From Folioceros fuciformis (taxonomy: Eukaryota): a stretch of DNA of 52,280 bases. The translations under genes were made by a program, and so were the position numbers. The stretch covers positions 266,173-318,452 of the forward strand of contig JBNGIO010006314.1 of the NCBI GenBank assembly GCA_049999805.1, written 5' to 3'. Under the pieces are notes generated by a model. The model was not told where the DNA came from. It saw only the letters and a program-made list of their open reading frames with translations, and did not search any database. Position 1 is the first letter of the stretch. Every line of letters starts with the position of its first letter. This document shows positions 1 through 52,280 of this stretch, one piece after another.

Positions 1-1915
1 CCCTCTTTCTAACTATAGCCGTTGGCCACTAGCCTTGCTTTATAACGTATGTGGGGCTCAACCTCTTGAAACTTTGTTTTGAGTACCCACTTGCACTTGA
101 CAGTTGTCCTTCCTGGGGGTAGATCCACTAATGCCCAAGTGTTATTCTTGACTAAAGAGTTATACTTAACGTCAACAGCCAGTTTCAGCTTGTTAGCCTC
201 AGGTCTAGCATATGCTTCATGAAGTGTGAGAGGATCTCCCTCTGAAACAGCAGAACTCATAGCAAAAGAATAGGCAGCTGGATAGAGATCTGTATAACCA
301 GCTTGATTGAACTCCAAGTCAAATGGCTTCTCATGCCAGAGGTGTCTTGGTAGTCTCTGACGCGTAGGATACCTACACTCAGGAACAACTACTTCAGGTC
401 TTGGGGGTGATGGAGGCGGTAAAGGAATGTCTGGAGCCGCACCAACATGTATGTCCCCTTAATCCAAAGGCATCTGCCCTTGTGCATCATCCATGGGCCA
501 ATCATCTTCCCCGTCTCAAGCAGGAACCGGAAGAACCGGAACTGCTTGAGGTAGAGGAGCAATGGCAGGGACAAGGACAACACTAGCAGGAAAAGACGAG
601 GGGCTTAAATCAAAGTGAACAGAAAAGCCGTGAGTAGAGCGGGGACGGGTGTGGATAGAAGCTAAAACATCATCCTCATCCAGAAGCGGACCAGAGGAGA
701 GAATGCTTGCCTCATTGAAAGTGACAGTCCGAGCATAAACAGGAGTCCGAGTAGCCACGTCAATCAACTTGTACGCCTTGTGATCCTCACCATTACCCAC
801 AAACACCAGCTTTTGTGCTCGGGAAGAAAGCTTATCACGGAGCTAGGAGGGGACATAGGCATAAGCAGGAGAGCCAAAGATGCGCAAATGTGTGATCAAA
901 GGCTTGTACCCATGCCAGCACTCGAAATGAGAACCATGGACTTGGTAAGTAACCTGCTCTTGATGTAGGCTGCCGTAGAGACTGCCTCAGCCCAGAAAGA
1001 CTTAGGCAAGCGAGACTAGGCTAACATAGCTCGTGCCATGGCCATGAGGTCGCCATTGGCCTTCTCAGCAACACCATTCTGAGCAGAAGTGTAGGGAACA
1101 ATGAATTGTCTCAAGATCCCACGCTCCTCACAATAGTCTTTGAACCGTTGGTTGTTGAGTTCTCCCGCATTGTTGGATCTGATGCACTGCAGCTTGCATC
1201 CAGTGTGCAACTCGGCCATAGAAACAAAAGGTGAGAACAAAGCAAAGGAGACACTCTTGAGACGAAGTGGGTACGCAAAGGAGTAGCGAGAATAATCATC
1301 CACTATCGTCATAAAATGGCGTGCTCCGCCTAAAGAAGTAACAGCGAGAGGTCCACACAAGTCTACGTGAACTAACTCCAAATGCTAAGAAGCCCTATGA
1401 GCAAGAAGACTAGAGTAGGGAGAGCTCCGCTGCTTGGCGAGCACACACGCTTCATAAAGAGGTGGTGTCTTGGCCAAGGAGGGCAACTTATCTCGATACA
1501 AGTCCTGCTGTGTCATGGCAAGGAGCTTGGCAGGATTGAGGTGCCCAAGACGTCAATGCCAAAGTTGAGCATTCCCGGATGGAAGGAGCCCAAGTGGTGA
1601 GGCAACCTTAGAAGATGCTACCACTGCAGCAAGTGTAGTGTACACAGAGGTGCCAGTGAAGATGTAGAGATCACTTTGGGGCTGCCCTCTGGCTACAACT
1701 TGCCTTGGCTGAGAGGAATGATAGAGGAAACAATCCTCACATCCAAATTCCAGCCGAAAAGCTCCATCAAGCAGAAGTTGGCGAACGCATATCAAATTTT
1801 TAGCTATCTACGGGACGTGGAGCACACTATTTAACACAAGGGAGGAACCATCCTCCACTGTGAATGTCACGGAAACCAACTCCAGCAATAGCAAGGCCAG
1901 AGTCATCACCCAACA
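1..1915 (-). mobile_element. Degenerate Ty1/Copia retrotransposon pol fragment (GAG-pre-integrase, integrase core, SH3-like region, start of RT)
   Basis: Minus-strand ORF pieces: LELVHVDLCGP...SLGGARHFMTIVDDYSRY...PYTSAQNGVAEKAN (integrase, 1016-1381); FVGNGEDHKAYKLID (516-806); NNTWALVDLPPGRTTVKCKWVLKTK...RYKARLVANGYS (Copia RT N-terminus, 9-317). Broken by stops and frameshifts; continues beyond the window start. Confidence 0.93.
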
Positions 1916-1919
1916 ACAC

Positions 1920-2301
1920 AAAACACCTTAAACCCATTTTTCTCCATCATATCACTAAACTCTAAATCTACTTAGCTCTGCCGTATCGCTAAACCCTAAA
2001 TCGGCACTAAGACCTAAACCTATTTGGCTCCATGATGCTGATAAAACCCTCATCCATTTTTCTCCACCATGTCATTAAACCCTAAACCCACTGTGCTATG
2101 CTATATTGCTAAACTTTAAACTCGTTTTGCTCCGTCGTGCCGCTAAACCCTAAACCCATTTTTCTCTGCCATGACATTAAAACCTACAACTATTCTCCTC
2201 CGCCATGCCCTAAATCCTTGATGCTGCTACCATGCGCCATGCCACTAAACCCTACACCCATTCTCTTCCATGCTACTAAACCCTACACCCATTCTCTTCC
2301 G
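1920..2301 (+). repeat. Degenerate minisatellite with plant telomere-like cores (TAAACCCTAAACCC), left part
   Basis: Repeated ~35-40 nt units containing aaaccctaaacccat...ccatg; clean TAAACCCTAAACCC cores near 2076 and 2144. Confidence 0.75.
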
Positions 2302-4343
2302 TGTGGAACGGAAAAGTTTGGTAATCGCTATAGGAAAGTCTAACTTGGTTTCTTTTTGTTCAGAATAGTTCGAAGGGAGGCATGTGGAAGGTAGGTTTCT
2401 GGGCAAGTGCCCATGGTAGGTAGTGAGCGGCTAGTGAAGGTTTTTATGGAGTTTTTTAGTTCTATTCTGGTAGGTTAGAATAAGAAGATACCTACATAGT
2501 AGAATGTCTACCTACATACGTAGAGAGAGTACCTACATGGAGAAAATGGAAGATCCTTATGTAGGTAGGGAAGGTACTTATGCAGTAGATACCCCACCTA
2601 CGACAATGGGGTAGGCTGTCTACCTACGACAATGGGTGGGAATGGTAGGGAACCTACCTACGAGAAGAGTGGTAGGGACCTACCTACGAAGGGATCAACA
2701 GGGACCCTACCTATGGACGAAACATTCCCACCCTACGTAGGGAAGGAACCTCAAGTTGAGGAACAAGGGGATCCCTCCCCTACCAAACCTGTAGGTGGTG
2801 GTGAAGGGAGAGCCCAAGAGATCCACATAGAGGAAGGTACGGTGGAAGCTCGTGGATCCAAAAGAAGACAAATCCCAATAATGCAGGGGGGCCCAGTGGC
2901 TCAGCCTTCAGACTCTGCCTCCCTTCATGAGCCATCCTAGCCACACCTTTTTGAAAAGGGGGTCAGCAAATCTTCTATGGCGGCACCGACAGTCCTAATC
3001 TTCATCGGCGAGCACTGCCTTAGCAATTATTGGTAGGACTTAGCTCCTTGGTAGGTGTGCGCAATTAAAGTTGGTGGCGCCTAGTGTGAGAGAAGGGTAG
3101 CCCACCACCTACATATAGGAGAGGGTTCATGTGTCGATCTCTCCTATAAGGAAGGGCTACACAATGAAATGAACCACCACATTCTGCACAATTCTCACGA
3201 CAAGTTCTCATGCTCAGCAGAGCGTAGGAATCTCGTTGCCTGCTGTGTGCCATCATAGTGCCTGGTTGTGGCTAGAGTTGTAGTGGTCGAAATGCTTGGC
3301 AGAGGGCTCATATTATTCCATGGGCACCCCTGCAAGTTGCTTCCCTTGTGAATGGTTGTGTGCTACTGTAGGTGTTTGGCAATACCTGTATGACTGTTGG
3401 CTTGAGGGTAGACTCCTGCGAAAGACTCCTTAGAAGTTCTCGCTAATAAGCACAAGCACGCAATAACCGGCCCAAGGAAAAACTTGTTGGGGCGTTCTTG
3501 GATTGTAAGTGTTTTGTGACAAATAATGAATCAACTTTCGTAAGCCTACGTGGACATCCTGGCAGAAAGGGGAGCTGTGAGTGCCCTTTCTGTTGCTGAT
3601 CGTAAAGGTTCTTGTGATGTCTGGTTGCGAGTGTTGAACGTAGGGAGACGAGCAGTTGGATCACTGTGGAAGGTGTTGCAAGGAGACTTGTGAGGAAGGG
3701 GTGTTGGGTGTAGGTAGTTAGAAATTGGTAGGGGAAGTACTAGGGCCCTTCCAAGTGAAGGAATGGTGCCTTCCTACCGACTGGACGTGTTGAAGGTATG
3801 TGCTAGGGAAGGTTGAATGTCGAAGGTGAGCGATAAACACAGTTCGAGGGAGCGGAGCAGGTTCGGAGGAAAACTTGGTCGTTGGGCGTAGGGAGATCAG
3901 CAGCTAGATTGTGGGTTGAGGAAGGTGTTGTAGGGAGCCTTGTGAGGAAAAGTTATTGAGTGTAGGCAAGTAGAAATCGGTAAGGAAGGTACTGGGGCCC
4001 TTCCAAATGAAGGAATGGTGCCTACTTACTGACTAGACGTGAGGAAGGTGTTGTAGGGAGCCTTGTGAGGAAAAGTTATTGAGTGTAGGGAGGTACAAAT
4101 CGGTAAAGGAAGATACTGGGGCCTTTCCAAGTAAAGGAATGGTGCCTACCTATTGACTGGACATGTTGCAGGATTGGTAGGTACGTGATTGGGAGGGTTG
4201 ACTATTGTAGGGGAACGATATATGTAGCTGACCAGGCTCAGAGGAGAGTGATTCCGGGGAAGCCTACAATGACCGTGGGATTGATGTGGCTATGATACAT
4301 GTGAGCGGGTGCCTGGTAGGGATACCACACCCGCTTGCCCACA
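2302..4343. mobile_element. Solo-LTR-like insertion (~2.04 kb)
   Basis: Begins TGTGG and ends CCACA (short terminal inverted repeat). It interrupts the telomere-like satellite, which resumes at 4344. Flanks TTCCG and CTCCA resemble a decayed 5-bp TSD (CTCCG). Internal ~120-bp repeats start near 3668, 3920 and 4043. No recognisable coding domain. Confidence 0.65.
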
Positions 4344-4450
4344 CTCCACCATGCCCTAAATCATTTTTGCTGCTACCATGCTTCTAAACTATAAACCCCT
4401 ATTGCTCTGCCATGCTGCTAAACCCTAAACCTTACTTGCTTGCTCGACCA
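4344..4450 (+). repeat. Telomere-like satellite, right part
   Basis: ccatgccctaaatc...gctgctaccatg matches the unit at 2203-2234; taaaccctaaacc near 4418. Confidence 0.7.
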
Positions 4451-4535
4451 TGTCTTCATACCACTTTCATCTACTATACCATTCCTATAAGCAATCCTAC
4501 GCTACCCTTACACCACTCATACTAATTTATATTGC

Positions 4536-4860
4536 TCCTCTAACATACCATCACATCCCTCATTCCCCTCTACCTCTAACATATCATCACATCACTCATT
4601 CCCTTCTACCTCTAACATATCATCGCATCCCTCACTCCCCTCTACCTCTAAATACCATCACATCTCTCATTCCCGTCTACCTCTAACATACCATCACATC
4701 CCTCATTCCCCTCTACCTCTAACATACGATTGCATCGCTCTTTCTCCTCTACCTCTAACATACCATCACATCGTTCATTCCCCTCTATCTCTCTTGAGCC
4801 ATGCTCTACACCGCTCCTACGTATACTCTCAGTCCCTTCTACTTGTAACATACCATCACA
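4536..4860 (+). repeat. ~36-bp pyrimidine-rich minisatellite
   Basis: About 7 tandem units of ctacctctaacataccatcacatccctcattcccct, then degenerate copies. Confidence 0.85.
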
Positions 4861-5146
4861 AATGGTTCATTCACTTGTATCTCTCATGAGCCATGCTCTA
4901 CACCACTCCTACGTATACGGCCACTCTACTCCACCGTAGGCCACACCACTCCACCGTAGCACCATCAACTCTAGTAAGACATTCTTTTACTTCTTTTTTT
5001 TGCCCTAAAAATTTTCTTTTCTGATCTCATAATTTATGACTCACTAATCCTCCTACTCAATTATCCTATACTGATCATCCTTTTAGATTTGATATTTACC
5101 TTTAAGAAAAGTATTTATATTTTTACAAAAAGAGTGTGCGTCAAAA

Positions 5147-5219
5147 GGGGATGTAGCTCAGATGGTAGAGCGCTCGCTTAGCATGCGAGAGGTACGGGGA
5201 TCGATACCCCGCATCTCCA
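5147..5219 (+). tRNA. tRNA-Ala (AGC)
   Basis: GGGGATGTAGCTCAGATGGTAGAGCGCTCGCTTAGCATGCGAGAGGTACGGGGATCGATACCCCGCATCTCCA forms a full cloverleaf with anticodon loop TT-AGC-AT. Upstream TATA-like and CAA elements, downstream T4 run. Confidence 0.97.
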
Positions 5220-5280
5220 ATATTTTCAACGACGTGGCTGAAATGAATTGTCATCTTTTGGCCCTGCAAGGTCAGTGCAC

Positions 5281-5820
5281 ATGGGCAGCATTATGGGGGA
5301 AGCGCGAGCGGAGCATCCCTTTCTCTACCGAGTTAGCGACGAGCGCGAGTGGAAGACTACCAACGCGGATGGACAGTTGGTGGGAAGTGACCTGGATCGC
5401 TCCAGCGGCTTCATTCATCTCAGTACCTTTTCACAGGTCTGCCAATACTTGTGTCCTTGCCGCCTGGCCTGCAGAGATTTCTCCGCTTCAATGTTGTGAA
5501 ATGCTCCAGGTGAAAGGAGTGCTGGAGCTTTTCTTCAGCGGCAGGGACGATCTCTATCTGCTCAAAATCGACGCATCCAAGGTAATGGATTGAACATCAC
5601 ACCAGTTGTGATAGTGGGCCAGTGCTCCTCTTTTCACCTCACTCTCCTGTTCGCAACGCAGCTGGGAGCCGGTCTCAGGTACGAACACGTTGAGGAGGTT
5701 GGCCAGGTTTTTCCACACTTCTACGGTGCTGGAGACACCTGTGCCGCAATACCCCTTTCTCTTATTGTTGAATGGACGCAGCTTCAGCTGTCGGAAGGCA
5801 AGCACGTCCTACCTCCTTGA
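5281..5820 (+). CDS. DUF952 family protein (exons 5281-5436, 5510-5581, 5662-5820)
   Basis: Spliced product FLYRVS..EW...G...GSDLDRSSGFIHLSTFSQ|VKGVLELFFSGRDDLYLLKIDASK|LGAGLRYE...FPHFYG...IPLS carries the DUF952 signatures (GFIHLS, FPHxYG). GT-AG introns keep the frame. Confidence 0.88.
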
Positions 5821-6284
5821 GGTGCTACGTCTGAGAAGCGGGCCTGTCGCGTTTTCACCTGGATGTATTGGATTGCGCGTCGTTCTGTGATTATGATTAT
5901 GTGACCTTACCTACTGTGCATTCCAACAAGAGATGGAGAGTGTGATGTCTTATCCCTCATGTGGACGGGCACGCTAGGCCACCTGGTACCCCGTACCACA
6001 CACGGTTTCCATGAAGACTATTCGAATTGCATACTACTAAACAGCAGCTCTACAGGTAGCTGAATCTCGCTCTCTCGACGAGAGCCACATCAAAAGCACT
6101 CCTGGATCACGCTCTCAACAACAAACTCACAGAAGAACCCACGAATCGCAACCTCACCGTCTCCAAGAAGCACGCAAAACCAAGTAGACGTATACGGATC
6201 TGTGAGACTACCAAAGAAGCAGCTAAGGCAACGGCGGTCCAGACACGTACAATCGCATCACAGGCCCCTGATTCGACGATGAAC

Positions 6285-6358
6285 CAGCCCATCAGATATT
6301 GTGTGTGATAATGATCATCACATATCAGCATTGCAGAACATCTATCATCCTTGGGCTG
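6285..6358 (-). ncRNA. Candidate box C/D snoRNA (possible guide for the 5.8S rRNA site equivalent to Gm75)
   Basis: Minus strand reads CAGCCCA-agg-ATGATA(C-like)-gatgTTCTGCAATg-CTGA(D')-tat-GTGATGA(C')-...-CTGA(D)-TGGGCTG, with a 7-bp terminal stem. The D' guide is complementary to 5.8S AUUGCAGAA. Confidence 0.55.
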
Positions 6359-6552
6359 TCACTTGGTGTCACCTGAAAGACATAAAGAACGAAGTCCCAC
6401 ACTTTCCCACACTTTCCCACACACCAGTATCAAGCTTACACGATACCGATGCACGAAAGTATCCTTTACTCGAAACAGATACCTAGTGAACTAGTGACCT
6501 TCATTGGTCACAATTTCTCAAAACAATTCAAGAATGATCACCCCGCCTAAAC

Positions 6553-7232
6553 CTAAGATTGAGCTTTGGTAGCTTGCTTCTCCTTGGACTTCTGAATTTT
6601 CAACACCTTCTTCACAATCTTCTGCTCCTCCACAAGGAAGGCACGAATGATCCTGCGCCCCAGATGCCAGCACAACGTAAACACAAAGCCACAACCACAT
6701 CAAAATCACAGAGTGCTATTGCATCCACCACAGCTCAGCTTGGCGTGACAACCCTACCTCTCCCGAACAGCGGAACCACACATATTTCCGCCATAAGCGC
6801 GATTCACAGTCTTCCTGTGTCTGTGCAACCTGCCAGTCCTGTACTCAGCTGGCCTCAAATGAGGGATCTGGAGTTCACCAACATAGAGAGCGTATGTCAG
6901 GACGTCAGCGCACCCACATCTCCACAACCCCATCAAGACCTAAAAGCGTAGACTGCTGGTCAGCGGCCTCACCCCGGGAATACGCTTCCCCGTGACAGAG
7001 CAAATGGGCCCTTTTGCCCTCTTTTTGGCGGTCTGGAAGACGAGCTTCCCACCTGAAGGCCAAAGCAATGAAAAACGTCAACACAAACTTCGGCAGATTC
7101 ACCCTCTGCTCATCGACACCGTTCGACAATTACAATCTACTCGCGTATCGTACCTGGAGTCTTCACGACACGAGTCTGGTTCGACTTGGTGGCATAGCAG
7201 TGCCGCCGCCGGTACGTAAGCCTTTGCACCAT
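6553..7232 (-). CDS. RPL34: 60S ribosomal protein L34 (eL34); exons 7232-7154, 7052-6973, 6867-6758, 6652-6553
   Basis: Spliced translation [62 protein letters not shown]...[51 protein letters not shown]; canonical GT-AG introns. Confidence 0.96.
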
Positions 7233-8231
7233 TGTTCCTCAAGCCTAAACCACGCTCCCAGAAGCTGGATCTGTCAGCGTGTGAATTGCCTACCAAATAA
7301 AACCTTGATGATCTGTCGTCCGAAAACTGAAACCGACTGCCCTTTAGGTGCCGACTTCAACCTACGTTTTGATTCTAAAAAAACACGGTATGCATAGGTA
7401 TTTCGATACCAAAGTGCTTCTCTATTTTCCGAATTTCTTGAATCTTAGTCTTCCAATTCTAGTCTTCTTTAGTGAAGGTCCTGATGCCTTCTGATGCATC
7501 ATGCGGACATGGACCTTCTCGCTGGCCGCTTGCATCGTCATGTCGTTCCAGGACCAAGTCGACGGAGGAGATGTACGAAATCCCAAAGCTTTGTGATTCC
7601 AACACCTGCTGTTTTGGAGCCACGCTCTGTGCTCACTTTTCCTCAGATTGGTCTTGGTTAGTTACGCCTGTTGGCCTAATATTCTGCGTCACATGAACCC
7701 GTTGTATTCCACATAGTGCTCTTGCACCCCTATGGACAAAGTCATGCCGCCACAGGGCTTCTGGGTTCTGGAGGTCCTCTACCCGAAGTGCGTTGACTTG
7801 TTGGACCAGAACATAGATGTGAATCGCCTGGAACGGAGGAGGGACGAGAGACGTTTAAATCGTATCATCTGGAAATTACTTTGGCCAGGATACGAAACAT
7901 CCAACGCCACGAGATCAAGATCTGGAGGACAAGCATATGCTTTCACCTGGGGCTCCAAGCAACCACCTCGGAGGAAGTGGAGAATGCGAAACGGGCACGG
8001 GACTTGGAGTTGCCCATTCAAACAACGGGAAAACGAGGAGGCAGCTGCAATTTTGAGTGCGCTCGACCAAGGATTCAATTCCGATGGACAAAGCTGTCCA
8101 GTCCAAAGGCGATGCGGGTCCAAGCTGCTCCGTTCAGTTCATGGGCTCGGGGCCTTCCCTGGGCGGAGGCAAGGCACAATCACGAACTAGATTGGCGTAT
8201 TCTGCTTCCGGGATTGCTCAACTCTTACGAA

Positions 8232-11200
8232 ATGGGGGTAACGGCTGACACTGTGAGAAAGCTATGTCATCTGAGCCAGCTAGCTGAGGCTGTGGAAGCT
8301 TTGGGAATTCTTGTGCAGAAGAACAGTTGGGGCTCCAAATCTGTCTTCTATGACGTGCTAAGGAGATGTGTTGTCGAAAAAGATATTGTTTTGGGTCGTC
8401 GAGTCCATGCTCTCACGCTGAAAAAGGGGTACGAGTCGGACACGTTCCTGTGCAACCACATTATCCGAATGTATGCTTCACATGGCAGTTTGCAAGACGC
8501 AATGTATGTGTTCACTCTGGTTGCCCAGCCAGATGCCTTCATGTGGTCGTCCATAATCTGTGCGCATGTTCAACATGGGCAAGGCAATCAGGCCATTAAA
8601 CTCTATCATCAGATGCGGGGTTCAGGGGTGAAGCCTGATGGCCATGTATACGTTGCAGCCATTCAGGCTTGCGCAAGGGTACCCGACTTGAAAACTGGCC
8701 AGCTGGTGCATGCTGATGTGTTGGCTTCTGGCCTTGACAGTAATCAGTTCGTCTGTAGTTGCCTGGTGGACATGTATGCCAAGTGTGGGAGCTTAGAGAG
8801 TGCCCAGGATGTGTTTGATAGACTTGGCCCCAAGAATGTGGTAATTTGGAATACTATGATTGCAGGGTATTCTCAGCATGGCAGAGGCCTGGAAGCCCTT
8901 CGTCTCTACAGTTCAATGGAAGAAGAAGGCATCGTTACACCAGACTGTGTGACATTTCTCTGCCTTTTGCAGGCATGTGCAAGTGTAGGCGCCCAAGGTT
9001 TGGAGAAGGGGAGGCAGTTTCATGTGCAAATCAGAGAACGAGGACATGAATCTGATGTGTCTCTAGCCAACAGTTTAGTAGACATGTATGCAAAGTGTGG
9101 GAGCTTGGAAGATGCTCGAATAGTGTTTGAGGCACTCGATACGAAAGATGTGGTGACATGGAATGCCATGATAGCAGGGTATTCCCAGCAGGGTATGGGA
9201 CAAGAAGCTCTTCATCTCTTCACTGTAATGCTAAAAGAAGGCTCCACTGTACCGAATTCGGTGACATATGCGTGCCTCCTGCAAGCATGTGCAAGTGTTG
9301 GGGCCCCAGCTTTGGACAAGGGGAAGCATCTCCATGCGCAAATTACAGAACGAGGGCACCAAGATGTGTTTGTATCTAACAGTTTGGTGAACATGTATGC
9401 AAAGTGTGGCAGCATGGAAGATGCACACAGAGTGTTTGACAGGCTTGTTCGTAAAAATGAGGTAACGTGGACGACTTTAATTGCAGGATATTCCCAGCGA
9501 GGCATGGGTCAGGAAGCCCTTTATCTGTACAGTGCTATGCAAGAGGCAGGCATGGCTGCACCCAATTCTGTTACATTTGTGTGTTTGCTGCAAGCATGTG
9601 CAAGTATCGGCACCCTGGCATTACAGAAAGGTAAGGAGCTTCATACACAAATTCGAGAACTGGGACACCATTCTGATCGCTTTGTAGGCAACAGTCTGGT
9701 GAACATGTATTTGCGGTGTGGCAGCTTGGTAGATGCTCAGAGAGTGTTCGACAGTATTGGCCAAAAAGATGTGGTTACGTGGAATGTCATGATAGCACAG
9801 TATTCCCAGCAGGGCATGGAGCAGGAAGCTCTTCATCTCTACAGTGCTATGCAAGAAGATGGGACTGCAGTGCCTGACTCCGTGACATTTGTGTGCCTTC
9901 TGCGGGCATGTGCAAATGTAGGCATTCCAGCCTTGGAGCAGGGAATGCAGATTCATTCACAAATTAGAGAACAAGGACATCAGACAGATATATTTGTAGC
10001 CAGCAGTTTGGTAAACATGTATGCAAAGTGCGGCAGCATAGATTATGCACGGATTGTCTTTGATGGACTCAGTCACAAGGATGAAGTGACATGGAATTCC
10101 ATGATAGCAGGCTATGCTCAGCAAGGCATGGGTCAGGATGCCCTTGATGTCTACAGTATCATGCTGAAGGAAAGCTCTGTTCGACCGAATTCCGTGACAT
10201 TTGTGTGCCTCCTGCAAGCTTGTGTGAGTGTAGGGATCCTGAGTTTGCAGACGGGAAAGGAGATTCATGCGCAAATTCGAGAACAAGGACATGAATGTAA
10301 TGGATTTGTGGCCAACAGTTTGATAAACATGTATGCAAAGTGTGGCAGCATAGAAGATGCACGTGGAGTGTTTGACAAACTGAGTCAAAAAGATGTGGTC
10401 ACGTGGAATGCCATGATTGCCGGGTATTCCCAGCAGGGCTTGGGTCGGGAGGCTCTTAGTGTGTACTGTGCTATGCAAGAAGATAGCATGGCTGTACCTG
10501 ATTCTATCACGTTTGTTTGCATTTTGCAGGCGTGTTCAATTCTAGGCAACCCAGCTTTGCAGACCGGGAAACAGCTGCACGCAGAAATTAAGGAGAGAGG
10601 GCTTCTAGGCAATGTATTTGTGACCAGCAGCTTGGTGAACATGTATGCAAAGTGTGGCAGCTTGGAGGACGCCATGAGGATATTTGATGGACTCAGTCAA
10701 AAAGATCTGGGAACATGGAATGCCATGATAGCAGGGTGTTCCCAGCAGGGCATGGGGCAAGAAGCGCTTCATATATACGGTGTCATGGAAGAAGGAGTTG
10801 TTATACCTGATTCTGTGACATTTTCGTGTCTTCTGCAGGCATGTGCAAGTGTAGGCACCTCAGCTCTAGAGAGGGGAAGGCAGATTCATAGGCAAATTAG
10901 AGAACATGGATATGAATATGATAGATTTGTATCTAATAGTTTGGTAAACATGTATGCAAAGTGTGGCAGCCTGGAGGATTCTCAGAGAGTATTTGAGAGG
11001 CTGGGTCAAAAAGATGAAGTGACCTGGACAGCGTTGATTGCAGGATATTCCAAGAGGGGCATGGCCCGGGAAGCCCTAAGTGTCTACCATGTTATGCAAG
11101 AGGATGGGCTGGCTGTGCCCGATTCTGTGACGTACGTGTGCCTCCTGCAGGCATGTGCAAGTGTGGGTAAGTCTGCTTTAGAGGAGGGAAAGCAGCTTCA

Positions 11201-12548
11201 TGCACAACTTAGAGAACGCGGACACCAAGCTGATGATGTATCCGTTGGCAGCAGCTTGGTGAACATGTATGCAAAGTGTGGCAGCCTACAGCATGCTCGA
11301 GGTGTGTTTGATGAATTTGTTCAAAAGGACGTGGTGATATGGAATGCCATGCTATCAGGGTATGCTCAGCAGGGACTGGGACAAGAAACCCTCCAGCTGT
11401 ACGATGTTATGCAACAGGATGGCACGACTGCACCTGATTCTCTAACTTTTGGGTGTCTCCTGCAAGCATGTGCGTGTGTAGGCACCCCAGCTTTGGAGAA
11501 GGGAAGGTGGCTTCATGGACACATTAGAAAACAAGGATATCAAGCTGATTCTTTTGTAGCCAATAGCGTGATAAACATGTATGTCAAGTGTGGCAGCCTA
11601 GAAGATGCTTCCAGAGTGTTTGGCAAACTTGATAAGAAAGACGTGGTGACCTGGAATACCATGATAGCAGGGTATTCCCAACAGGGCATGGGCCAGGAAG
11701 CCCTTCGCCTTTACGGTGCTATGCAAGGAGAAGGCACTATTCCACCTGATTGCATGACATTTGTGCACCTCCTGCATGCCTGTGCAAAAATGGCAGCTTT
11801 GCATGTGGGAAGGCAGCTACATGCAAAGATTGAAGAACAAGGGCTTCAAACTGACGTGTTTATCGGAGGCAGTTTGATAAACATGTATGGGAAGTCTGGG
11901 AGCATGGGGGATGCCCAGCAGGTGTTCAATGCACTGCCCGAACGAGACGTCGTGGCGTGGAGTGCACTGATTGCAGGCTACACCTGTCAAGGAGACGCTG
12001 ACCTGGTCTTCGACTTGGTCCAGAGAATGGACGAAGATGGAATAAAGCCAGTTAGCATTACATGCCTCAGTGTACTAACTGTGTGCAGTCATGCTGGTCT
12101 GGTGAACAAGGGAAGGAAGTATTTTGAGGCTATGGACCGACAGTACGGGATCACTCCCATGGTCGAGCATTACACATGCATGGTAGACCTTCTAGGCCGT
12201 GCTGGCCAATTGGATGAGGCACTGGCCTTGGTAAGGACAATGCGTGTACTGCCCCATGCAGCCATTTGGCATACTCTCTTGGGTGCTTGTCGAAAATGGA
12301 GCAATGTGGACGTCGGACGGAATGCTTTCAATGAAGCTGTCCACCTAGACCAGAAAGACGCTGCAGCATACGTGTTGATGGCTGACATATACACCGGTGC
12401 CCAGATGTGGAAGGAGGCAGAGGAGATGCAAGCAAGGAGAATAAGAATGAGGGCTTGGAAGCAACCAGGTCAGAGCTGGTGGACAGACATGGGCGGAGTA
12501 GTGCATAGTTTTCTGGTTGATGGGGACAATGTCCAAAGAGTCCAGTAA
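8232..12548 (+). CDS. PLS-class PPR protein (PPR1): 12 S-type motifs (~12 PLS triplets), E1/E2, truncated WW-type DYW start; putative organellar RNA-editing specificity factor
   Basis: Uninterrupted ORF, open from about 7800, with first ATG at 8232 (true start uncertain). Repeated NSLVNMYAKCGS/VTWNAMIAGY/VTFVCLLQACAS motifs; HYTCMVDLLGRAG; AAAYVLMADIY; C-terminus WKQPGQSWWTDMGGVVHSF then stop. Confidence 0.95.
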   Translation: MGVTADTVRKLCHLSQLAEAVEALGILVQKNSWGSKSVFYDVLRRCVVEKDIVLGRRVHALTLKKGYESDTFLCNHIIRMYASHGSLQDAMYVFTLVAQPDAFMWSSIICAHVQHGQGNQAIKLYHQMRGSGVKPDGHVYVAAIQACARVPDLKTGQLVHADVLASGLDSNQFVCSCLVDMYAKCGSLESAQDVFDRLGPKNVVIWNTMIAGYSQHGRGLEALRLYSSMEEEGIVTPDCVTFLCLLQACASVGAQGLEKGRQFHVQIRERGHESDVSLANSLVDMYAKCGSLEDARIVFEALDTKDVVTWNAMIAGYSQQGMGQEALHLFTVMLKEGSTVPNSVTYACLLQACASVGAPALDKGKHLHAQITERGHQDVFVSNSLVNMYAKCGSMEDAHRVFDRLVRKNEVTWTTLIAGYSQRGMGQEALYLYSAMQEAGMAAPNSVTFVCLLQACASIGTLALQKGKELHTQIRELGHHSDRFVGNSLVNMYLRCGSLVDAQRVFDSIGQKDVVTWNVMIAQYSQQGMEQEALHLYSAMQEDGTAVPDSVTFVCLLRACANVGIPALEQGMQIHSQIREQGHQTDIFVASSLVNMYAKCGSIDYARIVFDGLSHKDEVTWNSMIAGYAQQGMGQDALDVYSIMLKESSVRPNSVTFVCLLQACVSVGILSLQTGKEIHAQIREQGHECNGFVANSLINMYAKCGSIEDARGVFDKLSQKDVVTWNAMIAGYSQQGLGREALSVYCAMQEDSMAVPDSITFVCILQACSILGNPALQTGKQLHAEIKERGLLGNVFVTSSLVNMYAKCGSLEDAMRIFDGLSQKDLGTWNAMIAGCSQQGMGQEALHIYGVMEEGVVIPDSVTFSCLLQACASVGTSALERGRQIHRQIREHGYEYDRFVSNSLVNMYAKCGSLEDSQRVFERLGQKDEVTWTALIAGYSKRGMAREALSVYHVMQEDGLAVPDSVTYVCLLQACASVGKSALEEGKQLHAQLRERGHQADDVSVGSSLVNMYAKCGSLQHARGVFDEFVQKDVVIWNAMLSGYAQQGLGQETLQLYDVMQQDGTTAPDSLTFGCLLQACACVGTPALEKGRWLHGHIRKQGYQADSFVANSVINMYVKCGSLEDASRVFGKLDKKDVVTWNTMIAGYSQQGMGQEALRLYGAMQGEGTIPPDCMTFVHLLHACAKMAALHVGRQLHAKIEEQGLQTDVFIGGSLINMYGKSGSMGDAQQVFNALPERDVVAWSALIAGYTCQGDADLVFDLVQRMDEDGIKPVSITCLSVLTVCSHAGLVNKGRKYFEAMDRQYGITPMVEHYTCMVDLLGRAGQLDEALALVRTMRVLPHAAIWHTLLGACRKWSNVDVGRNAFNEAVHLDQKDAAAYVLMADIYTGAQMWKEAEEMQARRIRMRAWKQPGQSWWTDMGGVVHSFLVDGDNVQRVQ

Positions 12549-13817
12549 AGAACCTTAGGACAGGTGTCACACAAAGGAAACGAGGATGCCATACCCTTCA
12601 GGCAGGGGCAATGAACCCTAGTCTATCACCTACCACACATCACCACCTCCAAACTGTGGAAGCATCGTAAAGCCTTGATACAAACCCAACACGGAACTTG
12701 ATTTGTCCAAGGTGCTGTACTGGTGAAAGGGTGAGAGCATTGCAAGATGCTGCCACTAAAAAAATTGCTATCCAAGGTAAGCATACATCCTTCTCAAATG
12801 GTCAAGAAATCTTTAACATATGTCACATCTCCTTTTGTGTTCAATAACCAGATGGGGTATTTGAGTGGCTTGGACTTCACTTATGACGGACCATGTTTTG
12901 TCTTGTCCCAAATGTGAACCTGTACCGAATCGGGTTCAAAATTGTCTTCAAATATAATATTAGTTTAGGGTTAAATATTAAATAAAAATTAATATTTTTA
13001 AAATAAACAATAATGTTTTCATCAAGCAATGCACTTGCAAACACCAGGCCTTCCCTCCAGCACATTGTGGTGGCGCTGGCACCTCCTTGTATTATTAAAT
13101 CCCTGTGAGATGCGTTGCTGCAGGCTGGGCACTCTCCAGAGCGGAGTTAAAAATGTGTGGAAGCTTCCCACGTGCAGGTCACACGGAAGCACGTTGTCTT
13201 TCAGCAGCTTGGAATGTTGCTGGCCTCTTGCCTTTTCGGAACTTTTTCGAAGCATCGAGTTCAATGTGTCGGTATGCAGTATCGAATATCGTGACATCTA
13301 TTTCCTCAGTACAGAATTCAGTTGCTGACCCTGATGACGTGCAAAAGGCGGGACATGAGCACCTGTGACTGTGCCTATGATAGGTGAGAGAGGAGGCATA
13401 AGCTGTGTGGCAGCTACGAGCAAGCGACCCCAGGAAATACGAGTTGCAATTATACTAACGCATTGCTCCAGTGACCTGCATCACATTCTCAAGACTTTTC
13501 AAGTACATTCCAACGAGAAAGCTGAAGAGAGCCTTCATAAATCCTCGTATAAGCAGCTTACTATTTGCAAACACACTTATCAACATGGATTCCCTCTTTG
13601 TCTTGGTATCTCTCCCGGTAAAATTCCAATCCATTAAAGTATTGTACAGACGGGATTACTTGTGTGGACTTGGTTCTCCCTGCACCGATGGCTGTTGGTC
13701 TTTGGAAAGCTCTTCGTCCTTGGCTCCTGTACTTAAACCCTAAACATATCCAGAGAAGCCACTCGTTTGTAGAACGGAGCTAGTGTCTACTTATGTCTGC
13801 TTCTGCTTGGCACACTT

Positions 13818-15098
13818 TCAGAAGAGCCCTTTGCAGCGGCCCAGCGCATCCAGTAGCTGCTTCCTGCTGGCAATCAACATGCGGAGCAATTCATTCACTT
13901 GCTCCTCCAGGTTGTTAAGCCCGTGCTCGAAATCCTCCAAGTACTGCTTCAAAACGGTCAGTTCCTCCCGCATTTCATCCTCCAATTTAGCAGGCACGCG
14001 GAACACTCTCCCGGCTCGATCAGCTTGGATCATGTCCAGCAGCCGTCTCATGCTGGTGTCTATCCTCACCAGCTCCGCGAGGAAGGACGTCAATTTCGTC
14101 TGCTTCCTCTGCCATCCGATCTCCACGGGCACCCTGACCAGCGAATCCAGAAGAGGCGCAGCCCACATGAATTAACGCCTGATCTGGGATGAGCAGACCC
14201 AGGCCGTCTCCGCCAGCTTTGCTGGTGAGGGTCACATGCACCACGCCCAGCACGCACACGGTGGTCACCTTCGCTGCGTAGATCCCGGTTATGAAGGCGT
14301 TCCTTCCCTTGCTGCTGTCAACCCCCTTGGGAGGGAGAAATTTCTCTGTCAATCTCATGAGCAGCTCCATCTCCGGTATCCGATCCGCTAACTTCTTCAC
14401 CGACTTGCCCCCGCTCCCGTTAGAGCTCCCTCCGTGGCTGCTGCCATTGCTGGACTGGCTTCGCAGCCATTGCAGAGCGGCCTTGACCTTGGATATCCCC
14501 CAGCTCTTAGATCTCTTCCTCTTCAGCGAGAAAAGCCTTCCAGAGCTCCCAGACCTGTTTGTCCTGTCTGGCCACGAGGCGTCCTGGTCGTCGTCCCCCG
14601 GAGGCCTCTCCGTGAGAACCTGGAAATCTAACACTGCTTTCCCGACTTCTGCACCTGGAACTCCGTGACAGCGGCTGCAGAGTTCACGTTCAGGTAGTGG
14701 AGCACCAGACGCACCAGCATGTAACATTCTTCCAGCTCGGCCACACCCTTCTGCAGCCCTATGCACACGTCCAGCAGCTTGGCACTCTCGTCCAGGAAGT
14801 CCAACACGCACTTCTTGTCTCATTTCTTCAGAGGAGACAGCGCCAGGTCGGGAATCAGCGTGTCTACGGCCGAGTGCGAAGCGAGGACGATAGACATTCC
14901 CCAAGACAGCCATGGAAGTGACAGAAAATCTGCCTCGGAGGACGGCCTCAGGCCCTCCAGCCCGTCGGTGAGGTTGACATCAAACTCCTGTATCCCGCTG
15001 ATTCCACTCCTGCTTGATCCACGGAAGATGTTCCAGGGAAACTTCAAACAAGCACCTACCTTGGAAACGACGAATAAAGAGCTTGGGGCGCCTGACAT
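13818..15098 (-). pseudogene. BYPASS1 (BPS1)/DUF793-like pseudogene
   Basis: FLSLPWL...SHSAVDTLIPDL...*DKKCVLDFLDESAKLLDVC...SSKGRNAFITGIYAAKVTTVCV...LEDFEHGLNNLEEQVNELLRMLIASRKQLLDAL. In-frame TGA at 14820-14822 and frameshifts near 14645 and 14170. Confidence 0.75.
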
Positions 15099-16609
15099 GG
15101 TGCACTAATTGTTAAAAAAAAAAAGAATCTAGCCTTTACTGAGAGGAATTATTGACACGGGAGGGTGACAGATTACGTGAGAGCACTAACAGCTTAAACA
15201 ATGCTGCTTATCACTCCACAACACAGAGTGACGATGGGCCCCTTAAGAGTGCCATTTAAGGATTCTAGACACTATCTATTCTACCTTGCTTAAACTATAA
15301 GCAAAGTTCTTTTATCACTCACTCATATAGTATATATATTTAGCTATTAATTTATTTTCATATGTTACCCTAAACCACATAATTTTAGTACTCTCACTGA
15401 ACACTTCAAAACTAATCCATTAAGTCAAGAATCTTGCTAAACCTAACATGTTTGTCTAAACTCAAGTTTTGAGTCAATATATCTGCTGGCTTATATCTTT
15501 TATTGGATTATACTTCAATTTTACCTTCTTTAATTTTATCTTTTTTCTAATGGAGTAATATTTTACCTCAATATTTTACTTTATCCTTGCATGAAATATA
15601 GCATTCTTGGCTGAAATGATGCAATCTTGATTGTTATTAAAGATTATTGGTACCTCACTTTGCTTGAATCCCAACTCTTCTAATAAACTACGCAACTATG
15701 TCTGATGCAAAACATGTTGCCATGTACTTTGTTCTGGTAGAAAGATAAAGTTACAATAGATTATCTCCTACTATTTGAAGAAATAGTTTCTTCATTCAAT
15801 AAAACTACTGGATATCCAGTAGTGGACTTACTACTATCGACGTCTTCTGGCCAAGTAGAATCACAACATCATACCAATTTGGCTTGATTCGCATGCTTCT
15901 TTTGATACACTAAATTCTAATGTTCCATATCATTCAAGTACCTCATAATCCTTTTCACAACCCTAAAGTGTTGTTGTTTAAGGTAGACCAGAAATCGGCT
16001 AGCAACAAACAACATATGCTCATGCAACAATACAACTTCCTACAAAAGTGGCTCTAGTGTTGAAAATTAACTCGATGAAATATATAAGAACATTGAGAAA
16101 TCAAACATCTTCAACGTATTTCAACACTTTACATACAAGCCCTGACAACATTAAACAATTCAATCTTTCTAACAATATAATAAAACTCCCAACAAAACAA
16201 AAAAAATATCAGGCATATTTTGCAGGCCATAAAATTTTGTAGTCTTAGAGCTTAGGTGTTGTGTAGCTATTAGTGGATAGCCATTATTGTTAAAGCCTTC
16301 TTATTCTGGAGTTGTTAGTAGTTACTTAAATTTTATTTTATTTATAGAAAAAGAAAATTACCTCTACAGGTTTTATGCAAAGTGTGTTTAGGCCTCTGAT
16401 TTTTTTTTTCTCTCTTTTAGAAGCCTTATTAGGCACTTTGCTACAGTATGACATATCTTACAAAATTCAAAGACATTTTAAAAAGTGGCTTTTGGCCTTC
16501 GGCTAAAGAAAACTTCCTGAGATATATATCCTACATAATATTACGTATTTTACGTTCTCTGTCCCGAATCGGGTCGCATACTCTACATTCGGAGATCTGA
16601 GGGTTAGCC

Positions 16610-19600
16610 TCACGTGCGCTCCCACAGCTGATAATCCCCTCCCTTGTCGATGAAACGTTCCCATGAACCGACCAGATTGTCTTGCTTTGACGGGTTCCAA
16701 TCTAACCGACCGAGTTTCACGACCAGCTTTTCTCCAACTTGAGCTACATACCCGTCGTGGTTGGCATGCAGTATCTTGAGCGAGCTACGACAATGGACCC
16801 CAGTACGCGTTCTTGCGGCGATTAGTTCAGCGATAGGATCATGAAGACCGAAGTCATAGAAGTGGTCGTAGAACACTACAGGCTGCAGGAAGGAGTACCA
16901 TAACAGCCACGTTAGCATAGGTACCTGTCCAAGGTAAAACGGGAATTCATTCAGATAAACGAGGCTGTTGTCTAACCGTTCCAGGATGTGTGAGAATGTA
17001 AGCATAGCCCTGCATCAACTTATCTCTTGGAAAAGGCCAATGGCCCTGCGACAAAAGAGATGTTCGTTATCAGACAGCAAGAATAGCTGACCTTTGTTCC
17101 ACGATCAAGCATCACGCTGCTGTCTTTTGGTACAGTAATGTACCTGTGTAGACCCTGTATCGTGATTCTCCAGAAATGTCACTGCCCGTGAAGGCCACCA
17201 ACCAACAACTCCAGGAGGTTTACCTTGAGGGTCAATCAGTCTCCAATACTCTCCGTGTAGAGCTGAGTGCAGAATGCCCTATCATACAAGTATGATAAGC
17301 ACCAGTTTGTTTTGTTTGACGAGTGCACAGCTTTCTTTCACAGGAATCGCTTCGTAGTAGGTCAGTGACCTTACCTTGGTTGTCACGTCAAATGCCGAAG
17401 AGCTGCCCCCCGTTGCATTTATCCAGTTTATGATACGCTGTCGATGTTGATCTGTCAAGCATGGACACCCTATGTAATCTGTTCTATGGTCCGACGACCA
17501 ACCGAGCCACAGGTAAGACATTGCTCGGCCAATGCATACCTTGGTTATAGCAAACGTTACCACCCTCGTAACTCAAGCTGTCCCAGTACTCGCCAATCGC
17601 GAACACAGGCTCTGTTGCCTCTATGTACTCTTTAACGTAGCCACCCCAAAAGCCCCTGCCAACCTCAAATCTTCAACTTAGAATCACAACCTACAGAGCC
17701 AAGTTTTCGGTCCTCATTCATATTGTTTCTCAAGAGTAAACAGGGAGACACAGTACCTCACAAAGTCAAGCCGCCACCCATCATAACCGATCTCAGTCCT
17801 TAGCCACTTCATCCACTCCTTGACGTCTTTGCGTACGAAAGGCTGAGAGTGGTCAATATTTGGTGCAGCATGGAAAAAATCACCTGGAAACATGCGCCTT
17901 AGTTTACGTCTTCATATTCAATTCTCCAATAACTTATCAAATTTTTGCAAGCTATCAGGTTTTGTGTTCTTGAGGCGCCAGAAGTTCACCAGTTGAGGGA
18001 TTCCCTTGACCTCGAAAGTTTGGGTCATCTCGTACTATGGCTTCTGGACCCCAATCAAGTTTACCTCCGAAGATGTTCCATATCCCATCACTATTCTGTA
18101 TATCAGACGCAGACGCCATATTAGCGGTCGCAGTTTTTCCCCAGTAAAACCCTGGTATTGGGCCTGCTCTGAAGAAGACAAACCTGCGTCTGCGCGCAGC
18201 GATGGTTGAGAACCACATCCCCTAGCACCTGCAATAAGTATGTAAATACCAACATGAGTGAGGGAAAACTTGAACTACTTGTGAACCAATGCATGCGCAG
18301 TCAAGTCAGACATTGTAGTGTGCTGAAAGCAGCTCATCACCAGAATGTCATGATTGTGCATCTCTTCAATACAGGTCTTGAGTTCATCCTGTGTACCATA
18401 CGCTGAGTTCAGATTGTAAAGATCACTCGGCATGTAGCCTGCAACTCAAGGGGTCCCAGGTCAGTCTGTTGTTCCTCCACCGCAGAACCCCCAGTGTTGT
18501 GTTAGCATGAGCACTTAAGTCATACCCGTGGCATAAAACAAACCTTGAGGTGAGACAGATTCAGTAGGAGGGGGCAACCAGATAGCTGTGATGCCTGACT
18601 GTGCCAAGTCGGCTGCACGCGGGGCCAGTTCCAAATACCATTTTCTTCTCCAGCTTTCCCAATTGAAGCCTTGAACCTAAGAAACGTGACAGAGGCGATA
18701 CAGCAAGATAAAATGTTAACTGCAGAACCAGAACAGAGCTCTCCACTATCTCATCCTGGAAACTGATGCGCGGTGGAGCTGGAAAACATACCACAATCTC
18801 CCGTCCTGATCCTGTGCCAGGTTCTGACCAGGACAGATGTGTGTCAGGCAAAGGCCCACCAACAAATTCCCAACTCGTAGGCCGGAAAGATCAATCAAGA
18901 GAAACACACTATGCTACAACTACCTTGCTTTATGTCTGCGTCTTCTAGAGATCTTCTCCTCGGACCTTTCTTTTGCAACGCACGTTCCAAAGCTTTCCTC
19001 TGGGAATCCAACTTCTTCCTTTGAGAATCCAATGCTTCCTTTTCAGCTGCCTGCTGTGCGAACAAGTCATCTGGCTTGACCTTCGCATTTGCTATGGACC
19101 AGACTTCTTCAGGAGTAGGCAACGCTAGCGGAAGATCTGACTCGACCAAACCATCATTTGGCAATGTTTCCCTGGGAGGCAATCCTTGAAGCCCTGATTC
19201 GATTCTCCGTCTCATCCATTCTGGTGTTTCCCTCCGGGGCCCATTTGCGAGAAGTTCCCACTTTTTAGAACCATTTCCTAATGATGTGTCCAAACGCCCC
19301 GCGGTCAGCACATCCGCAACCCCTGGAGTGAGCTCCAGATTATCCAATCCCGCCTCCTTGAACAGGCTCTCTATGGCCAGAGCCCGTGCTTTCCAGGCCC
19401 CAACCAAATCCTCTGCAACTTTGAGTGACTTCTCAAGAGCCTGACATCGCCGCTGTAAGGCTTGCTCCTGCAGCTTGTCAGCTTTGCGGGCAACATGGGC
19501 TGCTACCTCAAGTGATTCAAGCTCTACCTTGAAGGCGGCTTTGGCTATCTCGTCCCTCGCACCAGCTGCATCCTTCAATGCCTCTACGGCACGCTTCATG

Positions 19601-20881
19601 CTTTGCTCCCGTTCAGCTGCAGCTCTGTCAGCAGCTTTCTCCACCTCCTGAAGTGCTGCTTCCGCTGCAGCCAGCCTACTCTCTGCGGAAAGTGCTCTAG
19701 CTTCAGCATCTTTCAGCTGCATAGTCAGGCGCTCCGTTTCATCCGTTTTCAACACCAACTTTCGTTCCAACGCAAGTCTGGCCTCCTGGAGCGATGCAGC
19801 TGTTGCCTCGGCGTTGGCCAGATTGTCGAATACTGCCAGCCTCTCCGTCAAGGCAGCCTCGGCTTTCCTTGCATGTTCCTTGGCCTTGTCCGATGCCTCC
19901 GTAGCTTCTCGGATGGCTGCTTTGGCTTCCCTCACCACGGACTTAGCTGCTTCATCTGCGGCTCTCCTGATCTTTTCTTCCAGCTGATAGGATGCATCAG
20001 CGACAAGTGTCTCTGCAGCTGCCATTTTCAGCTTCGCATCTTCAGCCAATTGAGTGCTGGCTTCGTTGACAGCTCGTATCGTGACCTTCTCCACCTTGAG
20101 CGCTAGCTCGATAGCTTCACTCTTTGCGGTCTTCAAATCCGATTCCAGAGCCACCTTCTCTTGCACCACTGCTTCCCAATCGGATTTGAAGGCCGCTTTT
20201 GCAGCTTCCATATCAGCGATGGCCTTTTCCCTGGTCTCCAATACCGTGGCACGGAGCAGCTGAGCCTTGGCCTCTGCTGCAGCCGCAGCTTGAATGGCAT
20301 CCAGCTGAGCATTTTCCAAAATACTGGCTCTCTGCTCTGCCACAGCCAAGGCCGATCTGAGACTTTCCACGTCGTCTGCATTTTGATAGCCTTGATCGGA
20401 AGCAGAAACACCGTCAAGGTCGGAAGACAAAGTCCTCTCGGAGGTGTGTGCAGTGCCACCCTGTGAAACAAAAACAACATTCCACTATCAGGTGCGAATC
20501 CCATGCATGACAAAAACCACCAGAAACTGCAGGAGGATACGGAGGACTGAGTTCCCACCTCGCCAGGGGAGACAAGAAGCCGTGAACCCCGTCTCAGCCG
20601 AGCATCCTTCTTTTTGGTTCGTGAGCTCCTGCAATCGGCGTCAAAGGAGGATAAGAAGAGAGGAAGGACGCCTAAAAGGATGCCAAATAGACTGAGGAAT
20701 GACCTCACCTTACCACCAGCAAGGGGGAATTGGTTGACCAAGCAGAGGAGCCAGAATGCGGTGCCAAAGACGTATGAACGACACAAGGTGAGTGACGCGA
20801 ATGAGTCACATGCGAAAGAGAAGCCACAGCAGTTGCCCTCGGCAACTGAGTCCTACATGCCGGAGAACTCACGGCCGCCAT
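16610..20881 (-). CDS. Alpha-amylase (GH13) with transit-peptide-like N-terminus and a long coiled-coil extension; multi-exon
   Basis: Catalytic-domain exons [72 protein letters not shown] 1.5-kb Ala/Glu/Lys-rich coiled-coil exon (about 18925-20460) precedes them. Likely start [12 protein letters not shown] at 20881. Confidence 0.9.
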
Positions 20882-22159
20882 GACCTGTGCACACAGGAGG
20901 AGAGAGAAGAAGGGCCGGAGTGAGTACTCCACGACAAAGGGCAGGACCGCCGGTAGAACCAGCTAGCTACTCGCGAAAAACAACATCAGGTCCCTGTTCG
21001 AAGTTAGAAAATCCTGCCAGTCGTGCATAGGATCGCGAGCTGCCTGATCCACAATCTCCGGAATCACTCGCAACCTCAATCTCCAGTGTGAAAAATTCTT
21101 AAAGCACTGCTGGCCGCGGTCCCGGCCGGGCGACTGATCCGAATTCCAACATTGCCTCACGCCTGGCCAATTCCACCTGTCTGCCCCAGGCTGAAGGAGA
21201 TGCTCACAGAATTTACACTCCGAAAGCATCGAATTGCCTGGAAAACTGCGCCGCCGCATCACCCCTGCACATGAATCCAGAATCTTACCATGCGAGCAGG
21301 AGCCGACACCACAGTCCGCCCCGGCAGGCTCTTCTCCGGAAACCACGTGATCAAGAGTCCGTCAGCACCCGGGGACAGGATGAGCAGGAGAAGAGCAGAT
21401 CCGGCAGCGGCATCTCAGCATTCACTCCCCCACGACCGCAGCAAAGGCCGAATGGCGAGCAGGGCGCACAGCCCAGGCGCCTCCGGCAGAATCCGAGCTG
21501 AACTGCAAGCGCTGTCCCGGGGCGGAGAAAACGGCGGATTGGTAGGAGTGGTTGAATGCATTTGGAGATTGGTTGATCGAGGGAGCGGAGGGAAAGGGGA
21601 GTGTTGACGGGACGATGGCGGACGTGAGTTGGACTCCAGTCCGGTCCAAACCGCGGGCAAGGCGCGGGGGCAGGGGGGGAGGCGAGAGATACATACCTTA
21701 TTTTAACTGGCGACGCGCCTTGTGCAATTTTCACCACCTGCTCCCTCCCTACGGCTTGCTGTCGTGTCGTGATCCAACGGGGAGATAAGATGGAATCAGC
21801 AGAGGCCCTACGGGCACGTAAAATTCGTAAAATCTAGTAGCGACCGGTATCTCGACGTGGTCCTGCCCTACGGGCCCTCAAGACACCACTTCTCCTCCAA
21901 TACTATCGCCTGTAAGATATTTTCGCCCAAGCCACGGCCCGGCTCCTTAATATACTACTCTTAAGTACGGTACCAACTAACTATGCACACTAAGTACTGT
22001 TTTGATTGAATTATTCAAAGTAGGGAAACAAGATAAAGTGGCTAGCTATTTTGTATGCAAAGGGCAGTTTCTTAGCTTGACGTCCTTTCTCCTACTATCT
22101 TCTTAGCATTCATGGAGTCTTCTATTAATCAGCCTGTTTGACCTTTCTTCTTCTCCATT

Positions 22160-22510
22160 AATCTTGATTAGCGAACTAGCTTGGGATTAGTAGCCCTAAG
22201 ATGACCTATCTTTCCAATCTGTTCTAGGACTAAGATTCTTGGTCGTTGTTTTACATGCATCTTCTCATGTAGTCTTGATTAGTCAACTATCTTGATATCA
22301 CTAACTCTCAGTCAACTAGCTTTAGGTCACCACAACTAGCTTTAGGTCACCAACCCTGAGATGACCCATCACTGGAGTGTGTCTTAAGATTGAGAATCTT
22401 ACTTCTTGTTGTGCATGCATTTAATGATGTAGTCTTCATTAGCGAACTATGTTGAGATCATCAACCATAGGGCGACCTATCTCTGTAGCATGTGCTAGGA
22501 TAGAGATTCT
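22160..22510 (+). repeat. Three degenerate ~110-150-bp direct repeats
   Basis: Recurring tcttgattagcgaactag...gatgacctatct...aggactaagattctt blocks, plus an internal duplication of caactagctttaggtcacc. Confidence 0.55.
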
Positions 22511-23334
22511 TGCTTGTTTTTGTGGATGCATCTTGTTCTTCTAAGCACCTCATTAGTTGAGTTTGTTAAGAATATTTTAAGGAATTGCTGAGAGTAAGGC
22601 TAGCTCCATAGGTCCTAACAAAGGCTGGAAGTTGTCTATACTCCCTGCTGCTTTAGGTGTGGAACATCTCAAGTCTAGGCTGGTGGGCTATCTTATTGTA
22701 GAGAGGTAGTTAACACACTTAATTTCACAAGAGTCTTAGTCATAGCATATTTAGAAGTAATCTAATTTGAATGGGGACAACGGAGAATGAACAAAGCCTG
22801 ACTTATAGGAGAATGTGAGACTTAAAACCATAGCCCCCAGAAGGCTAATTGTACATGTCTCACCTTTGTGCCCTACTGTTTTTGAATTGATGCATCCTAG
22901 ATTGGATCCAATGTGCAATTTGACTATTGAGACAAAGGGTGAAACATAGTAAAGGAGTCATTCCAATCAGATTGAGTAAGTACCAACAAGAGTAGTGGAG
23001 AGAAATCATCCGCTATTGCTATAAAGTGATGTGCCTCAATAAAAAATAAGGAGAGTTCCACATGAACCAAAATAACCTAACTCTTAGGGCTGAGAGGTTG
23101 ATAAGCAAGAAGGCTTGTATGTTGAAATCTCCATTGCTAAGCAATGGAGATCATGCTTTACACATTGGAGATGATAGTGCCAAGAGGGGCACCTTATTGC
23201 AATATAGATCCTATTGGAACCTAACAAGGAGTTTGGCTCAATTGAAATGCTCTAGTCAATAATGCAATAGGAGAGCAATCCTCTTCCGTAGTGGAGCAAT
23301 AGAAGATGCCTCAACAACATCAATCGAATGATCT

Positions 23335-23480
23335 ACCAAAGAGCTTATGAAGATGTAAGGATTACTTCCACATTGATTTCCAGCCACAAAGTCTTGAGGC
23401 CGAGGGGACCAAAGAGCTTATGAAGATGTAAGAATTACTTCTATATTGATTTCCAGCCACAAAGTCTTGAGGCCGAGGGG
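23335..23480 (+). repeat. Tandem duplication of a ~73-bp unit
   Basis: accaaagagcttatgaagatgtaa...ccacaaagtcttgaggccgagggg occurs twice in tandem. Confidence 0.85.
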
Positions 23481-23609
23481 AGCAGTGGAGGAAACATTCC
23501 TCTTGTCGAAGCTCCAACTAAAAAACTTCATGAGGCAAAAGTTGTTAGCAAATTGAGATCAAATTCTTAGCCATTAATAAAACTTGCGCAATACATTACT
23601 AAGCACACT

Positions 23610-23780
23610 AGAAGAACCTAAATGTGAACCTAAATGTGAATGACATGGATATAAAGAACCTAAATGTGAATGACATGGATATAAAGCCAACAAGAAGAAC
23701 CTTCAATGTGAATGACATGGATATAAAGCCAACAAGAAGAACCTCCAATGTGAATGACATGGAAATAAAGCCAACAAGAG
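23610..23780 (+). repeat. Minisatellite (30-39-bp unit) 3' of tRNA-Ser
   Basis: Four copies of aatgtgaatgacatggatataaag(ccaacaagaag)aacct. Confidence 0.85.
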
Positions 23781-23846
23781 CATGGCTGCAATCATGGCTC
23801 CTGCCATGCGAAACCCGAAGATAAAGCACAACAAAACACGACCTTA

Positions 23847-23927
23847 CGTCAACAGCAGGATTTGAACCTGCGCGGGCGAACCCATCACATTTCGAGTGTG
23901 ACGCCTTAACCACTCGGCCATATTGAC
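23847..23927 (-). tRNA. tRNA-Ser (CGA)
   Basis: Minus strand GTCAATATGGCCGAGTGGTTAAGGCGTCACACTCGAAATGTGATGGGTTCGCCCGCGCAGGTTCAAATCCTGCTGTTGACG. All stems pair, long variable arm, anticodon CGA, discriminator G. Confidence 0.93.
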
Positions 23928-24234
23928 TTCTACTCATTTCAAGCGATCTTAAATGTTTATATACTGAAAATTAAATTAAGGACGACGACAGAAACTGGAG
24001 TCTTAACTCATGGCTCTTCCATGCACATCAGTCTGCACTCACGCTACGGTTCACTTTCCGGAGAATCACGTAATGGTTGCGTAGACAGGAACAACACCAG
24101 CTCCTGCTTCTCAAAACAAGTCCAGGGGAGTGGGACACTGCTTATTGCAAGTGTAGCAGTTGCACGCCCGTGAAACACCGCTACTTGTAGATTGTTGGTG
24201 CGCGTGGATGCCACCAGGGTGCAGTTGACAACCA

Positions 24235-24740
24235 GTACATGGCACACGCCTAATGAGCAATTAGTCACTCTAGTGGAACACATGGAAAAGTAGAATCACG
24301 AGCAACGAATAACTTACCAGACATTCCGCTTCATTCCACGAGAAGCAGGACCAGAAGAATGAGGATCGTGGACGTGAAGTCGCAACACAACCGTCCCGTT
24401 CGCAAAATGGATTCCTGACGCTGAACCTTCCCTCCTCACGCTCCGCATGTTGGCAAAGTAGGCGGCTCATGCCAGCAACGAGGTTTTCTCACCTCTGATC
24501 TACAAAGAAAGAACATATTCGGGAACCGCCTACCTGGGAGTGAAAAATGCTTGAATGGACCACAACAATGCAGAGCTCAGCCTGCGTGATGTGCAGCAGT
24601 ACAATCCTTGAATCTCATCTCGTTTTCCACCTCTTCCACATCAGACACATCCCATTCGCTTTCCACATCAGCCGTCTCATCCCTTTCCTACGCCGTCGCA
24701 GCCTTTCCTGCACTTGCACATTCCTTGGCAGGCCCTGATC
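24235..24740 (-). pseudogene. Inverted, diverged partial copy of the 3' end and downstream region of PORR1
   Basis: Reverse complement aligns by eye with about 30490-30990 (e.g. gtggaaagcgaatgggat, cagaggtgagaaaacct, gtgattctacttttccatgtgttcca, tgctcattaggcgt). Confidence 0.8.
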
Positions 24741-25463
24741 CCTGTCCTGGAAACATTTCTTTTTTCCAAATAAAATACTCTTCAATACTCCACTTCTCTG
24801 TGGCAACAACCTAGAGAGCCAAACGAGGACGTAGCCGCAAGACGACGACACTCGTGCAAGCAACAACTTCGAAACATCTTCTTCGGAAGTCCATAGCCGC
24901 GTGCAGTTGGAGAAAACGGCCGTTCGGAGGGATGGTTACGAAAGAAGAAGCTGCCCAGAGTCGAGAACCCGCGTACAGTCTAAAAAAGAATTCTGCCGCG
25001 GGTTCAGACAACTAAAACGAGGAAAATGATTCCAATGTGCGAAAATCCTGTCCACAATAAGTGTGTTTCGGGAAGGTTCTTGGGGCTGGTGGAAGAGTAC
25101 ATGGTTTCATTCCCTTCCGTGATCCAGTCGATTCTTTCAGAGACGTGTACAGAAAAAGGTCACGTTCCGGTGGCTGGCATTGCAGACCCGTTTGAACGTG
25201 TTGCGTGACGTGAACCCTCATTGTTCCGCTCTGGTCGCCCCCGTGGACTCGCTCCTGGTCTGGTCGGTGGTCTGCCGTGCTTGCCGACGGCATCCACCAG
25301 CAATTTGGTGGTGGTGCGTTAATGATCTTGGCTAGTGCGTTGCACACCTGGCAGCATTTCCTTCGCAGACGCATTCTTCAGATCGCAAGCTTACGGAGGT
25401 TGAAGCAGTTCATCTGTGCGGCTCAGAGCGCAACTGTTAGGGTTGTAGCATCAGGTCTCTTCT

Positions 25464-28400
25464 TCAACAGGATCGTGCACGATGGGACCCTAAACCCTGC
25501 ACCTCTTGCTGAATGGTTCCCAACATGATCTTAAGCGTGGCATATATTTGGATTCTGTCGGGGTGCTCTTTATCTTCCACCACGAAAGTGTGTACGTGGT
25601 TGTCAGCTTCCATCCATGTGAGTCCCAGGTCCCTTCTCGCACCTGCATTATGCATCATGCAATCTACTTGCTCAGCATCCTCCCACATTCCAGCTGCACT
25701 GTAGATATTTGACATCAAGACGTACGCAGCTGCATTCGTGGGATCCAGTTTTAAGATGGATTCGAAAGCATGTCGACCCAAGTCCCAGTTGCCATGGATT
25801 CGACAAGCTCCAAGCAAAGACATCCACACGACAATATCAGGTGTTGACGGCATAGTGTCAACCAGGCTATCTGCCTCACGCAGATGACCGGCACGGCCTA
25901 AGAGATCAACCATGCAAGCATAGTGCTTCGTCGCAGGAAGGATGTTAAAGCGCTCAAACATGGATTGGAATATCTGCTGTCCCTCCTCCAACAAGCCAGC
26001 ATGGCTGCAAGCGGAAAGCAAGGACACAAAAGTCACATCATTTGGCTCCATGCCTTCCCGTAGCATTCTCTGGAACAGTTGCAGTGCTTCTAGCCCGTAG
26101 CCATGCTGAGAGTACCCTGCGATGATTGTGTTCCAAGCAACAAGATTTCGCGATGGCAGTCTGTTGAACACTGCGTGCGCATCTACGAGGCTCCCACATT
26201 TGGCGTACATGTCAATAAGACTGCTGGCAACAAACACGTCTGAGAGATAGCCACATTCTACAACTTGTGCGTGGATCTGTTTGCCTTGCTGAAGAGCTGC
26301 TATGCTGGAACATGCTTTCAGCATGCTTACGAATGTAACATCATCGGGTTGCATGCCCACTTGCTGCATTTTCTCGGAAAGCTGCAATGCTTCCTGACCA
26401 CGGCCATGACGTGCGTAGCCTTTGATCAATGCAGTCCATGATACCAGATCCTTCACCTGCAAGTGGTCGAATACTTCACGTGCAGCATCAACGCTCCCGC
26501 ACTTGGCATACAAGTCTATGAGAGCATTTCCCACAACCAGAATTGACTCCCATCCATTTTCAATCACACGGGAATGAATCAACTTCCCCTGATCCAAGGC
26601 TGTCATCCTTGAACAAGCTTTCAGGATGCTGATCAGTGTCACCTCATCTGCATGCACGCCCTCCCATTCCATTCTCTTCCAAAGTTCCAGGGCTTCTTCA
26701 CTGTTCCCACAGTCTGCACATCCTGCAATCACTGCATTCCACGACACCAAATTCCTAGTTGGTAATTTCTCAAACACTCTCCGAGCATTAGCAAAGCTCC
26801 CACATTTCGCATACATGTCGATCAGGGTGCTGCAAACAAAAACATCAGAGTCAAAGCCACCTTCCATGATCTGCCCGTGAATGAGCTTGCCCTGGTCCAG
26901 CCTGGCTACCTGGGAACATGCTTGCAAAACGCTCACAAAGGTGAACTCATTTGGGGGCATGCGTTCCGAACACATATGCCTGAATATTTCGAGGGCCTCC
27001 TCACTATGCTGATGCTGGGCATACCCACATATCATTGCATTCCAGGATATCCGATCCTTTACTGGCAGTCTGTCAAACACTTTGCGGGCATCCACAAGGC
27101 TGCCAGTCTTGACGTACATGTCAAGGAGGGTGTTGCCAACAAACACATCGGATTCAAAACCACTTTGTATGATGCGGTCGTGACACAGTCGACCAACTGC
27201 CAGGTCAGATGTGCTGGAACATGCTTTCAAAATACTTAGATACGTCACTTTGTTTGGGGACATCCCATGCTGCTGCATCATATCAAAGAGTTGAAGGGCC
27301 TGCACTCCATCTCCATAGTGAGCATACGCACCAATTATGGCTGTCCATGACACCATATCCTTCGATGGTAAGCTATCAAAAACCAGGCGGGCATCCTCAA
27401 CGCTCCCGCATTTTGTGTACATATCAATAAGTGAGTTGCCAACCATAACATTTGAGACGAGTCCAATCTGCATGGCTTTCGTATGAATCACCCTGCCCTG
27501 ATCCAGGGCTGGTATACTGGAGCAGGCCTTAAGGATTCCAGTCAGTGTGACCTCATCCGGCTGCAGTCCCTCCTGTTGCATTTGCTGGAACAGATGAATT
27601 GCCTTGTGATGAAGCCCGTTTTGAGAGTGGCCAGCTATTATTGCATTCCAAGAAACCAGATCCCGACCCGGCAGTCTGTCAAACACGGATTGGGCATCCT
27701 GCAGGCTCCCGCATCTGGCATACATGTTAATAAGAGTGTTGCACACCTTTGTATCTGCTTCACAATCAAGCTCAACTATGCAAGCATGGACAAGCTTACC
27801 CTGATCGAGGGCCGCCAAGCTGGTGCATGCTTTGAGGACACTGAGGAGGGTGACCTTATTCGGAGGCAAGGACTCAAGTTGCATTCGCCTGAAGAGTTGG
27901 ATGGCTTCGTCCGATCTCTCATGCTTGGCATATGCAGCAATCATGGCACTCCATGACACTAGATCTCTCGTTGCGAGATGATCAAATACTTGGATTGCGT
28001 CCAGAATGCTTCCACACTTGGAGTACATGTCGATGAGTGTGCTAGCAATACCGGTATCCGAATCAAGCCCATACTTCGCTAGACAAGAATGGATCAGCCT
28101 TCCTTCTAACAAGGCATCACTGCAACAACATGCTTTCAGGATAGTCATGAAAGTCACTTTGTCTGGATGTGTGCCCTCCTGTTGCATCTTCTCTAAGAGC
28201 TGGAACGTGGATTGTACACGTCCATCCTGGGCGTAACCTGCGATCATGGCATTCCATGAAACCAGGTCTCTTGATGACAGATTATCAAAGACTCTCCGTG
28301 CGTCTTCAGTTCTCCCACATTTCGAATACATGTCAATAAGCGTGTTCCCCACAAACCCATTACACTGAAATCCACTCTGCTCGATTTCCTTGTGAATAAG

Positions 28401-28892
28401 CTTACCCTGTGCCAGTGCCTCACTGTTCGCACATGCCTTTAGGACGGCAACAAATACATGTTCATTTGGCTTCACACCAGAACGTAGCATTCGGTGATAC
28501 AGACTGATTGCCTCGTCAGCTTTGCCATACTTGGCATTCGCTGCAATAACTGCAGCCCACGTGAACAAACCTGGTGCAGCAAGCTTGCTGAACACTTCAT
28601 TCGCATCCAGCAGACCCCCGCACAACGCCAAGATGCGAATCAGGTGGCTGACGAGCAAGGTATTGGACTCAAACCCAGTCCTGACAATCAAGGAGGACAT
28701 TCTCCTACAGGCTGGCAAATCTCTACTGTGAATGCACCCTTGCAGGAGATGGTACAAGATGTCCTGCGAGACTTGAAATCCCTCCTGATGCATGAGTTCC
28801 ACGGCTCCAATGGCATGATTAACCCGTCCCTCCTCACAAAGTATCTCCAGCTCATGCACCGACAGAGGGAAGCCATTACTGCACCTCGCCAT
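25464..28892 (-). CDS. PLS-class PPR protein (PPR2): ~9 PLS triplets, E1/E2/E+, no complete DYW
   Basis: Single long ORF; likely ATG at 28892 (MARCSNGF). Repeated LIDMYxKCGS/VSWNAMIAGY motifs; HYACMVDLLGRAG; AAAYVLMSNIY; degenerate PG box DLGLTWME..VHTF...HP...IY. Confidence 0.95.
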   Translation of the reverse strand: MARCSNGFPLSVHELEILCEEGRVNHAIGAVELMHQEGFQVSQDILYHLLQGCIHSRDLPACRRMSSLIVRTGFESNTLLVSHLIRILALCGGLLDANEVFSKLAAPGLFTWAAVIAANAKYGKADEAISLYHRMLRSGVKPNEHVFVAVLKACANSEALAQGKLIHKEIEQSGFQCNGFVGNTLIDMYSKCGRTEDARRVFDNLSSRDLVSWNAMIAGYAQDGRVQSTFQLLEKMQQEGTHPDKVTFMTILKACCCSDALLEGRLIHSCLAKYGLDSDTGIASTLIDMYSKCGSILDAIQVFDHLATRDLVSWSAMIAAYAKHERSDEAIQLFRRMQLESLPPNKVTLLSVLKACTSLAALDQGKLVHACIVELDCEADTKVCNTLINMYARCGSLQDAQSVFDRLPGRDLVSWNAIIAGHSQNGLHHKAIHLFQQMQQEGLQPDEVTLTGILKACSSIPALDQGRVIHTKAMQIGLVSNVMVGNSLIDMYTKCGSVEDARLVFDSLPSKDMVSWTAIIGAYAHYGDGVQALQLFDMMQQHGMSPNKVTYLSILKACSSTSDLAVGRLCHDRIIQSGFESDVFVGNTLLDMYVKTGSLVDARKVFDRLPVKDRISWNAMICGYAQHQHSEEALEIFRHMCSERMPPNEFTFVSVLQACSQVARLDQGKLIHGQIMEGGFDSDVFVCSTLIDMYAKCGSFANARRVFEKLPTRNLVSWNAVIAGCADCGNSEEALELWKRMEWEGVHADEVTLISILKACSRMTALDQGKLIHSRVIENGWESILVVGNALIDLYAKCGSVDAAREVFDHLQVKDLVSWTALIKGYARHGRGQEALQLSEKMQQVGMQPDDVTFVSMLKACSSIAALQQGKQIHAQVVECGYLSDVFVASSLIDMYAKCGSLVDAHAVFNRLPSRNLVAWNTIIAGYSQHGYGLEALQLFQRMLREGMEPNDVTFVSLLSACSHAGLLEEGQQIFQSMFERFNILPATKHYACMVDLLGRAGHLREADSLVDTMPSTPDIVVWMSLLGACRIHGNWDLGRHAFESILKLDPTNAAAYVLMSNIYSAAGMWEDAEQVDCMMHNAGARRDLGLTWMEADNHVHTFVVEDKEHPDRIQIYATLKIMLGTIQQEVQGLGSHRARSC

Positions 28893-29263
28893 ATGAAAGT
28901 GTTGTATCGCAGTTGCCTCGTCTGCACGTCGCAACCTCGGAAAAGGTCATCCCAAGAACACCAATTTTCAGTACCCACCAAAACAGAAAAAACAGAGGGG
29001 AATTCGAGAGCTTGCCTGCCTTCGTGCCGCCTCGTGTTCCATGTTCTCTGCTTCGAACTCCGCCCTCAACACCACCGCCATCCGACACCCCAGTACCGCA
29101 CACACCCCTGACGGCTCGCTGAACGAAAACATCAGCTGGGTTCCACCTACGGTTGCATCTACCTGTCCTGCTGAATCTTCCAGCCTTCTCGAACACCACC
29201 AAAGTTACTCCCCTTCCCACTCCCATTTCATTTGCTTGTTGGTCTTCGAAGAACGTAACGTCA

Positions 29264-30658
29264 ATGTTGGGTAGGATAGTTGGCAGGGCCTGGAGGGAAG
29301 CGGAGCCGGTGCTTCAAGGACCCGGATGGCGGGCTCTGCAGCTACGCCATTTCGCCAAGCGGGTTATACCTCGCGGGCCGCATGTCTGGCTCAAGATGGA
29401 TCGGGAGAAGTGGCAGAAAGATTTGCAATTGGACGCGGTCTGGGACAAGGAGAAGGAGCTCATATATTTGATTGCCATGAAGGACATTCTGGCAGACCAA
29501 CCCAAGATGCGCATGTCTTTGAAAGTTCTGACCACCTACAAGAGGTACATCGGTCTGTCAGGGAGGAACATTCGACCTGCTGCATGGCTGCAACAGCACC
29601 CTGCAATGTTCCTGGTTGACGAGGACATGCCCTTCCTGGAATACCTGCCTGCGGCTGCAAAGGCATTCTTCCAGTTCACCCCTCGCGCTGCAGAGCATGT
29701 AGCTAGCGAGAAGCAGTTTCGCCACGACAATGAGAAGCTTCTGGTTGACAAGGTGAGGAAGGTTCTCATGATGACACCTGAGAGGCGGATCCCTCTTGAG
29801 GTGTTCGGCCACTTGCGGAAAGACATCGGCATGACTGAGGATTTCAGATTCCGGCTGATGAAATATCCTGAGTACTTCGGAATGGAGGAAACAGCTAAAG
29901 GATCAGAACTGAGGCTCACGGAATGGGACCCTGAATTAGCAGTGTCATCGTTCGAAACGCTCCATCTTGCAGGGAATGGCATTCCTGAGGATGGAGATCC
30001 CCAGCCCCAGGGTGGTGCCAACTGGTCAACATTCAGGCACAGGGCCAATCTGAAGAAGACTCATATGAGGGAGTTGATGAAGTTCCATGAAGCTCCCTAC
30101 GTGTCCCCATACCAGGAGACACCTCTGGATGTGAAGGAGAACTCCCTAGAGGCGGAAAAACATGCGGTGGCGGTGCTGCATGAGTTGCTGAGCCTGACTT
30201 TGCGGAAGAGGTTGAATTTGGCCCGTCTGGCACAGTACAGGACCATGTTCATGTGCACCAAAGGAACCAGATCCGTCATTATGCAACATCCTGAACTGTT
30301 TTACATATCGTTGAAGAATGGCCGGGAGACTGTGTTTCTACGGCAAGCTTACAGTAACTCTGAGTTGGTAATGAAGGACCCTTTTCTCGAAGCTCAGTCA
30401 TGGGTAGCTGTTTTGCTGAAGGAATCCAAGGATGCTATTCGGGAAGAGAAGGACCGGGTCATAGCGGAGAGAAGGAAAGCGAAGCTGGAGAGGGAAGAGG
30501 CCAAGGCAAATGCAAGTGCTGCAATGGCGCAGAGAGGGGATGAGCCGGAAGAGGTGGAAAGTGAATGGGATTTCTCTGATGTTGAAGACGTGGAAGTCCA
30601 GACGATCATCAAGGTTTGTACTGCTTCGCATCACGCATGCTCCACTCTTCATTGTTGA
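29264..30658 (+). CDS. PORR-domain (plant organelle RNA recognition, WTF1-like) protein PORR1
   Basis: Presequence-like start MLGRIVGRAW; KVRKVLMM...RIPL...HLRKDIGMTEDF...KYPEYF; WDPELAVS; PYVSPY; EKHAVAVLHELLSLT; HPELFYIS..GRETVFLRQAY. The extreme C-terminus may be spliced (possible GT at about 30614, AG at 30720). Confidence 0.92.
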   Translation: MLGRIVGRAWREAEPVLQGPGWRALQLRHFAKRVIPRGPHVWLKMDREKWQKDLQLDAVWDKEKELIYLIAMKDILADQPKMRMSLKVLTTYKRYIGLSGRNIRPAAWLQQHPAMFLVDEDMPFLEYLPAAAKAFFQFTPRAAEHVASEKQFRHDNEKLLVDKVRKVLMMTPERRIPLEVFGHLRKDIGMTEDFRFRLMKYPEYFGMEETAKGSELRLTEWDPELAVSSFETLHLAGNGIPEDGDPQPQGGANWSTFRHRANLKKTHMRELMKFHEAPYVSPYQETPLDVKENSLEAEKHAVAVLHELLSLTLRKRLNLARLAQYRTMFMCTKGTRSVIMQHPELFYISLKNGRETVFLRQAYSNSELVMKDPFLEAQSWVAVLLKESKDAIREEKDRVIAERRKAKLEREEAKANASAAMAQRGDEPEEVESEWDFSDVEDVEVQTIIKVCTASHHACSTLHC

Positions 30659-31853
30659 GGCAATTGCATGCATTTTTCACTCTTAGGTAAGCTGCTCTGA
30701 AGTTTGTTCTTCCTTTGTAGACCAGAGGTGAGAAAACCTTGTGTTGCTTGCAGGACCCACGTACTTTGCCAGCATCCGGAGCGTGAGGAGGCAAAGTTCA
30801 GTGTCATGAATCATGATTGCAAATGGGATGGTTGCGTTGCGACTTCACTTCCACAATCCTTTTTCTCTGGTCCTGCATCTCGTGGAATCAAGCTGCTGAA
30901 ATATCTGGTACGTTATTCGTTACGTGTGATTCTACTTTTCCATGTGTTCCATCAGAGTGAATTACTGCTCATTAGGCGTTTGCCATGCCTTCGAAGCCGC
31001 ATCCGGCAAGGAGTTGCCATTCCTGACAGCAGAAAAGCTGAAGAGAGTTTGTTGGGTACGTGGACATGGAGATGAGATCAGGTCTGGCTGCTTCAAGACT
31101 CCGACGAGGAAGTGGAGTCACCTGCATAATATTCAAATGCTAGGCACACAATGTCTGGCCTGACTCGCATGTGCAAGGGCTCGATCTGGCGTGTATGTCC
31201 AACAGGTCGAGTGTGGCAGGGAAACTCTTGATTTTGCCTTGGTCTACTGAAGCTTGTAAAGCTGTAGTTCGCTATTTTCTCATCCCGTTCGTCTCTCCGA
31301 CATGACAAAATGATGTTTTCGATATATAGTGAATGGTGTTTTCGAAAACATCCCTGAATCGTAAACAACCAGAGATACACTACTGAGAAGATGCACTCGA
31401 CCAGAACAGTATTAAGGCCTTACGCACCCGGCCATGTTTCGGCGCATGGCGCCATCGCTTCTCTTCTCAGCTGCAATGCGGATTCACTGACAGACGGGAT
31501 ACAGAACCTGGATGCTTGGCTGTGGAATGGTGCACTGCGTGGGACAAGATTTAGATGAAATCCCAGCAGGCTCTACAAACTCTCCTGCTACGCTCATGCG
31601 ATTGGAAGCGCCGTGGATCTGCAAGTCGCAACCCGTCTCTTTCCCTCCGGTCACGGTCGGCTCCGATCCGACCCCTCGACCTCACAGCCACTGTCATGAC
31701 GTCCCGCGGCCTACAGGCCATGGCAGGCGCACCAACCACGCCCTCCTCCCCCTGCTTCACCCTCCTACCTGCAATGCCGCAACTTACAGGCTCATCTTTC
31801 TCACCTCACGCCAAGCCGGCCCGACGCTTGGAACAGCAGCAGCAGCAGCAGCG

Positions 31854-33387
31854 ATGGCCGGCCCCGGCCCCGCACNNNNNNNNNNNNNNNNNNNNNNNNN
31901 NNNNNNNNNNNNNNNNNNNNNNNNNNNNNNNNNNNNNNNNNNNNNNNNNNNNNNNNNNNNNNNNNNNNNNNNNNNGATCGCGACCAGCAGCGGGTGAAGG
32001 GAATCCTGGCCCGCGTGGCCGCGCCGTCGTTGGCGGCATCGGAGGCCGCCGGCGGATTCCAAGGCCGCGTCGTGTCCGGCCTCCCCAGCGGCAGCGGCGA
32101 GTACTTCGTCACTCTGGGGATCGGCTCCCCGCCCGTCCAGACTTCGCTGGCGATCGACACCGGAAGCGACCTGCTCTGGCTGCAATGCTCGCCTTGCCAG
32201 GTGAAGCAAATCATCCAACACACGTACCCTTCGGGCTCGGCCGGACAATGCAACTTCTTTCCCACCCGCCGTGGTTCGCCGCTTTGATGATTTCATGGTT
32301 CACGAGATCGTTTGACGCCACAGTGCCCCCTCACCTCAGGATTGCTACAACCAAGACGGCCCGATATTCGAGCCCCGGCGATCCACCTCGTATCGCACCC
32401 TCGGGTGCGGGAGTCCGCAGTGCCTGCTCTTGGACGAGCACGGCTGCTCGGGCACGTCGTGTCTCTACGAGGTGGACTACGGGGACGGGAGCTTCACAGT
32501 GGGAGACCTCGCCACCGACACGCTCATACTCGCGCCCCAGGCGGGCAGGCAATTCTCGGTCCCCAACGTGGCGCTGGGATGCGGGCACGACAACCAGGGC
32601 CTCTTCGCGGGCGCGTCGGGCTTGCTGGGCCTCGGCCGGGGCGCGCTCTCCTTCCCGTCCCAGCTTCGATCCACCTTGGGCCCCGTCTTCTCCTACTGCC
32701 TGGTGGATCGCGACAGCGCCTCCTCCAGCTCCCTCTCCTTCGGCCACTCCGCTATCCCGCAAGGTATTCCACCCGCTACTAACCCTCATCAATCCTGCAT
32801 AACTATGTGACCACCTGACCAACCAAACTAACTAGCTCCGCGCTCCGATCCGCCATGACTTCGCAGGGACGCTCTTCACGCCCCTCCTCACCAACCCCAG
32901 GGCGAGGACGTTCTACTTCGTCGGCCTGGAAGGCATCAGCGTCGGCGGGGCGGCGGCGGCTATCCCGGCGGAAGAATTCGCGATCGGGCCGTCGGGGGCG
33001 GGAGGCGTGGTGCTGGACTCCGGGACGTCCATCACCCGCCTCACTGCGGTGGCCTACAACGCCACACGCGACCTGTTCGTGAGCAAGGCCGCGCCCTACC
33101 TCGGCCAGCCGGCCGCCTCCTTCGCCATTTTCGATACGTGCTTCGACCTGTCGCAGCGGCGGAGCGTGCAGGTGCCCGAGCTCAGCCTGCGCTTCCATGG
33201 AGGCCTGGAATTGCCGCTCCCGCCTAGGAACTACATGCTGCAGGTGGATGCCTCGGGAACCGTCTGCCTCGCTCTCGCCCCGAGCCCCGGCCCGCTCTCC
33301 ATCATCGGCAACATCCAGCAGATGGGAACCCGAATTGTGTACGATGCCGCGGGCGGACGCATCGGCTTCGCGCGCAACCAGTGCTAG
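31854..33387 (+). CDS. A1-family aspartic protease (nepenthesin/ASPG1-like), at least 3 exons; N-terminus lies in the assembly gap
   Basis: GSGEYFVTLGIGSP...IDTGSDLLWLQC; YGDGSFTVG; GCGHDNQGLF.GASGLLGLGRG; second catalytic VLDSGT; FDTCFD; SIIGNIQQ...RIGFARNQC*. Start at 31854 is tentative. Confidence 0.9.
31876..31975. other. Assembly gap (100 N)
   Basis: Run of exactly 100 N, probably an unsized scaffold gap in GC-rich sequence. Confidence 1.
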
Positions 33388-33880
33388 CTAGACTCGGGCA
33401 TGTCCGAGACTGTGCTCTCGGATTCCTCTCATCGTTCCCCTTCCATGCTCTCCGCCGAGTGTGGAAACTCGTTTATGTGGTGGAAAACACATGTTGTAAT
33501 CGAAAACTCTAATCAGGTTGAAGAAGAATTCTATTAGAATTTCGAGATGGAATTAGAAGTTGGTAGTTGACACAAATATATGGTATATCTTGGTATTTGG
33601 TAGCTACTCCTTCTGAAGGACGTCCTTCCCTCTAGGACCTCTAAGAACATATTCCTTTTAAGTACTCCTCTACGTTATTTTCCTAAAGCACGATGCTTAA
33701 TCCTGCGATTCCTATAACTGTGCATTTATTCATTTCAGCTAAATCTAGTAACTATACTGGATGCTGTTGGTTAGGTTGCCCCTATATTAGGGTTCACGGA
33801 GACGTGTTTCTTATTAGCGCATGAAGCCTGACATTGCGAATTGCGAACTGCTCACCTCGGCGATCTAAGCCTATCCGACC

Positions 33881-34705
33881 ATGGCGGACACTAGGGCGTG
33901 CACCTTGCGCACCCGCAAGTTCATGACCAACCGCTTGTTGGCGCGAAAGCAATTCGTGAGTGTTAATCTCTGGTGGTTGTGGGATTTCCGTCTTTGTGTC
34001 CGGCTCTGCTCTTTGTCTGAGCTCAGTGGTTGGATGTCGGCATCAGGTTATTGACGTGCTCCATCCTGGAAGGCCTAACGTCTCGAAGGTACGGGTCGAT
34101 GCTCGGGTGCAATGGAACGGTCTTCGTAGGTGTGCGTTGAAGCCTTTAGGTTTGTCGGAACTCGCTCGCTCACTCTTCGATGTCATGTTGTTTTTCTTCC
34201 AGGCGGAGCTGAAGGAGAAGCTTGCTAAAGTTTACGATGTGCGAGACGTTCAGACCATTTTCGTGTTCGGGTTCCGGACGCAGTTTGGAGGAGGGAAGTC
34301 CACTGGCTTCGGGTTGATCTATGACAACCTGGACGCCGCCAAGAAGTACGAGCCCAAGTACCGGCTCATTAGGGTAAGGCTTCGGAATTTTGGGATGTTC
34401 TTGGAGGTGTCGAACTAAGGTCTGTTTTCGGTTCAAGGTCCCCTCACTTTCTCCTGTGGCTGCTACGAGCAGAACGGTCTGGCGACCAAGGTTGAAAAGT
34501 CGCGGAAGCAAATGAAGGAAAGGAAAAACCGTGCCAAGAAGATTCGTGGAGTGAAGAAGGTGAGTGATATCTGGTTGTTCCATTGCACGACGTTTGTGTT
34601 CGCCGTCGGAGATGAGGAAGTTTGCCTTTATCTTACTTCATGCTGGTCTGGTCCAATCTGCAGACCAAGGCTAGCGGAGAAGCTGCCAAGGGAAAGAAGA
34701 AATGA
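33881..34705 (+). CDS. RPS24: 40S ribosomal protein S24 (eS24), copy 1; exons 33881-33955, 34047-34088, 34203-34373, 34473-34559, 34664-34705
   Basis: [46 protein letters not shown]...[22 protein letters not shown]...|NGL...[32 protein letters not shown]. Confidence 0.96.
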
Positions 34706-35023
34706 GGTTGTTTATCTACGTAGGCGGCGCTGCCGTCCCACAACTGGACCAAGGCATGCTTGGCGATTCTCTCTTAAACGAGTTGGGAGTGCTGCCGAGA
34801 CAGTGTTTAACGTGTTCTATCCTGTTCCAGTTTTCGAACCGGTGTTATTCTTTTTTTGTAGCTTTCTAGATTGCGTTCACCTTCCTGCTACTCTATATGG
34901 TAGTTGGCCTTGATGTGCCAATTAGCAATTGATTCTAGTGCATTGGTCACCGTCTTTCCCTCAATTCTGCTCTTAGGAGCAAGTTTGTACAGTTTAGTTT
35001 GAAATCGTCGGTTACCAAAGCCA

Positions 35024-35210
35024 CAAGTGGATGCCTCCGGGACCGTCTTCCTCGCCCTCACCCCGCGCCCCGGCCTGCTCTCCATCAGCGGCAAGCAGAT
35101 GGGAACTCGAATTGTGAACGATGCTGCGGGCGGACTCATCGGCCTCGCGCGCAACCATTTCTAGACTCGAGCACGTCCTCCGGAACCCTCTCATCGTTCC
35201 CCCCTTCCAC
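35024..35210 (+). pseudogene. Duplicated, decayed 3' fragment of the aspartic protease gene
   Basis: Aligns with 33241-33445 (gtggatgcctc.gg.accgtct...gcagatgggaac.cgaattgtg...gcgcgcaacca) with substitutions and a small deletion. Confidence 0.9.
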
Positions 35211-35432
35211 ATTCGGCATCGCCTGTCGAAACTTATCACGTCTTATAGTCTGAATTAGACAGTTTCTTCATATGGAGATAAATACCAATAACAACCGGTC
35301 CTTTCCTAATCACTATATGTGGATGTTACACCTTACCCTATATTAGGGTTCACGGAAACGATTGAGTCTTTTGCCAAACGCAGCCTCAGGCCGTCTGCCG
35401 TTTTGCCTCCTCGATTAAGGGCCTGTCCGACC

Positions 35433-36273
35433 ATGGCGGACGCTAGGGCTTGCACTGTGCGCACCCGCAAGTTCATGACCAACCGCTTGCTGGCGCGCAA
35501 GCAATTCGTGAGTGTTAATCTCTGCTTGTTTTCTGATCTCCGTCTCCCCTCCCGGTTCTGCTCTTGGCCTGAGCTTGGTGGTTGGATGTTGGCATCAGGT
35601 TATTGACGTGCTCCATCCTGGAAGGCCTAACGTCTCGAAGGTAGGTGTTTGAGCTCGGGTGAAGTCGAGAGGTTTTTGTGTGCGTGGAAACTTGTTGATT
35701 GTCGGAGCTTGCTAGCTCACTCCTCGAAGTCATGTTGTTTTTCTTCTAGGCGGAGCTTAAGGAGAAGCTAGCTAAAGTTTACGATGTGAGAGACTCACAA
35801 ACCATTTTCGTGTTCGGGTTCCGGACACAGTTCGGAGGGGGCAAGTCCACAGGCTTCGGCCTGATCTACGACAACCTGGACGCCGCCAAGAAGTACGAGC
35901 CCAAGTACCGGCTCATTAGGGTAAGGTTTCGGAATTTTGAGGATGGGTTTGCAGGGTTTCGGAATTTTTGAAGATGGTTTTGGAGGTTTTCGGACTAAGG
36001 GTCCCTCACTTTCTCCTGTGGCTGCTACGAGCAGAACGGTCTGGCAACCAAGGTGGAAAAGTCGCGGAAGCAGATGAAGGAAAGGAAGAACCGCGCCAAA
36101 AAGATTCGCGGAGTAAAGAAGGTGAGTGAGATGTTGTTGCTCCACTCCACTACTCGTGTGGAGATGTTGGCCGTTCGAAATGATGAAATTTGCCATGATC
36201 TTACTCCGTGTTGGTCTGCTTCAACCTGCAGACCAAGGCCAGCGGAGAAGCTGCCAAGGGAAAGAAGAAATGA
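35433..36273 (+). CDS. RPS24: 40S ribosomal protein S24, copy 2 (5 exons)
   Basis: Same exon structure and near-identical protein ([14 protein letters not shown]...[13 protein letters not shown]); splice sites intact. Confidence 0.96.
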
Positions 36274-37014
36274 GGTTGTTCGTGTGGACGGCGCTGCTGT
36301 CCCACGACTGGACCATGGCGCGCTTGGCGACTCTCTGTTAAACGAGTTGGGAGTGCTGTCGAGACATTATTTCACGTGTTCTATCCTGTTCCAGTTTTGA
36401 GACCGGTGTTCCTTTTTTTCGTAGTAGCTCTCCAGAGTGCGTGCGCCTTTTTGCGGCTCTGAATGGTAGTCGGCCTTGTTGTGCCGATTAGCAATTGATT
36501 CTAGTTCTGTCTGTTTTTGCCAATCTGCGTCCTGCCTATGAGGCCCTTGCAGCATCGTTCGTCTGGAATGCGTGCTTCTCCGGAAGCGAGGCTTCTGTAT
36601 CCACCACGCGACCGTTCTACGCCGAAGTAGGCTTTCTCCCAGCGGTTCCGGCGCGCAAATAGGTACATCACAGTCGGAAATCGTCGGTTACCAAAGCCAC
36701 ACCGGTCAACGGTCACAAGAGAGGCTGAAAAGATAGATACCCCTTGCATGCCTGCCTGCGTGTGTCCGGAGGAAGTTTTACGCCTTTGTGTTCAATCGCG
36801 CCGGTGGAAGTTGGTCGAACTGGCGGAGCGTGGTTGTGTGAGGGACTAAATTTGTCGGAGAGTGAGCCCTGTCGTGATCGACAATCAGTAGCCCTGGAAT
36901 GGCAAGGGGGATGGGAGCGCGGCGACGCTATTCGTGCCGGAATTGGGAGACGGAGATGGAGGGGTAGGCAGGCAGGCTCCACTTCGCTGAGGGAGTGTGA
37001 TGTGATGAGATGAG

Positions 37015-39214
37015 ATGACGTCACATGATGAAGAGCTGTGCGCGGCGCTCACAAGGATGGCCCTGGCCGGGGACGGAGTGGTCTTGGGCCTGGGGATGGC
37101 CGTGCTGGCTGTTCGAACATGGTGCAAATTCCGAAAACATTCCAAGGCTCTGAAGCAGGTGCAGGAGACCTCGGTCACGTCCATCGCGGACCTGCGGAGT
37201 TTGGCTCAGGAACAGGCGGAGGCGGCGAGCGCGGAGGCCAGCAAGGTATATCCGGCTCCGAAGTGGAGCGGGTTCTTCTCCCCCAGTGCCAGCGACCGGG
37301 GTAAAGTCCGGGAACCGTCTCTTGTGATTGTGCGGGGGAAGGTTCAGACCAAGGCGTCCGTTGAGCCGCAAGGGAAGCCTGAGGATGCGGATGCGCTTGT
37401 GGCTCAGAACGTGGGGGACAAGGCCGTGTTTGTGGAGCGCACGCAGACGGTAGCTTACTTGATTTTGTAGCGTGGTGGCATTTTCTGCATGCGTGCGTGT
37501 CTCTTCTCTTGCGTGAGACGTGAGCTGGATAGGAGTTGCTAGCGTTGCTCATGATAGTTGCGATGTTTTTGCTGTTAATCAGTATGTGCACACTGAGATG
37601 TACACCTTATTGGGATGGATAACACAAAGGGACTTGGTGACTTTCACTCAGAACATGGTACGCTGACGCAAAGCTCTAACCTCTTTCCTTTGTCTGCTTC
37701 TTGCTCTGTCCGTCTCTTTTTCAGTGTCTGTACAATGAGTGGAGGGGTATTTTTGGTTGGTCCGAATGGACCAACCTGTTGGGATGGGGTCCGTTCAAGG
37801 AGCAAGTCACTATCTCGAGAAGGAAGGTATGGCAGCAGGAATTCTTAAGGTTTTTGCTTAGGTCCTTGCTGGAAAGACTCGAATTTTAAGTATCGCTAGG
37901 GTTCGGGTCCTCAGATATGGCAAGTGCAGGGCTCCATTTTGCTGGGCTCGAAATTTGGTTGATGCTAGGCTGGCTTTTCATCCCACTCAAGGGATGGTCC
38001 TTTGCTAAGACGTGGATTGCCAGCCTTCTCGTTCTCGCATACTTCAGGTGTCTAGGGGCTGTACATGACGTGGAGCCCTTTCTTTTGACGACTTCTCACG
38101 TTGCTGTGGTGGTTTGTCAGGTACCCTTTGTGTTGGTAGAGCAGGGATTACATCTGTCGGCCGAGGGGAAATCAAAGATGCCTTTATTTGTGCATGTTGA
38201 CCTCAATGATTCAAGGCATTCTTTGCCTCTTGTAACAGTGTACCACCAACTCCACCCTGTGCCCGCTTCCTCCTACACCTTCTTGCAGGCCATGTTTGGG
38301 CGAAGATATCCGGTACGTATAACTCCGGGAGTTTGCTAAGGCTGACATTTTCGTCACTCTCCAGATCATTGCCGTATTAAATCCTGTTCATCTTTGACGT
38401 TCTTATGCCTACTTTGGAGACACAGGTTGGTCTTTTAGATGAGGAAAAAATAGTTCCTGTTGGCAAAGAGATCACAGCAGTTGGTTTCCTTGCCCTAAGT
38501 TCGGATGGTAGCCCAGTGATCAAGTCATGCAAAAGGCTACCCTGTTTCCTGTAAGATCCTCCTGTCAAACTGATGCCTACCTTTCGTACCCACCCAAGTA
38601 TCAAACATAGCGATTGATGTCTGCTACGTGTAGAGTTCCTTTCGTAGGTCCTCACATGTGCTTTTTGAACTTTGTGCGGTTTGCAGAACCGAGTATACAC
38701 GAGATCAGCTTGTGACTGAACTAGCAAGCGGCTCAAGAATTTTGCTTTGGACTGGTATTGTGGTTACCACAATAGCAGCCGGTGTTCTGGGCTACGCTTT
38801 GATCAAGTATGTGTGGATGTGTCATGCTTCACAGATTTGCTTTTGGATCTATTGGACTCTCCTTCCCGAGTCAGTACTTGCACATAACAAGGAGGCAGAG
38901 TCATTTTTAATACATCTAAGTTTTGCAGGAACTTTGTCAAATGGAAAGCACGGAGACAGATGAGACAGCGGCAGGATGAAGAAAGCAGGCAGGAAAGGTT
39001 GCTAGTTGAGGAAGAGCATGAAGATATTGCTGATGTGCCAGATGGGCAGCTCTGTGTTGTTTGTTTGCTGCGGAGGAGAAGGGCAGCATTCATCCAGTGT
39101 GGTCACAGGGTTTGCTGTGGGACTTGTGCCCAAAGAGTTGAGCAAGGGGCGAACCCAAGGTGCCCTGTATGCAGGCAGAATGTGATCGGCACCATACGCG
39201 TGTATGATGGCTAG
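37015..39214 (+). CDS. SPL2: SP1/MUL1-family E3 ubiquitin ligase, SPL2-like (N-terminal TM, GIDE domain, TM, C3HC4 RING); multi-exon
   Basis: MALAGDGVVLGLGMAVLAV TM; CLYNEWRGIFGW; LPLVTVYHQLHPV; YPVGLLDEEKI; DVPDGQLCVVCLLRRRRAAFIQCGHRVCC..CA...CPVCRQ. Confidence 0.88.
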
Positions 39215-39717
39215 CGACCTGTACTCCCGTGATTGTGACTGTGCGGGCGTATGCAGCAGTTCTGTGCACCACTGAGGATTACAGCTCAAGCAAGGACCGG
39301 GTTCCCCAGCATATCAGAGGTGTGGGTTCCATGAAGATGCAAAGTAGGATCTCGACAAGGCTGGGATTCACACTGCCAGAACTGTTGGAGCTTACGGGCG
39401 TGTGGATGAGAAACAAGCTTACATCTCTCAGGTACACAATGCGATACAGGTTCACAAGAAATTTTGGAATTCAAAGCTGGTGAGGTGGACCACCTGACGG
39501 CTTTACTTTCTCTAATATGCATGAAAAAAACTGTAAGATATTGTGCGGAACGGTGTACAGGCAGGCCGGCTTCGAGAAAACAAAGCAAATGCGGACGTGA
39601 CAAACGAGCGTGGCGACTGGGATCTGCATCGTGCCAAACCTGGCCAAGCCGACGTTGATTCGTTAAGTTAGGCTCAATAGTACGATACGTATTTTCGCAA
39701 CAAAAAGCGTTTGGCCA

Positions 39718-42367
39718 TCAAATTTTTACAATTGCCACTTTCGTCCGCCTTGTGGGAGGTTCAACTCCTGTAGAAGGCAGCAGTAGAATCTCTGCAAAAG
39801 TCCCGCCATTTATCCCTTTGGCAAGGCGGCCAGGATTTACTGACAGGCAGGAGGCGTCACGTGTAGCGTCACCTGAGTCTGAAGTCCGGTCGAGTGGAGA
39901 AAAAACCTTCACACACGTAGCAAGCCGCTGAGTAACCGGTATCTGTCTCAAACACGAAGACACGCAGTTCTTGACAGATATCGAAGACGGCCTACCTTAG
40001 CAAAGGGATTGAGGTCTGACGGCAAAAACAAAATGTCGGGATTGCAAGGCAAATCCAGTGAGCCCGGAGCGAGTGAAAAATCCACCACTGTGCCGATGGC
40101 TGGAGGATAGAGAGGATAGAAACTGCAGACGGCCATTCCGCGCCTCAACGCCATGGCCACCACAACCAAACCATGCTTCAAGCAGCGGGTGTGGCGTACA
40201 AAGATGCTCACCTTCGCTGCCCGATGATGTGGTTGCTTAGCCTCGTCATGCGGTCGCTTCCGGTGCCGGGGGCCACTCTTGAAATTTCTTCGCTGCTCAG
40301 GTGACGGAGGATGTCGAGGGTACAGCACCCGATGTTTAGCTGCGAGATGTTTCTCCTTGTTAGTCAGAATCCAGCTTCGGCTACATGTCTGCACATTCGC
40401 AGTGGAGGATATGCTCGTTCTACCTCATTGCAGCGGAACACCACAGGGTTGGCAAAGAATGACATCTGCAAGATCACAACATTTGCAGAACCGTTAGGTC
40501 ATGAACTGAGTACGGCCAAGTTCCTTAGCTGTTTGCAAGAAGTTCAGTGAACTTACCAGCTTGTGCGGGTCCTCAAAATCATCAGCATTAAACGGAGGCT
40601 GCACGACAAAACGCTCCTGGTTTAGAATGAGTGCGAACACAAGCAATGGTGATTGCGAGAAATGCAGCATAATTCACCTGAGGGAACACAGATACATGGT
40701 GTGAATCTCGTGAAGAGGGCACCAAAGCAACCCGTGCCCCAGCTCCCATGTCCTCGCAGTAACTCTCTATCTGCCATTCTGACGTCATGTCGTGTTCAGA
40801 TTGCGAACGAAAAGCTGTAGAAGTGGTCTAGTCCATTTGGATACCAACTTGCTGGGAGGTCCAGACAGAGGTCAGTTGAAGCTGACCCGAGATCGCACTT
40901 CTTCATCAAATATGCGCTTGAACGTTTTGGTCGCCAGACCACTCTTGATCGAAGGATGCTCTGAGTCTACAAAGGGACCCATCTGTGAAGGGGAAGGAAC
41001 GACCCTGCTTCAGGACCTCACACAGCAAGATACATAAGAAGTTCTAGATTGAAGAAAAAGTTGGTGCAGTACAAACCAGCAGCAGGAGGTTGGGCCGCTT
41101 CTTTACAGCGTAGCCGAGGAGCTCCACGAGAGGTTCGAAAGCCAGATTGTCAGAGGTTGTGAAAGGGCCAGCGGCAGCCACCTTGCAATGTGCCACCCAC
41201 AGCACTGTTAGATGTTGTGAGCAGGATCAAGCATCCAGACTCGTTGAACTGAAGACCACATACTGACAATGGTCAGTGCACTTGGGCTCCCGAGTGCTGC
41301 AGGTTGCTTCCATAAGGGGCTGCTGGAGGCCTGTCGTTTGGCAGCAGGGCCACCGTCCTCGTCTACCTCCAGCCTTGGGCATGGCAGAGAATCGAAAATG
41401 CGGGAAGCAACGAGGCAGTGCCCGCTTGGATTATGGCCCTCCACGGCAATCACCTGGCAGACACATGTTACACCGCAATAGTACAAACCTATGTGGATCG
41501 GGATGGCAATGCATACGACATGAAGAAACGGGCTGGCACAGACCTGGCCAGGGAAGAGGGAAAATTGTGGGATGTTTCGGAGATCAAGACGAACCCTCTG
41601 ACCTCCAGAATACTCAACGCTGCCACCATGAACAGTTCCTACTTCAGACCAAAACCAAGTTCATGATTCCCTGACTCATCGGGTACTTCAATTCTCACCT
41701 CCCTTCCAGCACAACCGAGTTCTCGCTCAAAGCATCTTCCCCGTCACTGCACACTCTGCCCACGACACACACGGGCTCCTGCATCAATCAAGGCTCCAGA
41801 GGTCAGCGACTCAAATTGCATCAGGCAACAATGTGGGCAGCTCGATTGGAATAGATGGTCTCCATTGCACCTGAGAAGCGAGTGCGGCATGATGCGAGGC
41901 GGTAACGTTCTCCACCTCCGCCAGATGCCTTGCGAAATTTCGTGTCCTGCGTTCCAGAGCACGCCACTGAAACAACAATGCCACTGTCAGACATCTCTGT
42001 CTGCTCCCACCCACCATTCTAGCCCAATTCGACGAGTTACCCTGTCCTCGATGCGGTCCCTCATGTACCGACAGAGCGGGTCCGGCCCCGAGCTCAGCAC
42101 CTCGATCTCGCACCTAGGGATGGGAGGCAATCTCCTCACGACACCACCATCTGGGTGGTCAGGTTCGGGATCAGGGTTGCCCTCTGCGTCCAGCCGCAGG
42201 TGGGCATTGAAGCAAAACTGTGCCACGAACTTGGTGGCCCGGCTGTAGAACGGGGAGATCGGGCTGTAGCTGGATTTGACGCGCCTGGGGCCGTCCAGAG
42301 AGGGCCCGGCTCTCAACGAGGAGGGGGTCTGGGGGAGAGCTGCTCCTTCCACCTCCATATCCGCCAT
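39718..42367 (-). CDS. POLA2: DNA polymerase alpha subunit B; multi-exon
   Basis: RYMRDRIEDR; QVIAVEGHNPSGHCLVAS; MGPFVDSEHP; LVPSSRDSHH..VFPQ; SFYPLYPP; PDILFLPSDL.PFAK; VNPGRLAKG..GGTF. Start at 42367 is tentative. Confidence 0.9.
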
Positions 42368-42596
42368 CACGCGCTGGAACAGGCCCCGGAAATGTGTCAC
42401 ATTCTGTAGAAGGAAAAGCGTGCTCGCATTTCCGGCCGAGCGCGGGAAGGCTGGAAGGCGGGAACCAGGCTGCTTGCGGCGACCCTGGTTTAGGATCTGG
42501 GTTGAGAGTTGGGTTCGAGGCGTCGGAGTCGAGGGACAGGGAAGAACTACTGATTGTACTTAGTTTATCGCGACGCTGAGGCTGCATGGTATCGGG

Positions 42597-44027
42597 ATGA
42601 AGTGTTGCAGGTCGAGATTTGCAGGATTGCTGAGATCGACAGGATGGAGGGTTGCGCAGGTGCAAGTGCGGGGTTACTCACAGAAGAGGCACAAGCCCAC
42701 ACTGATGGGTCCCATGGAGTGGATCAAGGCTGACAGGCAGAGGTGGCGGCCAGACCAGTCGTTCGACGCAGTGATCAAGAGGGAAGAGGAGCTGGACCAC
42801 CTCTTATTCATGAAGGACATTCTGGCCAACACACCTGGGATGCAGATGGGTCTGCAGTACTTGAGGATCCACAGATGGGACATAGGTTTGATGGGCAACA
42901 GTGCCTCAGCCTGGTTGGGTAGATACCCTACCATGTTTCAGGTAGGGGGGTATACTGGAATATCTTGCGGTTGGCTGGGCAAATACCCTACCATCTTCCA
43001 GGTAGGGAGGCATGCTGTAGTGCTGCCCAGGTGGTTTGTGTGGGTGGCTACCTTTTTGAGTGTGTGTATGCTGCTGCTGTGTGTGTAGGTGAATCAGAAG
43101 GAGTCTCCTGCGGCGTGGTTTGAGTTCACTCCGGAGGCTAGGGAGCAGGTGGCAAGGGAGAAGCAGTTTTGGATCGAGAATGAGGGCCTGCTGGTAAACA
43201 AGGTGCGGAAGCTGCTCATGATGGCACCTGGTAGGCGCCTGTCTCTGGATGTCATTGGGCATTTGAAGAAGCCAATTGGCCTGCCTGAGGATTTCAGGAC
43301 CAGGCTTGTGCACAAGCATCCTGAGTTCTTCAAGGTTGTTGAGGAGGGTGGTGAGACTCTGGAGCTCACGCATTGGGACCCGGAATTGGCTGTGAATTCC
43401 TTCTATGAGATGACCCTGGCTAGAGCAGCACCTGCAAGCAAGGATGGGAGGGATCAAAAGCCTAAGGATTGGATGCACTGGATGTCCTTTGATAAGAAGA
43501 AGAGCAACCTGAATAGGAAACAGGTCCTGGGCATTGTCAAATTCCACCAGGCTCCATTTGTGTCTCCATACGATGAGAAAGCACAGGACCTGGATCCACA
43601 ATCTGTGGAAGCCGAGAGGCATGCGGTGGCTGTGCTGTACGAGCTGCTCAGCCTGACTTTGCGGAAAAGGATTCTGGTGGATCGCTTGTCTCATTTCAGA
43701 AAAATCTCGCGCCACTACAAGTCGACTAGGTCACTTTGTATCCAACATCCTGAGCTCTTCTATATTTCGCTGAAGAGATTGCGGGAGACGGCTTTCCTTA
43801 AGGAGGCTTACAGGAACTCCCAGCTCATCGTGGAGGACCCTTTCCTATCAGCCCAAGCGTGGGTTAGGACATTCATGGAAGACGGAAGGAAGTTCGTGCA
43901 ACCTAGAGTTAAAAAGAAGAAGAAAGTAGAAGTAGTCATCCCTGAAGGCGAGGGGGGAACTGAAGATGCCGAGTCCGAGGAGGACGGTGATGACGGTCCT
44001 TTTGACAAGGATGCTTATGCAATCTAG
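42597..44027 (+). CDS. PORR-domain protein PORR2 (exons 42597-42941, 43089-44027)
   Basis: Paralog of PORR1: KVRKLLMM...HLKKPIGLPEDF...HPEFF; WDPELAV; PFVSPY; ERHAVAVLYELLSLT; HPELFYIS. Arg-rich presequence-like N-terminus; 147-nt GT-AG intron. Confidence 0.9.
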
Positions 44028-44383
44028 AGTCATAGTCTTAGCTTCCATTGCAGGCAGCTTTCTACAGCGTCTCATTACGAACGGCTCCCAGGTAAACCCA
44101 CGACCTTCAATCCTGGTACACCTGGTGTGGCTTTTGTACTTCTTCCTGTATGTAGAATATGCTTCAATGGGATGTTTCCTGTGCCATCGTGCCGAGCAAC
44201 TAACACCTGAACCCCCATGTTAAACCTCCGATCTCCAAGTTCCGTGAACCAGCAAGGCACTGCTTCTCACCATGATGTTGCACAACAACCGAAGTTCACG
44301 GCTCTATTTCTCTGGAAGGAAACAGCAATTATGCTTTGTGCTCCAAAAACGGGAATGTGCGATCCATTGGCCACTGATATGTT

Positions 44384-47300
44384 TCACATGGATCTTAAAT
44401 ATGTCACTTGCGGATCAGAATTGCTAATTACACGATGCAAGCTATCCAGCGATGCGTAGATGTCCTTTCTGTCGGAGTGGTGCATGTCCTCTGCAGCAAA
44501 ATTGTGCACTTGATTATTGATCTCAATCCAAGTACGGCCAGGTTCCTTTTGCAGACCCATCTTCTGCATTATTTCTCTGGTTTCTGCCATGTCTTCCAAC
44601 CTACCGGCTGCAGCGTATATGTTTGACATCAGAACGTACGCTGCTGACCGTCGGGGGTCGAGTTCCAACAGGGATTCGAAGGCACGCCTTCCTAGCTCCA
44701 CATTACAGTGTTTACGGCAAGCTCCAAGCAAGGATAGCCAAACAACTGCATCCGGTTCGCAAGGCATGGTGTTGATCAGGTCCACTGCTTCTTGGAGTGA
44801 CCCAGCTCGGCCGAGAAGGTCGACCATGCAGGCATAGTGATCCATGCCAGGCCTTACGTCATGTTCTTCAAACATGGATCTGAATAGTCGGTCTCCCTCA
44901 TGCAGTAACCCAGCGCGGCTACAAGCAGAGAGCAGAGATACAAAAGTTGCATCATCCGGCTCCATACCTGCCCGAAGCATCTGCTCAAAAGTGTGCAGAG
45001 CTTCTGGTCCTCTGCCATGCTGAGCATATCCATTGATCATAGCATTCCATGTTGCTTGGCTTTTGGTTTTCAATCTGTCAAAGACCTCCCGAGCCTCGTG
45101 GACGCTCCCACTTTTAGCATACATGTCTATTAGGGTGTTCCCCACAAACTCATCTGCGTCCAAACCATGTTCCCGGGCGTGGCCATGTAACAATCTGCCT
45201 TGATCTAAGGACACTAAACTCGAACAGGCTTTCAGAATGCTAACAAAAGTCACACGGTCTGGCTGTATGCCCTCTTTCAGCATCCTCTGGAACAATTTGA
45301 CCGCCTGCTGACCGTCACCATGACGGACATACCCCGTGAGGAGTGATGTCCACGACACCAGATCTCTGGTTGCTAGCTTGTCAAAAACTTGACGAGCGTC
45401 CCCAAGGTAACCACATCTCGCATAGAAGTCAACCAAGCTGTTGCCAACCACTAAGTTGTTCTCCAGGCCACTGGCAATGATGAGTGCATGAATAGCCTTG
45501 ACCTGATCCAGAGCTGCACTGACTGAGAGAGCTTTCAGGATGATAACGAAAGATACCTCATCCGGTTGCATCCCGTGCTGTTGCAGACTTTGGAAAATCT
45601 GAAGTGCTTGGTATGTATCTCCATTCTGGGCATATCCTGCGATCATAGCATTCCATGACACCATGTTCTTCATGGGAAGTCCATCAAACACTCGTCTTGC
45701 GTCTGCAACCCTGCCACACTTGGAATACATGTCGATGAGGGTGCTGCCGACGAATAGATCTGACTGTAAGCCTCCTTCACTGACAATGCTGTGGATAACC
45801 TTGCCTTGATCCAGTGCGCCTGTGCCTGCACAAGCCTTCAAGATGCTGACAAAGGTCACTACGTCTGGCTCAACACCCATCTGTTGCATGCTATTGAATA
45901 ATTGCAGGGCTTCGTCACCATGTTCATGCTGGGCATATGAGCTTATCATTGTATTCCACAATACAAGGTCTCGTGCTGGACAGTTATCAAAAACTCTACG
46001 AGCCTCACCCAGACTCCCACATCTAGCATACATGCTGATGACAGAGCTAGCGACCTTCACATCTGCTTCAAACCCACTTTCCTTGATCTTGGCATGCAAA
46101 AGCTTGCCTTCATTCAAAGCTGCAGGGCTTGAAAACGCTTGCAGAACACTGAGATAAGTAACTTTATTTGGAGTCATGCCATGCTGCTCCATTTTGCAAA
46201 ACAGGTGTACAGCCTCTGCAGCATTGCCATGATGTGAATATCCTGCAATTATCGCAGTCCATGACACCAAGTCCTTTTCTGCTAATTTGTTGAACACTTT
46301 GCGCGCCTCCTTTAGATCCCCTGCTTTAGCATACATGTCAATGAGGGCACTGCCAACAAACATATTGGCCTCCAGCCCAATCTCCTTGGCATGGCCATGA
46401 ATGAGTATCCCCTCTTTAAGTGCTCCTACTGAGGCACAGGCTTTAAGGACTGCAGCAAATACATAGTCATTTGGTCTACTGCCTGACTCTTGCATCTTGA
46501 AATACAGCTCAATAGCCCTCCCACTTTGCCCATGCTTAGCATTTGCGGAGATGATTGCAGCCCATACAAATGCATCTGGTGTAAGAAGTCTGCTGAATAC
46601 TGTGTTTGCTTCCGCCAGACAGCCGAATGAAGCAAACATTCGAATAAGATGGTTGCCCAAAAAGACATTTGCCTCCAAACGACACTGGGATATCAGAGCA
46701 TAAACTTCCCTGCCACCTGCCAGGTCTTTTCTGTCAGTACATTGCTGCAGAAGAAGGTGTAACAGATTGGTAGGGATCTTCATCCCAGACTGGTGTAGAG
46801 CATTAAATTCATGGAGAGCATGTTTCACACGTCCCTCCTGACACAGCTTGCAGAGCCTTCCAAAGGACACCAGGGACGCGACTTCCCTGGATTCCCCTTC
46901 GCTTCCCTCGCTGCATGCAAAATATCGAGATTAATTCCAAGGAAGATAACAATGCATGCTAGAAGATCACCAAAACCAGACACTGTGAAAGCTGACTCCA
47001 GCATACCACCTGCTGTTTCTCATTTCTCGACGTGTAGTGTGTACCCCGGCCTGCACTGCCTGCACGGGCTTCGGTGCAGTAGAGTCTGGATGATATGCAG
47101 TCAATGCTTCAATCCTAGCATCTACCCAAGGAGGGTTGAGCTCACTGTCAATCCACAAAGCCTCCTCCGTTATCTTGTGCACAAAATCTGGGGACTTCTT
47201 TCTTCTCTGTAACACCCAGACATCTGTAACATCCAACTATTTGTAATGCACAGCGATGCTACAGCTAGCTCAACCCACATTCACACCACTTGATAAACAA

Positions 47301-47710
47301 TCACGATAGCAGTCACTGGAATGACGTACTTTGCTGAGCCTGTTGTCAGACCACTGTTTAGGATCTTCAAAGAACTTCCGCCATAACTTGGCCAACTTGG
47401 ATCCACTCGTCTCATCTGCCCCACCGAGGCGTTAGAGACATCTGGAAAGCGGTGCAGTCCGATAAAATGACGACCCAAGCTTACCTTCTCTTCTCCCGCT
47501 CCTGGTGCCATTCTCGCGAGTCCGTAGACCCTGAGATGCAATTTTCCCACTTAATAATCTCCTGCAGTGATCCAGCGGAAACGCCCAAGAGAGGCAGAAT
47601 TTCCGCACACCCCATGCTGCTTCGGGAATTGCCGACGCTCCCCTGCATTCCACGGCTGATGCCTGGCCCGGCCCAACAAGACTCCTCCCCAGAGCTGCAG
47701 CTCGTTTCAT
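44384..47710 (-). CDS. PLS-class PPR protein (PPR3; ~6 PLS triplets, E1/E2/E+) with spliced N-terminal presequence and OSB-type PDF motif; exons 47710-47485, 47415-47330, 47206-47010 (or -47007), 46910-44384
   Basis: The 828-aa PPR ORF has no ATG at its 5' end and is preceded by a TTTTGCATGCAG acceptor. Three upstream exons join in frame (phases 1, 0, 2) to give about 1011 aa, including LWRKFFEDPKQWSDNRLSK|RRKKSPDFVHKITEEALWIDSELNPPWV. Confidence 0.85.
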
Positions 47711-47830
47711 CGCTGCTACCCATCCCCTAGCGAAATCAACCGGATGGTTTAAGCCGTCCTCTCAGTCCGACTCTGGTCCAACTGAATTAAGCTTATTTTT
47801 CTGACGGGTCGTTTCACACGGGGCAGCAGC

Positions 47831-47847
47831 TCTCCCGCTTTCCCGCC
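47831..47847 (+). promoter_or_regulatory. Tandem E2F-binding motifs (TCTCCCGC + TTTCCCGCC) in the PPR3/MCM2 divergent promoter
   Basis: Canonical TTTCCCGC at 47839-47846 directly preceded by the variant TCTCCCGC. MCM genes are established E2F targets. Confidence 0.65.
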
Positions 47848-48001
47848 ATTTCTTTGCTCCTCCCACATCGGTGGTGCTGCGCTTCCTCTGTGAGGGGAGC
47901 TTGGTCCCCGTGTTGCTGATGGAGCTATGGAGGCAATTACTGGTATCTGAGGAGCTGCATTAGGCGAGCAGCAGCAGACCGACTTGCGTTCTGGAACAGT
48001 C

Positions 48002-52280
<4,279 letters not shown>

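What the first reader, a model, noticed from the sequence alone, without database searches (positions are those of the whole stretch)
46910..47710. OSB-type PDF ssDNA-binding motif fused to the N-terminus of a PLS-class PPR protein
Seen: three small exons absent from the ORF track splice in frame onto the PPR3 ORF. The GT-AG introns are 47484-47416 (with a CTCTAAC branch-like site), 47329-47207 and 47009-46911. The exons encode an Arg/Ala-rich presequence and then LWRKFFEDPKQWSDNRLSK-RRKKSPDFVHKITEEALWIDSELNPPWV. Established: this matches the PDF motif of plant OSB proteins (consensus like LWxxFFxNPxxWWDNRxxKxNPKxPDFKHKxTGEALWL...PxWV), which binds ssDNA in organelles. PLS-E+ PPRs are RNA-editing specificity factors and normally carry only a targeting peptide in front of the array. 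Inference: the hybrid could tether an editing factor to nucleoid ssDNA or R-loops, coupling editing to transcription, or the PDF motif could act as a generic single-strand binding aid. I know of no characterised PDF-PPR fusion but cannot exclude unannotated homologs in seed-free plants.
Basis: partly seen in the sequence, partly recalled or inferred. Interest (0 to 1): 0.88.

Follow-up and report, generated by a model that had tools for sequence, protein, structure and literature searches.

The report
OSB-type PDF motif on PPR protein
A plant gene joins a short motif known from organelle single-stranded-DNA-binding proteins to the front of an RNA-editing-type repeat protein, and the same combination, which I could not find described in print, is common in some seed-free plants.

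Summary
Exons 47710-47485, 47415-47330 and 47206-47010 splice in frame onto the PPR exon 46910-44384, giving 1011 aa. Spliced contigs of public runs show the joins. A run identical to the window shows introns 1 and 3 removed. A relative at about 92% identity shows all three removed in one contig.

Residues 81-133 are a true PDF motif. They score 71.5 bits against a profile built only from OSB-named or SSB-bearing proteins, against at most 12.9 bits for 2000 shuffles. All 11 invariant positions are kept.

The fusion is not unique to this gene:
- 19 of the 120 nearest PPR proteins carry N-terminal PDF copies, from a lycophyte, a liverwort and JGI records.
- 71 of the 120 best PDF hits are PPR proteins.
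- 12 of 150 listed representative clusters are PDF+PPR.

Eight literature searches and a 2026 OSB family survey gave no description of it.

The C-terminus has an E motif only; no E+ or DYW was detected. The mechanism is inferred: a non-specific hold on single-stranded nucleic acid beside the PPR array. One caveat is an alternative acceptor that adds 17 nt, shifts the frame, and dominates in two relatives.

The parts
47485..47710 (-). Exon 1: the first in-frame ATG (47710) and a 75-residue stretch that looks like an organelle presequence (11 Arg, 11 Ala, net charge +9)
   Evidence: joined to exon 2 in contigs of X1, X2 and X7; no Pfam family. Targeting is inferred from composition only.
47416..47484 (-). 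Intron 1, 69 nt, GT..AG
   Evidence: skipped in contigs of X1, X2 and X7 (table 5)
47330..47415 (-). Exon 2: first half of the PDF motif (motif starts at 47401)
   Evidence: OSB-only profile positions 5-31, 29.4 bits, in the six-frame scan; contigs
47207..47329 (-). Intron 2, 123 nt, GT..AG, phase 0, splitting the PDF motif near profile position 30. An alternative acceptor AG at 47225-47224 adds 17 nt and shifts the frame, with a stop at codon 122.
   Evidence: The canonical join is seen in an X2 contig. The +17 form is seen in a minor X1 contig and in the main X3 and X7 contigs (tables 5c and 8).
47010..47206 (-). Exon 3: second half of the PDF motif (to 47120), then a linker of about 40 residues
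   Evidence: OSB-only profile positions 29-58, 34.5 bits; joined to exon 4 in X1 and X2 contigs
46911..47009 (-). Intron 3, 99 nt, GT..AG
   Evidence: skipped in X1 and X2 contigs
44384..46910 (-). Exon 4: PLS-type PPR array, E motif (44522-44710), a 45-residue tail and the stop codon
   Evidence: Pfam PPR_2 350.5 bits, PPR 297.3 bits, E_motif 70.3-71.6 bits against a cutoff of 27.3; no E+ or DYW at E<=10

Best explanation
The locus is one four-exon nuclear gene of a land plant. It encodes, in order, a presequence-like N-terminus, one OSB-type PDF motif (residues 81-133), a linker of about 40 residues, and a PLS-class PPR array ending in an E motif without a deaminase domain. It belongs to a widespread group of PPR proteins that carry one to three PDF motifs in front of the array.

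Shown here: the gene model, the identity of the motif, and the spread of the architecture.

Inferred: the PPR array reads a specific organellar RNA site, as in E-type editing factors. The PDF motif adds a hold on single-stranded nucleic acid that does not depend on sequence. Because PPR arrays bind RNA in parallel (established knowledge, recalled), the N-terminal PDF would sit 5' of the PPR footprint. There it could raise affinity or keep the site unfolded. I put the 'what it is' part at about 0.9 and the RNA-helper mechanism at about 0.4; the confidence of 0.5 given for this explanation is for the two together.
For: - Gene model: in-frame splicing and spliced contigs.
- Motif identity: 71.5 bits against the OSB-only profile, shuffles at most 12.9. 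11 of 11 invariant and 5 of 7 near-invariant positions are kept. A profile made only from PPR-borne copies retrieves 13 proteins named OSB1 or OSB3 and 9 with PF00436 among its best 120.
- Spread: 19 of the 120 nearest PPRs have PDF, including 16 of 31 from Diphasiastrum and 1 from Calypogeia. 71 of the 120 best PDF hits are PPRs, some with DYW. 12 of 150 representative clusters are PDF+PPR, always with PDF at the N-terminal end.
- Common origin: 115 of 119 PPR-borne copies fall in one clade of 132, and the window's copy lies inside it.
- Conservation: in X2 the PDF exons differ less (3 of 85 and 9 of 198 letters) than exon 1 (22 of 201) or exon 4 (194 of 2507).
- Fold: the motif folds as a compact unit, pLDDT 93.8.
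- Biochemistry: the review PMC6963530 (passages read) states that the PDF motif of AtOSB1 is sufficient for ssDNA binding.
Against: - No binding, localisation or editing data exist for any PDF-PPR protein.
- The canonical exon 2-3 join is not among the listed X1 pieces. In X3 and X7 the main contigs carry the +17-nt frameshifting form, so the full-length protein may be a minor product there.
- In X3 the part of exon 3 that is covered differs as much as the PPR exon does (15 of 137 against 204 of 2470).
- The only published PDF activity I saw is on ssDNA, not RNA.
- The start codon is inferred. An out-of-frame ATG lies 13 nt upstream.
- Some nodes of the motif tree have low support.
Confidence: 0.5

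Rival explanations
1. The PDF motif tethers the PPR protein to single-stranded DNA in the nucleoid (replication or transcription bubbles, R-loops). RNA processing or editing would then happen at the site of transcription.
For: The only activity reported for a PDF motif is ssDNA binding (PMC6963530, passages). The window's motif keeps all 11 invariant positions shared with OSB copies.
Against: Nothing here separates DNA from RNA as the ligand. The motif sits next to an RNA-binding array on a flexible linker. PPR-borne copies form their own clade, so they may have diverged in ligand preference.
Confidence: 0.25
2. The PDF motif in PPR proteins works mainly as a protein-protein contact. It could recruit OSB, RecA-type or editosome partners, or drive self-association, rather than bind nucleic acid.
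For: Some PDF-PPR proteins carry two or three copies, as modular interaction motifs often do. AtOSB2 is reported to be a tetramer (PMC6963530, passages).
Against: No evidence for such contacts. The conserved Trp, Phe, Lys and Arg positions are those typical of stacking and charge contacts with single strands (inference).
Confidence: 0.1
3. In this lineage the PDF exons are a decaying or regulatory appendage. Most transcripts use the +17 acceptor and end inside the motif, so little or no full-length PDF-PPR protein is made.
For: The +17 form is the main contig in X3 and X7 and is present in X1. It gives a stop at codon 122. The window's motif departs from two near-invariant positions, W to S and K to V.
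Against: X2 carries the fully in-frame form in one contig. All invariant positions are intact. The same V variant occurs in three related short proteins, so it is a lineage trait and not decay. No PPR-only start codon exists before residue 164.
Confidence: 0.1

Closest known systems
[quoted passage not shown]
   Same: They carry the same PDF motif of about 50 residues. The window's copy scores 71.5 bits on a profile built only from OSB-named or SSB-bearing proteins and keeps all 11 invariant positions. Both have a presequence-like N-terminus.
   Different: OSBs have an N-terminal SSB-like OB fold, with the PDF copies at the C-terminal end. Here there is no OB fold, the PDF is N-terminal, and a PPR array follows it.
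PLS-class, E-subclass PPR proteins (site-recognition factors of organellar C-to-U RNA editing)
   Same: Long PPR array and E motif, with no deaminase domain. The nearest relatives are PLS PPRs of lycophytes, ferns and gymnosperms at 35-48% identity.
   Different: This one has a PDF motif and three extra small exons.
Unnamed PDF-PPR proteins in public protein sets (for example P0022, P0016, P0012 of Diphasiastrum complanatum; P0100 of Calypogeia fissa; P0183 of Adiantum capillus-veneris)
   Same: Same order of parts: one to three N-terminal PDF motifs, then a PLS array with E or E-DYW ends. The window's motif lies in the same clade.
   Different: Only 35-48% identity in the PPR part. The window's motif has the V variant after PDF and S in place of the second W. 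It shares these with three short proteins, P0330, P0335 and P0357. Those public entries are labelled hypothetical or plain PPR proteins, and I found no study of them.

Membership tests
PDF motif (as in OSB proteins) | Significant match to a profile of PDF motifs taken from OSB proteins only | tested here: met
   71.5 bits for the 60-residue segment and 63.7 bits as a domain in the full protein. 2000 shuffles scored at most 12.9 bits.
PDF motif (as in OSB proteins) | The conserved Pro-Asp-Phe signature and the other invariant positions | tested here: met
   11 of 11 invariant and 5 of 7 near-invariant columns of a 30-copy alignment are kept.
PDF motif (as in OSB proteins) | Binds single-stranded DNA | not testable with these tools
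   Known for AtOSB1 only from a review (PMC6963530, passages).
OSB protein family | N-terminal SSB-like OB-fold domain | tested here: not met
   No Pfam family in exons 1-3 at E<=1. The rest of the protein is PPR. It is not an OSB protein.
OSB protein family | One or more PDF motifs C-terminal to the OB fold | tested here: not met
   There is a single PDF motif, N-terminal, at residues 81-133 of 1011.
PLS-class PPR, E subclass | Tandem PPR motifs | tested here: met
   PPR_2 350.5 bits in 9 stretches and PPR 297.3 bits in 13 stretches.
PLS-class PPR, E subclass | C-terminal E motif | tested here: met
   PF20431 scores 70.3-71.6 bits against a cutoff of 27.3 and covers the full profile 1-63.
PLS-class PPR, E+ or DYW subclass | E+ motif (PF20430) or DYW deaminase domain (PF14432) | tested here: not met
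   Neither is listed at E<=10 for the last 150 residues. Only 45 residues follow the E motif.
PLS-class PPR, E subclass | Specifies an organellar RNA editing site | not testable with these tools
   No organelle genome or transcriptome of this organism is at hand (no genome held).
PDF-PPR architecture (unnamed group found here) | PDF motif or motifs N-terminal to a PLS PPR array in one protein | tested here: met
   Spliced product backed by contigs. The same order is found in 12 of 12 PDF+PPR representatives.

The most novel reading that the evidence does not exclude
PDF-PPR proteins are an old subfamily of organellar RNA-editing or processing factors of seed-free land plants that I could not find described. 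It appears to have arisen once by fusion of an OSB-type motif to a PLS array. In it, the PDF motif gives the PPR protein a second, sequence-independent hold on single-stranded nucleic acid. This may link RNA editing physically to the nucleoid or to nascent transcripts.
Probability: 0.35. Interest if true: 0.75.

Novelty: new variant of a known kind. Interest (0 to 1): 0.6.

Why it matters
PPR editing factors are thought to find their sites through the repeat array alone, with helpers acting in trans. A built-in motif of the kind that lets OSB proteins bind single strands would be a new accessory module for this very large family. It is also common: 71 of the 120 best PDF hits are PPR proteins.

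It gives a direct experiment, the same PPR with and without the motif. It bears on how lineages with very many editing sites reach efficient site capture. It may also be useful for designer PPR tools. Finally, it shows that surveys of OSB genes and of PPR genes have each missed the overlap. The 2026 OSB survey does not mention PPR at all.

Tried and rejected
- A search with the exon 3 peptide for longer proteins found nothing at E<=0.01. The window's variant shares too few exact words, so this says nothing about absence.
- No whole genome is held for the window, so paralogues in the same genome could not be counted.
- No run is on record as RNA. RNA origin of X1, X2, X3 and X7 is inferred from five GT..AG joints on two genes.
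- Neither the window's own protein nor a close orthologue is in the protein collection; the best identity is 48%.
- No solved structure matches the motif by sequence; the best hit is E 0.94, a lectin. None matches by fold: Foldseek best E 8.7, VIA-align best Z 2.8. This does not show that the fold is new.
- Gutmann et al. 2020, recalled as the main survey of PPR editing factors, is not held. Paper supplements are closed. Either could mention the architecture.
- A separate gene for the PDF exons was rejected because of the joined contigs.
- A second PDF copy elsewhere in the window, or on the two other PPR-E ORFs, was rejected by the six-frame scan.
- Intron position could not be compared with OSB genes because no plant genomic loci are available.

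Full report
**1. The observation**

On the minus strand, four exons give one open frame of 1011 codons: 47710-47485, 47415-47330, 47206-47010 and 46910-44384. The three introns are 69, 123 and 99 nt long, and all are GT..AG. Keeping any one of them brings an early stop, at codon 92, 123 or 183.

Pfam finds nothing in exons 1-3. In exon 4 it finds a long PPR array plus the E motif. On the last 150 residues it finds the E motif at 71.6 bits, but no E+ and no DYW at E<=10. The first 75 residues are rich in Arg and Ala (11 each) with net charge +9. That fits an organelle presequence, but it is composition only.

**2. Transcript evidence**

No run is on record as RNA. However, the contigs of four runs laid on 43800-48700 carry five GT..AG joints on two oppositely oriented genes, so they derive from RNA.

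- **X1.** It has 0 differences from the window. One contig covers 43800-46910, jumps to 47010 and ends exactly at 47206. Another covers 47330-47415 and jumps to 47485.
- **X2.** This is a relative: 194 differences in 2507 letters of exon 4. One contig joins 46910|47010, 47207|47331 and 47415|47485, which is the whole model.
- **X1, canonical exon 2-3 join.** It is not among the listed X1 pieces. Many rows's tables were not shown (30 further joints, 352 further pieces).
- **The +17 form.** A 76-nt X1 contig (depth 6.6) and the main contigs of X3 and X7 run 17 nt further into intron 2, from an AG at 47225-47224. That form shifts the frame and stops at codon 122, inside the motif.

So there are two acceptors. 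How much full-length message is made in this organism remains open.

**3. Is it a PDF motif?**

The nearest PPR proteins in the large protein collection are only 35-48% identical. A local search with the spliced 60-residue segment hit 20 of those 120 at E<1e-4, each with one to three N-terminal copies.

I aligned one copy from each of 12 such proteins (A1). That profile, built only from PPR-borne copies, found 897 proteins at E<=1e-3. Its best 120 include 13 that their sources name OSB1 or OSB3, and 9 with the SSB family PF00436.

I then built a profile only from 60 copies taken from those OSB-named or SSB-bearing proteins. The results were:

- The window's segment scores 71.5 bits. As a domain in the full protein it scores 63.7 bits, at residues 81-133.
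- 2000 shuffles of the segment reach at most 12.9 bits.
- All 11 invariant columns of a 30-copy alignment are kept, and 5 of 7 near-invariant ones. The two departures are S for the second W, and V for K after P-D-F.
- In a six-frame scan of the whole window, only exons 2 and 3 match. They match as two halves meeting near profile position 30.

**4. How common is the fusion?**

- **Nearest PPRs.** By the OSB-only profile, 19 of the 120 nearest PPR proteins carry PDF. By my count of the names printed, these are 16 of 31 from Diphasiastrum complanatum, the one from Calypogeia fissa, and two JGI records. None of 18 from Ginkgo and none of 8 from Cryptomeria carry it.
- **Best PDF hits.** Of the 120 best PDF hits, 71 are PPR proteins, some with DYW domains. 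One is from Adiantum.
- **Full profile search.** A search of 1.84 billion representatives with no word index found 1202 proteins at E<=1e-3, 492 at E<=1e-10 and 50 at E<=1e-30. Of the 150 listed, 12 have both PDF and PPR, always with PDF at the N-terminal end.
- **Tree of 526 copies.** 115 of 119 PPR-borne copies fall in one clade of 132. The window's copy lies inside it, grouped (support 0.90) with three short proteins of 124-153 residues that share its V variant. These look like truncated calls of the same kind of gene. Several deeper nodes have low support, so a single origin is likely but not shown.

**5. Structure**

The motif is predicted with high confidence (pLDDT 93.8) as a helix, three short strands and a terminal helix. 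It has no sequence match in the PDB and no convincing fold match: Foldseek best E 8.7, VIA-align best Z 2.8.

**6. Mechanism**

Shown: the order of parts. Everything else in this section is inferred.

A review states that the PDF motif of AtOSB1 is sufficient for ssDNA binding (PMC6963530, passages read). PLS-E PPR proteins are site-recognition factors of organellar editing, and PPR arrays bind RNA in parallel (both recalled). An N-terminal PDF on a linker of about 40 residues would therefore lie 5' of the footprint.

I favour a non-specific single-strand clamp that helps RNA capture (about 0.4). A protein-contact role and an unproductive appendage follow at about 0.1 each.

In X2 the PDF exons differ less than the others: 3 of 85 and 9 of 198 letters, against 22 of 201 in exon 1 and 194 of 2507 in exon 4. 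In X3 this is not so: 15 of 137 against 204 of 2470.

**7. Comparison and novelty**

This is not an OSB protein, because it has no OB fold and the motif is at the other end. It is a PLS-E PPR protein with an extra module.

The architecture is present in public protein sets, where the entries are labelled hypothetical or plain PPR proteins. Eight full-text searches found no paper linking PDF with PPR. A 2026 survey of 182 OSB genes has no occurrence of 'PPR' or 'pentatricopeptide' (PMC13393729, passages). Gutmann et al. 2020 and all supplements could not be read. I therefore rate it a new variant of a known kind and not a unique hybrid. Interest is 0.6.

**8. Limits**

- The organism is unknown to me and no genome is held.
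- The taxa of most PDF-PPR representatives could not be looked up.
- The start codon is inferred. An out-of-frame ATG lies 13 nt upstream.

Noticed in passing
window 47207-47225 (minus strand): An alternative 3' splice site 17 nt upstream of the canonical acceptor of intron 2. It is used in a minor X1 contig and in the main contigs of two relatives (X3, X7). It shifts the frame and stops at codon 122, inside the PDF motif. This may be regulated unproductive splicing.
   Followed up: partly
window 47723-47721 (minus strand): An out-of-frame ATG lies 13 nt upstream of the proposed start codon. It opens a frame that stays open to the end of exon 1 (ORF 47726-47481). By my reading of the spliced sequence, not by a call, this frame ends just inside exon 2. 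It could lower translation of the main frame if the transcript starts upstream of it.
   Followed up: no
window 47485-48700: The PPR gene lies head to head with a plus-strand gene whose exons match MCM2_N (PF12619, 48557-48781). That gene has plus-strand introns at 48004-48240 and 48449-48556. One X1 contig runs without a break from PPR exon 1 to 48003, so the two 5' ends overlap or abut. In the relatives they are separate contigs.
   Followed up: partly
window 43089-44400: A PORR-domain gene (PF11955, plus strand) lies tail to tail with the PPR gene. One X1 contig spans both, so their 3' ends overlap or nearly touch.
   Followed up: no
window 7797-12548 (+), 25464-28946 (-), 29123-30658 (+): There are two more long PPR-E ORFs and a second PORR-domain ORF in the window. 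Neither PPR ORF has a PDF match nearby, so only one of three PPR-E genes here carries the motif.
   Followed up: partly
window 31876-31975: A run of 100 N, which is an assembly gap.
   Followed up: no
proteins P0121, P0122, P0209: Some proteins carry many PDF stretches: 13 in a 1160-residue Kingdonia protein and 11 in a 908-residue JGI protein. A Coptis entry joins PDF copies to a kinesin motor, which is possibly a merged gene model.
   Followed up: no
proteins P0349, P0356, P0073, P0100: In this group (P0100 is from a liverwort; the taxa of the other three are unknown) the PDF motif is followed within about 15 residues by the first PPR motif. The window's protein has a linker of about 40 residues. 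The tether length therefore differs between lineages.
   Followed up: no
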